Part shown: in pieces, positions 1-64,000 of the stretch | How the letters are laid out: each line of letters begins with the position of its first letter | How positions within the stretch are numbered: the first letter of the stretch is position 1 | Source: Myxococcota bacterium | Lineage (GTDB): Bacteria; Myxococcota_A; SURF-8 | Direction: 5' to 3' | Assembly: GCA_965140415.1 (NCBI GenBank) | Contig: OZ223209.1 | Span: 5,408,001-5,472,000, forward strand | DNA: 64,000 nt | Translations under genes and position numbers: made by a program | Notes under the pieces: generated by a model | Databases searched by the model: none | What the model was told of the DNA's origin: nothing | Seen by the model: only the letters and a program-made list of their open reading frames with translations

Positions 1-1748
1 GTCACCGCAGCGTAATCCAGGCACTGAGCGGCTAACGTCGTTTTGAGCCCCTTGGGTGGCGCGACGATGACGTACAGGCGTCCACCATGCCAGCCACCGT
101 GGAGCAAGTCGTTCAATGTTCCGAATGGAGTGGAGATAACGGCGTTGGTGTCCCGCGCAAACAGCTCGACGACCCGGGCCTGCTGCTGGATGAGAGGACC
201 GTGTTGGCCCGTCTCAAGCAGGCAGCTCTCCAGGTTGTGCTGCAGCTGATGAACCACCGCAGCCGCTGACGGACTGCTATCACTGGAGTTCGCCTCCGAT
301 AGAACCTGATGCACACGATACCGCCGCTCGAATTCCAAGGCCCTGTGGTACGCCGCCTGCCCGGCTTCCGGGCTGTAGGAATGCGCGTGTAACTGTTCCA
401 GGAACTTCTCCACGTCCTCCACCAACGCGTCCCGGTATTGCGCGACACTGCGCTCGGATATATCACGATCGAGTTCCCGATAAACCGCTGCTGATGTCAA
501 TCCGCCATTGGTCATGGCCCGGGCCACCAGGGAGGCTGGGCTGTAGGTCACCGTGATTTCGCCGTTCGACATTAGAGGGCGATCCGGCCAGACGTGCTCT
601 AACCGGTGAACCGGAAGGCCTTCCTCCATGGCGGACCGGAGCAGGTCGAGGGCGACGGGAGGTTCGATCTGCCGCAACCCGAATTCAGACACGGACGGCG
701 GAGGCCACTCGTCTGTCCGCGCCGAACAGTCTCGGCAGCTGAAAAACTCCCGCCAGCCCTTCATGCCGCGCGGATAATCACAACGGAATTCCGCGTTGTG
801 GTTCGAGAAGAAATTTTTGATCTTCCCATCGAACGTCTTGCTGCTCGGGTGATCCTCAGAGGCCTCGGCCAGTTTGGTCGCCAGGTACCGGGATGCCTTC
901 TTATCCAGTCCCCTCGAATGCGCATATTTCGCAAGATTTAGGTTGGCCTTATCGTAGTCGTACTCATGGGACGCTCCGTGTTCCAACATGGCGTCGATGC
1001 AGGGCGGGTGCTCGTACTCCGGTAGTTTCGACCAGTCTGGTTTGACAGAAGGCCCGGACTGCTTCGGCTCCCGGAACCCAGTCGCCTGCGCCTCCTGTCG
1101 TATCCGGTCGTAGGCCTGCCGGAACACCGCCACCGTCACCGCCTTGGTGTTCGCCAACAACGAGACCTGCTCCTCCAGGTCCGGCGGATCCTCGAAACCT
1201 GTGGGAGGCGCGCTGTCGGAGTACCCAGCCGGGTCCAGATACGCCGACCACAACCCCGATCCGCGATGCTTGCAGACCGGCAGCTTCATAACCGCCTGCG
1301 CCGCCTTGGTCGGGACCGCCGTATCGGGCCGGACATCGATGTGCCCTGCGCCGGGACAAGCCACATTGAGCAGATGTTTAAGAAAGGCCTGCAATTGCCC
1401 CGCCCGCACCGGTTCCGCCAGGCAGAAATCAAGGCCGTAGCCCTTGCGCCCGCTGTTGCAAACCAGAGGTGTGGGAAGGCCCAGTTCCTCTATCTTCCGC
1501 AGAACTGCCTGGACCAGAAGCCATTGATCCGCACCGCCGTCGAAATCGAGACGACCCACCCGACAGGTGCTCTCCGGTCCAACGATGTTCAAGGCCGCCG
1601 TCTGCTCACCGCGAAAATGGGCGCGCAGATCTTCATCGGTGATAGGGGCATCCCGGGGCAGGTAGGCCTCGCCGTCCTTGCTCTGGATGTGGACGGCCTG
1701 GCTGGGAACCAAGTACAAACGCATTACCTGTTCAGTCAATCTCTCCAT
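1..1748 (-). CDS. AEP primase / 4-Cys (PriL-CTD-like) / DnaB-like SF4 helicase fusion, partial (runs off the left edge; absent from the ORF track)
   Basis: Hand translation from ATG at 1748 (SD GAAGGAGG) stays open for 582 codons to the edge. Motifs: LRAHFRGEQT..TCRVGRLDFD (AEP motif I DxD), SGRKGYG (motif II-like), HIDVRP and KLP; then PPCI..FRCD..SCRDC; then ISTPFGTLNDLLHGGWHGGRLYVIVAPPKGLKTT (DnaB/RecA-type Walker A region). Confidence 0.8.
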   Translation of the reverse strand, partial: MERLTEQVMRLYLVPSQAVHIQSKDGEAYLPRDAPITDEDLRAHFRGEQTAALNIVGPESTCRVGRLDFDGGADQWLLVQAVLRKIEELGLPTPLVCNSGRKGYGLDFCLAEPVRAGQLQAFLKHLLNVACPGAGHIDVRPDTAVPTKAAQAVMKLPVCKHRGSGLWSAYLDPAGYSDSAPPTGFEDPPDLEEQVSLLANTKAVTVAVFRQAYDRIRQEAQATGFREPKQSGPSVKPDWSKLPEYEHPPCIDAMLEHGASHEYDYDKANLNLAKYAHSRGLDKKASRYLATKLAEASEDHPSSKTFDGKIKNFFSNHNAEFRCDYPRGMKGWREFFSCRDCSARTDEWPPPSVSEFGLRQIEPPVALDLLRSAMEEGLPVHRLEHVWPDRPLMSNGEITVTYSPASLVARAMTNGGLTSAAVYRELDRDISERSVAQYRDALVEDVEKFLEQLHAHSYSPEAGQAAYHRALEFERRYRVHQVLSEANSSDSSPSAAAVVHQLQHNLESCLLETGQHGPLIQQQARVVELFARDTNAVISTPFGTLNDLLHGGWHGGRLYVIVAPPKGLKTTLAAQCLDYAAV

Positions 1749-1959
1749 GGTCTCCTCCTTCACGAGAGAGTAGGCCCGCAACAGCGCCACCACGGCGCGG
1801 CGCGGTGCATAGGCCTATTCTCCCGCGAGGGGGAGGCCGCCCGCCACGGCCCCAGACGGGGGCGGCGGACTCACCCCTTCTTGGGGGTGCTTGAGGATAC
1901 TTGGGCCTCCGCGACCGGACAGATATGACCTGATTTCAGTTGGTTACAGGATCGGGCGC

Positions 1960-2020
1960 GAAAATAAGTGGTGGGTGTTCGGAAAATAAGTGGTGGGTAA
2001 ACGGAAAATAAGTGGTGGGT
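1960..2020. repeat. Three 17-bp direct repeats with 22-bp period (putative iterons)
   Basis: GAAAATAAGTGGTGGGT at 1960, 1982 and 2004, flanked by the inverted repeat TGACCTGATTTCA (1926-1938) / TGACATCAGGTCA (2034-2046), one mismatch. Confidence 0.85.
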
Positions 2021-2043
2021 GATTGTAAGAGCTTGACATCAGG

Positions 2044-4083
2044 TCAGTTTTTAGGCTTCTTGCGTGGCCCGGGCTTTTCTAGTTCAGAGACTAGAATTCG
2101 CTTATCTCTCTTTAAATCCATGGATTTATACATCACCGCATAATCTTCTGCCCCTTTGATCTTTACGAGCTCTCCCAGCGGGTTGGCTGGCGACGGGATT
2201 TCCACCGACCAGTCGGCAATCACCCCGGCCTCCGCCACCTGATCGAGTGAGGTAAATATCCGGTTGGCAGCCTTTTTAGGTGTTAGGCTATTGATCAGCG
2301 AGCCGAGACCGAGAGCATGTAGGATGGTTTCCACCCGCGTGCCGTTGCCATTCGGAGTCTCCAACTCGGTGGTTCCGAGATTCCTGTACGTCGTGCGGAG
2401 GCGCAGCTCGATGTACAGTTGCAGCGCGGGGGCGGTATGCAGGACTTTCCCTCGATAGCTGAACATGGCCTGACGGTTCGTCACCATATAGAGGGCACGT
2501 TGGCCTTCCCCGGTGATGTAGGACGCCAGCTGGGGGTTGATCCGCCAGTGGATGGCATGAGGTTCACCTTTACGGATATCGACTGCCGAGACCTGGATGA
2601 TGCCCGTGATGATCCGCTCCTGGCCTTTATTCCTGAGACCAGAAAAAGGGATGTTGATGCGGCGGGCGACATTCATGAAGGCGAAGAACAACTCGCGAGG
2701 ATTGAGATTTTCGCCGAGGATATTGGTCGTTCCCCTCCTGGTGATCCGGTCAATCTTGTCAGGGCGAAGAGTTTTCCAGAAGTCAGCAGCGGTGGTGACG
2801 GTATCGTGGCCGTTGTTTAGCGTGCCGTTTTCCTCCGCCATCTGGAACAGGCCCACGTATCCCTGCGGCAGGAGCCATGGGACATTCGGCGCGACAAACA
2901 CGGTCTGCACCGAGTTTAGCAGGGTGTCTTTAGACAGGTCATCGTCAATCACCGCGAATTCAAGGTCGCGGTAGGAACGGCTTTGTGAAACCGGGCGTTG
3001 CAAGGCCAAAGCCTCGGCACCTTGACCAGTTGTAACGATGGAGAGTGGTTTGTCCATTTCCGGGTTCACCTTCAGCACCGGCATGTGTGGGATGATATCT
3101 AAGAAATTGGATGGTACCTCTGTGAACTGACCGCGTAGTTCGGCACGTTGATCCGCATTACGCTCAATTCGACACCGCGTCATGTCCAGTTGCCGGCTCG
3201 CTCGGAGGAGTCGTTCTCTATGGCGGTTGATGTAATCGGTTAGACTGAGATACAATTGGCGAATTTCACCGATATACCAGTCGACTTGCTCGCCGGACGT
3301 ATCAGGTGAAAGTTCTCCAAGATCCTTCCGATGTCGAAAAAGTTTAGCAAGTTTCTCGGCCAGCTTGCCGGTGAATTCAGGTGTAGGGATGTCGATCCGC
3401 TTGTTGGTCGGGCCTTCAATGAGCCAGAATTGAATGGTTTCGTCGTCTGAGTCAGAGAGAGTTGTCCCGCAGATCAGACGTTTCGTCGGGATTTTTAGAC
3501 GATCCATCAGGTCATACAGGGCGGTCCAGAATGCCAGGTCGTAGTAGGACTCGACTTCATCCGCGAACGGCATATAGGCGATGCTGGCTTGGGGGGTAGT
3601 AGTTGTACGGCTTAGTATCGAGTGGTTTGGGATCGCGTCCAGATATGCCTGCACGTACTCCAGCTCGGTTTGTTGTTGCTCGCGGAACTGTCTCCGGGCG
3701 GCATCCTCTCTAAACAGCCGTACTTCGGTGGTTTTCGTTGTGGGTGACGTTCCCTCCATCGCGGTTACATTCGATTCCACGCGCAGGACATCTTCGTGGC
3801 CGGGCTTACGCCAGAACCGAGTCTCCAGGTGGGTCAGCGCAGCCAATGGGAACTCCTGCCACAGGTCGGTGGCGGCATCCTCCACGGATCGGTCACCAAC
3901 CGGTTCGGGGTAGCAGTAGAAATAGCCCTGGGCGAATGGTTTTTTGTAGTAGCCCGTCCAGTGGTCATCTGCAGCGGGCATCGCTACGTCGATCACGTTG
4001 ACGGTGAGACCGCGCGCCGGGACTATGGGCAGGTCGATCGTGGCGAACGGGGAATTAGGTGTGGTGAAGGGGATTAGATTCAT
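2044..4083 (-). CDS. Large hypothetical protein, probable replication initiator
   Basis: Long ORF (likely start MNLIP at 4083) ending directly at the iteron array. The C-terminus (VETILHALGL..AANRIFTSLDQVAEAGVIADW) resembles a winged-helix Rep domain. Function is inferred from context. Confidence 0.5.
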   Translation of the reverse strand: MNLIPFTTPNSPFATIDLPIVPARGLTVNVIDVAMPAADDHWTGYYKKPFAQGYFYCYPEPVGDRSVEDAATDLWQEFPLAALTHLETRFWRKPGHEDVLRVESNVTAMEGTSPTTKTTEVRLFREDAARRQFREQQQTELEYVQAYLDAIPNHSILSRTTTTPQASIAYMPFADEVESYYDLAFWTALYDLMDRLKIPTKRLICGTTLSDSDDETIQFWLIEGPTNKRIDIPTPEFTGKLAEKLAKLFRHRKDLGELSPDTSGEQVDWYIGEIRQLYLSLTDYINRHRERLLRASRQLDMTRCRIERNADQRAELRGQFTEVPSNFLDIIPHMPVLKVNPEMDKPLSIVTTGQGAEALALQRPVSQSRSYRDLEFAVIDDDLSKDTLLNSVQTVFVAPNVPWLLPQGYVGLFQMAEENGTLNNGHDTVTTAADFWKTLRPDKIDRITRRGTTNILGENLNPRELFFAFMNVARRINIPFSGLRNKGQERIITGIIQVSAVDIRKGEPHAIHWRINPQLASYITGEGQRALYMVTNRQAMFSYRGKVLHTAPALQLYIELRLRTTYRNLGTTELETPNGNGTRVETILHALGLGSLINSLTPKKAANRIFTSLDQVAEAGVIADWSVEIPSPANPLGELVKIKGAEDYAVMYKSMDLKRDKRILVSELEKPGPRKKPKN

Positions 4084-4196
4084 GTTTACCCGCTTATCGA
4101 AAAACGGTGTAGATATTTTATTTGTGCAGGGTTTCATCTCAACTATCCAGGAACAACCGAAAGGCTTTGTTATCTATGAAAACCCTACACACTGTG

Positions 4197-5609
4197 TCAT
4201 CCCCGCGCATGTCGATTCAGCCTAACGCCGGAATATACAAGGCCTTTTCGCGTTCGGATTTTCTCGAACCGCTCGGACATTTTTTTGCCGAATGCCGTTT
4301 CCGTCATCGGTTTGCCACCGCGTTCCGTACAGTAGGTTCGGTAACGACTATAAAATTCTCGCGCTGTGCTGGCTGTTGGGAATCCGGGTTGAACCTCCGG
4401 ATCGACCGTCACCTCGTCGCGCAAAAAGGCATCAATCGTGGCGGATTCCTGGGCATCGGCGTATGCCTCGGTCTCGTCTGCAATCCAGGAGAGTGCGGCG
4501 GCGGGATCGCTGCGTTGGTCAATAAACCCGGCGGTATCGGTCCTGAGCGGCTCCAGCAACCAGTGGAGGAATGCGGGCCCCTCCTCGAATAGAGCCTGAT
4601 GCCTTAGAAATTCGTAATCCTCCGTGGCTAGCATCCCTTCGGCCGGGATGACATGGAACAATTTTGGTATCTCGTCGCGAGAACCATGAAACACCGGGGT
4701 GCCGTGGTCGGCTGGCGTTGTCATGATGATGGTATACGGCGGCGCGAGTATATCGACCGTCTCCGTTTTGGAGAGGTTAAGCTGGATTTCCGGACGTTCG
4801 TAGAACGGCCATAGAATCCGCTCGTCCAGCATGGCATATTTCGCCAGATGGATGTCCACGGCGAGGCGGAGACCGAGTAGTTGCTGGAGCGGGCGATTTC
4901 TATTTGGTTCGATAGCTGCTGTAACTGGTATTTCAACACAGTAGCTGCCAGCGATCTGGACAATTAACTGGAATAGCAACCGGATGCCATCCATATCGGC
5001 TGCTTTCAGAACGATCAGTTTTTTTGCTCTGAATCCTGCTAGTACGGAACCTAGGTATCGACGGAAAAATTCAACCTTTTCGATATCATCATCGAATAGC
5101 GTTTTTAAAACCCTCATAATCCGATCGCATTTGCCAGTTTGATTTATTGGCAACCGAGTAGATGCCAGTAGGAAAAAGTCCGGCGTTGTCGAATTCAGTT
5201 GACCTGTACGGACGTCATACAACCCCGCCGGTGTGTTTACATACCCGACATGCCTCTGGAAATAGCGGATATCCGTTTCACAGACGGCCTCAGTCAACCT
5301 CAAAATTTCGCGGTAGACGCTGGTTTTAGCCAACGCAGCTGCACGACTGGCATCCGCCCAACGTCCCTGCCGCGATAGCTGGTCAGCAAACTGGAGAATT
5401 ACCGATTGGATGTCTGGGAACAGATCGTTCTCACGAACGGGTTCAAATATCCGCCCATTGAACCGCAGCCACTTTATGGTCGGGTTATACGCCAGAGCCG
5501 AGCCATGCTCTCGTAGAAATGCCTCTGCAATCGCCGGTAGGCCGACGAAATTCTGCTCCAACAACCGCGCCACTTCTGGACCGAGGGTGGGACTATTTGT
5601 TTTGGTCAT
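4197..5609 (-). CDS. P4/D5-family primase-helicase C-terminal homolog with degenerate Walker A/B
   Basis: D5_N-like WLRFNGRIFEP and GLYDVRTGQL, then FFRRYLGSVLAG. The expected P-loop reads LKAADMDGIR. The C-terminal wHTH (YSRYRTYC..TETAFGKKM..YSGVRL) is retained. Confidence 0.75.
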   Translation of the reverse strand: MTKTNSPTLGPEVARLLEQNFVGLPAIAEAFLREHGSALAYNPTIKWLRFNGRIFEPVRENDLFPDIQSVILQFADQLSRQGRWADASRAAALAKTSVYREILRLTEAVCETDIRYFQRHVGYVNTPAGLYDVRTGQLNSTTPDFFLLASTRLPINQTGKCDRIMRVLKTLFDDDIEKVEFFRRYLGSVLAGFRAKKLIVLKAADMDGIRLLFQLIVQIAGSYCVEIPVTAAIEPNRNRPLQQLLGLRLAVDIHLAKYAMLDERILWPFYERPEIQLNLSKTETVDILAPPYTIIMTTPADHGTPVFHGSRDEIPKLFHVIPAEGMLATEDYEFLRHQALFEEGPAFLHWLLEPLRTDTAGFIDQRSDPAAALSWIADETEAYADAQESATIDAFLRDEVTVDPEVQPGFPTASTAREFYSRYRTYCTERGGKPMTETAFGKKMSERFEKIRTRKGLVYSGVRLNRHARG

Positions 5610-5814
5610 TTTTCACAGCCTCCTCGCTGGTGCTGCGGAATGTCCGTTCCGATAGCCAGCGGTCCAGTTCATCGACATCGTAAACGGCACGACCGCGGGG
5701 GCCGCCGAGACGCGTATAAACTGGCCCACAACCACGGCAGCGCCATGTTCGTAGCGTTTGAGGTTTGACGCCGATTCGTTCAGCCGCATTTTTCGTATTG
5801 ATCGGTTTGCTCAT
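5593..5814 (-). CDS. AlpA/excisionase-like HTH protein
   Basis: AAERIGVKPQTLRTWRCRGCGPVYTRLGG..AVYDVDELDRW; SD GGAGG upstream; overlaps the start of the next gene. Confidence 0.85.
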   Translation of the reverse strand: MSKPINTKNAAERIGVKPQTLRTWRCRGCGPVYTRLGGPRGRAVYDVDELDRWLSERTFRSTSEEAVKNDQNK

Positions 5815-5892
5815 TCGTAGACCTCCATCTACGAGTGAGCATCCAGGATATGGGGGTGTTTGGATAGGGTTTTTTCGGAGGGAAATTTTCCC

Positions 5893-7134
5893 CTAATTAT
5901 GTTTTGTTTTACCTCGCTTACGATTTGAGCCCAATATTTCTAGACCGAGTTCATCCGCAATTGAGTTGCTATATATCCCAATTTCCTTTGTGTGATTTGT
6001 ATCGCAGCCATCTATATCGTACTTTGATTCTATTGGAGGAACAATTCTGCGAACAGCCCACTCTATATGGAGATTTCTAATTTTAGGATTTTGCTCGGTA
6101 TACATTTCATCGATTTCTTCATCTGGCACTAAGCCGAACTCCTCTGGAAGTAGAGGTCTAATCCCGTCTTTTTCCAAGCAATCAAGATACTTTTTCAAAT
6201 CAGCTCTGAATTTGTCCTGGATCCTTTTTTCCGCCTGCTTCCTTTCTTCACCATTATCAATCCACCAGAAATCACGAAAATGAAACTGGAGTGCGGTTGG
6301 GATTTCTTGTGGGTTATTATCATAATGCAGTTGACGTTTCTGCTCGTCGCTCATCCAGTCTGGCATAAGAATTCGTTCTCTGTTATCGAAGAACGGAAAG
6401 GCCAGCCATGGCGTACCATTGCGGAAGAGATCAATTAGTAACTCATCATCAAGTCCGTTTATGCAGCATCGAATCCAGAACTCCGGTTTAAGAAAGAAGG
6501 TCAAACGCCACCGTTTATTGACCGGAACCCTCTTGTCGGAGGCAAGCAGGTCTGCAAGTGCCGAGATGAGACATTTCCATCTTAAATTTTCCCAATATGT
6601 AAGATTTCCGAGCTTAGATGCACGATTGCTGCCCCCCGAGTACTTTGCAGAAAATTGGACATCACGTTCTATTTGAAGACGTTTCTCTTCAGAGAATGGA
6701 GCAGGGAGAACCGGGGCAAACACCTCTTGCCTAGCGAACGCTTCACCGTTATTTAACCAATACCAAAGTTGCCGCTCAGCATAACCAACGCACCATCCAG
6801 CCGTGAGGTTGAACTTGGTGAGGTAATTTTCTAGCTCACAACGAAATTTCGCGTAGCAATCTATTGCCTGTACCGCATTAACATTCTTTCCCTGAAAGCA
6901 TTGAAAGATATTATAGAATTCATCAAGGGTGGAAGCTTTCGCCATTGCAAGAACCGCTTCTTCAATGTTGCTGATTGTACTAATTGAATTGATCGAATCA
7001 AGCCAGTCTTTGTAAATCTGCAATCCTTCCTTTGCAAGGTCTCTTGAAAATTCTGGTCGCAGTTCAAGTGTATTTTTCCAGAACAAACTCATTAGCGACA
7101 CTAAATCTGGTCTTTCCCAATCTGAGTGGGTCAT
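5893..7134 (-). CDS. Hypothetical protein (AT-rich), coupled to the integrase
   Basis: 413-aa ORF whose start overlaps the integrase stop (ATGA); no recognised motif. Confidence 0.7.
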   Translation of the reverse strand: MTHSDWERPDLVSLMSLFWKNTLELRPEFSRDLAKEGLQIYKDWLDSINSISTISNIEEAVLAMAKASTLDEFYNIFQCFQGKNVNAVQAIDCYAKFRCELENYLTKFNLTAGWCVGYAERQLWYWLNNGEAFARQEVFAPVLPAPFSEEKRLQIERDVQFSAKYSGGSNRASKLGNLTYWENLRWKCLISALADLLASDKRVPVNKRWRLTFFLKPEFWIRCCINGLDDELLIDLFRNGTPWLAFPFFDNRERILMPDWMSDEQKRQLHYDNNPQEIPTALQFHFRDFWWIDNGEERKQAEKRIQDKFRADLKKYLDCLEKDGIRPLLPEEFGLVPDEEIDEMYTEQNPKIRNLHIEWAVRRIVPPIESKYDIDGCDTNHTKEIGIYSNSIADELGLEILGSNRKRGKTKHN

Positions 7135-8303
7135 GCCTTCCCCTCTGACCTTTTTCTCCTCAACGGCAACACTTTCTCCCGCTCTACCAGGGCATCTCGA
7201 AGCTCTTCAATTCCAAGGGGCGCATAATGCCGTTCCGTTACTCGAATATCCGAATGGCGCAGAAGCTTACTGGCGACATGTAGCCCCTTTGTTTTGGCAA
7301 TCTGAAGACCGAAGGTTCGCCGGATGTCGTGAATGGTGACGCCATCGAGTTTCGCCTTCTCCTTTATGAAAGCCCAAGGCTTTTGTAAATCGGAGCGGGG
7401 ACGGTCTGGTTTGCGGCCTGGAATAATGTAAATGCTTCTGCGCGGCAACTGGTCGAGCAAAGCAACGGAGTTCGGGCTTAATGGCTGAACCTGTGGACGA
7501 CCGCTTTTCGGTCTCGGAATGCGCCACAGGCCTTCATCAAGGTCGATGTCCTCCCATTTGGCATGCAACACTTCCGACATTCGTGCCCCTGTTTCCACAA
7601 GGAGCAGGAACGCAGCGTAAACGCTACGGTCAAAACGTTTTGTTTCCGCCAGCAAATGAATGGCATCGATGAACCGCTCAAATTCCTTATCGCTGAGCAC
7701 ACGCGCTCTCGGGTCATTCTCTGGAATGGGCTTCACCTTCATGGCCACATTGCTGTCTACTTTGCTAAGGCGCCAAGCATCCTGAAGGCAAGCTCTCACG
7801 CTGGCAAGCCATCGGTTCGCGGCAATTCGGCTTCCGCCCGCGATGATGATGTCCCGAAGCTTCTCTACATCCTCCGTCGTGATGGAGTGCAGAGGACGCT
7901 TACCCCAATGTTCTTTTGCTCGGCCGAGATAACGCGTGTCTTCACGAGGATGCTTTTTTCGTTGCTTGACCTTTTCGAGATAGGTATCGGCCCACTCGCC
8001 GAAAATCAATGCGTGCCGCCGTTTCTGGCGCTCATCCAGGGGGTCGGTGCCTTGACTCACCTCGGCCATCTTTTGCTTGGCCAATTCCCGCGCCTGATCC
8101 GGTGTAAGACGTCCGTACGCGCCCAGCGTCATTCGTCGTCGCCGGCCACGATCACCATACTCGATGAAGAAGCTCTTTCTGCCGGTGGGATAGGTTACAA
8201 GCCCAAAGCACTGGGTTTCTGTATCGTAGTAGCGAGTCCCGTGCGTTTTCTTGCTTTTCGGGAGCCGATCGATGTTCTTTTTCGTCAGTTTGATCTGCGC
8301 CAT
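7131..8303 (-). CDS. Tyrosine integrase with N-terminal arm-binding domain (P4-like)
   Basis: N-terminal GLVTYPTGRKSF..MTLGAYGRLTPDQARE; catalytic TGAR, HDIRRT, LLRH and ERHY; adjacent to the tRNA fragment. Confidence 0.95.
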   Translation of the reverse strand: MAQIKLTKKNIDRLPKSKKTHGTRYYDTETQCFGLVTYPTGRKSFFIEYGDRGRRRRMTLGAYGRLTPDQARELAKQKMAEVSQGTDPLDERQKRRHALIFGEWADTYLEKVKQRKKHPREDTRYLGRAKEHWGKRPLHSITTEDVEKLRDIIIAGGSRIAANRWLASVRACLQDAWRLSKVDSNVAMKVKPIPENDPRARVLSDKEFERFIDAIHLLAETKRFDRSVYAAFLLLVETGARMSEVLHAKWEDIDLDEGLWRIPRPKSGRPQVQPLSPNSVALLDQLPRRSIYIIPGRKPDRPRSDLQKPWAFIKEKAKLDGVTIHDIRRTFGLQIAKTKGLHVASKLLRHSDIRVTERHYAPLGIEELRDALVEREKVLPLRRKRSEGKA

Positions 8304-8377
8304 GAACGTGCATGTCCTCGTCTATTTCTTGCCCAACCGTCAGCAGTCTTGCCCCGGATTCAGCAGGTCGTAAAAAT

Positions 8378-8439
8378 GAACGTACGCCCGTCGTACAGAG
8401 GCTCGAAAAACCATAAAAGAACGTACACCCGTCGTACAG
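8378..8439. repeat. Two 21-bp direct repeats, putative integrase arm-type sites
   Basis: GAACGTACGCCCGTCGTACAG (8378) and GAACGTACACCCGTCGTACAG (8419), between the integrase start and the att core. Confidence 0.65.
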
Positions 8440-8546
8440 CGAGATGTAAGCTCGTTTGAACCCATCAACGCTTTAGACCTTGATAATACTGGACTTGGGC
8501 GACATCTGTCAACACTTATGTGAACTCGTAAAAACCAGAAAGTGCG

Positions 8547-8593
8547 GATTCGTAATCAGCAGGTCAGCGGTTCGAATCCGCTCGTTGGCTCCA
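8547..8593 (+). other. 3' fragment of tRNA-Thr(CGT), att site
   Basis: GATTCGTAATCAGCAGGTCAGCGGTTCGAATCCGCTCGTTGGCTCCA gives the anticodon loop, T arm and CCA. The upstream sequence cannot form a D arm or the 5' acceptor strand. Confidence 0.9.
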
Positions 8594-8601
8594 GTAATTA
8601 C

Positions 8602-8636
8602 AAGGACTTAGCGATTTCGCTAAGTCCTTTCTTTTT
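8602..8636 (+). terminator. Intrinsic terminator after the tRNA fragment
   Basis: AAGGACTTAGCG-ATTT-CGCTAAGTCCTT followed by TCTTTTT. Confidence 0.75.
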
Positions 8637-9305
8637 GTGGAGCTACCAAGGAGCTACCATAAGAAAGCAAGTCAAAGGGGAAAGTTTGCATGGCGATACA
8701 TGCTCGTTCATCATGCTTATATCGCTTTTCCATCCCTTTCTCGTCCGTTCGTAGGGCTATTGACGCCCAAGGGGCCCCATGAAAGTGAACCCCTGTCCTC
8801 GCCCTCAAAGAGGCGGAAAAATATTGATCCACCCAGTCGACGAGGATGCGAGGATTTTTTTGGGGGAAATTTTCGCCATCTGCCCGGCAAGATCGAGATG
8901 ATGCCAGTGGATCGAAGCATTGTGCAACGGGGGCTGGTTTGTGCAAAAGTGAAACGATATGGACTTTCAACTGGGTACATTTTGGGGCCATTTTTGGCGT
9001 AGCTCCAAGCGCCCGTAAGGTTACCCAACGGCACGGTTTTAGCCAAAACATCAAGCCGGAATATACGGCGATTTTTTCCGTGATATAGGTTGGCCGGGCA
9101 GTCGATCCCTGGTCAGTGTTACAGGTGCTGTTGCGTGGAATCCCCGAAATGGTCATTTGGAATTCCTGTCTCTCCTTCCTTGAATAGAAGTCAACTTGGC
9201 GAGGTTCCTTGATAAATTTATTTTTTTTTTGGATGCTAATAAGGAATGGTTACGTTTATACAGGCAACAGCATTCGCCGAATCGAATATACAGCAGGAGA
9301 AAGAC

Positions 9306-12300
9306 ATGAAACAAATTATCACCATTGGAATGCTAGGATTACTGCTGGTCTTTACCACGGGATGCGACGACGGGGGATCTTCAACCGGGAGTGATACGGA
9401 TGGAGACCAGGTCGAAACGGACGGAGATGATGCCGACGGCGACGCGACCGATGGTGACAGGCCTGACGGTGACGTGATCGATGGTGACGATCCGGATGGC
9501 GATGAACCGGATGGTGACGTGGTCGACGGAGATACGGCTGACGGCGACGTGACCGATGGCGATGCAACCGACGGAGACACAGTCGACGGGGACGTAACCG
9601 ACGGCGACATTGCAGATGGTGACTTTACGGACGGAGATATCGTCGATGGGGATTCTGCAGATGGGGATATCACTGATGGTGACGCAAGCGATGGTGATAT
9701 CAGCGACGGCGATATGGTTGACGGCGACCTCGATATGGATGAAGACACTATCGATGGTGACGTGATTGACCATGATCCCGAATCAGAAGAAGAAACCATT
9801 ATCCCGGACACCTGGACGGACGATTCCAGCGGCCTGATCTGGATGGTGATGGATGCCGGAGCGGAATCCTGGAATGATGCCAAAGTTTATTGCGAAGATC
9901 TGGAACTCGAGGGATATCTGGATTGGCGATTACCCGATATTTCCGATTTGCGCAGCCTCGTGCGTGGCTGCCCCGATATCGAGACGGGAGGAAACTGCGG
10001 CGTAACAAGTAGCTGCCAGGACTCTGTTTGCCGAACGTCCGATTGCGCTGGTTGCTCGGAGAATGCTGGCCCGGACGATGGCTGCTATCGCCCGGCTCCT
10101 ATTGAAGGCAGTTGCGGTCAGCATTGGTCGTCGTCGGTGGTTGCAGACTATGCAGGCTCGGCATGGTATCTCGACTTCAGAAACGGATATATGGATTACG
10201 CACCGAGCGCGGTCGATCTCACGGCCTTCCGCTGCGTTCATGATGCACCACTGCCAGATGGTGATCTTGATGACGATACCGACGAGGACATCGTCGATGG
10301 TGATGTTGAAAACGAGTTTGAGGTCGAGGAAGAAACCTCCGATACGATTTCCTGCGCCAACGGCACCTGCATCGACAGCGCTACGGGTCTTGAATGGCAG
10401 GAAGGTGATGGCGGCGTGCATTTCTGGTATAACGCTAAAGACTATTGTGAAGATCTGGTGCTTGATGGTCAAGATGACTGGCGCATGCCTTCTATTTCCG
10501 AGATGAGAAGCATAATAAGAGATTGTGAAGATACTCAAACCGGAGGCTTATGTGGAGTTTCAAATAGTTGCACGAACGTAGATTGCAGGGATGCATCCTG
10601 TGATGGTTGTACTGCCAATGAGGGACCTGATGCTGGCTGCTATTGGGCAGAGCCACTTGGAGGAACGTGCGGTTGGTACTGGTCGTCTACATCAGCAGAT
10701 AGTGGAGTATGGATTGTGAAATTCGCCAACGCTTCTATCATCTCCACTCATATCGTTCAACCTCTTCAAATACGTTGTGTCAGAAATGCCGATATCGTTG
10801 ATGGCGATGTTGATGAAGAATTGGAAATCGAGGAAGAGATTGAAGAGGAAATTGAAGAAGAAATACCTGAGCCATTAGTTTGTGCAAACGGCAGCTGTGT
10901 TGATAGCTCAACCGGTCTGGAATGGCAGGAAACCAACGGACTTGGTGATATGTTCTTCAACACTGAAGATTATTGTGAAGATCTGGTGCTTAATAATCAT
11001 GACGATTGGCGCATGCCTTCTATCTCCGAGATGAGAACCATAATAAGAGGTTGTGGAGATACTCAAACAGAAGGATCTTGCCAAGCGACAAATAGTTGCA
11101 CAACCGCAAATTGTGTGGATGCATCCTGTGATGGTTGTGATGACAATGAAGGACCTGATTCTGGTTGCTATTGGGCGGAGCCACTTTCAGGTATTTGCAC
11201 CTGGTATTGGTCGTCTACATGGACAGACGGTGGAGTTTATGTTGTAAAATTCGGTAGCGCAGGCATCATTGGAACTCATATTGTTCAGCCGCTTTATGTA
11301 CGTTGTGTGAGAAATGCCGATATAGTTGATGGCGATGTTGATGAAGAACTGGAAGTCGAAGAAGAGATTGAAGTAGAAGCTGAAGTAGAAGGTTCAACCG
11401 TTTGTACTCCAGACTACACCATAGATTCATTGCCCTATCAGAACAGTGACGACACAACAGGTGACCTCAATGAGTTTAATCTAGATTATCAAGAAAGCTG
11501 TTTTGACTGGACAGCCTTAGGGGGAGATCATGTCTATTCAATCACATTAAGCACCGGGGATAATATTCAGATTGAATTAACGACTTCAAATGCGAATTTT
11601 GATCCGATGATTGTGATTGCCACAGAATGCTCAGATATGGCCTCCTGTTTGGAAGGAGCAGATTATAACACCGGTGGAGGCTCCGAGGCTTTGTCCTTCA
11701 CAGCTTCTGAAAATGGTGAATACCTGATAGTGGTGGATTCAGGAAATCATAATTCTGGACCTGATGGGGCAGGCCCATACAGCCTAAGTATTACAGGAAC
11801 CATTACCGTGGATGGTGATGTGGATGAAGAACTGGATGAAGAGATCGAAGAAGAGGAAGATGTTGAACCCATAGACTCTCTTCCATGTTCTGATGGTGTT
11901 TGTCTTGATGTTGACTCCGGGTTGGAGTGGCAAGAAACATCTGAGCCGGAATTTGGTGGAATGAGTTTTGATGATGCCAAGACTTATTGCCAGAATCTTG
12001 ATCTGGATGATGGCGGTTGGCATTTGCCAACAATTGATGAGTACCGTACCCTGATTAGAGGTTGCCCGAAAACAGAACCGGGTGGTGAGTGTAGTTTGAC
12101 AGACAGTTGTTCTGCATCTTCTTGTCATGTTACTTCGTGCTATGGCTGTACTTCCGATGTTGGTCCGGATGAGGGTTGTTATCAACCTGATGGCCTTGAA
12201 GGTTCATGTGAAACTTATTGGACATCCACAATTGTGGAAAATAATCATGATTTTGCCTGGCACATCCGAATTAAATCAACCAGATTTGACCGCTCTTTCA

Positions 12301-13634
12301 CTTATAACGCATACAAAGCTCGTTGTGTTAGGGAAGTTTATAACCCCTGCCCGGATACCGCCTGTACCTGGCCAACTGATAAACTTTGCCTAAGTGATGG
12401 GGAGTTGTGCTATTGCAATGTTGAAGGAAAATACGACTACTTCGAGTGCATTGCATGTCATACTTGTGAGACACAGGAACAATCTCCCGGTCAGTTTACA
12501 ACTGCATGTTTTGCAAAAACTGAAGATGATGGCAATTTATGCGAATCGGAATGTAGCAAATGTGAGTCTGGTCAATGCGTTGCACGTAATGACAATGCGG
12601 AATGTGAAGTGGCCATGGAATGTGTTCAGGATTCTACTGAGGAATGTACCGATAAGGTTTGCGAAGGCTCCTGCGACCCTCAAACCAGTATTGATTTTTG
12701 TGATCCCGAAGCATCGGGAACATATAGGATTTGTACTTGCGTGGAAGTAGAGAAAGATGTATATGGATTGGCAAATACCTCTTGTTTTTATATTTGTGAT
12801 AGCCCCTATACTGGCTGTTCTGTAGAAGACGGTGAAGAGATTGCGACTTGTGGGTGCTATTCGCCTGATCCAACCCCAATAGAAGACCTTATGTGGCAGA
12901 CAACGGCCCCAGGCAATACAATGGTTTGGGATACGGCGGTGACATATTGTAATGAATTGGTGCTTGATAATTTTGATGATTGGCGCTTGCCAACAATAGA
13001 CGAGTTACGTAACTTTGTTGAAGGATGCGACACCATCGATTATGGCGGTGATTGCCTTGTCTCGGAGGGTTGCTCCAATTATGATTGTCTGAACACAGGA
13101 TGTTTCGGTGATGTTGCATGCCCTGATGGAAGCGGTCCTGCCAATGATGGATGTTACTGGGGAAGTTCTTATTCTGGTGCTTGTGACTCATATTGGTCGA
13201 GCACCGTTGAAGAAGGCGATAGTGTATGGAGAGTAGACTTCGAATACTCAAATGTTACTACCTTTGTAAAGACTATGGAGCAGCATGTTCGCTGCGTCCG
13301 TACTGACGATGGCAGTTGTGGTTTAGTTCCATGTGCACCATGTATAAACCCTCCAACTGATCCAGAAAACGGCAATTACGGTGCTGATTGCTTCGACATC
13401 CCCCATGGGTCTACCTGTGAACTGCTGTGCGATGACTATTCTGAAACAACAGGAGACGGATTCGCTGTCTGCAACGATGGAAGCTGGGAAAGCCTGGATG
13501 AGTGCATCCCGTTAGGCGCCTGCTGCGATGACATGTATTCCTGCATTTCAGAGTGGACGACGGAATCCTGGTGCAGCGGTCCAGGCGAGCAGTGGTTCGG
13601 CGGCCAGAGCTGCGACAGTATGGGATGCTTTTGA
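9306..13634 (+). CDS. Large Cys-rich lipoprotein: xxDGD repeats, five DUF1566 (Lcl C-terminal-like) domains, PPC-like domain
   Basis: SD AGGAG, then MKQII..LVFTTGC lipoprotein signal. Five copies of (G)LxW..YCxxLxL..W(R/H)(L/M)P..WSS/WTS..RCV. Confidence 0.85.
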   Translation: MKQIITIGMLGLLLVFTTGCDDGGSSTGSDTDGDQVETDGDDADGDATDGDRPDGDVIDGDDPDGDEPDGDVVDGDTADGDVTDGDATDGDTVDGDVTDGDIADGDFTDGDIVDGDSADGDITDGDASDGDISDGDMVDGDLDMDEDTIDGDVIDHDPESEEETIIPDTWTDDSSGLIWMVMDAGAESWNDAKVYCEDLELEGYLDWRLPDISDLRSLVRGCPDIETGGNCGVTSSCQDSVCRTSDCAGCSENAGPDDGCYRPAPIEGSCGQHWSSSVVADYAGSAWYLDFRNGYMDYAPSAVDLTAFRCVHDAPLPDGDLDDDTDEDIVDGDVENEFEVEEETSDTISCANGTCIDSATGLEWQEGDGGVHFWYNAKDYCEDLVLDGQDDWRMPSISEMRSIIRDCEDTQTGGLCGVSNSCTNVDCRDASCDGCTANEGPDAGCYWAEPLGGTCGWYWSSTSADSGVWIVKFANASIISTHIVQPLQIRCVRNADIVDGDVDEELEIEEEIEEEIEEEIPEPLVCANGSCVDSSTGLEWQETNGLGDMFFNTEDYCEDLVLNNHDDWRMPSISEMRTIIRGCGDTQTEGSCQATNSCTTANCVDASCDGCDDNEGPDSGCYWAEPLSGICTWYWSSTWTDGGVYVVKFGSAGIIGTHIVQPLYVRCVRNADIVDGDVDEELEVEEEIEVEAEVEGSTVCTPDYTIDSLPYQNSDDTTGDLNEFNLDYQESCFDWTALGGDHVYSITLSTGDNIQIELTTSNANFDPMIVIATECSDMASCLEGADYNTGGGSEALSFTASENGEYLIVVDSGNHNSGPDGAGPYSLSITGTITVDGDVDEELDEEIEEEEDVEPIDSLPCSDGVCLDVDSGLEWQETSEPEFGGMSFDDAKTYCQNLDLDDGGWHLPTIDEYRTLIRGCPKTEPGGECSLTDSCSASSCHVTSCYGCTSDVGPDEGCYQPDGLEGSCETYWTSTIVENNHDFAWHIRIKSTRFDRSFTYNAYKARCVREVYNPCPDTACTWPTDKLCLSDGELCYCNVEGKYDYFECIACHTCETQEQSPGQFTTACFAKTEDDGNLCESECSKCESGQCVARNDNAECEVAMECVQDSTEECTDKVCEGSCDPQTSIDFCDPEASGTYRICTCVEVEKDVYGLANTSCFYICDSPYTGCSVEDGEEIATCGCYSPDPTPIEDLMWQTTAPGNTMVWDTAVTYCNELVLDNFDDWRLPTIDELRNFVEGCDTIDYGGDCLVSEGCSNYDCLNTGCFGDVACPDGSGPANDGCYWGSSYSGACDSYWSSTVEEGDSVWRVDFEYSNVTTFVKTMEQHVRCVRTDDGSCGLVPCAPCINPPTDPENGNYGADCFDIPHGSTCELLCDDYSETTGDGFAVCNDGSWESLDECIPLGACCDDMYSCISEWTTESWCSGPGEQWFGGQSCDSMGCF
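9393..9761 (+). repeat. Intragenic 15-nt-period repeat encoding about 20 tandem xxDGD pentapeptides
   Basis: DADGD ATDGD RPDGD VIDGD ... MVDGD in the translation. Confidence 0.9.
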
Positions 13635-13745
13635 GGCACTACAGGACGGCAGGATCATGAAAGCCATCACGCATATGCGCTTTTTCAATGGCTGAGGGCC
13701 CCTTGGTATGGCCGTATAAAGTTTCAGGTGATGTTGATCCCGGTT

Positions 13746-14050
13746 CTACCTCTGGCGTTTGCCCCGCAGCACGAACTGGTCGCCTCGGCGTTTCATGTCA
13801 AACAACTCGGTGGCTTCGATCAGGTCGAGTAGTTTGCGGTAACCATAGTTGCGAGGATCAAAGGATGCCTGGTTGCCGATCTGCTGGCCTACTGAACCTA
13901 GCGGCGACCAGCCATCCTCACTGGCAGCCGATTCCACAGTATTTCGAAGCAATGACACCAGACGTGCGTCATGCCTCAGAGTTGCCGTGTCCTGGCGAAT
14001 CGTTGTGAGATCCGATTGGTCAGCAGTAAAGACAAGAACTTCCTGAATCC
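13746..14050 (-). pseudogene. C-terminal OST-HTH/LOTUS fragment of an NYN-domain protein
   Basis: LRHDARLVSLLRNTV..EDGWSPLGSVGQQIGNQASFDPRNYGYRKLLDLIEATELF; no NYN domain upstream; the 5' boundary is approximate. Confidence 0.7.
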
Positions 14051-14235
14051 AGCCTGCGACAGGCCAAATACTGATAATATTTCAATGCTTTACGACATAA
14101 GAAAGATGTGGGCAACCGTCTAACTTGGTTGTCCATTTTTTTGTGAAGGCAAATTCACCCCTACCGCACCCGGCGGCGGCGCAAAGCCAAGGCCGGGATG
14201 GCCTTCGTGCGTCGAGACACACACGGAGGCCAACG

Positions 14236-14931
14236 ATGGAAGTGTGTTCCCAAAACCAGCAGTCCTGTCAACCCGTTCCCATGTCCCATGAAGCGATCAA
14301 CGCATCCTTCAGCGAAATGGTCGAAGACAAAATCTTCGATCCGGTCAAGCGGCACCTAGGTGACGCCTTCGACGCCGAGGATCGTTTTCAGGAAGGCATG
14401 TGCATGATCTACGACGATTACCGCCGCGCCGCCGAGCGTGGCAAGCCGACCGACCGCGCCGCGCTGGTTTACGGCTTGAAACTGAAAAGCTTCGACGTCA
14501 CCCACCGCTTCACCCGAACCGGACACGGTCGCCGCAGAGACGTGCTAGGCTCACCGGCCTGCGTCTTGGACGGCATCAAGGTTCTGCGCTTCGACGGACT
14601 TGCAGATGAAGAAGACGGTCCCTACGACGATCTGGGCGTGAGCCATGATAATCCCATGAGCTTCGTCACCGAAGTCAGCCTGCGCCAGACGGCGGATGTT
14701 GAAAATCGGCTCAATTCCGCCATCGATTTGGAGGAGTGGCTGGCAGATCTGGACTCGACCGACCGTGACATCCTGCAAGGCCGAATGGAAGGCAGAGCCG
14801 GAACGGAGATCGCCGAATGGGTCGGTATGTCAATGTCGAACTGTTACCGTCGCTTGAAGGAACTCGGTCGCCAACTAGCCGTAGACACTGGAATGACGTG
14901 CTACCTCGAACCCCAGCCGGGAGCCGCATAG
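14236..14931 (+). CDS. Sigma-factor-like / sigma-70 region 4 HTH protein
   Basis: SD GGAGG before ATG 14236; AEDRFQEG (region 2-like); C-terminal LDSTDRDILQGRMEG..EIAEWVGMSMSNCYRRL. Confidence 0.6.
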   Translation: MEVCSQNQQSCQPVPMSHEAINASFSEMVEDKIFDPVKRHLGDAFDAEDRFQEGMCMIYDDYRRAAERGKPTDRAALVYGLKLKSFDVTHRFTRTGHGRRRDVLGSPACVLDGIKVLRFDGLADEEDGPYDDLGVSHDNPMSFVTEVSLRQTADVENRLNSAIDLEEWLADLDSTDRDILQGRMEGRAGTEIAEWVGMSMSNCYRRLKELGRQLAVDTGMTCYLEPQPGAA

Positions 14932-15547
14932 AATGACCAAAACCTTCGCTGATATAGTGATAATAGCCATCATCAAAAGCTTAAAAGAATGGCTTTGCAA
15001 GTGCCGAAAGTGATATTCCCCACCATGCCGCCCCGCCTCATCGCCCGCCATACCATCCCCAGTCGCACCCTTGCGGCGGAGAAAGGCCCGATTGGTCTTT
15101 CTTTTAACTCGGAGGTATGAAGAAAACGATCCGAATCAGACCATTCATTCTTCTTTATGTCAGATCCGGATCCGAAATTTCCACTTCGTATACGCCGAGG
15201 GCTATAACTTTTTCAAATGGGGCCCCAAAGCAGGAGACAGTCTTTGCTCTCTAACAGGTCAATTTTTTCGCCCGGCACCGACAATTCCAACTGGCGTAGC
15301 GTCGCAGCTGAAATTTTTTTTGGTGGATTTTTTCGGGCTGTACGTAATAATTCGGATCAGGACAACGGCAAGCCTCCCTTTTCCGTGTAGTAGATCGCCA
15401 TGTCCCCCCGGAATGCCGCCAATTACGACGGGCGGCTTGGTGGACAATCGATTTTTTACTGGTTTGCATTTGAGTAATCGAGAGTGCTATGATAGTCTTC
15501 GAAAAATCGAAACAGATCCCGGCAAAGTCCTTTTCGGAGGGAATAGT

Positions 15548-17239
15548 ATGAAATCTCTTAACGTGATGATATTCGGGTTAATATTGATAGTTTTCATCGT
15601 TGGTTGTAACTCTAGCGAAGTCGATAGTTCTGTGGACGGCGATCGTGAAGAAGATCAAGATGCGAAACCTGAGGATGGCGATATTGACTCCACTCCAACA
15701 GATGGCGATTCATCCGAACTCGATAAAATCGATGCACAAACAGAGCTAGATGGCGACTCAAACGTTGATGGTGATACCGACTTAGAAAAAGAGGTTGAGA
15801 TTGTGGATGGAGATTCAATGCCTGATGGGGACATTGAAATTGATGATGACGATGATGGCATCGAAAATGACAATTGCCAACCTGATTGTTCAAATCATGT
15901 TTGTGGATACGATCCAAACTGTGGAGCTTTGTGCGGAGTTTGTCCAGAACACAAGTATTGTGAAGAAGGAGAATGTGTTTCCCAAGATGTCATTTGCGGG
16001 GACATGAGTGGCCTGGATGCAGAAAACTCTTGGCCAATGATGGGATATTGTCCGACCAGAGCCTATCGGGCTCCGTTTTCATTTCCGATGAATCCGACAG
16101 AGGTGTTGAATGTTGAAATAGATAAAGAATCAGGTGATTCCAGTTTAATTTCGAGTAGTATTGATAACATAATTATTGCCTCAGAAGCTTTTGAAAAGTT
16201 TGGCAGAATTGCTTCATACGATATCGATGGAAGCAGCAATTGGGTATTTAACCTATACGATCAATACCCTCTTGACGATAGTTATCGTTCAATAATGATC
16301 CCACGTTCTCTCTCTGTAAGGTCTGATGGAATCATAATTGCTGGTGCTTATATTGGCGCGTCATACTCAGGAGAAGAAGACAAGATTTTTGGAATTTCAG
16401 AAGGCAATTGGATAGCTGAAGCTATTACAAGTGACCTTCCAACTTCATCTACTATTTTGCCGAACAAAACGATTTTGCTTGGAAGTGGAGGATATACCTA
16501 TTGGGGGGGAGATTTAATGTTTGTTTCTTCTGACTGGGCAGACAGCTATCATTTAGATTATGAAGATTTTGGACTAGAATCATCTGGTCAAGTCGGTCCA
16601 ATATCGGTCGGACGTTCCGGGAGCATGTATTCCGTAATAGATGATAAATTATTTTCAATTAGCACTAATGAGCTTTCTATTGAGTGGATGATGGACGATT
16701 ACCGTATAGATAATTTTCCCGTTGTAGGCAAAGATGGAACAATTTATGTAGTTGGTAAGTTTCAAGAGGCTGGCTACGGAAGTTGGAAAAATTATGCGGC
16801 TTTCGATCCAGATGGAAATGTTAAATGGTTTTTTGATGTAAACACTGAAGGGAAAGTGTTATATGAAACTTTTACTCTTGGACCCAATGGTACAGTTTAT
16901 GTTTCTGGGATGGACACTATTGACTCCGTCCTCTATAAAGTGATTTATTCTCTGGATTTAAGTGGTAACGTGCAATGGGAATATCGTGTGTTGGGAGAAA
17001 CTTTTGACTCTGCTCGCCATATTGCCGACTCCAACGGAAATGTTCTAATCCCTGAACAAACAGATGATGGATTACAAGCACTTGTTTGTATTAGCGCCAC
17101 TGGAAAACTTCTATGGCGCTATTACGACCTTCCCAATGGAGAAATTCAGAACCAAGATTCGATGATTTTACTACCTGGTAACCGGATCGCTCTTATTGTG
17201 GGTGAGCGATTGGTTGTTATCGGTGAAAATAGCAAATAA
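15548..17239 (+). CDS. Lipoprotein with DGD linker, Cys-rich module and PQQ-like beta-propeller
   Basis: SD GGAGG; MKSLN..FIVGC signal; WPMMG and repeated GKDGTIYV / DGNVKW / GNVQWEY / TGKLLW. The upstream extension in the ORF track is not credible. Confidence 0.8.
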   Translation: MKSLNVMIFGLILIVFIVGCNSSEVDSSVDGDREEDQDAKPEDGDIDSTPTDGDSSELDKIDAQTELDGDSNVDGDTDLEKEVEIVDGDSMPDGDIEIDDDDDGIENDNCQPDCSNHVCGYDPNCGALCGVCPEHKYCEEGECVSQDVICGDMSGLDAENSWPMMGYCPTRAYRAPFSFPMNPTEVLNVEIDKESGDSSLISSSIDNIIIASEAFEKFGRIASYDIDGSSNWVFNLYDQYPLDDSYRSIMIPRSLSVRSDGIIIAGAYIGASYSGEEDKIFGISEGNWIAEAITSDLPTSSTILPNKTILLGSGGYTYWGGDLMFVSSDWADSYHLDYEDFGLESSGQVGPISVGRSGSMYSVIDDKLFSISTNELSIEWMMDDYRIDNFPVVGKDGTIYVVGKFQEAGYGSWKNYAAFDPDGNVKWFFDVNTEGKVLYETFTLGPNGTVYVSGMDTIDSVLYKVIYSLDLSGNVQWEYRVLGETFDSARHIADSNGNVLIPEQTDDGLQALVCISATGKLLWRYYDLPNGEIQNQDSMILLPGNRIALIVGERLVVIGENSK

Positions 17240-17305
17240 GTTCAGTAAGAGGATATAGCCTTTGGCAAATGTGGAGGAATCATGAACCGTCCCAAGACTT
17301 TTCTA

Positions 17306-18223
17306 GAAGCCATCTCAAAAATAGCATAATCCCAAACATCTGATATTTCAGAACTATTCGTCTCCCAGTGTAGTCTGAGTGAAATTTTGCCCCACTATGA
17401 TATACTGTATATAATATACTTAATATCTACAGGTGCTTTCGATGGAACTGACCAACGAACAATGGAGCCTGATCGAGCCGCTGCTGCCGCCTCACAAAAG
17501 CCAACCCGGAAAACGCGGGAGACCCGCACAGGATGACCGCGCCATCATGAACGGCATCCTTTGGGTTCTGAGAACCGGCGCTCCCTGGAAGGATCTTCCA
17601 CGCAGATATCCGCCTTATCAGACAGTGCATCGACGCTTTCAAAATTGGAACGAGGCCGGTATCATGCAGAGGATTCTTCAGGAACTTGCGCGTGACCTTG
17701 AGCAACGCGGCGGAATCGACCTCTCCGAGTGCTTCATCGACGGGAGTTTTTCTTCCGCTAAAAAGGGGGGCTCAAAGTCGGGAAAACCAAGCGGGGAAAG
17801 GGCTGTAAGATCATGGCGATCGTTGACAGCGCTGGTCTTCCTGTCGCCGTATGCACAACAAGCGCTTCGCCGCACGAAGTGACCTTAGTGGAAGAAACGC
17901 TGGATGCTGTTGTAACCGAAGGCTCGCCGGAGAGGTTGATCGGAGACAAGGCGTATGACAGCGATCCACTGGATGAGAGACTTCTTGAGGAACGTGGCAT
18001 TGAAATGATTGCGCCGCACAAGGGCAACCGGAAGAAAGATAAAACCCAGGATGGTCGGGCGCTACGCCGCTATGTACGCCGTTGGAAGGTGGAAAGACTG
18101 TTTGCCTGGCTGCACAACTTCCGCAGGCTCGTGGTTCGATGGGAGTATAACGAAATCAATTATGAAGGATTTCTGCTGTTAGGATGCGCTATTATACTGC
18201 TCAGGCATTTTTGAGATGGCTTC
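17306..18223 (+). mobile_element. IS5-family element (two-ORF, frameshifted type)
   Basis: Perfect 17-bp terminal inverted repeats GAAGCCATCTCAAAAAT / ATTTTTGAGATGGCTTC, with TA duplicated on both sides. Confidence 0.95.
17442..18214 (+). CDS. IS5 transposase, joined by a -1 frameshift
   Basis: ORF A ([21 protein letters not shown]) and ORF B ([18 protein letters not shown]) joined at AAAAAGGGGGG (17760-17770). Confidence 0.9.
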
Positions 18224-18779
18224 TACTCATTTTCTCTATTGTGATCACATTCCTATGCTTGAGTTGTGACTCGGGTGGAAGCGACGATTCTACAGATGGG
18301 GATCAATTGGCGAGCGATGGCGATTTTTCGAACATAGATGGTGACACCTCTGGCCAACAATGTCCCAACGGTTTCGTTTGGGATGATTCAGAGGAGATGT
18401 GTGTGCCAGGCACGGTTGACGGAGATGAACCACAATGTCCAGACGGCATGGTCTACGACGAAGAAAGGGACATGTGCAAACCAGGGGAGGTGGTTGATGG
18501 TGATGAGCATCAATGCCCCAGCGGCATGGTGTATGATGAAGAAAGCGGTATGTGCAAGCCAGAGTCATCAACCGATGGGGATAGCACAGTGGATGGTGAC
18601 CAATCAGTTGATGGAGACAATACTTCCTGTCAGATAACCGATTCTTGCGATGTAAAACACTGCCGAAACAATGATTCTTGGTGTTACGACAACTGCGGTG
18701 ATCCTGACCATTTAGCAGAAGATTGTGGAAACCGGGGTTGTGAAGATGGCAAATGCCAAATTGTTTGGAATGATGCCAG

Positions 18780-19183
18780 TGACCTGACCCCCTAACGAGA
18801 ATCCAGTAATGATGTTAGACTTCAGCTGGAATTCCAAGATAGGAGGCAAGGTTATGGCGAAGCGAACGAGTATCGAGAATATCATCCGGCAGTTGCGCAA
18901 AGCGGAAGTACTGCAATCCCAAGGTCAAACAGTGGCGCAATCGGTCAAGGCCATTGGCGTATCGGAGCAAACTTACTACCGTTGGCGCAAGGAGTATGGC
19001 CGATTGAATCTCGACCAGGCCAAACGCCTTCGAGAACTTGAGGACGAGAATGCCCGTCTGAAAAAGCTGGTGGCGGATCTGTCCCTGGACAAGGCGATCC
19101 TGAAGGAAGTCGCCGAGGGAAAGTTTTAAGCCCGGCCAAACGGAAAGCAGCGGTCATGCACGTGATGGCCAGCCAGCACGTTT
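18780..19183 (+). mobile_element. IS3-family remnant (left end, OrfA 18854-19129, truncated OrfB)
   Basis: Left end TGACCTGACCCCC; OrfA GVSEQTYYRWRKEYG..ENARLKKLVADLSLDKAILKE; GGGAAAG shift site; no integrase core follows. The right limit is approximate. Confidence 0.85.
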
Positions 19184-19545
19184 CGGCTTTCTGCGCTGGG
19201 GCTTCAGGCACGGTATTGCCGCCATCCTGGTCGCGGGCGGAATTGAAACCAGCCGGGAGATCTGCGTTTGCCATTTGCTAAAGCAAGAGTTGGACCAAAC
19301 CAAGTCACGCCGAAATGTTGACCACTTCCCCTACTTCATTGATATTCATTGCAATCTAGCTTGTGATTTTCTATTATCGCCCTGTCACCTATCTTGGTGC
19401 CAGGAAACAGGTGAAATCCGCGAGCAGGCGAAAGTCTTCCATATCCAAAAGTGTATCAGGCGTGGTTGGAGGCGACGTTGTGTTGGTTGTAAGCCGAAAC
19501 CGATAAGGCTGTTTTATCACAAGCGCAGGGAAACCAGAGAAATTG

Positions 19546-21312
19546 ATGGCGAAAGATAACAACAAGAATGAATCAGGAGCACGGTCCTTTTCAGTGCTGC
19601 TCCTCGATTCCATCCGGAAAGCCCACGAGTGTTTTCTGGCTACCGACGATTCGGGCGAGGTCTTTAAGTTTCTGCTGGAATCTCTCATCAGCCTGACGGA
19701 CAGCGAATACGGTTTTCTGGACGAGGTGCTGCGCGACGACAAGGGCGAGTTGTACAAACTGAGCCTCGCGCTATCCGATATTTCCTGGGACGACGACTCC
19801 CGGAAGCTCTACAACGATCTCATCGCCCGCAATCTGGAGTTTCGCAACCTGAGTGGCACTCCGGCGATGTCGGGCAAGCTGGTCATCGCCAACGACGCTC
19901 CGCATGACTCTCGATCCGGAGGTTTGCCCGCCGGGCATCCTTCCATTCTGGCATATATCGGCCTCCCTCTCTATTTCGGTGGGAAACTCGTAGGTGTGGC
20001 AGGCGTCGCCAACCGGCCCGGCGGTTACGATGAGAATCTGGCGAAGGAGTTAGAGCCGTTTCTTTCGACTTGCGCCAGTATGATCCATGCCATGCGTCAG
20101 CGCGAAAAGGAAAAAGCTCATTTTAAAGAAATCGAGAACGCCAACCAGACGATGAATGCCATTTTGAGAGCTTCTCCAGAGTCTTCCTTTCTGATCGACA
20201 CGAACGGCATCGTCCTGAACGGCAACGCTGTGTTCGCCGAACGGCTTGGCCGTTCCATCGATGAGTTGCTTGGAAAGAACGTCTTCGATTATTTGCCGGA
20301 GGGCATCGCAGAGAGCCGCAGAATAGTGGTAAATGAGGTTATTGAATCCGGCAAACCGATACAATTTGAAGAAACGAGAAACGACCGGATCTTTAGACAT
20401 CATATTTTTCCTATTCGTGATCATAGAGGAACCATCTACCGTTTGGCTATTTTCGTTACGGACATCACCGAACAGAAGCGTTCTGAGCAGGCGCTTCAAG
20501 AAAGTGCAAACACCTTTCGTAGCATATTCGAAGATTCTCCCATATTGATGAGTCTAAGTTCTATAGAAGATGGTCGATACACCGATGTAAATCGCACCTT
20601 TCTGGCCTCTACCGGTTTTCATCGAGATCAGGTTATTGGAAAAACCTCAACAGAGATCGGTTTCATAAACAAAGTGGATCGTGAAGAGTTAAAAAAGAAA
20701 ATCATCGAAGAAGGAAGCATTTACAACTGGGAACTAGCATTACACAAGAAAAACGGCAATGCTATGGCTTGCCTATATTCGGCAACACTCGTGCAAGATG
20801 GAGAAGATCAGCGGATTCTTTCGCTGGCTATCGATATAACAGAAAAGAAGAACCTTGAAAAAAGTATTGAAGAGAGCCGACAACATCTAATGAATGCCAA
20901 TCTAGCCTTGGAGCAAAAGAACATCGCACTTCAAGAGTTGATGAATCAAATCCAGGAAAAACAGAACCACCTTGAGAACGACATTGAGATCAACATCGAA
21001 AAGCTGATTCGTCCACTACTTCGTCAACTGGCAGAACAATCTTCGGATACCACGGGCCCACTTATCGAATTGCTTGAAGACAATCTTGAGAAACTAACCT
21101 CATCGAAAAGCGCCAAACTTGCTGCCCGCATGCAGGGACTCAGCAAACGTGAGGTTGAAATCTGCAACTACATTCGAGCGGGAAAAACCACCAGGCAGAT
21201 TGCCCAAATTCTCCACATTTCCCCTCACAGTGTAGATAACCACCGACTAAGTATTCGAAAAAAATTAGGTGTTACCGGCAAACACATTTCGCTCAACTCC
21301 TTATTTAAATAG
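19546..21312 (+). CDS. GAF-PAS-PAS sensor with C-terminal LuxR-type HTH
   Basis: GAF (GGLPAGHP..GVAGVANRPGGYD), two PAS/PAC modules, and LSKREVEIC..GKTTRQIA..HRLSIRKKLG. Confidence 0.9.
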   Translation: MAKDNNKNESGARSFSVLLLDSIRKAHECFLATDDSGEVFKFLLESLISLTDSEYGFLDEVLRDDKGELYKLSLALSDISWDDDSRKLYNDLIARNLEFRNLSGTPAMSGKLVIANDAPHDSRSGGLPAGHPSILAYIGLPLYFGGKLVGVAGVANRPGGYDENLAKELEPFLSTCASMIHAMRQREKEKAHFKEIENANQTMNAILRASPESSFLIDTNGIVLNGNAVFAERLGRSIDELLGKNVFDYLPEGIAESRRIVVNEVIESGKPIQFEETRNDRIFRHHIFPIRDHRGTIYRLAIFVTDITEQKRSEQALQESANTFRSIFEDSPILMSLSSIEDGRYTDVNRTFLASTGFHRDQVIGKTSTEIGFINKVDREELKKKIIEEGSIYNWELALHKKNGNAMACLYSATLVQDGEDQRILSLAIDITEKKNLEKSIEESRQHLMNANLALEQKNIALQELMNQIQEKQNHLENDIEINIEKLIRPLLRQLAEQSSDTTGPLIELLEDNLEKLTSSKSAKLAARMQGLSKREVEICNYIRAGKTTRQIAQILHISPHSVDNHRLSIRKKLGVTGKHISLNSLFK

Positions 21313-21366
21313 TACCCTAATACACTGTTATACTATCTTAATACCCCCTCAAAATAATAGTTATTA

Positions 21367-21396
21367 TGCCTAATAAAATTGTGCCTAATAAAATTG
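21367..21396. repeat. Perfect 15-bp tandem duplication upstream of the kinase gene
   Basis: TGCCTAATAAAATTG twice. Confidence 0.8.
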
Positions 21397-21473
21397 GTTG
21401 TTGATTTTTCCTGTTAAACAAGGGATTATATATAGTTTTTAGAGGGTTGCACACAGTTTGAGGGGAATATCCC

Positions 21474-24400
21474 ATGTCCAATATGGATCATGATCGTTCT
21501 GCTGAGATCCTGCAGCATCTTTCCGATGCCGCCATCTTAACCGATACCGATTATCGGGTCATCTATTGGAATCCTGGCGCAGAGGCTCTTTACGGTATTC
21601 GAGCCGACGAAGCCAAGGGGCGACCGATCGCAGATCTGATAGATGTTCTCGACAAGCCACAGGATCGGGAGAATGTTCGGCATCACGTTGTGAGCGAAGG
21701 CCGATGGCGCGGCCATGCCCGGCACAAACCCAAAGGCGGGGAACCGATCTGGGTGGACTGGTCGGTTTCAACCTTCGATCTTGAAGGTCAGGCCAAAGGC
21801 TATCTGGCGATCACCCGTGATATCACCGAACATAAGAAACAGGATGACCGCACCGAACATCTGAACGCTTCGTTGCAAGCCATCCGCAAAGTTAACCAAC
21901 TGATCACCAAGGAAAACGATCCCGAAGAATTGATCCGTAAAGCCTGTGAATGTTTGACGGAGACGCTCGGCTACTTCAATGCCTGGATTGCATGCTTCGA
22001 TGAGAAAAAACGTCTTACAACGGTAAAAGAATCGGGGGTGGGCGATCATTTCGCCCCCCTGTTGGACGAGATGCAACAAGGAAAGCTCACCCGGTGCGCC
22101 AAACGTGTGATGGATGGCGGCATGGTGGTGGTGGATGACCCCCACGTCGAATGTGAGGATTGCCCGCTTTCCAAAATGTATTCGGGGCGCTCAGCATACA
22201 GTGCCGGATTGCGCAGAAACGGAAGTTTCTATGGAATGTTGTCTGTTTCCATACCCGCCGCATATGCTGAAGATGAGGAGGAGAAAGCGCTTTTTCAGGA
22301 GGTCGCGGATGATCTGAGCTTCGCGCTCTATCGCCTGGAAATGGAAGCGGAAAGAAACCTCAAACAAAAACAGTTGAAAGAGGCGACGCAGGTAATCGAG
22401 GGTAGCCCCCTTGTTCTTTTCCACTGGCGAAATGAAGAGGGCTGGCCGGTTGAATTTGTGAGCGCAAATATCGAACGCATTTTCGGGTACGCCCCCGAAC
22501 GTTTTTTGTCAGGAGAACTTCCTTATTCTGACATAATTCATCCGGACGATTTGGATAGGGTTACGAATGAGGTCGCCCGATATGTCGGTGACAAAACCGT
22601 CAGCGAATTCACGCATGAATCGTACCGAATTATTAATGCGAAAGGGGAAATTCTCTATTTGCACGATCGTACATACATTGATCGTGATGAAGACGGCCAT
22701 GCGAAGCATTTTCGCGGTGTGATTCTCGATGTCACCGAGGAGAAGCGGCTTGAATCACATTACAAAGCATTGGTTGAAAACAGTGTTGATTGCATCAAGC
22801 TGCTTGACCTCGAAGGGCATCTGGAATTTATGAGTCTGGGTGGCCAGAAACTGTTGGAAATCGACGATGTCCAGTCGTTCTATGGACAATCGTGGATTGA
22901 ATTCTGGAAAGAGGAAGATCAGGCAAGGATTCGCCAAGTGGTAGCGATGGCGGCGCAAGGAGAAATCGGTTCATTCGAGGCCTATTGCCCGACGGTTACG
23001 GGAAAACAAAAATGGTGGCATGTTATTGTTTCTCCAATTGTCGATTCCGATTCAAGAGTAATAAAATTGCTGTCGGTCAGTCGGGATATCACCGCGCAAA
23101 AACAGACGGAATCCGAATTGCATAGCCAGTACGAAATGATGCGCAGCATCACGACCGCCAGCCCGATCGGAATCAGTGTTGTAGGTACCGATGGACGAAT
23201 CAGCTTCTCAAATGAATCAGCGGAAAAGCTTTTACATCTTACCCAAGACGAAATATCGAAAAGAAGCTATAATGATCCAAAATGGAAAATCTGCACCATT
23301 GATGGGGGGCACTTCCCGGAGGAAGACCTTCCCTTCAACCGAGTTATGCAGGCGGGTGAAGCTGTGTTCGATGTTCAGCATGGGATCGAAACGCCCGATG
23401 GCCAGAGAATGATTCTGTCAATTAACGCCGCACCAATGAAGGATCAGGCCGGGGATATCACAGGCATGGTCGCCTTCATGACCGACATCACCGAGCAATT
23501 GGCGAAGGATAAACAAATACAGGAAAGTGAAGCCCGCTATCGTTCACTTTTTGAGCAAGCGTCGGAACCGATTGTCGTGGTTTCTCAAGACGGAACGATT
23601 CTTGACCATAATCAACAAAAAAGCCCCTTGGGGTTTGAACGTGAGGAGATGATCGGACGAAAGTTCTTTGAATTGGGCGTTGAAGGAATTGACCAGCTTC
23701 AAGACAGATTTCGCAATGTCATCGACGGAGACACGGAGCCTTTTGACGTTGAGCTTGGAACGAAAACAGGTGAAAAGATCTGGTTGGAGATCTATCCTTC
23801 TGCTGTAAGAGAAGGTAATCAAATCACACTGCGGTTCTCCATTCGAGATATCACACAAAGTAAACGTGTGGATGAACGTATCCAAAAAGCCATGGATCAA
23901 GCCAATACCAGAACGCACGAGTTGGAATCCCTGCTTGAAAGCGCAAAGGTCGTGCTCGAAAATGACGAATTTCCAACAACCGCCCGGAAAATTTTCGATG
24001 CGACACGGAAGATGACCGGAGCTCAATCCGGATATGTCGCTCTTTTAAGCGATGATGGGCACGAGAACGAAGTCCTGTTCCTGGAATCGGGCGGTCTGCC
24101 TTGCACGGTTGATCCCAATCTGCCCATGCCCGTTCGTGGTTTGCGGGCGGAAGCCTACAAATCGGGTCAAGTTGCCTGTCACAACGATTTCATGAACAGC
24201 AAATGGGCAAAGTTCATGCCCGGCGGACATGTTGATCTCAGAAATGTCATGTTTTCGCCTTTGAATATCGAAGGGAAAACAGTCGGGATCATGGGACTTG
24301 CCAACAAAGATGGAGATTTCACAGAGGATGATCAGCGAATCGCCGCAGCTTTCGGACAGCTTGCGGCGATGGCATTACAAAACAGTCGGCATCTGGACCA

Positions 24401-26354
24401 ACTCACTGAGAACGAGCAAGAGTTACGTCAATTGGAGAAACGTTCCAGCGCCCTGGTCGATCATTCACCTGTGTGTCATAAAATCGTGGATCTTGATTTT
24501 AACCTCCAGTACATGAGTGCAAACGGTTTCCGGATGCTGAAAATGGAGCAGAACGACGAATATTACGGCAAACCATATCCGTTTGACTTCTTTCCAGAGT
24601 CAAGCCGCGAGGAGTTGAGCGCCAGTCTTTTAGAAGCCAGAGATACAAAGAAGGTTAAAACCCTGGAGTCATTAGCAAGCGATGCAGAGGGGAACGCCGT
24701 TTGGCTGCATCATAGCATAATTCCTGTCTTCAATGACGACGGTTTCATCCACTACATCACGGCAGTCTCGGCGGACATTACCGAGCGCAAGCAAATGGAA
24801 GAACAGATACTCGACCAGCGGCGTGAACTTGAACTGGTTGTGAATGCGACGTCGGATGCCATCTGGAGTTGGGATTTCCGAAACAATCAACTGACCTTCA
24901 GCCCCAGCTATTACACCATGCTCGGTTATGAACCGGATGAGTTTCCGGCGGATTATGAAAACTGGGTGAAGCGAATCCATCCGGACGATCTGGATCAGGC
25001 TCTTGCCGTGGCGAATGAATATCTGCAAACGAAACCCGACGATTATCATAATGAATTCAGAATGCTGACCAAAGATGGCTCGTATCGATGGATCATGACC
25101 TTTGCCAAAGTTGTGGAGCGTGATGAGAACGGTGAAGCCGTTCGCTTGATCGGTAACCATCAGGATATCACTGAGCGCAAGGATATAGAAGAAAAGAAAA
25201 AAGCGGTGGAAGAGCAATTTCATCAGGCTCAGAAAATGGAATCCGTCGGACGCCTTGCAGGTGGCGTCGCGCACGATTTCAACAACCTTCTTACAGGCAT
25301 CACGGGCAATGTGTCCCTGGCGCTGATGGATCTTCCCGAAGGCGATCCGTTGCGTGAAACCCTGGAGGAAATCAATCAGGCCGCGGATAGCGCAGCAACG
25401 CTAACTCGACAGCTTTTGGCCTTTTCCAGAAAGCAGTTGATTGCGCCAAAGGTCGTGAATCTTAATCAGCTTATCGACCGTTCTTATAAAATGCTGCGTC
25501 GCCTTATCGGCGAGGATATTGATCTGGTTTTTCGGCCCGAGCAAAAGCTTAGACAAACCAAAGTCGATCCGGGGCAACTGGAGCAGGTTCTCGTCAATCT
25601 GGCGGTCAATGCCAGAGACGCCATGCCTGATGGCGGTAAGCTGACCTTGGAGACCGAAAATGTAACGCTGGACGACTCGTACTGCAGGTTGCACGCGCAC
25701 GCCTTACCTGGTGAGTATGTAATGATAGCCGTTTCCGATAACGGTATCGGTATGGATGAAAAGGTTCGGGAACATCTGTTCGAGCCGTTTTTCACGACAA
25801 AACCCAAAGACAAAGGTACGGGTCTCGGCCTGGCAACCGTCTATGGAACGATCAAACAGAGCGGGGGCAATATCGAAGTCTATTCCGAACCGGGCGAAGG
25901 GACGACTTTTAAGGTATATTTCCCGACAGTCGAAGCGGAAGCGGAGACCATTGACAGACCGGCGATGTGGGACGATTTGCCGAATGGTACGGAAACCGTT
26001 CTCGTCGTCGAAGACGAGCGCATGGTGCGGAATATAGCGGTGAAGATTCTTACGCGCCAAGGCTACACGGTCATTGCAGCGGAAGACGGTCCCACTGCCC
26101 TACAAATGGCCGAAAACCCGGAATCCAACATCGACCTTCTCATGACCGATATCATTATGCCCGGTATGAACGGTCGCGAACTGTCAATTAAGCTTGAATC
26201 CAAGATACCAAACTTGAAAACACTCTATACCTCCGGATACACCGAAAACGCCATAGCCCATCACGGTGTGCTGGATGAAGGCGTCAACTTCATCGGCAAG
26301 CCCTATACCCCGCAGGCGCTGGCCAAGAAATTGCGGGAAGTGCTGGATGGGTAG
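21474..26354 (+). CDS. Hybrid sensor histidine kinase (about 7 PAS, 2 GAF, HisKA, HATPase, REC)
   Basis: [11 protein letters not shown]-box, [22 protein letters not shown], and receiver [13 protein letters not shown]. Confidence 0.95.
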
Positions 26355-26391
26355 TTATAATAGTCTTTATTGTCGATGAATGCTTGGAATC

Positions 26392-27090
26392 ATGAAAAAT
26401 CGAGATCAAAAAGGAAATCCTGAATTGGGAGAACTATCGAGAAGTGTTTTGGATATCGGCCATGACTTGAACAACAAGCTTGCGGCCATGGTCGGCAGTC
26501 TTGAGGTGCTTCGTTTGGATCAGGATATCGAGAATCGTGATGCAGTTGAGGAAATATTATCCGTAGGCCGGAACGCCAGACAGCTTGTTACCAAACTGAT
26601 GGAGCTTGCTCGCGATAATTCGACTGAAAACCGAGATGCTAGATTACGAAGCAAGCCTATGGAAGTACAACCAGCCCAGGCAACTGACCGATACTTGAAT
26701 TTGGAGGATTGTCCCAGGGGCACGGAAAAAATCCTACTCGTGGATGACGATATTTCCTTTCTGCGGGCACAGAGTAAACAGCTTCTCAGACTTGGATATC
26801 ATGTAACAATCAGCCAAAATGGACAGGATGCATTTGAAAAATTATCAGCAGATCCGGAACGATATGCCCTTGTTATTACGGATCAGGCAATGCCTGAAAT
26901 GACGGGTCTGGAATTGGCGGAAAAAGTCGCAAATGTGAATTCTTCACAGAAAATGATGATGTTGACAGGAATGACTCCTTCCGAACTTTATGACAGATTT
27001 CATGATGCAGGATTCAGAAGAATCCTTCAAAAACCTATTGATATAGTTGAATTAACTAAACAAATTCGAGCCGAGCTTGACGACCGATGA
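26392..27090 (+). CDS. HisKA-like helix pair fused to a receiver domain (no ATPase domain)
   Basis: IGHDLNNKL followed after a short linker by ILLVDDD..ITDQAMPEMTG..KP. Confidence 0.8.
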   Translation: MKNRDQKGNPELGELSRSVLDIGHDLNNKLAAMVGSLEVLRLDQDIENRDAVEEILSVGRNARQLVTKLMELARDNSTENRDARLRSKPMEVQPAQATDRYLNLEDCPRGTEKILLVDDDISFLRAQSKQLLRLGYHVTISQNGQDAFEKLSADPERYALVITDQAMPEMTGLELAEKVANVNSSQKMMMLTGMTPSELYDRFHDAGFRRILQKPIDIVELTKQIRAELDDR

Positions 27091-27106
27091 TCGTAGGAAA
27101 ACACAG

Positions 27107-28504
27107 ATGAGTGATGTCCTGATAATCGATGATGATGCTGACTATTGTGGCATGCTGGCTGAAATCATTCAACAGGCCGGACATGGTGTTTCTATTGCGT
27201 ATTCAGGCAAAGATGGCCTGAGTAAAGCGATTGAGGATGAATATGATGTCGTCTTTCTCGACATCAAACTGCCCGATGGATCCGGACTGGACATCCTTCC
27301 TAGTATTCAGCAGGCGGCTAATGCCGCCGAGGTCATTATCATTTCGGGATATGGAGACGAGCAAAGCGCTAAAATAGCCATTACCAGTGGAGCATGGGAC
27401 TTTATAGGAAAACAGAGTTCAAGCCAAACAATACTGCTTTCTTTAAAACGTGCTTTGCAATACCGACAAAGCAAACGAAAAACAGAACAAAAAGCGGCCT
27501 TTCATGCTCCGGACATTATCGGTGGTTCTGCACCTTTGAAAGCCAGTTTAGAATTCGCCGCACAGGCTTCGCACGGTGATGTAAGCACATTGATCACAGG
27601 TGAAACAGGAACCGGTAAAGAGCTTTTCGCAAGATGCATCCATGAAAACAGCGAAAGAAATGACAAACCTTTCGTTGTTGTCGATTGTGCTTCTCTGCCA
27701 GAAAGTCTTGTAGGAAGTATTCTTTTTGGGCATGAAAAGGGAGCCTTTACCGGAGCCGAGAATCGAAAAGCCGGTTTGATCAAACAGGCGGATGGAGGAA
27801 CGCTCTTTCTCGATGAAATCGGCGAGATGCCGCTCGACCTACAGAAATCCTTTTTGCGCGTAATTCAGGAACACCGTTTCCGACCCATCGGTTCACAAGA
27901 AGAAATCGGCAGCAATTTCAGGTTAATATCCGCTACGAATAGAAATCTGGATGAACTGTCACAGAGGGGAGCCTTTCGCTCTGATTTGCTGTTTCGAATT
28001 AGAGCTTTAACGGTTGCGCTACCACCGTTACGCATTCGAATGGAAGATCTAAAACTTCTTGTCTGTCATTTTGTTTCTACGGAATGTCGCCTTCGAGGCA
28101 AAGAGATAAAGGGGACTTCGGAATGCTTTCATGAAGCATTGGAACTATACCAATGGCCAGGCAATATTCGCGAACTCTACAACGCCATATCTGGAGCGGT
28201 GGCGATAGCGGAGTCGGAGCCTGTACTTTATGCCAAGCATCTACCCAGTAATATCAGGGTTTCTGTCGTTCAGGCTTCTGTTTTTAGTAATGAAGGTTCG
28301 CCATTCGAACAACCACATTTCGAGAAAACCGAATCAAACAACCTGGGCACGATTAAGGAAGAAAGAGAGCATTTTGAATTTTGGTACATGACTAGGCTTA
28401 TTAAAGTGTCCAATGGCAAAATCGAAACAGCTTGTGCTCTTTCCGGTTTATCTCGCACCCATGTTTATGCGATGCTTAAGAAGTACAACCTCAACCTGAA
28501 GTAG
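27107..28504 (+). CDS. Sigma-54-dependent response regulator (NtrC family)
   Basis: REC domain, GETGTGKE, GAFTGA, LFLDEIGE, WPGNIREL and a Fis-like HTH. Confidence 0.95.
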   Translation: MSDVLIIDDDADYCGMLAEIIQQAGHGVSIAYSGKDGLSKAIEDEYDVVFLDIKLPDGSGLDILPSIQQAANAAEVIIISGYGDEQSAKIAITSGAWDFIGKQSSSQTILLSLKRALQYRQSKRKTEQKAAFHAPDIIGGSAPLKASLEFAAQASHGDVSTLITGETGTGKELFARCIHENSERNDKPFVVVDCASLPESLVGSILFGHEKGAFTGAENRKAGLIKQADGGTLFLDEIGEMPLDLQKSFLRVIQEHRFRPIGSQEEIGSNFRLISATNRNLDELSQRGAFRSDLLFRIRALTVALPPLRIRMEDLKLLVCHFVSTECRLRGKEIKGTSECFHEALELYQWPGNIRELYNAISGAVAIAESEPVLYAKHLPSNIRVSVVQASVFSNEGSPFEQPHFEKTESNNLGTIKEEREHFEFWYMTRLIKVSNGKIETACALSGLSRTHVYAMLKKYNLNLK

Positions 28505-28539
28505 GTCATTCACCCTAAATCCCGATCCATCATAGATTC

Positions 28540-29056
28540 CCCCGGGCAAGCCCGGGGTTCTTACCGTTACAGCTTCATGCGAAGCTGACCTGAATCCTGG
28601 CGTCCCTGGTGTTCCACATAGTTCTTAATCGTGTCTTCGTCGATGCCTACACTGCTGACAAAGTATCCCGGCGACCAGACAATGTTTTCTTTCCAATACA
28701 CCTTTGATAACCATTTGAAAGTCTTGCGCATATGGGACGACGATTGGCTCTTCAATCTGCTCATCACCTCGGCAATGCTGTATTTCGGAGGAATTACCAT
28801 CACCATGTGCAAATGATCCTGATCAAAGCCAATCGTCTCGATCATAACGCCGGGCATACTTCGCAGCAACTTCGGCAGAACGTTGCGCAAATAACCGCAG
28901 ACGTCAGGCTTCAGGATCCGGCGGCGGTATTTGCAGGCCCACACAACATGGTATTGGAGGCAATAGACACTGTGCGCTGTTTTGATGCATTCCATATCTC
29001 CATTATACCACCGCCGGGCTCATTCATCCACAGGCAAGCCCGTGGTATTCTGTCAA
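28540..29056. mobile_element. IS200/IS605-family element, tnpA only
   Basis: Subterminal hairpins CCCCGGGC-AA-GCCCGGGG (28540-28557) and CCACAGGC-AA-GCCCGTGG (29028-29045) flank tnpA; exact ends are uncertain. Confidence 0.85.
28567..28995 (-). CDS. tnpA: IS200/IS605 Y1 (HUH) transposase
   Basis: YHVVWACKYRR, DHLH (HUH), WSPGYFVSSVG and IKNYVEHQ. Confidence 0.95.
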   Translation of the reverse strand: MECIKTAHSVYCLQYHVVWACKYRRRILKPDVCGYLRNVLPKLLRSMPGVMIETIGFDQDHLHMVMVIPPKYSIAEVMSRLKSQSSSHMRKTFKWLSKVYWKENIVWSPGYFVSSVGIDEDTIKNYVEHQGRQDSGQLRMKL

Positions 29057-29109
29057 GGACCGCATAAAGATCCTGTTTTTCCTACATTCAAGTCTTGCTT
29101 ATCGAACGA

Positions 29110-29125
29110 GTCCGAAATATCGGAC
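29110..29125. promoter_or_regulatory. Palindromic putative upstream activator site
   Basis: GTCCGA-AATA-TCGGAC, about 110 bp upstream of the sigma-54 motif. Confidence 0.5.
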
Positions 29126-29233
29126 AGATTTTTCGTACAGCACCTGAGCAAAAGCTTTCCACCCACAAGTTGCCATCATAATAACCACTGCATATTCATG
29201 GTGTTACTCTGATCACACTCGGATTGGGGAAGT

Positions 29234-29249
29234 TGGCAACATACTTGCA
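29234..29249 (+). promoter_or_regulatory. Sigma-54 (-24/-12) promoter
   Basis: TGGCAACATACTTGCA has the GG-N10-GC spacing and lies upstream of the 29303-cheW-MCP genes. Confidence 0.75.
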
Positions 29250-29302
29250 ATTACAACATGCTAGCAAGTTTAAATGAATTGAATCGAGGGTAGAGGCCGC
29301 CA

Positions 29303-29671
29303 ATGAAGCTGTTGGTTTGGAACGAGAATCAAGAGAAGTATAAAGATCAGATACGTCATCTGATGTTGCAGCTTGGATTCGTGCAAGTGATACAAGTAGA
29401 TAATCTACAGGAATTTCATAAACAACTGCTTCAATTCCGTTCGGAGATAGAAATTATTCTGATCGCTCCAGCTTCAAAAAGCAGTCTTGAACAATTAATG
29501 GATATCCAGGAGCTTCTTGATGGGATTCGTTTAGTTGTTGCGCTACCCGATACCGCAACCGAAAGCTTAAATCTGGCATTGAAACTCTTCCCCAGGTACG
29601 TCTCTCAAGATGGTGATCCTCCGGGAAATATTGAATTGGTGCTATTGAACATGCTGCAACGAAAGTCATAG
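29303..29671 (+). CDS. Small hypothetical protein, possibly a degenerate receiver fold
   Basis: SD GAGG; alternating beta/alpha pattern without the DD/D/K receiver residues. Confidence 0.6.
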   Translation: MKLLVWNENQEKYKDQIRHLMLQLGFVQVIQVDNLQEFHKQLLQFRSEIEIILIAPASKSSLEQLMDIQELLDGIRLVVALPDTATESLNLALKLFPRYVSQDGDPPGNIELVLLNMLQRKS

Positions 29672-29786
29672 AGATGAATCAAAGGCGAGATGGTGAAGAA
29701 AGCACAAAATATACCCGCTGTTGATAACCACATATGTAGAGGACAGGCAGCGGAACAAAGACGTTGACCCTAAGACAGCAGAGGAA

Positions 29787-30335
29787 ATGAACATGAATCA
29801 AGAAGAAACAATGAACGAATCTGAACGACAGGAGGTCCAGAAAGTCAGTTTCGGTGATGCCTTGAAGGGCAAATACATGACCTTCAAGCTTGCCGAGGAG
29901 GCCTATGGTTTAGGCATTCTCAAGGTCAAAGAAATAATCGGCTACATGGATATCACCAAGGTCCCCAAGACTGAAAATTTCATGCGTGGCATCATCAATC
30001 TTCGGGGCAAAGTCATTCCGGTTATCGATCTGCGGCTGAAGTTCGGCATGGAAGAAATTGAACCAAACGAACAGACGGTCATCTTCGTTGCACAACTCCT
30101 TTATAAAGGTGATGAATTCACAATGGGTGTCATTGTCGATGAAGTGATGGAAGTGCTTGACATCCAGTCTGAACAAATTGAACCTCCGCCAAACTTTGGA
30201 ACCACTTCCATCAACACTGATTTTATCCTTGGTGTTGGAAAATCAGACGAGCGCGTGATTTTTCTTTTGGACATCAACAAAGTGTTAACGGGCGATGAAG
30301 TGAATTTGATCTCTTCCTCGCTGGAAGCTTCATAA
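29787..30335 (+). CDS. cheW: Chemotaxis coupling protein CheW
   Basis: [41 protein letters not shown]. Confidence 0.95.
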
Positions 30336-30388
30336 GCAGCTATTTGAAAGAAAACCTGACTGTTGGGAATGAACTTAAGGAGGGAAAA

Positions 30389-33031
30389 ATGTTCGGGAAC
30401 ATGAAAATAGGGACCAAACTTGTGGCCGTTTTTCTATTGGTAGCGCTGATCGGAGTAGTGATTGGTGTGATCGGCTACACGTCAACGAAAGATGTGGGGG
30501 CGGGAGTTACGGAAATCGCCGATGTACGCCTACCGAGCGTTAGCGCTCTTTGGGAAATGTACGAAGCGCAATCAGCTGTTCTGGCAGGAGAAAGGGCATT
30601 ATTAAGCAGAAGGATGTTTAATGACAGCGAGGTTCGAGAGGCGAATATCCGCTTCATTGAATCTGCTCTGAACCGCGCAGAGGAAGCCTGGCAAAAATAC
30701 GCTCCATTGCCGCAAACGGAGGAAGAGGCTGAAATCTGGGAAAATTTCAAACCTCTTTGGAAAAACTGGAAATTGGAAGACAAGGAATTCCGAGCCTTGG
30801 TTGCTCAGAAAAAAAGTCTGCTGACAACAGGTGTACCTCTGGATGATCCGCAGATGAAAACCCACGATGATCGTCTTTACGCCAAGTCCGTTGATGTTCG
30901 GGCTGCCTTTCTGGAATCTCAGGCTTTACTAAAGGATCTTGTCGAGTTGAATGAGCGGGTTGCCGAGAAGGAGGCCGCTGCGGCTCACCTCACGGCAAGT
31001 TCTGCTCAGTCTCGTCTCATCTGGATCATGGTGATGGGTTTTTTGGTGGCTGCCGTTTTGGGTTATTTCTTCTCCAGTAGGCTCTCTGCACCTATCGTGA
31101 AATTACGCGACCTTGCGCAGGAAGTGGCGGACGGGAATCTGAATGTCAATGTGGACATTGAACGCGGCGACGAACTTGGAAAGCTGGCCGAAGCTTTCGG
31201 TGCCATGATTGAGAATTTACAGGAGTCGGGTACGAAGGTCCAAAGCGCCCTCGAAGACGCCGAACAGAAGGTGGAGAACCTGAATAGTATTCCCACCCCC
31301 ATCATGGCCATCGACACAGATTACAACGTTACGTATATGAATCCCACCGGGGCGAACCTGGTTGGCAAGACGCCGGATACGGTCAAGGGACTCAAATGTT
31401 ACGACCTTTTCAAAACACCTCACTGCCGAACGCCGGAATGCCGTTGCCAGCAGGCCATGCAGAATAACGCTGTGTTCTCCGGCGAAACCGTAGCCGACCC
31501 CAACGGCCTCAACATGCCCATCAAATACACCGGTGCACCGGTGAAAAACCAGAATGGTGAAATTGTCGGCTCACTGGAGTATGTAGTCGATATATCGGAG
31601 CAGAAAAAAGCGATGGATGATGCCTTGATCAAAGTGGGATACCTTGATGCGGTTCCGACGCCGGTCATGGTAATCGATCCTGAATACACGATCCAATACA
31701 TGAATCCTGCCGGAGCTGCTGTCGGTGGACGTAAACCGGAAGATGTTAAAGGCACCAAGTGCTATGATTTCTTCCGCACCGGGCATTGCAATACTTCCGA
31801 ATGTCGCTGCAAACAGGCTATGGCACAGAAAACCACGGTAAGTGGTGAAACCGCGGCCAGTGTCAACGGCAAAGAGATTCCGATAGATTACACTGGCGCA
31901 CCGTTGACGGATGGGAAAGGAAATATCATCGGCGCTCTGGAATATGTTCTGGATATTACCGAACGCAAGACGGTCCTTACAGACATTATCAACGTAGCCC
32001 AATCCATGGCTCGCAACGACCTTACTGCCAAAGCCACCGGTGATTACAAGGGTGATTATCTCGCCATTGCCGAAAACCTCAACAAAGGCATGGAAGCGCA
32101 GCATCAGGCGATGTTACAGGTGGCCGAGGCTGTCGATCAGATTACCGCAGCCGGTGGTCAGATTGCTCAATCGAGTCAGTCGGTGGCGGAAGGAGCAAGT
32201 GAGCAAGCTTCTTCTTTGGAAGAGACATCCTCAAGTCTGGAAGAAATGGCATCTATGACGAAGCAGAATGCCGACAACGCCCAGCAAGCCAATACTATGG
32301 CAAATGAAGCCAGTAGAAACAGCGATGAAGGTGGCAAAGCGATGCAGCAGATGAGCTCATCCATGGTTAAGATCAAAGCCTCCGCGGAGAATACTGCTGC
32401 AATCATTAAAGATATCAACGAAATTGCTTTCCAGACAAACCTGTTGGCTTTGAATGCTGCCGTGGAGGCTGCCCGAGCAGGTGAAGCCGGACGGGGTTTT
32501 GCTGTCGTTGCCGAAGAGGTTCGAAATCTTGCTCTGCGAGCGAAGGAAGCGGCTATGAAGACCGAATCCTTGATCAACGAATCTGTCAGCTTGGCTGAAG
32601 AGGGAGAAAGTGTTTCCGGAGAAGTCAACACCAAACTGCAAGATATTGTCAGCGGCATCAAAAAGGTGTCGGACATTATCGGAGAAATAACCACGGCCAG
32701 CCAGGAACAATCTCGCGGGATTGAGCAGGTGAATAAAGCTGTAGCCGAGATGGACAAAGTCACTCAGCAGAATGCGGCCAACTCTGAAGAATCCTCCAGT
32801 GCGGCAGAGGAGCTTTCAAGTCAGGCTCAAGAATTAAGCGCCATGATTGACAGGTTTACGCTAAACAGAAATGCAACGGCAAGGAGAGTCGCTGATGCAA
32901 AACCGATTACTTTTCAAAGCAACTCAAGAAAAATAGTAAAGCGAGGCAATGGATCGAGCAAAGTTGGCATGCAACTATCACCTGAAGATATAATTCCACT
33001 GGATAGTGATCCGGACTTCAAAGCCTTCTAA
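30389..33031 (+). CDS. Methyl-accepting chemotaxis protein (4HB sensor, HAMP, two Cys/His-rich PAS)
   Basis: Two TM segments, [44 protein letters not shown], and the C-terminal pentapeptide DFKAF. Confidence 0.95.
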
Positions 33032-33052
33032 ACCATTGCATCTTATCGCATC

Positions 33053-33086
33053 TCAGGGTGGTGGGTATTGAAACCTACCACCCTGA
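33053..33086. other. Strong intergenic hairpin without U-tract
   Basis: TCAGGGTGGTGGGT-ATTGAA-ACCTACCACCCTGA. Confidence 0.6.
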
Positions 33087-33115
33087 ATGTTGTGCTCTGC
33101 TTGGATGAAATTGAA

Positions 33116-34147
33116 ATGACGAAAGCAAACTGCAAGCAATGTGGTGAATGTTGCCATTACGAAATTCCCATTACGCTTTTCGATATTCATCGACTGGCCA
33201 AAGTGCTAAAGTGTGACGGTCGAACTATACTGAAGAACTACATCCAGAGCGACATTTCACCCATTTCCGGACTTTTTAAAATACAAAAAAGAGATGATCG
33301 CACCTGCATTTTCCTGAATGACCGGAAGCGTTGCGATGTACATGCTGCCAAACCGCTTGTTTGCGAACAATTTAACTGTGAAAAAGCAAAACAACAGGCA
33401 TCCTTGCCATGGACGGCAACCTGCGATGACGATTTATCACGCATTCATGTCTGGCGACAATCCATTGCCGTTGCCATTACTCGGGCATATATAGAGCGTA
33501 ATGGATCAAGCTGGAATGAAAAAGCTTTTCAACTTGCCATTTCCACGATAGAGAAGCAAAGCGGTTGTGACGGGCATTGCAAAGTCAAACTTTCACAGGA
33601 CTCTGAGGGTCACCCTTTGGCAATGGTTTATTCTTGTGATGAATGTCAAAAAAGAACAGAAGCTTCAAATGAAACCCCCATTACCTTGGATGATATCGAA
33701 TCAATGCGGAAGTCGCTCGCAATTTCTCCTGAGAAGTTTTTCAGATTGTACATAGATAAACAAGTTGCGATTGAAAGCGGCGTTTTACGTCTAAAACGCA
33801 ACAAGCATTGTGTCTTGCTTGGAGCGAACATGAAATGCATGGTTGAGCAGTCTCGCCCGATGCACTGCCGTTTCACACCATGCCCGATGAGGGCAGAACA
33901 ATCTGAAATGATGGACCGATTCTATCTTGGTTCGGGGACCCTGAACGAGCAGTTTCGACACCAGATTGCGCTGGAGCAAACCAGAAAATACATATCACGA
34001 AATGGCGTAGGTTATGATCGATTAGAATATCATTTATTCCTGTCCCATATCATGCAGTGTTCAAGGGACAAGAATCTGTTTCAACAGTTCTGTCAATGGA
34101 TTGCACCCTATCGATACCTGGAAGACACTCGCTCGGTGGTGTTGTGA
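33116..34147 (+). CDS. YkgJ/CxxCxxCC cysteine-cluster protein with a duplicated domain
   Basis: CKQCGECC..CIFL..CDVHAAKPLVC, and a second copy CDEC..CVLL..CMVEQSRPMHCRFTP. Confidence 0.8.
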   Translation: MTKANCKQCGECCHYEIPITLFDIHRLAKVLKCDGRTILKNYIQSDISPISGLFKIQKRDDRTCIFLNDRKRCDVHAAKPLVCEQFNCEKAKQQASLPWTATCDDDLSRIHVWRQSIAVAITRAYIERNGSSWNEKAFQLAISTIEKQSGCDGHCKVKLSQDSEGHPLAMVYSCDECQKRTEASNETPITLDDIESMRKSLAISPEKFFRLYIDKQVAIESGVLRLKRNKHCVLLGANMKCMVEQSRPMHCRFTPCPMRAEQSEMMDRFYLGSGTLNEQFRHQIALEQTRKYISRNGVGYDRLEYHLFLSHIMQCSRDKNLFQQFCQWIAPYRYLEDTRSVVL

Positions 34148-34719
34148 CTTTGAATATTGTGATTATCAGTAGTAGCCATGTTCTTTGGCAAACCTGACTT
34201 CAGGATTGTTTACGTCCTGTTGACAACGAATGCCGGAAACTACGAGGCAGAACTTTTCAAGATACCGTAGTGTCCAGATATTGAGGGATATGATACAGTT
34301 GACGGAACCGGTCAAGGCCGCATTCGATATGTCTGACTCAGCGAGCATGCTGGCAACACGCCGCCTGAAGACGATATCTTCACCGAGCTGTAACTCGTCG
34401 GCCTGAATCCAGATCAGGCAGCGGAGTTGCTTGACGCCGTCGAAGACTGACAGGGCGACCTGGACGAGTTCTGGGTCATCTTGGACTGCGTCCTCGGCGG
34501 CGATGGTCGGGCGGTGGACCCGTGGTCAGTGCTGCAAGTGCTGGGGAGAAATAGCTGACCCTGACCCCATTATCTGATCATCAATAAGAAGGAGTTTCAT
34601 CTCTTTCTTTATTTGCGAATCCTTTTCCTTGTCCCTTAATCTAACATCGTTGTAAACTGAATTCTCGCAGTAGGGGAAAGTTATTCGCTGTATTTTCTGG
34701 GCAGTATGGCATCAAGGCG

Positions 34720-37700
34720 ATGGGGGATACCGTGTCCGATCTGCAGAAAACTAAAGCACAGCTTATTGAGGAGCTTGAGGTTGCTCGACAGCAAATCAAG
34801 CAGTTCAGGATCGAAGCCCGCCAACGTGAAGCGGAAATCTCAAAGACCGGAAAAATCGGTCTGTGGGATTGGGATCTGAAGACGAACAAGGTCGATTTCT
34901 CTGATGAATGGAAACGCCAGATTGGCTATGAGCCGAGCGAAATTGGAAATGATTTCAGAGAATTTGAGAGCCGAGTCCATCCTGATGACATCGAGCCAAT
35001 CATGGGACATGTCCGAGATTGTATCGATGAAATGCGTCAAGACTTTCAAGTCGAGTTCAGATTCCGACACAAGGACGGATCCTATCGATGGATTCTGGAT
35101 CAAGCATCTACCATTTCGAATGAAAGCGGTGCGGCAGTTGGCTTGCGTGGTTCACATATCGACATCACAGAAAGAAAACGCATTGAGTCCGAACTATTCA
35201 CCCAAAACGAATTATCGAAAAATATCGCCAATACCAGCCCGATTGGGATCACCGTCGTCGACATAGATGGCCAAATCAATTACGCCAATCCAACAGCGGA
35301 ATCTATTCTGAAGCTCGAAACTTCCGAACTACTTGATAGAACGTACAACGACCCACACTGGAAAATCTTCAATTTGGATGGAGGTCCCTTCCCAGACGAT
35401 CAACTGCCTTTTGTCCGCGTAATGAAAACCGGGGAACCGGTATTCGATGTCCAGCACGGGATTGAAACACCCGATGGGCAACGCATTCTTCTTTCAATCA
35501 ATGCCGCGCCGCTAAAGGACCCCACCGGCAAAATCTCCGGTATGGTTGCCGTGATGTCGGATATTACCGAGCGAATAAGGATGGAGGAAAGCCTTCGTTC
35601 AAGCGAAGAAAAATACCGTCTATTTACGGAGTCAACCAACGATTGGGTTTGGCAGGTAGACGCTCGCGGAGCCTATACGTATGTAAGCCCCAGTATTGAA
35701 TCTCTTATAGGTTATAGCCCTCAAGAAGTCATTGGGAAGACCCCCTTCGATTTCATGGCTTCCGAGGAAGCCCGGCGGGTGGGAGCCATTTTTCAGCAGA
35801 TCGCATCGAAGCAAGAGCGAATCACCGATCTGGAAGACACATTGATCTCGAAAGACGGTCAAGAGGTAGTTTTCGAAACCAATGCCGTACCGGTGTTCGA
35901 TGAAGCAGGTACCTACTCAGGATACTTTGGTACTTGCAGCAATATTACAGAGCGGAAGCGTGTTGAAGAAGCGCGAAAACAAAGCGAGCTGCGTTTCAAG
36001 CTAGCCTTCGATCAATCTTTCCAATTCAACATGCTTATCGACCCGAATGGTATGGTCGCTGATGCCAACGAGCTGTGTTTTGAAGTCACACAAACGCCTC
36101 GATCTCAGGTAATCGGCAAAGAATTTGCTCTGGCTCCCTGGTGGGATTTCGATTCAGGGGCCGAGGAGACTTCCAGGGAATCAGTTGAGCGTGCCTTAAA
36201 GGGAGAAACCGTAAGCGACGAAGTCGGCTTTTTCGATTTTAACAATAATTTGAGACATGGTAGGCGAATATATAAGCCGATTTTCGATGAGAACGGCAAG
36301 GTTATCTATGTCAACGTAAACGGGCAAGACACAACAGACCAAAGAAAAGCAGAGCAAAGTCTTGCGGAACGAGAACGTAGCTTCCATGGCTTATTTAATA
36401 CGATTGCAAGCTGTGTGGCCGTATACGAACCGATTGAAAATGGCCGGGACTTTGTCTTTGTCGACATCAATCCGGCGGGTGAAAAGCACAGCAAGGTTGT
36501 CCGGGATGAGATTATCGGCAAAAGGGTCACGGAGGTTTTTCCTGGAATCAAGGATATCAGCTTATTCGAGATATTCCAGGAGGTTTATCGCACCGGTAAA
36601 ACCCGGCATCTGCCGCTAAGAACTTACAAAGACAATCGCATCCGTGAGTGGGTCGAGAATACGGTATATCGACTTCCCAACGGACAGATCGTGGCTGTGT
36701 ATGAGGACACAAGCGAGCAGAGACTAGCCGAGGAAGCACTTCAAGAAAGCGAAAAACGGCTGATAGCTTCTCAATACATCGCCAGAATGGGTGATGTCAT
36801 GTGGGAGGTGGAAACCGGAAAGGTTTCCTGGTCTCCTGGAATGCAAACTCTGATGGGATATAGCGAAGGTGAAATACTCGACTATGCGAAAGTGAATGCC
36901 GAGGTTCATCATCCTGACGACCTGGAGCGTATTCAGGTCTGGCTTGAAGAAAATGTTGCTTCCGGCAAAAACAGGCTCACACCCAATGAATATCGGATTG
37001 TTCGGAAAGATGGTGTGGTTATCCACGTACATGTAGAAGGGACGATTGCACGTGAAGAGGGTCAGCCAACCCGGATACTGGCAACGGTACAAGATATTTC
37101 CGAACGGATTAAGGCTGAAAAGCTCATTCAGGAATATCAAAGAGAACTCGAACTTACCGTTGACGCGACAACTGACGGTATATGGAAGTGGAATTTCATC
37201 ACCAACGAACTCTCCTTCAGTCCCAAATATTACACGATGCTCGGTTACGAACCGGATGAGTTTCCTTCCGATTTTGAAAACTGGAAAGCGCTGATCCACC
37301 CAGACGATCTGGATCGCGCCCTTTCAGCGGCTTCCGAATACCTGGAAACAAAACCCGATACCTACGAAAACGAATTCCGCCTGCGGACAAAGAGCGGCGA
37401 GTATCGTTGGATACGGGCCAGCGCTCGCGTTGTTGAACGCACTCCGGAAGGCGAGGCCGTGCGCATGATAGGCAACCATCAGGATATCACCGACCATATA
37501 AAGTCCGAGGAACGCAACCGGTCTCTGGCAGAAATGGTTGACTTCGCTCCGAATTCCATCACGATACATGATTCCGAAGGAAACTTTGTTTACGCCAACC
37601 GAAGGACGTTTGAGCTTCACGGCTACACACCAGAAGCGTTTTTCAATCTCAAATTGCAACAATTGGACGTGCCGGAAAGTGCGGAAAAGATTGAAGCCCG

Positions 37701-40700
37701 TATTCGTGAGGCTCAGGAAATAGGAGAAGCCACCTTCGAAGTGGGCCACTACCGGAGAGACGGCAGCATTGTTCCATTGGAAGTTTCAATCAAGCCGATT
37801 GAATGGCAAGGGAAACAGGGGGTTCTCAGCATCGCCCGCGATATCACCGAGCGCAAACAGGCTGAAGATGAACTCCGAAAGAGCGAAGCACGCCATCGAG
37901 ATCTGGCCAGAAAGTACGAATTGTTGCTTCAACAGTCTCGCTCCGTCATTCAGACTACGATGGACGGCTTCTGGTTGATGGATGCGGAGGGAGGTTGCCT
38001 TGAAGTCAATCAGGCCTTCGCTGATATGCTGGGCTATTCAAAAATAGAATTGCTGAGTATGAATGTTTCCGACATCGATATCGATGAAGATCCCGAAGAT
38101 ATGGCGCGACATGCCGAAGAGATCAAGAAAGCCGGGTCGTCCCGGTTCGAAGCGCGTCACAGGCGGAAAGATGGTCGTATCATTGATGTTGAAATCTCCA
38201 CTACGTATCTTCCAGACCAGCAGAAGTTCACGGTTTTTGCCAGAGATATTACCGAAAGAAAACGTAAAGACCTTGAACTGAAAGAGACCAACGAGCGCCT
38301 TCAGGCTTTTCTCGACAATGCTGCAGACGCCATCTACATCAGTGATAAAAAGGGAACTATCATCCAGGTCAATGCTCAAGCCAGTCGAGACAGCGGCTAC
38401 AGCCGGGATGAATTGCTCTCCATGAACATTACGGATATCGATGCCGAGACGGTGTCGAAAGACGCGCTTGATGCCATCTTCCGAGAGTTGTTTGAAACCC
38501 GTAGAATGAGCCACGACTCAAATCATAAGCGTAAAGATGGCACGACATACCCGGTGGAGATCACCATCTCCGTGCTTGACACACATGAAGGCGAGCGAGT
38601 AATCGGCATTGCGCGAGATATGACGGAGCGTCGCCGGTTCGAACAGAAACTGAAAGTAGCGTATCAAAGAATTTCATTAGCGAAAGAATCGGCAAAACTC
38701 GGTATTTGGGATCTTGATTTGATTGAAAACCACCTCGAATGGGACGAGCGTATGTTCGAGTTGTACGGTCTCCTTCCTAGTGGTTTTGGCGGTGCCTACG
38801 AAGCATGGCTACAAGGAGTTCATCCTGATGATGTGGAGCGGGCAAGTCGAGAGGTGGAAGACGCCATTCGAACGGGTGAAAATTTCGAATCTGAATTCCG
38901 GGTAGTCTGGCCTGATGAGACGGTAAAATATATAAAAGCCTATGCAGCGGTTGTCAAAGAGGAGAAAGGTCAGTCCGTTCGCATGATCGGTGTCAACTTC
39001 GACATCACGGATCAGAAACTCAGTCAAAAAGCGATAGTGGAAAGTGAAAAGAAATATCGTTTGCTGGCCGACAACATCTCCGATGTCATATGGATTCGTG
39101 ATTTGGACCTGAATCTCACCTACATCAGCCCTTCCATCAAGAAGCAAAGCGGGTTTTCCGTAGAAGAAAAACTGAACCAGCCATTGCAGGAAAGCATGAC
39201 GCCGGAATCCGTCGCGCTTTCATTGGACAGACTTCAGCAATACTTAGAATCAGAACGGGCGGGGGAGCTTGATCCATCAACCGCCATAACCATCGAACTT
39301 GACATCTATCGTTCCGATGGCACCACCTATCCGGTAGAGTCAACGGTTTCTTTCCTGCGCGATGATCAAGGGGAGGCAATCGGTATCATTGGGGTAAATC
39401 GCGAGATCACGGATCGTAAAGAGGCGGAAAATGCCCTACAAGAGAGCGAAGAGCGTTTTCGATCCCTCCACAATGCTTCATTCGGTGGTATTGCCATTCA
39501 CGACAAGGGGAGGATTCTTGAATGTAATCAGGGTATGTCGGAGATGACCGGATACTCCCTGGATGAATTGATCGGCATGGATGGCCTGTTGCTTATTGCC
39601 GAATCGAAGCGGGAATTGGTGATGGAAAAGATCATGACCGGGTATGAAAAACCATATGAAGCTATTGGTTTAAGGAAGAATGGCGAAGAGTATCCTTTAA
39701 GACTTGAAGCCAGAAATATTCCATACAGAGGAAAACAGGTCAGGACTGTCGAATTCAGGGATATCACCGATAGCAGGCAGGCTGAAGAGGCGCTTAGAGC
39801 CAGCGAGGAAAGATTGGCATACGCCCTCACAGCCACTGCTGATGGGCTGTGGGACTGGAATATCGTGACAGGGGAAGTATACTTCAGTCCGCGCTATTTC
39901 ACGATGTTGGGTTACGAACCCGGAGAATTGCCGTCTACGTTCGATACATGGCAAAGCCTGTTGAACCCGGATGATGCAGATAATGCTCAATCGGTCGTCC
40001 AGCAGCATATTGAGAGCCAGAGAGAGTCGTTTGGTGTTGAGTTTCGCCTGAAGACGAAGAACGGGGAATGGAAATGGATTCTTGGTCGCGGAAAAGTCGT
40101 CGAACGAGATAAGGAAGATAAACCCATTCGAATGGTTGGCACGCATACCGACATCTCTGAATTGAAACTCGCCGAGCAATCACTCAAATCCAACCTCGAA
40201 GAGCAAAGCGCCATCCTGGAAAGCAGCATGGTGGGCATCATGGTGCTGCACAACCGGATCATTACGAAAGTCAATTCACGTATGGCGGAGATGCTGGGAT
40301 ATTCGGTGGAGGAAATGGAGGGCAAAGGACCGGAACAACTCCATCTTTCCAAAAAGCACTTCGAAGAATTCGGGGAGAAGTACTATTGGCGACTCGGTGA
40401 AACCAACATCGTCCAGGTGGAATATCCCTTGCGTCATAAGGATGGCCACACCGTATGGTGTCAGTTCAATGGTCGCGCCATTGCCCCGCCGGACCTTAGT
40501 CTTGGGGCTGTCTGGATTATTGATGATATTACGGAACGGAAAGCGGCGGAGGAAGAGAAATCAAGGCTACAGGAGCAACTTCAGCAATCCCAGAAAATGG
40601 AATCGGTCGGACGTCTTGCCGGTGGTGTGGCCCACGATTTCAACAACCTGCTCACCGGCATCACCGGCAACGTATCACTGGCCATGATGGATCTTTCACC

Positions 40701-41715
40701 AGGTGACCCACTGCTGGAATCACTAGGGGAAATTGGTCAAGCTGCGGACAGCGCGGCAAGCCTGACGCGCCAACTTCTGGCCTTCAGCCGCAAACAGATC
40801 ATCAAGCCGAAGGTGCTGGATCTTAATCAGTTGATCGATAACATGCAAAAGATGCTACGGCGCTTGATCGGTGAAGATCTGGAACTTTCGACCATTCCGA
40901 CAAGGGATTTGGGACGCATCAAAGCCGATCCCGGTCAACTTGAACAGATCCTGGTGAATCTGGCCGTCAATGCGCGAGATGCCATGCCGAATGGTGGCAA
41001 GCTCACCATCGAAACCGCCAATGTCACATACAAGGACGTAAAGTGCGAATTATGCTCCGAGATTCGCAAAGGCGAATACGTATTGCTGACCATCTCCGAT
41101 AATGGAGTAGGGATGGATGAAGACATCCGAAAGAAGATGTTCGATCCTTTCTTTACGACAAAGAAAGAAGGAGAAGGCACAGGTTTAGGATTGGCGATGG
41201 TATATGGTATCGTCCTGCAACATGAGGGTCATATCGAAGTCCAATCTAAACCGGGTGAAGGCACCACATTCCACATTTCTTTCCCGACTGTCATGGAAGA
41301 AGCTGAAACGCTTACCCGAAAAACAACGATGGATGATCTTCCAAGTGGGAGCGAAACTGTCCTTCTGGTGGAAGACGAGCGTATGGTGCGCAACATCGCC
41401 ACCAAGATTCTTGTAAGGCAAGGCTATAAAGTCCATAGTTCGGATTCCGGTCCGATGGCTTTAAGCAAGGTCAAGAAGGAGAATCTGGAAATTGACCTGC
41501 TCGTAACCGACATCGTCATGCCCGGCATGAACGGGCGTGAATTGGCCGAAGAACTCCAGTCGATCATACCGAACCTGAAGGTTCTTTACACATCCGGATA
41601 TACAGAGGACGTTATCGCCCATCATGGTGTGTTGGACGAAGGTCTAAGCTTCATCGGCAAACCTTATACGCCACAAGATCTGGCCAAGATGGTGCGGAAG
41701 GTGCTGGATGGGTGA
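34720..41715 (+). CDS. Giant cytoplasmic hybrid histidine kinase (about 15 PAS/PAC, HisKA, HATPase, REC)
   Basis: 15 DIT(E/D)-like PAC ends counted; [29 protein letters not shown]; no TM segment seen. Confidence 0.95.
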
Positions 41716-41925
41716 GGAACAAGGTCTCAATTAGCCGCAATTCCAACCGAAAATTGGTCATAAGAAAAAGACACCCGTTCGATGTGCGTTCGATGACTTT
41801 GCACCAATTCATGGAATTTGGCGGGACGAAATGGGATCAGACGGAATTGATAAAATTAATGATTTCAGGTGATTAACGGCCAAGTCGCCCGAAATATTGA
41901 TGTTTCAGGGATTCGATTTGTAATT

Positions 41926-41948
41926 TTCGAATCCCTCCTCCTCCGCCA
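41926..41948 (+). other. 23-bp copy of the tRNA-Ser 3' end (att-like core), inverted relative to the tRNA
   Basis: TTCGAATCCCTCCTCCTCCGCCA is the exact reverse complement of 42817-42839. Confidence 0.9.
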
Positions 41949-42047
41949 GTTTTCCTTAATAATTCCAGCTAGTTTAACAAAGAACCTGTCGTTTGTGCCG
42001 CTATTGTGCCGTAAGATTGCAGTAGTCTTACGGCGTCCCGCTTGGCG

Positions 42048-42362
42048 TCAGGACTCAAATGGGCATAGCCTCACTTCAAGATGTAATAGAACATCAAGTC
42101 GCTTCCCTCCCAATTTATACGCCACTTCTTTTCCTGTCAGATCCCTTTCTTGCATGTCGATTCCTTGAAGAGTTTTGTTGCATGCAGGACATTGACATGG
42201 AAGTGAAGTCTCAAATGCGCATCCGCAGTAGCCACAGAAAATGTCTAAAGTGAGAGAGCCAGAAGGAATCTCCAGAGTAAGTTCTGAACCGCAGCCAGGG
42301 CAAGGTCCAGGTACTTCATTACTGTTGATATCCGTTCCACAAAAAATGCAAGGACCAGACAT
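42048..42362 (-). CDS. Small zinc-ribbon-like protein (4 CxxC)
   Basis: CIFC, CPGC, CGYC and CPAC; strong SD AAGGAGG. Confidence 0.7.
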   Translation of the reverse strand: MSGPCIFCGTDINSNEVPGPCPGCGSELTLEIPSGSLTLDIFCGYCGCAFETSLPCQCPACNKTLQGIDMQERDLTGKEVAYKLGGKRLDVLLHLEVRLCPFES

Positions 42363-42417
42363 TTCTCCCTCCTTCGAGTTGGCTATTCGCGTTATTGGCG
42401 AGTAGCTCCGTAAATAA

Positions 42418-42618
42418 TCAGTCTGTTCGTTTTTCAGTTGTGTTGTCTACTGGATTGAGGCGTGAAACGGAAGCCTCTTTCAATGAAGACAATTGAACCC
42501 CAGGAATCACTTGGCCGCACTCCTGGCAAACCAAGGTTCCTATGTCATCACCGCATCCAACGCAGCCCATCCACTGGGCCGTTTTTCCGCAATTTGGACA
42601 TTCGACCGGATGTTGCAT
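42418..42618 (-). CDS. Small zinc-ribbon-like protein (3 CxxC)
   Basis: CPNC, CVGC and CQEC; SD AAGGAG. Confidence 0.65.
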   Translation of the reverse strand: MQHPVECPNCGKTAQWMGCVGCGDDIGTLVCQECGQVIPGVQLSSLKEASVSRLNPVDNTTEKRTD

Positions 42619-42816
42619 GCTTCTCTCCTTCCAGCATCTCGTGCTGCCCTCGTGCTGTAACTTGGCTCTACGGCCCGGAATCAGGCGGAATCAGATGGGA
42701 TGAAGCCTTTTTGGGATGTTTCAGTCGTCTGAAATAGAAGTACGGCCAAGGTCGTGTAATGGTTAAAGAATTCCAGACGACTTCAGCCTAGAAGAATGAA
42801 TCTGAAGGAAAAAGTA

Positions 42817-42904
<88 letters not shown>

Positions 42905-43122
42905 AGGTTGGGTCAACCGACCGAAACGTAAAATGAAACGTCCGATGTGTCAAGAACTATCGTGCTCAATCTCGACTTGTCGGAAAACGAACAAGTATCA
43001 CGCTGCCTGATATGGGCTCACCCTGCTATAAACGACATATTACCAATACAGGCAGTTTCTGCATTGTAGGTCCAATGCTGGTGCTTTCTTCCCGAATTGC
43101 AAACCGGGTGAACTGTACTTTG

Positions 43123-44124
43123 CTATTCTTCAATCTGACGTTGCATTTGCTGTAATGTCGCCTTGCATTCGGCAACAATGCGCGTTATCAATTCCGCCAC
43201 CGTCGGGATATCCTCAATGCGCCCCACAGACTGTCCCACCGTCAGCATCGCCTGCTCGGCATCGCCATTCTGCCAGACCTGACGCGCACGCTCGCCGGAA
43301 ATCAAGGGGAACAATGCGGAAAAATCGCCGCCTTCGTTTTCAACGGCCTCGATCTGTCGCATGATGTCGTTGCGCAGCGCACGAACCTGTAACCCGAAGG
43401 GGGCAAGCAACGTGCGTAGACCCAACATGGTGTCGCGTTCGTTTCTTTCCAGTAACATCTTGTAAATGTTCGGATGCACTCCGCTGTCTTTGGTGGCCAG
43501 AAAACGAGTGCCCATCATCATGCCACCGGCACCTAACGCTAACGCCGCTGCCAGCGATTGTCCATCCACCATGCCACCTGCGGCCAGTACCGGTAAATCC
43601 ACCGCAGCAACGACTTTCGGCAGCAGAATCAAGGTGCTGACATTATCTTTGTGTGGGAAACCACCTTCTTCGAAACCGGCAATCGTCACCGCATCGTAGC
43701 CCACTTTCTGAGCGTGCACGGCATGCTTGACCGTACCCACCTTATGCAGCACTTTAACATCCGCTTCTTTTGCTTTCGGAATCAAGTCGGGTCCGAGAAA
43801 ACTGTCCACCGGGGCACCGGCGATTTCGATGGCTGCCACCCGCTTCTCGCAACAGATTTCGAAAAACTCGCGCAGCAGCTCTACCGGCAGACGGATAGAG
43901 GGCATGGTGGTGATATTCACGATAAAGGGCTTATCTGTCAGTTCAAAGGTACGATCCACCGCGGCCCGAAAATCGTCTCCGCTATTGTAGTTGCCACTGG
44001 TCAAGTTGCCCATGGCCCCGGCGTTACTGATTGCCGCCGCCAGTTCCGGCTTGGCCAGCCACAACATGCCGCCACATTGAATTGGGTACTCGATCTTAAA
44101 CAGTTCGGTGATACGGGTTTTCAT
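43123..44124 (-). CDS. Nitronate monooxygenase / FabK-like flavoenzyme
   Basis: PIQCGGM..LAAAISNAGAMG, GFEEGG, PVLAAGG and GMMMGTRF. Confidence 0.9.
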   Translation of the reverse strand: MKTRITELFKIEYPIQCGGMLWLAKPELAAAISNAGAMGNLTSGNYNSGDDFRAAVDRTFELTDKPFIVNITTMPSIRLPVELLREFFEICCEKRVAAIEIAGAPVDSFLGPDLIPKAKEADVKVLHKVGTVKHAVHAQKVGYDAVTIAGFEEGGFPHKDNVSTLILLPKVVAAVDLPVLAAGGMVDGQSLAAALALGAGGMMMGTRFLATKDSGVHPNIYKMLLERNERDTMLGLRTLLAPFGLQVRALRNDIMRQIEAVENEGGDFSALFPLISGERARQVWQNGDAEQAMLTVGQSVGRIEDIPTVAELITRIVAECKATLQQMQRQIEE

Positions 44125-44298
44125 CGTATTCCTCTCGTTGCCGTTTTCTTTTTCAATTGGCTTATACGTATGCTCGATCCACTGTTCACTTTATCCCTAA
44201 TAAACTAACACTGGCAAGTGGGATTAACGATTTACTGGTTGATTTCATAGACAATCACCCATCGAGCCTGCTCGCTTAATCTCTATTACATTACCGGA

Positions 44299-46620
44299 TT
44301 AGCCTCGCCATTTTGCACCCGTCACGTAGCGCTGCGTTTCGGGAATCGCATACAGGTCAAGCACCGCCTGCTCAATTTCCGATTCGATCATTTGTATTGC
44401 AGATTCATCACGAGGTATATAATCGTCATGTGCCGCCAGATAGGCACGTCGCTTACTAAGTTGATGCAACCGCTCTAAAGCTGTAAAAGGAAATTCTCCT
44501 TTAAACAGAGCTTTCGGAAGAGGCACACGGCGCAGCAGATGGCCATTGACTTCCAACCCCACCCCTCGGCGCTTGGCGTAGGTATCGAACCAGGTTGCCA
44601 ATAGGTCTGAATTCAAGATGGCACATAGCGCATAAAGGGAAAGTCCGTCCATCTTGGACAATACGACATTCAAGGAAAACGGTACGTAACACGGCGTTTC
44701 CATAACGGCAAAAGCCGGACGCCTTCCCAACTGGCGAGCGATGATTTTCGGCGTTTGCCAGAGCCGCTCATCGCGTGGCCAGTGTAAATGATACCAACAA
44801 TTGCGACCTCTAATCGTTTCCCGTCGAGCATCCATGATGGGACGAAAAGGTTCGAGATGCTTGATAATAACAGGAGCAAGCGTCGGGTCCGGTAGCGTGC
44901 GTTTCGTCGAATAGACGATATATTGAGCGCCAGACTCTTCCAGGCAGTAGCGGTGCAGATCCCTGGCGCGTGGGTATGAATGAATTAACTTGGCTTCGAA
45001 TTCGGAGACGTGCAGGGTCTTCCGTTCCCTTTCGGACAGTACAAAAACGCCTGCCTGAAGTGGATAGCGATTCTGAAAGCGTCGATTGATGGAAGGCGTA
45101 ACCCTGGCGGGATTCTCGGCGATTCCCTGTCGAATCGTGCAACATTGCTCCAGAAAACACCCCGTATCCAAAGCAGCTAAAACAGGTTGATCGGAAATAC
45201 GAAAAGAATGCGTCTGGCCGAATATCTCATCAAAAGAAACGTCCCGGTCGACAAAACGCCGTTTACCGGATAAAAGCGCTTCAGCTGTTACAGAAGAACA
45301 ATCGGGAGGTTGTCGCAATAACGTGCGGTCCTCTTGTTCACCTTGCTGCAACGTAAGGATCAAATGCTGTCCGGCGACCGAGGCAAACACCGGTAAGTCC
45401 TGCAACAAAGTCAACTCCGTTACATGGGCACAATGCTTGATATGTTCGATCAACGGCGAGGCGTATTTTGAGTTTAGCCAGTAGCTCGGCAGAATAAATG
45501 ACACGCGCGCCTGCGCTGTCATACATTGCAGCGAACGATGCAGAAAGTAATGCCATAAATCCATACGAGGCGCATGGAAGCGGCGCCCCAACTCACTCTC
45601 GGCCAGTCGATCCAGTTGGGTTTTGTGCTGCCGTTCACGAAGGTAGGGCGGGTTACCAACGATGATCTCGAAACGTTCGCTCCATGCATTGCCATTGGAA
45701 AAGGACGATTCATCCGCAAGAAAATCACCACAAAGTAAATGAGAAAAGAGAGAGCCATCAGCAAAAAGCGCCTTACAATCGTTCTCCCGCATGGATGCAT
45801 GGGAAAAACAATGAGCCAGGGTTTCCCACAACAAAGTCAAGCGTGCAAAGCGAATGGCACAGGCATCGATATCCACTCCGAATAGTTGCCTGCGCAGAAT
45901 CGAAAGACACTGTTGGAGATCAACGGTCCCGCCTTGGGTTTGCCCTATGAGGCGGCGATATGTTGCCAGTAAAAACGCTCCGGCTCCACAGGCCGGATCC
46001 AATATACGAGTGGAAGCGGCAAGGGCTTCGCCCGTTGGCATCACGCGCTCCAACATGTAGTTCACCACAAAAGCTGGTGTATAGAATACGCCTTGCTGCT
46101 TGCGCTTGTAATTGCGCAGGTTAGCGAGTAAGCCGGAACTCGTCCGTTTGAGGGGATGAGAGAGGATCCACTCGTAAGCCTGTCCGATCACCTCCGCATC
46201 CGGTGCAGATGCAGCTTGCAAAGATTCGGAAAGAGTATGCAACCAATGGTCCAGCACGGACTTTGTGAAAACCAAACGGCGATACGATAAAGCCGTGTTC
46301 AGATCCGTGTATAATCCCCTGCTGCCGCATTGCTGCTGTAGGATAGCTACGAAATCAACCGCTTTGATACGATTACCCGGTAACGAGTTAAGATCGTTTC
46401 TGGCGCTGTCGATGAGATTCGAAGCAGATGCAGTATAGAGAGTGAAGAGTTGAAAGGTCCACAGTTCCGATAACAACGCAGAAAGGCTTTGATCCACTGT
46501 CGCCAGATCCGCTGTGGAGTCCCGGAGATTTCCAAGGGTATCTTTTGCCAGGCATAGCCGCAATTCGCGGGCTTCCTGCAAAAAACGCTTAGTGGGGGTC
46601 GCTTTGGCTGACACCTTCAT
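44299..46620 (-). CDS. N6-adenine DNA methyltransferase (Eco57I/TaqI-like) with C-terminal TRD
   Basis: GVFYTP, ILDPACGAGAFL (motif I), IVGNPPY (motif IV) and LCAILNS. Confidence 0.9.
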   Translation of the reverse strand: MKVSAKATPTKRFLQEARELRLCLAKDTLGNLRDSTADLATVDQSLSALLSELWTFQLFTLYTASASNLIDSARNDLNSLPGNRIKAVDFVAILQQQCGSRGLYTDLNTALSYRRLVFTKSVLDHWLHTLSESLQAASAPDAEVIGQAYEWILSHPLKRTSSGLLANLRNYKRKQQGVFYTPAFVVNYMLERVMPTGEALAASTRILDPACGAGAFLLATYRRLIGQTQGGTVDLQQCLSILRRQLFGVDIDACAIRFARLTLLWETLAHCFSHASMRENDCKALFADGSLFSHLLCGDFLADESSFSNGNAWSERFEIIVGNPPYLRERQHKTQLDRLAESELGRRFHAPRMDLWHYFLHRSLQCMTAQARVSFILPSYWLNSKYASPLIEHIKHCAHVTELTLLQDLPVFASVAGQHLILTLQQGEQEDRTLLRQPPDCSSVTAEALLSGKRRFVDRDVSFDEIFGQTHSFRISDQPVLAALDTGCFLEQCCTIRQGIAENPARVTPSINRRFQNRYPLQAGVFVLSERERKTLHVSEFEAKLIHSYPRARDLHRYCLEESGAQYIVYSTKRTLPDPTLAPVIIKHLEPFRPIMDARRETIRGRNCWYHLHWPRDERLWQTPKIIARQLGRRPAFAVMETPCYVPFSLNVVLSKMDGLSLYALCAILNSDLLATWFDTYAKRRGVGLEVNGHLLRRVPLPKALFKGEFPFTALERLHQLSKRRAYLAAHDDYIPRDESAIQMIESEIEQAVLDLYAIPETQRYVTGAKWRG

Positions 46621-46635
46621 TCGTTACGAGCCGGC

Positions 46636-48720
46636 CTACCAGCAATTCCATTCGTCGGAATTGTCGCCGCAATCATCCCAGCCGTCGCATTCCCAATAGT
46701 ACGGAATGCATTCGCCGTTGTCACATTCGAAATCCCAGTAATCGCAGCCGCAGTCACGCTCATCGGAGTTGTCGTCGCAATCGTCCCAGCCATCGCAAAC
46801 CCAGGAACTCGTAATGCAGTTGCCATTGTCACAGGTGAATTCATAGGATTCACAACTGGACCAGCCGCAGTCTACCGGATCTTCGTCCGAGCCATCCGAG
46901 CAATTGTCGGTGTGGTTGCAAGCCTGCGCCTGTGGGATGCATTCGCCGTTGTCGCAGGTAAACTCATTTGCTAAACAGGGGCAGCCTTGCTCGTCGGAAC
47001 CATCGCTGCAATCGGTGGAGCGGTCGCACTGCCAACCAGCCGGGATGCATTCTCCATTGTCGCAGACAAACTCATCCGCGGCACAACCGCAGTTCTGCTC
47101 GTCGGAAGCATCCGGGCAATTCACCGCACCATTACAGTAGGAGGTCGTTGCGATACAGGTTCCATCGCTGCATTGCCACTGGTTGGCCGCGCAGTTGCAG
47201 TTCTGTTCGTCTTCACCCTGTAGACAATCTTCTCTGCCGTCGCACACATATTGCAGTGGAATGCACAGGCCATCCAAACAGGCGAATTCTTCAGAGCTAC
47301 AGGTATTGGAACAATCGACTTCATCCTGGCCACGCGGACAATCGTTTACGCCGTTACAAACCCAGCCATCCGGGATGCACAGTCCCGCACCGCAATCGAA
47401 CTCGTTACGCGCACAGTCACTGGTACAACCGTTCTCGTCCGCTGCATTTGCACAATCGTTGAATCCATCGCAGACCCAGTCCAAGGGAATGCAGGTGTAA
47501 TCCGGGCAAGTGAATTCCTCTGCGGTGCAATCCACCGGACAATTCGCCTCGTCCTCACCCTGCGGACAATCGCTTACGCCATCGCACTTTTTATCCAGTT
47601 CGATACAACTCCCATCGTTGCAGGTATACTGCTGATCGGTACAGGGGCAATCCTGTTCATCTTCACCGGAAGGACAGTTATCCGTGCCGTCGCAAACCTT
47701 GGTCAATGGAATGCAGGAATCGTCGTTGCAAGTGAATTCGTCCTCACCACAACCACAATCCGCCTCATCTTCACCGAAAGGACAATCCCGGTTTCCATCG
47801 CATTGCAGACTCTGCGCGATGCAGGAGCCATCACTACACGTGTATTGATCGTCCGCACAGCCACAGTCCGCTTCATCGGAGCCGTCAGCGCAATCCTGGT
47901 TGCCATCGCAGAGCAATGTCAACGCAATGCAGGCACCATCATTACATTCAAATTGCGTATCGGTGCATTCACAATCGATCTCGTCCGCGCCATTGTCACA
48001 GTCCCGCACACCGTTGCAAACCAGGCGCAGGTGGATGCACTGCTCGTCGGAACAGCGGAATTCGACATCGCTGCATACGATCGGACAATCCAGTTCATCT
48101 TCGCCGTGAGCACAATCCTCGGTTTCGTCACAAACCTTTTCCGCTGCAATACAGACCGCATCACGGCAGCGATACTCCGTCGCCGAACAGGGAGCCGGGC
48201 AACCTATTTCGTCTTCTCCGGTGGCGCAGTTTTCCAACCCGTTACACCGTTGCCAGTAGCGGATGCAAGCGCCATCATTGCAGGCAAAGTCATCACCGCG
48301 ACATTCGCTGCCCCAATCTTCATCGCCTTCCGGTTCCGCTTCCGCTTCCACATCCGGGTCCGCTTCGATTTCCGCAAGGTCAATGTCCATCTCGCCTGCA
48401 TCGGAATCCATCTCCGTCGAATCGCCATCTACCGGCAGGTCGGGTTCACTGTCGTGGTCCCCATCCGGTTGAATCTGATCGCCGTCTGCGCTCACGTCGG
48501 TTTCCGCTTCCGTCTCGGATTCACCCTCACCCGATTGCGATTCCACATCAAGATCGAGGTCACCATCCTCTCCATCACCGAGTTGATTGGGATTGACGGG
48601 ATTGTAGCTCCATTCTTCCGCATCCTGATCGCCATCCGCTCCACTATCGCTGCCTGCACAGGAAATCCCGGCAAACGCCAGAACCAGTGCGACCAGTAAC
48701 AACCATCGAAAACCTGTCAT
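46636..48720 (-). CDS. Lipoprotein with 15 tandem LDL-receptor class A-like repeats
   Basis: MTGFRWLLLVALVLAFAGISC signal, acidic linker, then 15 six-Cys units C..F.C..G.CI.....CDG..DC..G.DE..C. Confidence 0.9.
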   Translation of the reverse strand: MTGFRWLLLVALVLAFAGISCAGSDSGADGDQDAEEWSYNPVNPNQLGDGEDGDLDLDVESQSGEGESETEAETDVSADGDQIQPDGDHDSEPDLPVDGDSTEMDSDAGEMDIDLAEIEADPDVEAEAEPEGDEDWGSECRGDDFACNDGACIRYWQRCNGLENCATGEDEIGCPAPCSATEYRCRDAVCIAAEKVCDETEDCAHGEDELDCPIVCSDVEFRCSDEQCIHLRLVCNGVRDCDNGADEIDCECTDTQFECNDGACIALTLLCDGNQDCADGSDEADCGCADDQYTCSDGSCIAQSLQCDGNRDCPFGEDEADCGCGEDEFTCNDDSCIPLTKVCDGTDNCPSGEDEQDCPCTDQQYTCNDGSCIELDKKCDGVSDCPQGEDEANCPVDCTAEEFTCPDYTCIPLDWVCDGFNDCANAADENGCTSDCARNEFDCGAGLCIPDGWVCNGVNDCPRGQDEVDCSNTCSSEEFACLDGLCIPLQYVCDGREDCLQGEDEQNCNCAANQWQCSDGTCIATTSYCNGAVNCPDASDEQNCGCAADEFVCDNGECIPAGWQCDRSTDCSDGSDEQGCPCLANEFTCDNGECIPQAQACNHTDNCSDGSDEDPVDCGWSSCESYEFTCDNGNCITSSWVCDGWDDCDDNSDERDCGCDYWDFECDNGECIPYYWECDGWDDCGDNSDEWNCW

Positions 48721-49062
48721 GTTCTTATTTCTTTCACGTCCCGGCATACACAGATATCCGTTTCGCTGCATTGCATCGCAGCCTGGATCGATTCGGTTAA
48801 AACAAATCGAAAGTAATGATCACGTCCTAGAGGCACTATACTCATTTCTGCCCATCAAGTAATCGTGATGTGCCATGGTCTCACGGAATGTAAATTCCGG
48901 GAGGCCGTGTGTATCTTATTGAAAGCACACAGCCTTCCACGATCTTCGATCGCGTAAGACTATGCCACAACTTCTTGGAATCGGTGGCTAAAAATGACTA
49001 ATACCTCCAATAAAGCAGTGGTCATTGTATCCGAAATACACGACAATTGCCAGTGACACCGC

Positions 49063-52000
49063 TTATTTGCAAAAGCGGCGACGACACACAGCCAGCAGAG
49101 CGACAAATCCCCACCACATCGTTCCAGTTGAAGCAGGAATTTGATTGCAACCGCCTCCATCGTCTGCGTCGTCCAAATCGCCCACAGACAGATCCTCATC
49201 CGAATTCGATTGCGGCGCTTCTTCTATTTCCAAATCGACGTCACCGGCGACGGTGCCATCTTCGTCTCCATCTGGAAACTCGTATTCCGCTTCCTGTTCG
49301 TCCTCGTCGCCAGGCCCTTCTTTTTCTGTTTCGAATTCCCGTTCTTGTACATCCAAATCCAAATCACCATCGGGTACGAACTCGATATCCTCTTCCGTCG
49401 CATCCCGTTCCAGATCGCCGTCCCCTTCCGGTTGTGCTTCATCGAGCGTTCTGAAGCGACATGGTTCATCATTAAACACGGAGAGGTTTTCCGCGATATC
49501 GTAAGCCATAATCAGGCAACTGTAATCGGTGTCCGGGGTCAACCCCTGAAAGCGTACTTCCTGTTCTGTCGCCGCCACCGGAACGACAAACGACAATTGC
49601 TCGCGATCGCCTGTATTTTCATCCGTCACCAGCACAAGGCCGTTTGTAGCTTCATCGGTACGCCATGAAAGCAGAGCAGATTCAGCCTCGATTTCGGAAA
49701 GCTCGACGTCAGTAAAAACGGGCGATTCGCAATCCATCATCGCCGTTGCATTAACAAACACGGTTTGTCCGTCGCAATCGGCGTCATCGTAGCCCGCGAA
49801 GAACGTCTCGCCATGCGCCACGGGCAAGGGATCGTTTCCGTTAAAATCCAACCAGGCGCTGAATTGCCCTGTGTCTTCACCACTTTCCGTCAAAACGAAG
49901 GAAACAGCCCCAGAAGCGCGGCGTGCCAATTCCACCTCAGTATCTATTTCATCTTCGTTTTCGCTGTCCGAATCAACATCTGCGTCGCCATCCAAATCAC
50001 TATCTGTATCACTATCTGTATCGCCATCCGCAGGAGTTTCCTCCGTCCACAGCCACACCTGGACGCTGTCTACGCTTTGCGAATCCACATTCAGATCCCA
50101 ATCCGACAACGTAATTTTCAGACCGTTTTCGCAAGAAGCCACCGTTCGATCCAGCCACAATTCGCCGCAACTCACCGGCAGTGCTGGAATTCGCGCCGAA
50201 AACGGCAGGGCATCCGCCGCCGTAATCAGCAAATCCGCCGTTTGATCGCCTGCAACCGGAAGCGTGAAATTTACTTGCCCGGCATTGTCTCCCTGCGCGA
50301 CGACGACCGCCTCACCGATCGTCAATACAGCCGTTACTTCCTTAGCCGCTTCACCGTTACGCAAAACGCTTAAAGAGAACTCAGACCCCGTTTGCAATGG
50401 CAGCGCTTCGGGTAGTTCCACTTCAAGCGGCAAAGGATCGCTCAAACGAATCAGGCCGGTTGGATCGCCGAACAAAACGTATTGAGAAAGCACATCCTCC
50501 ACGTTTTTACCATCGCCATAAGCAGCCAATAGTCGCAGCATCCCGCCCAATAGCGCTCCACCCAATCGTTGAGAAAAATTGAATAAACTGCTCGTAACGC
50601 CCTCGCCCAACTCGGCGGATTCATCCCAGGCGGTTGGCGTGCTGCTGGCGTAAATCGCCACCGAACCATGTGGACCGTGGCGCATCCACGCTTCCGCAAA
50701 ACTCGGCTCCAATTGCCTGAACGCGCCGTTGGTGCAGGAAACATCCATTACAAAAGGAACGCGCGGGGCATTTTGCAATAACAAAACATCCGCGTAGTTA
50801 TAGGGCGGCTGGGTGGTCGTCCATTCCACACCATTTCCGTGACCCATGTAAATCGCGAACCCACGCCCCTGGTTGAATGCATTCTGAATCAACTCCGCCG
50901 TGTCATTTCCCACGCTGTGATACAGTTTGTTGACGCTTTCGAAACCGTGATCCAATAACAGCGCCGAGATGCGATCCAGGCGCTCGTCGTCGTTTTCACC
51001 CAATCCCAGCGACTGCGAAGAACTGATTGCCAAACCTTTTTTAAAGCTGGCTCCCTGCCTCCCTGTCGGCGGCGTCTGGGCATATGCCAGTAATTTTTCT
51101 AGTTGCGCCGTCAATTGTTCCAGGTTCTGCGCACTCAACCGCCCGGTTAGTAATTCAGGAAAAAGATCGTCACCATCAAGTAATCCATAACGAAAATCTT
51201 GATCGCTGTTATCCACGCCCACAACGGTCGGAACCTGTGCTGCATCGCCCACAAGTAACAACATATCTGGAGTAGGTTGTAGGGTTTGATAGGCAGTGAG
51301 TAAGCTTTGCTTGATTTCCTCGCTGGTTCCACCAGCTTCCGAAACCGGAATCACGCTAACCACCCATCCGCTGGCTCGTTTCCAGGCGACGTACTCCTCA
51401 AGCGCCGGAATGAATTCGTCGTAAGCGACGATCAACAGATGCCCTAAAGCCTCGCCGTTAACACGTTCGTGCGGCAAAACGCGATCTGACGCCAAAATCG
51501 TGGTCATTGCTCGCGCAAAGATCGCGGAATCATTGGGTAATCGCTTGCCGTACGGACGGTGCAATGTTAATGTCACCTGCGCAGTACCATATACCGTCAA
51601 CGCACTACCCGCCGCAACGTATACAGTTGGATTCAGTTGCACGCGCAGCAGATCGACATCACGGAAACGATACGGGCCGCTAAGCTGTATCGGCTGCTCC
51701 GGAAAAGCATTTGTGCTGTGATAACGGTCGCTTTCGAGTTGAAACGCCGGTTGCGCCCCGTTCACGCAGCGACAACGAGACGGCTGAGCCGGCCATACTT
51801 TTATCTGACTGTAATGATGCGGATCGGAGAAATTTACGGAGGCAGTGACCGTTGCACCTCGCGGGACGGCAACCAAGCGCCCGACGGTCGGCAAAGCCGG
51901 AAGTCCGACTTCCCGAAGATGGCCTTCACCGGGGAAATCAAGCTGCTGAAAACGTGTATTCTGCGCCTGCCGCTGAGTTTCGTAGAAACCGGGAATATGG

Positions 52001-52200
52001 AAAGTCAGTTTAAGCGAATCGGAAGTTGGCTGCTCGATCTGTACCGTTGGTCCAGCGGGAGATAAGTCACCGGATTTATTGAAAGTTCGCCATTCTGCCG
52101 CCTGCGCGATGGTGCAAACAAACAAGATCCCCAACACGCCGAGAATACGTCCCAGGTGGCAGCAATGGAACCCGAACCTGCTTTTCGTTAACCGCACCAT
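49063..52200 (-). CDS. C25 (gingipain-like) cysteine peptidase with propeptide, FN3-like domain and MYXO-CTERM-like tail
   Basis: GLPALPTV propeptide, LLLVGD, GRLS, YMGHG (His), DVSC (Cys), LFGDP; tail GGGC..WWGFVALLAVCRRR; SD GGAGG before 52200. Confidence 0.85.
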   Translation of the reverse strand: MVRLTKSRFGFHCCHLGRILGVLGILFVCTIAQAAEWRTFNKSGDLSPAGPTVQIEQPTSDSLKLTFHIPGFYETQRQAQNTRFQQLDFPGEGHLREVGLPALPTVGRLVAVPRGATVTASVNFSDPHHYSQIKVWPAQPSRCRCVNGAQPAFQLESDRYHSTNAFPEQPIQLSGPYRFRDVDLLRVQLNPTVYVAAGSALTVYGTAQVTLTLHRPYGKRLPNDSAIFARAMTTILASDRVLPHERVNGEALGHLLIVAYDEFIPALEEYVAWKRASGWVVSVIPVSEAGGTSEEIKQSLLTAYQTLQPTPDMLLLVGDAAQVPTVVGVDNSDQDFRYGLLDGDDLFPELLTGRLSAQNLEQLTAQLEKLLAYAQTPPTGRQGASFKKGLAISSSQSLGLGENDDERLDRISALLLDHGFESVNKLYHSVGNDTAELIQNAFNQGRGFAIYMGHGNGVEWTTTQPPYNYADVLLLQNAPRVPFVMDVSCTNGAFRQLEPSFAEAWMRHGPHGSVAIYASSTPTAWDESAELGEGVTSSLFNFSQRLGGALLGGMLRLLAAYGDGKNVEDVLSQYVLFGDPTGLIRLSDPLPLEVELPEALPLQTGSEFSLSVLRNGEAAKEVTAVLTIGEAVVVAQGDNAGQVNFTLPVAGDQTADLLITAADALPFSARIPALPVSCGELWLDRTVASCENGLKITLSDWDLNVDSQSVDSVQVWLWTEETPADGDTDSDTDSDLDGDADVDSDSENEDEIDTEVELARRASGAVSFVLTESGEDTGQFSAWLDFNGNDPLPVAHGETFFAGYDDADCDGQTVFVNATAMMDCESPVFTDVELSEIEAESALLSWRTDEATNGLVLVTDENTGDREQLSFVVPVAATEQEVRFQGLTPDTDYSCLIMAYDIAENLSVFNDEPCRFRTLDEAQPEGDGDLERDATEEDIEFVPDGDLDLDVQEREFETEKEGPGDEDEQEAEYEFPDGDEDGTVAGDVDLEIEEAPQSNSDEDLSVGDLDDADDGGGCNQIPASTGTMWWGFVALLAVCRRRFCK

Positions 52201-52319
52201 CGATTTCCCTCCATATTCATTCACTTTACAGGGAAATCAGCCATGCTGTCAAAGCGAATTCGCTTCGTTAATATAAGTACAAATGTACAGGCGATTTAAG
52301 TGGAATCGTTTCTATCGAA

Positions 52320-52661
52320 TCACCCGACATGATCGAAAAGAGAGAGAACGGAGGCTTTCAGATTGGGAAGTTTGTTTTGCATTACATCCCATAAAATTTG
52401 CAAGTTGACTCCAAAATATTCGTGAACGAGAATGTTTCTCAGTCCAATGATTTTATGCCATTCAATATCAGTGTTTTTACTTCGTAAATCTAACGACAAG
52501 CGGTTGGAGGCTTCTCCGATTATCTCAAGGTTTCGCACGACTGCATCTATGGTTTTTTCATCTTCCGAGAAAAGCTGAAAATCCATACCCGATGAATAAC
52601 GCTGAATCTTGCCAATCGCTTCCAGAATATCATCCAGATAGACACGCTCATCCCTCGGCAT
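52320..52661 (-). CDS. HEPN (DUF86/HepT-like) RNase toxin
   Basis: RNLEIIGEA and RNILVHEY (Rx4HxY). Confidence 0.9.
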   Translation of the reverse strand: MPRDERVYLDDILEAIGKIQRYSSGMDFQLFSEDEKTIDAVVRNLEIIGEASNRLSLDLRSKNTDIEWHKIIGLRNILVHEYFGVNLQILWDVMQNKLPNLKASVLSLFDHVG

Positions 52662-52944
52662 GAACGGCCTCTTTCAAGATGTACGGCTTTAGACGTGATT
52701 TCAGTGTTTCTTCCAATACAAGATCGACCGGCATACCGAACAATTCTTCCAGGCGAAATTTCAGATCCATGTAGTGGTCGAAGGATGGCTGCTTGAAAGA
52801 CACGAGAATATCGATATCACTACCCTGCTGTTGCTCATTGCGAACGTGAGAACCAAAAAGAGCGAGCGTTTCCACTCCGAATTTTTCTTTAAATTCGGTA
52901 CGATGCTTACTCAGTACGTCGATTATGGATTCTTTCGAATGCAC
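52648..52944 (-). CDS. Minimal nucleotidyltransferase (MNT) antitoxin
   Basis: LFGSHVRNEQQQGSDIDIL (GSx10DxD); overlaps the HEPN gene. Confidence 0.9.
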   Translation of the reverse strand: MHSKESIIDVLSKHRTEFKEKFGVETLALFGSHVRNEQQQGSDIDILVSFKQPSFDHYMDLKFRLEELFGMPVDLVLEETLKSRLKPYILKEAVHAEG

Positions 52945-53043
52945 AACACCCTCATCTCTTCAAAGCTAGTTTATGATAACCGATACGTTTTCGAAATGCC
53001 AGTTTTTGAAATAGAGAGGAATTCGCTTCGCGACAATCAGAGT

Positions 53044-53631
53044 TCACTTTATTGTTTCTGTCCAGTGCTGCAATTCATCCAAACGATTGATATTGATGAA
53101 ACTTTCCAGCTCCGGGTCATGTTCTTCAAGGATTTCCTGCTCGATGTAAGCCACATTCAAGCGCGCGTAGAAATCGGTCATTTTATAACGCTGCCGTTCC
53201 AACTGATCGAGCAACACGGGCCGAATTCGCGTTGCTACGCGCGAAAACAAAGGCTCTGCGAAACCATGAACCATGGGGACAAGCAGATCCGCCTCGGGCG
53301 CGGTAGATAGCATATATTGTACTAGTTCCTTGCGGATAAAAGGCATATCGCAAGCCACTAAAAAAATCTGTGGAGTTTTCACCGCTGCCAAAGCAGTAGC
53401 CAGTCCACCGAGCGGACCACAGCCAGGGCGCTCGTCGCCGATGATCGGAAGGTTAAATTCCTTATAAATATCAGGTGTATTGGTGACCAGCAGGAGATCG
53501 TCGAAGGACTCCGAAAGTGTATCCAGTTGCCGTTGTAAAATGCTGCGTCCGCCAATTTCGCACAAGCCTTTCGCTTGTCCGCCCAGGCGTTCCGCTTTTC
53601 CGCCACAAAGAATCACCAGCGTGCAAGTCAT
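53044..53631 (-). CDS. mobA: Molybdenum cofactor guanylyltransferase
   Basis: ILCGGKAERLGGQAKG, GPLGGL, VACDMPF, EPL and FININ. Confidence 0.9.
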   Translation of the reverse strand: MTCTLVILCGGKAERLGGQAKGLCEIGGRSILQRQLDTLSESFDDLLLVTNTPDIYKEFNLPIIGDERPGCGPLGGLATALAAVKTPQIFLVACDMPFIRKELVQYMLSTAPEADLLVPMVHGFAEPLFSRVATRIRPVLLDQLERQRYKMTDFYARLNVAYIEQEILEEHDPELESFININRLDELQHWTETIK

Positions 53632-53697
53632 TGAAGCGCCACCTCTTTCTCAATGCGATGAGCATCATTTCCAGCAGTATCACCCGGAAGCAAGGCT

Positions 53698-54345
53698 TTG
53701 ACAAGCAAATCCGACGGCAAAGGCTTTGCGGCTGCGAAACGCTGTGCTATGCTCCCTTGCGTTACGATCCCAGTACCATTGGATATGCACATGGCGACCT
53801 TGCCGGAAACTCTAACCGCTCGAAATTGGGCGAGTATTTTTGATGACCTTACGCGCGCGAGTGCGCTTGGAAAATCCTTGCCTGATTGGGAAGAAATGCT
53901 CGGTTCATCGTTGCGTGTTTTGCATGGTCATAACCAGCGTCTTTGGCGGTTGGAAGATGAGATTCGGCGCACCGGGATCGAAGCTGAAAACGTGGTGAAA
54001 CTCAAACGGGAAATCGACCGGGAAAACCAGTTGCGCAACGATGCCATGGAGCGCATCGATGAGATTCTGCTACAACAACTGGCACAAGCTGGAATCACTC
54101 AAAATGAGGAAGCACCCCCCTATTCCGAATCGCCTGGCTCCATTGCAGATCGGTTTTCTATCTTATCATTGCGTATTGCAGCGCTTTCTCGGAGCGACTT
54201 AAAAGACGATCACACACGTTTATCGGAAGCACTGGCGCAGCGACAAGACTTGATTGCGGCATTGGATCTACTGCTTGAAGATATCGCCTCTGGACGTCGC
54301 CGTTTCCGCATCGGGCGAAAATTGAAATTGTATCATGCAGGATAA
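53698..54345 (+). CDS. DUF4254-like protein (true start probably near 53785-53791)
   Basis: NQRLWRLEDEIRR..KREIDRENQLRNDAMERIDE..SESPGSIADRFSILSLRI. Confidence 0.75.
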   Translation: MTSKSDGKGFAAAKRCAMLPCVTIPVPLDMHMATLPETLTARNWASIFDDLTRASALGKSLPDWEEMLGSSLRVLHGHNQRLWRLEDEIRRTGIEAENVVKLKREIDRENQLRNDAMERIDEILLQQLAQAGITQNEEAPPYSESPGSIADRFSILSLRIAALSRSDLKDDHTRLSEALAQRQDLIAALDLLLEDIASGRRRFRIGRKLKLYHAG

Positions 54346-54376
54346 CTCTTGGTTGGAGACTTGTCTGCCATAATAA

Positions 54377-54406
54377 AACCGCCCCAATCAAACGATCGGG
54401 GCGGTT
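54377..54406. terminator. Hairpin between convergent genes
   Basis: AACCGCCCC-AATCAAACGATC-GGGGCGGTT, with a T-run on the minus strand. Confidence 0.6.
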
Positions 54407-54435
54407 CGTTAACGTAAGCAAAACGTTTGCATTCG

Positions 54436-55149
54436 TTACTCAGTCGGTTTCCAAACCTGCCAGACTTTGCCCGCCAGATCGGGACCGACTTTCAATGTTT
54501 CCTGACCCGGTTCCCAGCCAGCCGGACAAACTTCCGCGCCCTTGGTGGCACGAACATGTTGGAACGCCTGGAGTTGACGGATGGATTCCGTCACTTTGCG
54601 CCCCACCGGCGGGGTTAGAATCTCGATGGCTTGAATCACACCATCCGGGTCGATGATGAAGCGCCCGCGCACATCCACGCCACCAGCTTCATCGTACACT
54701 CCGTAAACCTGACCGATCTTTCCCCCGGCATCGGAAAGCATGGGGAAAGGAAATCCACCGTCAACCATTTTCGACAACTCTTCTTCCTGCCAGATCTTAT
54801 GCACGAAGCGGCTGTCCGTACTACAAGAAAGAACCTGTACGTCTAACTTCTTGAACTCCTCGGCCTTGCCGGCGACCGCCGACAGCTCCGTGGGTCAAAC
54901 GAATGTGAAATCACCCGGATAGAAACAGAGAAACACCCATTTTCCCCGGTAATCGGATAATTTGATGTTTTTGAATCCGCCTTCATGAAAAGCGGTTGCG
55001 CCGAAATCAGGCGCTTCCTTTCCCACCATTACGGGCATGGTCTTCTCCTTTACCGATTCTTGGTTTTGTTGCGTTGCCTCGTTGTCCTTTTTGGGGACGA
55101 TTGGTCCTTCGGCTGTGGCAACACAGCCTTGGGCTTTGTCATCCGGCAT
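54436..55149 (-). CDS. prxU: Selenocysteine-containing 2-Cys-type peroxiredoxin (AhpC/PrxU type)
   Basis: Two ORF-track pieces are one frame: [12 protein letters not shown](54895-54897)-PTELSAV places UGA at the peroxidatic Cys. The resolving VCPAGW is present. Confidence 0.93.
54867..54884 (-). promoter_or_regulatory. Putative bacterial SECIS hairpin
   Basis: mRNA UGUCGGC-GGUC-GCCGGCA; the G-starting apical loop begins 18 nt after the UGA. Confidence 0.75.
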
Positions 55150-55288
55150 CAGGCCTCCTTTCTTCCGATAGTTGACAGGGTCCAGGTTTCTGGTTCTATT
55201 GCGGCATCTCCTCCAGTGAAATGCCTTTGCGCCTTAATCAGAATTGATTTTGGTGCAATTGTCAATTCATAACAATTTATTGTCGCGT

Positions 55289-58004
<2,716 letters not shown>

Positions 58005-58016
58005 CAGCCCTCTTAT

Positions 58017-58031
58017 TAGTAATCATTACTA
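58017..58031. promoter_or_regulatory. Per/Fur-type 7-1-7 operator
   Basis: Perfect TAGTAAT-C-ATTACTA just upstream of the perR start. Confidence 0.8.
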
Positions 58032-58148
58032 GTTAGGAGCGTATATGTACTAGAGCATTTCTGTCAAGCTGATTATTCCCATTTTAATATCATCATATAA
58101 ATGACTTTTATCTTCATTGCTTTTTGAAATTTCGTGCAAAAACACAAA

Positions 58149-58177
58149 AAAACGGATGGGCAAAACCCATCCGTTTT
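58149..58177 (-). terminator. Intrinsic terminator of the ribosomal protein operon
   Basis: AAAACGGATGGG-CAAAA-CCCATCCGTTTT, with a U-run on the minus strand. Confidence 0.85.
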
Positions 58178-58201
58178 ATATGCTCGCTATTTAAGAAGAA
58201 T

Positions 58202-58588
58202 CTATTCTTCTTCGCTACCCGCGCCCTCGTTTTCGTATCCGAGGAATTCAATGAAAGACATCGGTGCGTTATCGCCAGGACGACGTCCTTCCTTGATGAT
58301 GCGGGTGTAACCGCCAGCGCGTTCCTTGAAGCGCGGAGCGTATTCGCCGAACAACTTCTGAACGGCTTCGTTGCCACGCACTTTCTTCGTCACCAAGCGG
58401 CGCGCATGAACCGTGTCTTTCTTGGCCATGGTGATCAAGCGTTCCACGTAAGGACGCAACACTTTCGCCTTGGTATCCGTGGTGCGAATCCGGCCATGTT
58501 CGATCAAAGCGCTCGCCAAGTTGCGCATGAGCGCCTTGCGGTGCGCGGAATTCCGTCCGAGTCTTTTACCAACCTTCTGATGTCGCAT
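58202..58588 (-). CDS. rplQ: 50S ribosomal protein L17
   Basis: [26 protein letters not shown]. Confidence 0.98.
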
Positions 58589-58628
58589 TGCTTGCGCCCT
58601 TTCTCTCTACACCCAAGCCGCGTTACGG

Positions 58629-59618
58629 CTATTGTTTGTCCTTCGGCGGCACGAAACCTTCCAGTTTCATCCCTAACGACAATCCCATCTCCGACAGGAT
58701 TTCTTTTATTTCGTTGAGCGACTTTCTACCGAAATTCTTGGTTTTCAGCATTTCGGCTTCGGTCTTCTGCACCAACTCATAGATAAAACGGATGTTCGCG
58801 TTTTGCAGACAGTTTGCACTGCGCACGGACAATTCCAGTTCATCCACCGAGCGGAGCAGGTTCTTGTTGAATTCTTCCTCACCGCTGACTTCCTCTGGAA
58901 TCTCGGCGTCGATACTTTCATCGAAATTGATGAAGATATTGAGCTGTTCCTTCAGAATTTTTGCGGCCAGCCCAAGCGCGTCGTCCGGACGCACAGAGCC
59001 GTTGGTGGTGATTTCCAGCGTCAGTTTATCGTAGTCGATCACCTGGCCCACACGCGAAGGAGTGACATAGTAGTTCACATCGCGCACCGGGGAGTAATTC
59101 GCATCGATCGGAATGGTGTTGACCGGAAGCTCCATCTCGCTGATGCTGCCGGCTGCCACGAATCCGCGTCCCATGGTAATGGTCAGTTCGATCACCAGAG
59201 AGCCATTCTCACCGATTGTGGCGATATGCTGATCCGGGTTCAGAACCGTTACCAGGTTGTGTTCAATGTCACCGGCCTTGAATTCGCAGGGGCCCTTCTT
59301 TTCGACGAGCACCACGACCTGTTCCGATTCCTCGGCCAGTTTCAAGTCGACCTGCTTCAGATTCAGAATAATCTGAGTGATATCTTCCACGACATCGGGA
59401 ACGGTTGCGAATTCATGCAGAACGCCATCGACTTTGATAGCAGAAATCGCAGCGCCCCTTAAGGACGAGATCAGAATTCGCCGAAGCGAGTTGCCAATCG
59501 TGGTTCCGTATCCGCGCATCATCGGTTCACAGAAGAATTTCCCCTTGCGATCCGTCAGCGACTCACGATCGAACTCAAGATGTTTCGGCTTGATCAGATC
59601 ATGCCAATTCTTATACAT
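58629..59618 (-). CDS. rpoA: RNA polymerase alpha subunit
   Basis: [14 protein letters not shown] and [18 protein letters not shown]. Confidence 0.98.
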
Positions 59619-59651
59619 GCTCCCTCCTTAAAGGACTCCTATAGGTTAACC

Positions 59652-60284
59652 CTACTTCGAGTAAAGCTCGACGATCAGCCGCTCGTTGATTTCGAGCTGA
59701 ATGTCCTCGCGGCTTGGAAGCTGCTTGATACGACCCTTGTACTCGTTCTTTTCAAGTTCGAGCCAAGCCGGGATCCCGCGGCGTTCGATCGTTTCAAGGT
59801 TCTGATTGATACGCTCAACCTTGCGGCTCTTCTCAATCAGGGTGATTTCGTCGTTTTCCCGCACCTGCATGGAGGGGATGTTCACTCGGCGACCGTTCAG
59901 CATGAAGTGACGGTGGCGCACCAACTGACGAGCTTCCTGACGCGAACTGGCGAAGCCGAGACGATACACGACGTTGTCCAGGCGCTGTTCGAGCAGGCGC
60001 AGCAGGTTTTCACCGGTGATGCCTTTTTTACGATCGGCAATGGCGAAATAATTGCGGAATTGTTTTTCCAGCACACCGTAAATACGACGCACCTTTTGTT
60101 TTTCGCGCAGCTGCAATCCGTATTCCGAGGTCTTATGGCGGCCAAAACCGTGCTCGCCCGGCGGATAGGGGCGGCGCTTCTGTTCCATGGCGCACTTCAT
60201 CGTGAAGCAACGCTCGCCCTTTAAAAACAGTTTCCCGCCTTCGCGACGGCACTGCCGACATTTAGATCCAATATACTTAGCCAA
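59652..60284 (-). CDS. rpsD: 30S ribosomal protein S4
   Basis: [31 protein letters not shown]. Confidence 0.98.
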
Positions 60285-60313
60285 GGTTTCCTCCTAAGTG
60301 CTGATTTCAGCAA

Positions 60314-60706
60314 TTACACACGGCGACGCTTGGGCGGACGGCAACCGTTATGCGGCACCGCCGTGACGTCACGAATCAGGGTGACTTTCAAACCCACAGC
60401 GCTCAGCGCACGCAAAGCGGCTTCACGACCGCTACCCGGTCCGCGCACGTAAACGGCGACGTTCTGAAGGCCATGCTCCATCGCCTTCTTCGCCGCATCT
60501 TCCGATGCGCTCTGAGCGGCAAACGGCGTGCTCTTACGAGAGCCGCGAAAACCCAACGAACCAGCCGAAGACCAGGAAATCACATTCCCGGAAACGTCGG
60601 AGATCGTGATCAGCGTGTTGTTGAACGACGACGCGATATGCACAATCCCGGACTGGATATTTTTCTTTACTTTCTTGACACGCGCTTTACGCGATGACTT
60701 GGCCAT
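60314..60706 (-). CDS. rpsK: 30S ribosomal protein S11
   Basis: [27 protein letters not shown]. Confidence 0.98.
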
Positions 60707-60736
60707 AATGCCTCCAAAAGACAGACGGTTGCGTGT

Positions 60737-61102
60737 TTATTTCTTGCGTCCCAGAATACGACGCGGTCCCTTATGGGTGCGCGCGTTGGTATGCGTGCGC
60801 TGACCGTGGCAGGGAAGTCCCCTACGATGCCGCAGTCCGCGGTAGCAGCCCAGATCCATCAGGCGCTTGATATTCATTTGTATTTCTCGGCGCAGATCAC
60901 CTTCCACCGTATATTCTTCATCGAGGATGCGGCGGATTTTTTGTACGTCTGCTTCAGTCAGATCGTCGGACTTCAGGTCCAACTCGATCTGGGCTTTGTT
61001 CAGAATCTCTTTCGCGCGCGACCGGCCAATGCCGTAAATGTAGGTCAACGCGATATCGACCCGCTTTCTTCTGGGCAAATCAACACCAGCAATACGTGCC
61101 AC
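60737..61102 (-). CDS. rpsM: 30S ribosomal protein S13
   Basis: [33 protein letters not shown] start. Confidence 0.98.
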
Positions 61103-61139
61103 TGTTCTCTCCTTCTTGCGGTTATTCCGCTAACGCGAA

Positions 61140-61253
61140 TTAACCTTGAACCTGCTTATGACGGGGATTCACGCAAATCACGCGAACCTTTCCGTTACGC
61201 TTGATAATCTTGCACTTATCACAAATTTTCTTAACAGATGCTCTGACTTTCAT
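61140..61253 (-). CDS. rpmJ: 50S ribosomal protein L36 (below the ORF-track size cutoff)
   Basis: Hand translation: [37 protein letters not shown]. Confidence 0.97.
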
Positions 61254-61292
61254 CGTTCCACTCCTGATATGGCCGTTTGCGGCTATTCCGCG

Positions 61293-62048
61293 TTAGGGCC
61301 TTGATTCCGTCAATATCCGGGGACCATCCTTTGTAATAGCGATGGTGTGCTCCCAATGGGCCGACATCTTTCGGTCCGCCGTGATGGCCGTCCAGCCATC
61401 TTCAAGCACGATCACGTCGTAGGTGCCTTCGTTGATCATCGGTTCGATCGCCAGCACCATACCTTCCTCGAAACGCTTTCCCCGTCCGGCTTTGCCGTAG
61501 TTGGGAATCTGCGGATCTTCATGCAGCGAGCGCCCGATTCCGTGTCCTACGAAATCCCGTACAACCGAAAACCCGTGCGCTTCTACATGCGACTGCACCG
61601 CGTGACCCAAGTCGCCCAGCCGGTTACCCGGCACCATCGTATCGATGGCCTTGTAAAGCGACTCGCGTGTAACCCGGTTGAGCGTTGCCGTCGTTTCGGA
61701 AACCGTTCCAACCGTATGACTGCGAGCGGCATCACCGAACCAGCCATCAATAATCACACCCAAGTCAATGCCGATCAGGTCGCCCTCTTTAAGCACCCGC
61801 TTTTTAGAAGGAATACCATGAACGACTTCTTCGTTGATCGAGGCGCAAAGCGTTCCCGGATATCCCCGGTAGCCTTTGAAGGCCGGAATCGCACCACGGC
61901 TGCGGATGAAACTTTCCGCTTCCTGGTCCAATTCCCAGGTACTGACACCCGGTTCGATCAACGCAGCCACGCGCTCGTGAACTGCCGCCGTAAGTTGTCC
62001 TGCTTCAAAGAGCCGTTCGATTTCATCTGAACTTTTCAGATGGATCAT
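61293..62048 (-). CDS. map: Type I methionine aminopeptidase
   Basis: SINEEVVHGIP, GHGIG..HEDP, AIEPM and SAHWEHT. Confidence 0.97.
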   Translation of the reverse strand: MIHLKSSDEIERLFEAGQLTAAVHERVAALIEPGVSTWELDQEAESFIRSRGAIPAFKGYRGYPGTLCASINEEVVHGIPSKKRVLKEGDLIGIDLGVIIDGWFGDAARSHTVGTVSETTATLNRVTRESLYKAIDTMVPGNRLGDLGHAVQSHVEAHGFSVVRDFVGHGIGRSLHEDPQIPNYGKAGRGKRFEEGMVLAIEPMINEGTYDVIVLEDGWTAITADRKMSAHWEHTIAITKDGPRILTESRP

Positions 62049-62057
62049 ATCAAAATC

Positions 62058-62702
62058 CTAGCCGCGCAGGGCGTTTGTCACCCGCTCGAACACTTCATCA
62101 AAACCGCCCAAGCCATCTACCTTGCGGGCCAGATTGCGCTCGGTGTAGTAATCCAACAATGGTTTGGTCTGCTTGTGGTATTCCTGCAAACGCACCGAGA
62201 TGGATTCCTCGTTGTCGTCGGAACGCTGGTAAACTTCACCACCGCACAGATCGCACACACCCTCTTTCGCGGGGGGCTTGAACATGACGTGGAATTCGGC
62301 ACCGCACTTCTTGCAGACGCGGCGACCGGTGAGGCGTTTCATCAGTTCCTCGTCGGGAACGATCAGCGCCAGCACGTGGTTCAACTTGCGACCCATTTCG
62401 TCCAACACCTTACCCAGAGCATCCGCCTGGGGAATGGTGCGCGGGAAGCCGTCTAGCAGAAAGCCTTTTTCGCAATCGGCTTGCTTCAGGCGATCCGCCA
62501 CGATGCCCACCACGATCTCATCGGGCACCAACTCACCTTTATCCATATACTCCTTGGCTTTTTTACCCATCTCCGTGCCTTCTTTTACAGCAGCGCGGAA
62601 GATGTCGCCAGTGGAGATCTGCGGCACATCGAAAGCCTTGATCACTCGCTTCGCTTGAGTTCCTTTACCCGCTCCTGGAGGTCCCAAAAATATCAGGTTC
62701 AT
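62058..62702 (-). CDS. adk: Adenylate kinase
   Basis: GPPGAGKGTQA, ISTGD, LDGFPRT and a Zn lid CKKC..CDLC. Confidence 0.98.
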   Translation of the reverse strand: MNLIFLGPPGAGKGTQAKRVIKAFDVPQISTGDIFRAAVKEGTEMGKKAKEYMDKGELVPDEIVVGIVADRLKQADCEKGFLLDGFPRTIPQADALGKVLDEMGRKLNHVLALIVPDEELMKRLTGRRVCKKCGAEFHVMFKPPAKEGVCDLCGGEVYQRSDDNEESISVRLQEYHKQTKPLLDYYTERNLARKVDGLGGFDEVFERVTNALRG

Positions 62703-62720
62703 TTCATTCCTCCTAAAGGT

Positions 62721-64000
62721 TTAGCGGCCAGTGCGACGCCCGCGAATACGGGGGCCCTTCGCGCCGGTCAGTCCATCATAGTGCCGCGTGATCAAATGCG
62801 ATTCGATCTGGTTGACGGTGTCCAGCGCGACGCCGACAACGATCAGTAACGCAGTACCACCAAAGTAAAACGGCACGTTCATTTTCTGCTGGAGAATCAT
62901 CGGCAATACGCAGATGATAGAGAGATAGATCGCACCAAGCACCGTAATACGTGTGAGTACAAAATCAATGAACTCGGCGGTTTTCTTGCCGGGACGAATC
63001 CCCGGAATGTAGCCACCGTATTTTTTCATGTTATCCGCCACGTCCATCGGATCGAACTGCACCGCCGTGTAGAAAAAGGCGAAGAAGATGATCATGACGA
63101 CGTACAGCGTGTTGTATACCCAGGAACCGGGGTTCATGGCATCGCTGAACACCTGCACCCAGGGATGATCGATAAAGTTGGCCATCGTCGCCGGGAACAT
63201 GATGATCGAGCTGGCGAAGATCGGCGGAATCACGCCGGAAGTGTTGACTTTCAACGGCAGATGCGTCGTTTGGCCACCGTACATTTTGCGTCCGACGACT
63301 CGCTTGGCGTATTGCACCGGAATGCGGCGCTGCCCTCGTTCCACGATCGTGATGACTCCAATGGTGAGAACCATCAGCACCAGGAATACAACCAGGGTCA
63401 GAGGTTTGATCTGATCACCGGAAATGTAATCGAAGGTCTGCTTGACCGCATTGGGCAGCCGGGCCACGATACCGGAGAAGATGATCAGGGAAATACCGTT
63501 GCCGATACCCTTTTCCGTGATCTGCTCACCCAGCCACATCAGGAAGGCCGTACCGGCAGTCAAGGAGATGACGGTCATCAGGCGGAAGCCCCAACCGGCC
63601 ATTTCGGGATCGACAACGACCTGCTCGCCGATTTTAATCGATTCGAGCCAGGCGGAAATACCGAAACTCTGCATGACGGAAAGGAAAATGGTTCCGTAGC
63701 GTGTGTATTGCGTAATCTTGCGCCGCCCGGCTTCGCCTTCCTTCTTCAACTGCGCCATGTACGGCCAAACAACCGTGAGCAGTTGCAAAATAATGGAAGA
63801 AGAAATGTAGGGCATGATACCCAGCGCGAAAACGGAGACCTGCTCCATCGCACCACCGGTAAACATGTTGAACAGACCGAACAAACCGCCGGCCTGACCC
63901 ATGAACTCCTGCATGACCTGGCGATTGACTCCCGGCGTGGTGATAAAGATCCCCAACCGGTAGACGGCCAACATCGACAGAGCGAACAGGAGCCGACGTT
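62721..64000 (-). CDS. secY: Preprotein translocase SecY (5' end outside the window)
   Basis: [31 protein letters not shown] and [12 protein letters not shown]; the frame stays open to the right edge. Confidence 0.98.

Follow-up and report, generated by a model that had tools for sequence, protein, structure and literature searches.

A probable iteron-type replicon with a self-encoded replicase on a tRNA-Thr island of a Myxococcota bacterium

How might an integrative element be replicated when its D5-type helicase has lost the ATPase motifs, and when direct repeats and a fused primase-helicase gene lie nearby? This question is raised by one end of the window (the whole 64-kb stretch of DNA analysed here), where the minus strand bears every gene of the series: an integrase, a 413-aa ORF, an AlpA-like protein, a homologue of the D5_N/P4 family, a large putative initiator (Rep), iterons, and an AEP–DnaB fusion. 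A preliminary description had read this region as the replication module of an integrative element, and our analysis bears this out, with the five parts of the module all present on that strand. We conclude that the island of 93 kb at tRNA-Thr probably hosts an iteron-type replicon with a self-encoded replicase, which would be its replication module.

The island ends in attR (8547..8593, plus strand), where 47 nt from the 3′ portion of tRNA-Thr(CGU) are repeated with 1/47 mismatch to the 3′ end of the tRNA; ARAGORN detects no complete tRNA at this site, and the complete tRNA-Thr(CGU) gene, the sole one of its kind, lies 93 kb to the left, outside the window (window coordinates −84561..−84486). 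A second island in the same genome carries another copy of the module: the two islands are bounded by direct repeats of 47 nt (tRNA-Thr) and 45 nt (tRNA-Pro), an integrase adjoins the partial tRNA copy in each, and both keep full-length att repeats and integrases. The tyrosine integrase of the window (390 aa; 7131..8303, minus strand) matches Phage_integrase (2.3e-18) and Arm-DNA-bind_3 (3.9e-16). Between int and alpA lies the 413-aa ORF (5893..7134, minus strand), which went unmentioned in the preliminary description; it has zero matches in Pfam, PHROGs and NCBIfam, and the second island has an unrelated 343-aa ORF in its place. The AlpA-like HTH protein (73 aa; 5593..5814, minus strand; HTH_17 4.1e-06; phrog_66 “excisionase and transcriptional regulator” 4.5e-10) is, judged from these matches, a candidate excisionase or regulator, and the stop codon of its gene overlaps the start of the D5 gene. 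Homology between the two genomic copies begins only at window coordinate 5588. The G+C content is 0.61 in window positions 1-2000 vs. 0.44-0.55 elsewhere in the window, and we did not find Rep in 400 other genomes sampled across the phylum; both observations argue for a foreign origin of the module.

The large ORF at 2044..4137 (minus strand, 697 aa) had been proposed to encode an initiator with a winged-helix fold, a proposal that gains support from an AF2 model (pLDDT 78, pTM 0.70). Translation of Rep likely starts at M18 (position 4086; 680 aa), since the two genomic copies part ways ahead of this residue. In the model, an N-terminal part of about 330 aa with a coiled coil precedes a tandem winged-helix fold (about residues 334-670), and VIA-align matches the C-terminal half to known iteron initiators: π (2nra_C; Z 12.3, rmsd 4.4, 226/252 residues aligned), RctB domains 2-3 (5ubf_A; Z 10.8, 222 aligned; the next row has Z 7.3), and RepE (Z 7.0, 201 aligned). 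Foldseek returned RctB, RepE and π at probabilities of 0.90-0.99 with E-values of only 6.5e-3 to 0.15. By sequence, Rep falls into no Pfam family, Rep_3 and RepC included, and a profile search of PDB sequences gave zero similarity to the π, RepE and RctB chains. The predicted structure suggests that Rep is, by fold, an iteron initiator of the π/RctB/RepE type. Its dN/dS between the two genomic copies is 0.20, and the second copy has an in-frame TAG near codon 156.

The three iterons with a 22-bp period, as previously described, are confirmed at 1960..2028 (minus strand; TRF score 105; minus-strand core ACCCACCACTTATTTTC). The 17-nt core occurs exactly 3 times in the 64-kb window (0.13 expected; 0/100 shuffles reach three), and genome-wide it is present only at this array and at that of the second copy, which is identical. 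The array is bracketed by 13-nt inverted arms (92% complementary, 95 nt apart) that form an imperfect palindrome, one directly after the rep stop codon (2034..2046) and its partner on the replicase side (1926..1938). A leader (1749..1925, minus strand) separates the iterons from the start codon of the replicase; folded as single-stranded DNA, it forms hairpins at −50.6 kcal/mol (z = −2.8; 3/200 shuffles fold equally well). Next to the iterons we found no clear unwinding element rich in A+T; the leader, rich in G+C instead, might act in DNA unwinding, in priming or in translational control. When the two genomic copies are compared, identity is 97% across the whole origin region vs. 84% in the flanking genes.

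The replicase enters the window with its first 582 codons (1..1748, minus strand), the remainder lying to the left at contig positions 5405201-5408000. At full length it comprises 1515 aa from an ATG at 1748, with AGGAGG upstream, or 1530 aa from a GTG at 1793 at the opening of the ORF. The preliminary description of a primase-helicase fusion was accurate for the start of this protein, where AEP, 4-Cys and DnaB domains are found, but incomplete: the order is AEP primase, 4-Cys helical domain, DnaB N- and C-domains, 3′-5′ exonuclease, and family-A polymerase. Pfam matches to AEP-TOTE, DnaB_C (4.3e-19), DNA_pol_A_exo1 (2.6e-15) and DNA_pol_A (1.7e-77) all fall in one ORF. The N-terminal 545 aa have the fold of a Prim-Pol (best match the CRISPR-associated Prim-Pol CAPP, 7nqd_A, Z 21.9), behind which come a helical domain resembling PriX (Z 5.7) and the N-terminal domain of DnaB (Z 7.4-8.2). 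In 11/11 aligned sequences, motif I (DxD) of the AEP domain and the four cysteines are invariant, and a metal cluster is presumably present in the replicase; motif II has Gly vs. the usual His in the cyanobacterial relatives. The helicase keeps a conserved Walker B, and its Walker A reads APPKGLKT in both genomic copies vs. G-K-[ST] in 9/11 relatives. The ExoI Glu is replaced by Lys in the window copy, and PolA motifs A, B and C are all present. The polymerase, which matches PREX chains at 1.5e-65 vs. about 1e-46 for Taq and Klenow, belongs by sequence to the apicoplast-PREX clade. The replicase dN/dS is 0.16 between the two genomic copies, with the lowest values in the helicase and polymerase cores, and the protein database holds five other full or partial fusions that share its architecture.

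The D5_N/P4-family SF3-helicase homologue (470 aa; 4197..5609, minus strand; D5_N 5.2e-12) matches phage primase/helicase PHROGs over residues 27-468. It lacks a primase domain and retains a C-terminal winged-helix-like region, where Pox_D5 and RFX match residues 417-455 below their cut-offs; TIGR01613 scores 78.4 bits (cut-off 108.7). Alignment with three active relatives agrees with the earlier view that the enzyme is catalytically dead: Walker A reads A-A-D-M-D-G-I-R vs. G-x-G-x-N-G-K-[ST], His stands in place of the Walker B Glu, neither the motif C Asn nor the Arg is kept, and the protein of the second copy is altered in the same way. We predict that it is incapable of ATP hydrolysis and would not serve as the helicase of the element. 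The reading frame is intact in both copies and dN/dS is 0.107 at dS of about 1.05; therefore, the gene is under purifying selection and has probably been retained for some non-catalytic role. What selection keeps may be a factor for DNA binding, regulation or interference, for example, and this is the weakest step of our proposal.

The second island has the same arrangement of an initiator gene, three 21–22-bp repeats and a replicase gene, and we also looked for iterons and the fusion beside other Rep homologues. In a proteobacterial MAG contig (L007), a Rep homologue with 30% identity is followed by a similar 3 × 22-bp array, matching the window iterons in position, number and period, and by an AEP/DnaB/exo fusion shortened by a Tn3-family insertion; downstream of a third homologue (L008) lie a different gene and only irregular short repeats. 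Independent loci that join the Rep family, iterons and replicase therefore number only two, the window genome and L007. Each of three circular plasmids from cyanobacteria, 12.2, 17.0 and 26.7 kb in size, carries first a gene for an HTH protein of 510-561 aa, next about three 21-bp repeats, and then the replicase as separate AEP-DnaB and exo-PolA genes; on the 12.2-kb plasmid no further replication gene is annotated. Their first protein is no homologue of Rep (hhalign probability 0.1%). Both the MAG contig and the three plasmids have the module without a D5 gene.

The domains and their folds, the repeats, the conserved layout, the selection on the genes and the att sites were established directly; from them we infer that Rep binds the iterons and that the island is excised and replicated. 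The integrase and the AlpA-like protein would excise the island as a circle; the ~680-aa Rep would bind the three 22-bp iterons downstream of its own gene via two winged-helix domains, like π, RepE and RctB, and would then open adjacent DNA and recruit the replicase polyprotein encoded beside the origin; within the replicase, the DnaB-like ring would unwind, the AEP primase with its 4-Cys domain would prime, and the PREX-clade polymerase would extend; and the D5-type protein would act as a non-catalytic factor under selection. As the module would bring its own primase, helicase and polymerase, covalently joined, the host helicase, primase and replicative polymerase would not be needed, and the host would still supply SSB, ligase, topoisomerases and primer removal.

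The IncQ (RSF1010) replicon consists of RepC, three iterons, the RepA helicase, and the RepB′ primase, and the preliminary description had the ancestral P4-type replicase displaced by an analogous replicon; in such a reading D5 is a decaying relic. The P4/satellite-like order of int, alpA and D5, a D5 protein devoid of a primase domain and of any ATPase motif, the three iterons of 22-bp period, and the resemblance of the AEP fold to RepB′ (3h25_A, Z 9.8) all speak for such a history, as does the existence of the module elsewhere without D5, so that the two have separate histories. However, D5 is not decaying, being intact and constrained in both copies; Rep folds like π/RctB and is not matched by RepC; CAPP-type Prim-Pols are much closer to the AEP domain than RepB′ is; IncQ has no polymerase; and two copies cannot reveal the order of events. 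We consider displacement unlikely, and of the IncQ analogy there remain the initiator, the AEP, the helicase and the three iterons, set against an added polymerase and a Rep with the fold of π, RctB and RepE.

Two further readings would leave the island without a working replicon. That the module is an inactive remnant, fixed in its islands and no longer firing, could be argued from possible lesions in each copy, namely the replaced glycine before the Walker A lysine in both copies, the ExoI substitution in the window copy and the stop codon in the second Rep, and from an IS481-like transposase gene immediately downstream of the replicase; it seems improbable given dN/dS of 0.11-0.20 in all three genes (lowest in the helicase and polymerase cores), the 97% identity of the origin region, and the att repeats and integrases kept in both islands. 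To the idea of a conflict, defence or repair system that makes or degrades DNA we give slightly less credence still: the sole Pfam match of the AEP domain is indeed the “TOTE conflict system” AEP family (26.6 bits vs. a cut-off of 27 in the full-length protein), its top structural match is a CRISPR-associated Prim-Pol, and the island is rich in defence cargo (two McrBC sets, a type IIG restriction-modification enzyme, WYL regulators, and NERD/UvrD and AddAB-like genes), but the replicase pair and three repeats are the only plausible replication module on the 12.2-kb circular plasmid, the neighbouring protein has a predicted iteron-initiator fold, and a set of repeats that lies immediately between the rep and replicase genes and is constant in number and period fits an origin rather than a defence locus. 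An iteron-type replicon with its own replicase thus remains our preferred reading.

Among known systems, P4 α and the D5-type primase-helicases of satellites and integrated elements share with the window D5 the D5_N domain, a core homologous to SF3 helicases, a winged-helix-like region at the C terminus, and the place after int and alpA; the window protein differs by lacking a primase domain, by its replaced Walker A, Walker B, motif C and arginine, and by a TIGR01613 score below the cut-off. Apicoplast PREX has the same order of primase, helicase, exonuclease and PolA in one polypeptide, a polymerase of the same clade, and an SF4/DnaB-like helicase; however, its primase is TOPRIM (PMC10201439), as opposed to the AEP with 4-Cys domain of the replicase, and PREX is a eukaryotic nuclear gene; the consulted part of that source describes no initiator/iteron context for it. 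An AEP primase-polymerase is reported N-terminal to about 7% of bacterial cluster-8 (“Hot Spring 1”) PolAs, with no mention of a DnaB domain, origin or initiator in the available excerpts (PMC10201439). The Pyrovirus OS3173 Pol polyprotein (1606 aa) joins an N-terminal putative primase/helicase to exonuclease and PolA domains, the latter from the clade to which the replicase polymerase belongs, but, as far as the available text goes, has a DUF927 helicase and belongs to a phage genome (PMC7689252). The claim that this is not a described system therefore holds in part: our literature searches found no published description of the replicon itself, whereas AEP fusions to the PolA clade are already in print, as far as the consulted portions of these sources extend (PMC10201439), with related polyproteins in apicoplasts and Aquificae viruses (PMC7689252).

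The module resembles IncQ in three respects: it has an initiator, its three iterons have a period of about 22 bp, and it encodes a primase of AEP fold together with a hexameric helicase of RecA fold, which would give independence from host initiation proteins. The differences are that the window AEP has its closer matches in CAPP and LigD-type Prim-Pols (Z 21.9, vs. 9.8 for RepB′), that Rep has no RepC match, that one polypeptide unites the primase and helicase with a polymerase, and that IncQ is a small mobilisable plasmid whereas the window element is integrative; as the replicase holds a proofreading family-A polymerase besides the primase-helicase, it goes beyond IncQ. The three cyanobacterial plasmids, named pDongsha4a, pAL20118a and pGM04, whose replication regions are uncharacterised, share AEP-4Cys-DnaB and exo-PolA proteins, at 28-30% identity across the first 783 aa, and about three 21-bp repeats with a large DNA-binding protein gene ahead of the replicase genes; they differ in a replicase split in two genes, in a first protein non-homologous to Rep, and in being autonomous plasmids without a D5 gene rather than integrated islands. 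The systems of π (R6K), RepE (F) and RctB (Vibrio chromosome 2) share with the island a C-terminal tandem winged-helix half (Z 12.3, 7.0 and 10.8) and direct repeats of about 22 bp adjoining the rep gene, whereas Rep, at about 680 aa, has an N-terminal extension of ~330 aa with a coiled coil and no detected sequence similarity to them; and those initiators recruit host DnaB, DnaG and Pol III, whereas the island element supplies its own replicase.

The window corresponds to G000:C1:5408001-5472000. The genes of the region all lie on the minus strand and are listed here from right to left. A 47-nt repeat of the tRNA-Thr(CGU) 3′ part (8547-8593) is followed by a tyrosine integrase gene (7131-8303), a 413-aa ORF without a Pfam, PHROG or NCBIfam match (5893-7134), an AlpA-like HTH gene (5593-5814), a gene for a 470-aa D5_N protein (4197-5609), the 697-aa Rep ORF (2044-4137), three 22-bp direct repeats (1960-2028), and the replicase ORF, which starts at 1793 (GTG) or at 1748 (ATG, with AGGAGG ahead of it) and leaves the window at its left end. 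Read from the genome, the replicase is 1530 aa long, or 1515 aa from the ATG, the latter being the length of the database record. A second copy of the module lies on another island of the same genome, where an unrelated 343-aa ORF occupies the position of the 413-aa ORF. Rfam gave no RNA match in window positions 1-10000. The preliminary description had recognised the parts of this module from the window, and the present analysis bears them out and extends the observation.

The replicase combines four Pfam domains in one polypeptide: AEP-TOTE (residues 49-155), DnaB_C (residues 553-785; 4.3e-19), a 3′-5′ exonuclease (DNA_pol_A_exo1, residues 949-1111; 2.6e-15) and DNA_pol_A (residues 1145-1529; 1.7e-77). 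In a model of the N-terminal 545 aa (pLDDT 78), the Prim-Pol domain is nearest to the CRISPR-associated Prim-Pol (CAPP) 7nqd_A (Z 21.9, rmsd 2.4 over 193 residues), and IncQ RepB′ matches the AEP domain at Z 9.8; a helical domain (235-337) weakly matches PriX (5of3_C, Z 5.7, 89 residues aligned), and residues 358-514 form a DnaB N-terminal-type domain (Z 7.4-8.2). The AEP DxD motif (DFD), four Cys residues and Walker B are invariant in 11/11 aligned sequences; the RPD Asp (third acidic motif) of the AEP domain is invariant as well, and motif II carries Gly in this clade at the place of the usual His. The invariant cysteines fit the Fe-S cluster proposed earlier, the cluster itself staying putative. 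The PolA domain is nearest to 8jrb_A (1.8e-74) and to the apicoplast PREX polymerases (1.5e-65), with Taq and Klenow at about 1e-46. The protein database contains five more fusion proteins with this architecture; the replicase N-terminus was not found in IMG/VR, and the AEP part was found, weakly, in one of 400 other genomes sampled from the phylum.

Besides the motif II Gly, two further active-site variations were seen along the polyprotein. The helicase Walker A (window 80-110) reads APPKGLKT in both genomic copies, with the Gly before Lys displaced by one place, and G-K-[ST] is found in 9/11 relatives. The ExoI motif of the window copy is D-V-K (about position 13860 of the genome locus L001, at a point left of the window; residue about 975), and D-x-E is kept by the second copy and all relatives. 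Loss of proofreading activity may therefore be confined to the window copy.

Rep has no Pfam, PHROG or NCBIfam match and no Pfam family at E <= 0.1, and Pfam detected no relevant domain in 29 members of its family. A full HMMER scan of 1.84 billion proteins yielded 37 representatives of this family, conserved over residues about 283-690; a word-based protein search with Rep returned only the genome's own cluster. Rep was not found in PLSDB plasmids (tblastn) or in IMG/VR contigs, nor was its family in the 400 other genomes sampled from the phylum. An AlphaFold2 model built from 29 sequences (pLDDT 78, pTM 0.70) predicts that Rep is an initiator-fold protein with two tandem winged-helix domains: a structure search independent of Foldseek aligned model residues 334-668 to the iteron-bound π initiator (2nra_C; Z 12.3, rmsd 4.4, 226/252 residues) and gave RctB domains 2-3 as its second row (5ubf_A; Z 10.8), with the next unrelated row at Z 7.3 and RepE at Z 7.0 (201 residues aligned). 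Foldseek retrieved RctB, RepE54 and π at probability 0.90-0.99 and with weak E-values (6.5e-3 to 0.15). The winged-helix initiator fold that had been suspected for the protein at 2044-4083 is thus present in the predicted model. Rep shares the tandem winged helices with the π/RepE/RctB (Rep_3) initiators but lacks a family-profile sequence match to them; we regard the likeness as one of fold only, because the Rep family profile finds none of π, RepE and RctB, nor any other initiator, among PDB sequences. The N-terminal part of Rep (about 330 aa) contains a long coiled coil, and residues 20-340 had no match in the protein atlas (best score 0.75).

The three 22-bp repeats are not a product of chance: the window has three copies of a 17-nt core, spaced by exactly 22 bp, with an expectation of 0.13 and 0/100 shuffles reaching three copies, and in the 5.98-Mb genome it occurs only in this array and in that of the second copy, besides one site with two mismatches. 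No other tandem repeat in the first 9 kb of the window reaches a score of 70, and on either side of the array a 13-nt imperfect palindrome flanks it. IncQ iterons number three at a period of about 22 bp, and the array matches in both respects. Its position beside the rep gene is conserved in this genome and in L007, a contig of a proteobacterial MAG, and Rep is the putative protein that binds it.

The D5 protein matches D5_N (Pfam 5.2e-12; 46.7 bits, cut-off 22.4) and scores 78.4 bits with TIGR01613, the P4 primase C-terminal region, which is under the cut-off of 108.7. Phage primase/helicase PHROGs cover residues 27-468 with the helicase half of their profiles; the protein starts at D5_N, covers positions 369-829 of the phrog_1156 profile (855 positions) and has no N-terminal primase domain. 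The primase domain and intact ATPase motifs of the P4-family/D5 SF3 helicases are thus missing here. Compared with the three nearest active relatives found, Walker A has changed from GxGxNGK[ST] to AADMDGIR, His stands at the Walker B Glu position, and the motif C (sensor-1) Asn and a conserved Arg (Arg finger) are lost. No match was found among PDB sequences. The paralogue from the second island, 81% identical, has the same motif losses, and between the two copies the gene shows a dN/dS of 0.107 at a dS of about 1.05. The D5 protein therefore appears, from its motifs and substitution pattern, to be a dead enzyme that is kept. The earlier view that the helicase is dead holds for all ATPase motifs in both copies; a decaying relic the gene is not, because dN/dS is low at this divergence and the motif state is shared.

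The module resides on an integrated island. The genome has a single tRNA-Thr(CGU) gene, 93 kb to the left, and the final 47 nt of this gene recur beside the integrase with one mismatch; no direct repeats were found within 45 kb to the left. The 47-nt segment is present a third time, as an exact copy at a distance of 1.2 Mb and on the minus strand (G000:C1:4179293-4179339), with no integrase or element-like ORF within about 25 kb; this copy may have been left behind by an earlier integration or by a rearrangement. In two sequencing runs, the Logan contigs end at either edge of the 47-nt repeat, and each edge is joined to three different flanks, consistent with three copies of the repeat in the genome. 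No attP/attB junction is readable from these contigs, and their depths, which are no measure of copy number, are similar inside and outside the island.

By its gene content, the cargo looks like a defence island. The loci L003-L005 to the left (window -84000 to -37000) encode two McrBC/AAA_5 pairs, an Eco57I/MmeI-like type IIG enzyme, two WYL/WCX regulators, NERD-UvrD, AddAB-like, PD-(D/E)XK, SMC-like ATPase and ThiF-like proteins, and a lone DnaB_C protein of 276 aa; large secreted Kelch/Lcl proteins are also encoded between tRNA-Thr and the integrase. No conjugation or virion genes were found among the 51 island ORFs scanned, a set that leaves out two ORFs crossing locus borders. Downstream of the replicase, an ORF block at L001 4400-10900 (window -10500 to -4100) is conserved between the two islands; it comprises ORFs of 546, 403, 249, 249 and 176 aa and a weakly ThiS-like 87-aa ORF, has almost no family matches, and is interspersed with IS481/IS630-like HTH fragments.

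The second island (G000:C1:3324298-3386750, 62 kb) is bounded by 45-nt repeats of tRNA-Pro(GGG). Over at least 16 kb, counted from the D5 start, it is 84% identical to the first island at the nucleotide level, its origin region is 97% identical and its iteron array is identical; its Rep gene has an in-frame TAG near codon 156, and its integrase, 32% identical to that of the window, lies at the end opposite to the module. Both ends of the two islands share segments, and they are therefore one kind of element with variable cargo.

A pattern scan of GTDB genomes and a metagenome scan each yielded one related locus. The first, the 51-kb contig L007 from an uncultured proteobacterial MAG, encodes a 762-aa Rep homologue (30% identity) followed by a 3 x 22-bp array whose unit resembles that of the window and by an AEP/DnaB/exo fusion, which ends where a resolvase and a Tn3-family transposase start; the contig has no D5 gene. 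The co-occurrence of Rep homologue, iterons and fusion anticipated in the preliminary description is thus found outside this genome. In the metagenome locus, L008, a different gene and only irregular short repeats follow Rep before the contig ends. The three circular cyanobacterial plasmids pDongsha4a, pAL20118a and pGM04 (in ascending order of size, 12.2, 17.0 and 26.7 kb, the names being in no such order) each have a gene for a 510-561-aa protein, then about three 21-bp repeats, an AEP-DnaB gene and an exo-PolA gene. This first protein is annotated as HTH in 2/3 records and has no homology to Rep; Pfam, run on the pDongsha4a protein only, places HTH_3 at its C-terminus. In pGM04 (L015 6989-7192), a perfect 89-bp repeat in 2.3 copies lies just upstream of the 21-bp iterons. 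The cyanobacterial CyRepA proteins were rejected as the known family, as they carry DUF3854 and DEXDc, not AEP and DnaB (PMC10079941).

The observed domains, folds, repeats, conserved layout, purifying selection and att sites make it probable that the module is an iteron-type replicon with a self-encoded replicase, and from them we infer iteron binding, excision, replication and a metal cluster. Rep would bind the three iterons, the DNA beside them would be opened, the DnaB ring of the polyprotein would be loaded, its AEP domain would prime, and its PolA domain would extend. A broader proposal, to which we give rather less than even weight, is that of an undescribed replicon family in which interchangeable initiators load a one-polypeptide machine (AEP, 4-Cys, DnaB, proofreading PolA) at three iterons of 21-22 bp; the family would be common to large tRNA-integrated defence islands and small cyanobacterial plasmids, and the dead D5 protein of the islands would be a non-enzymatic partner or regulator.

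The preliminary description had instead proposed an IncQ analogue that displaced a P4-type replicase, a reading in which the D5 gene would be decaying. The module would work like IncQ, because it has its own initiation enzymes and three iterons, and the proposal is partly supported; a RepC-family initiator and the IncQ types of primase and helicase are not found, and the dN/dS of 0.107 speaks against decay of D5, so that we consider the IncQ analogue unlikely. That the module is an inactive remnant seems more improbable still; a defence or repair system, a reading that the company of defence genes might suggest and that the initiator fold and iterons do not, ranks marginally lower again.

Iteron plasmids normally use the helicase, primase and polymerase of the host, and the broad host range of IncQ plasmids comes from supplying two of these three themselves. 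To our knowledge, no bacterial theta-type replicon would be as self-sufficient as a module that unites the three in a single protein beside its own initiator and origin. Whereas IncQ has a RepC-family initiator, the Rep described here has no Pfam match at all and a predicted π/RctB-like fold; whereas IncQ has a RepB′-type primase and a separate RepA helicase, here a CAPP-like AEP is fused to a DnaB helicase and a polymerase. Membership of IncQ thus fails on initiator, primase and helicase, and our literature search found no description of the whole replicon (initiator, three iterons and replicase), although the supplements of the papers may list such proteins; the earlier view that the combination is not a described system is right only in part, as AEP-PolA fusions have appeared in the literature. 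Such a module would be a candidate basis of broad-host-range vectors and of a minimal, defined in vitro replication system. On defence-rich islands of 62 and 93 kb, such a replicon, if it fires after excision, could raise copy number and aid the spread of the islands, and the inactive D5 helicase, under strong purifying selection, would be a clear example of an enzyme retained for something other than catalysis.

Parts of the polyprotein have precedents. In the portions of the literature consulted, N-terminal AEP fusions to the same PolA clade are covered by one sentence and one table row (PMC10201439), an AEP survey mentions DnaB-fused AEPs and not the polymerase fusion (PMC5862659), and the Pol polyprotein of Pyrovirus OS3173 is described (PMC7689252). 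The PREX polyprotein (PolA cluster 8) shares the PolA clade and the exonuclease domain with the replicase, but its primase is of the TOPRIM type, whereas the N-terminus here is an AEP Prim-Pol. In the replicase, Pyrovirus OS3173 Pol and the apicoplast PREX polyprotein have a bacterial, AEP-primed counterpart, and for PREX, whose polymerase is of the same clade, it is one with a putative origin attached.
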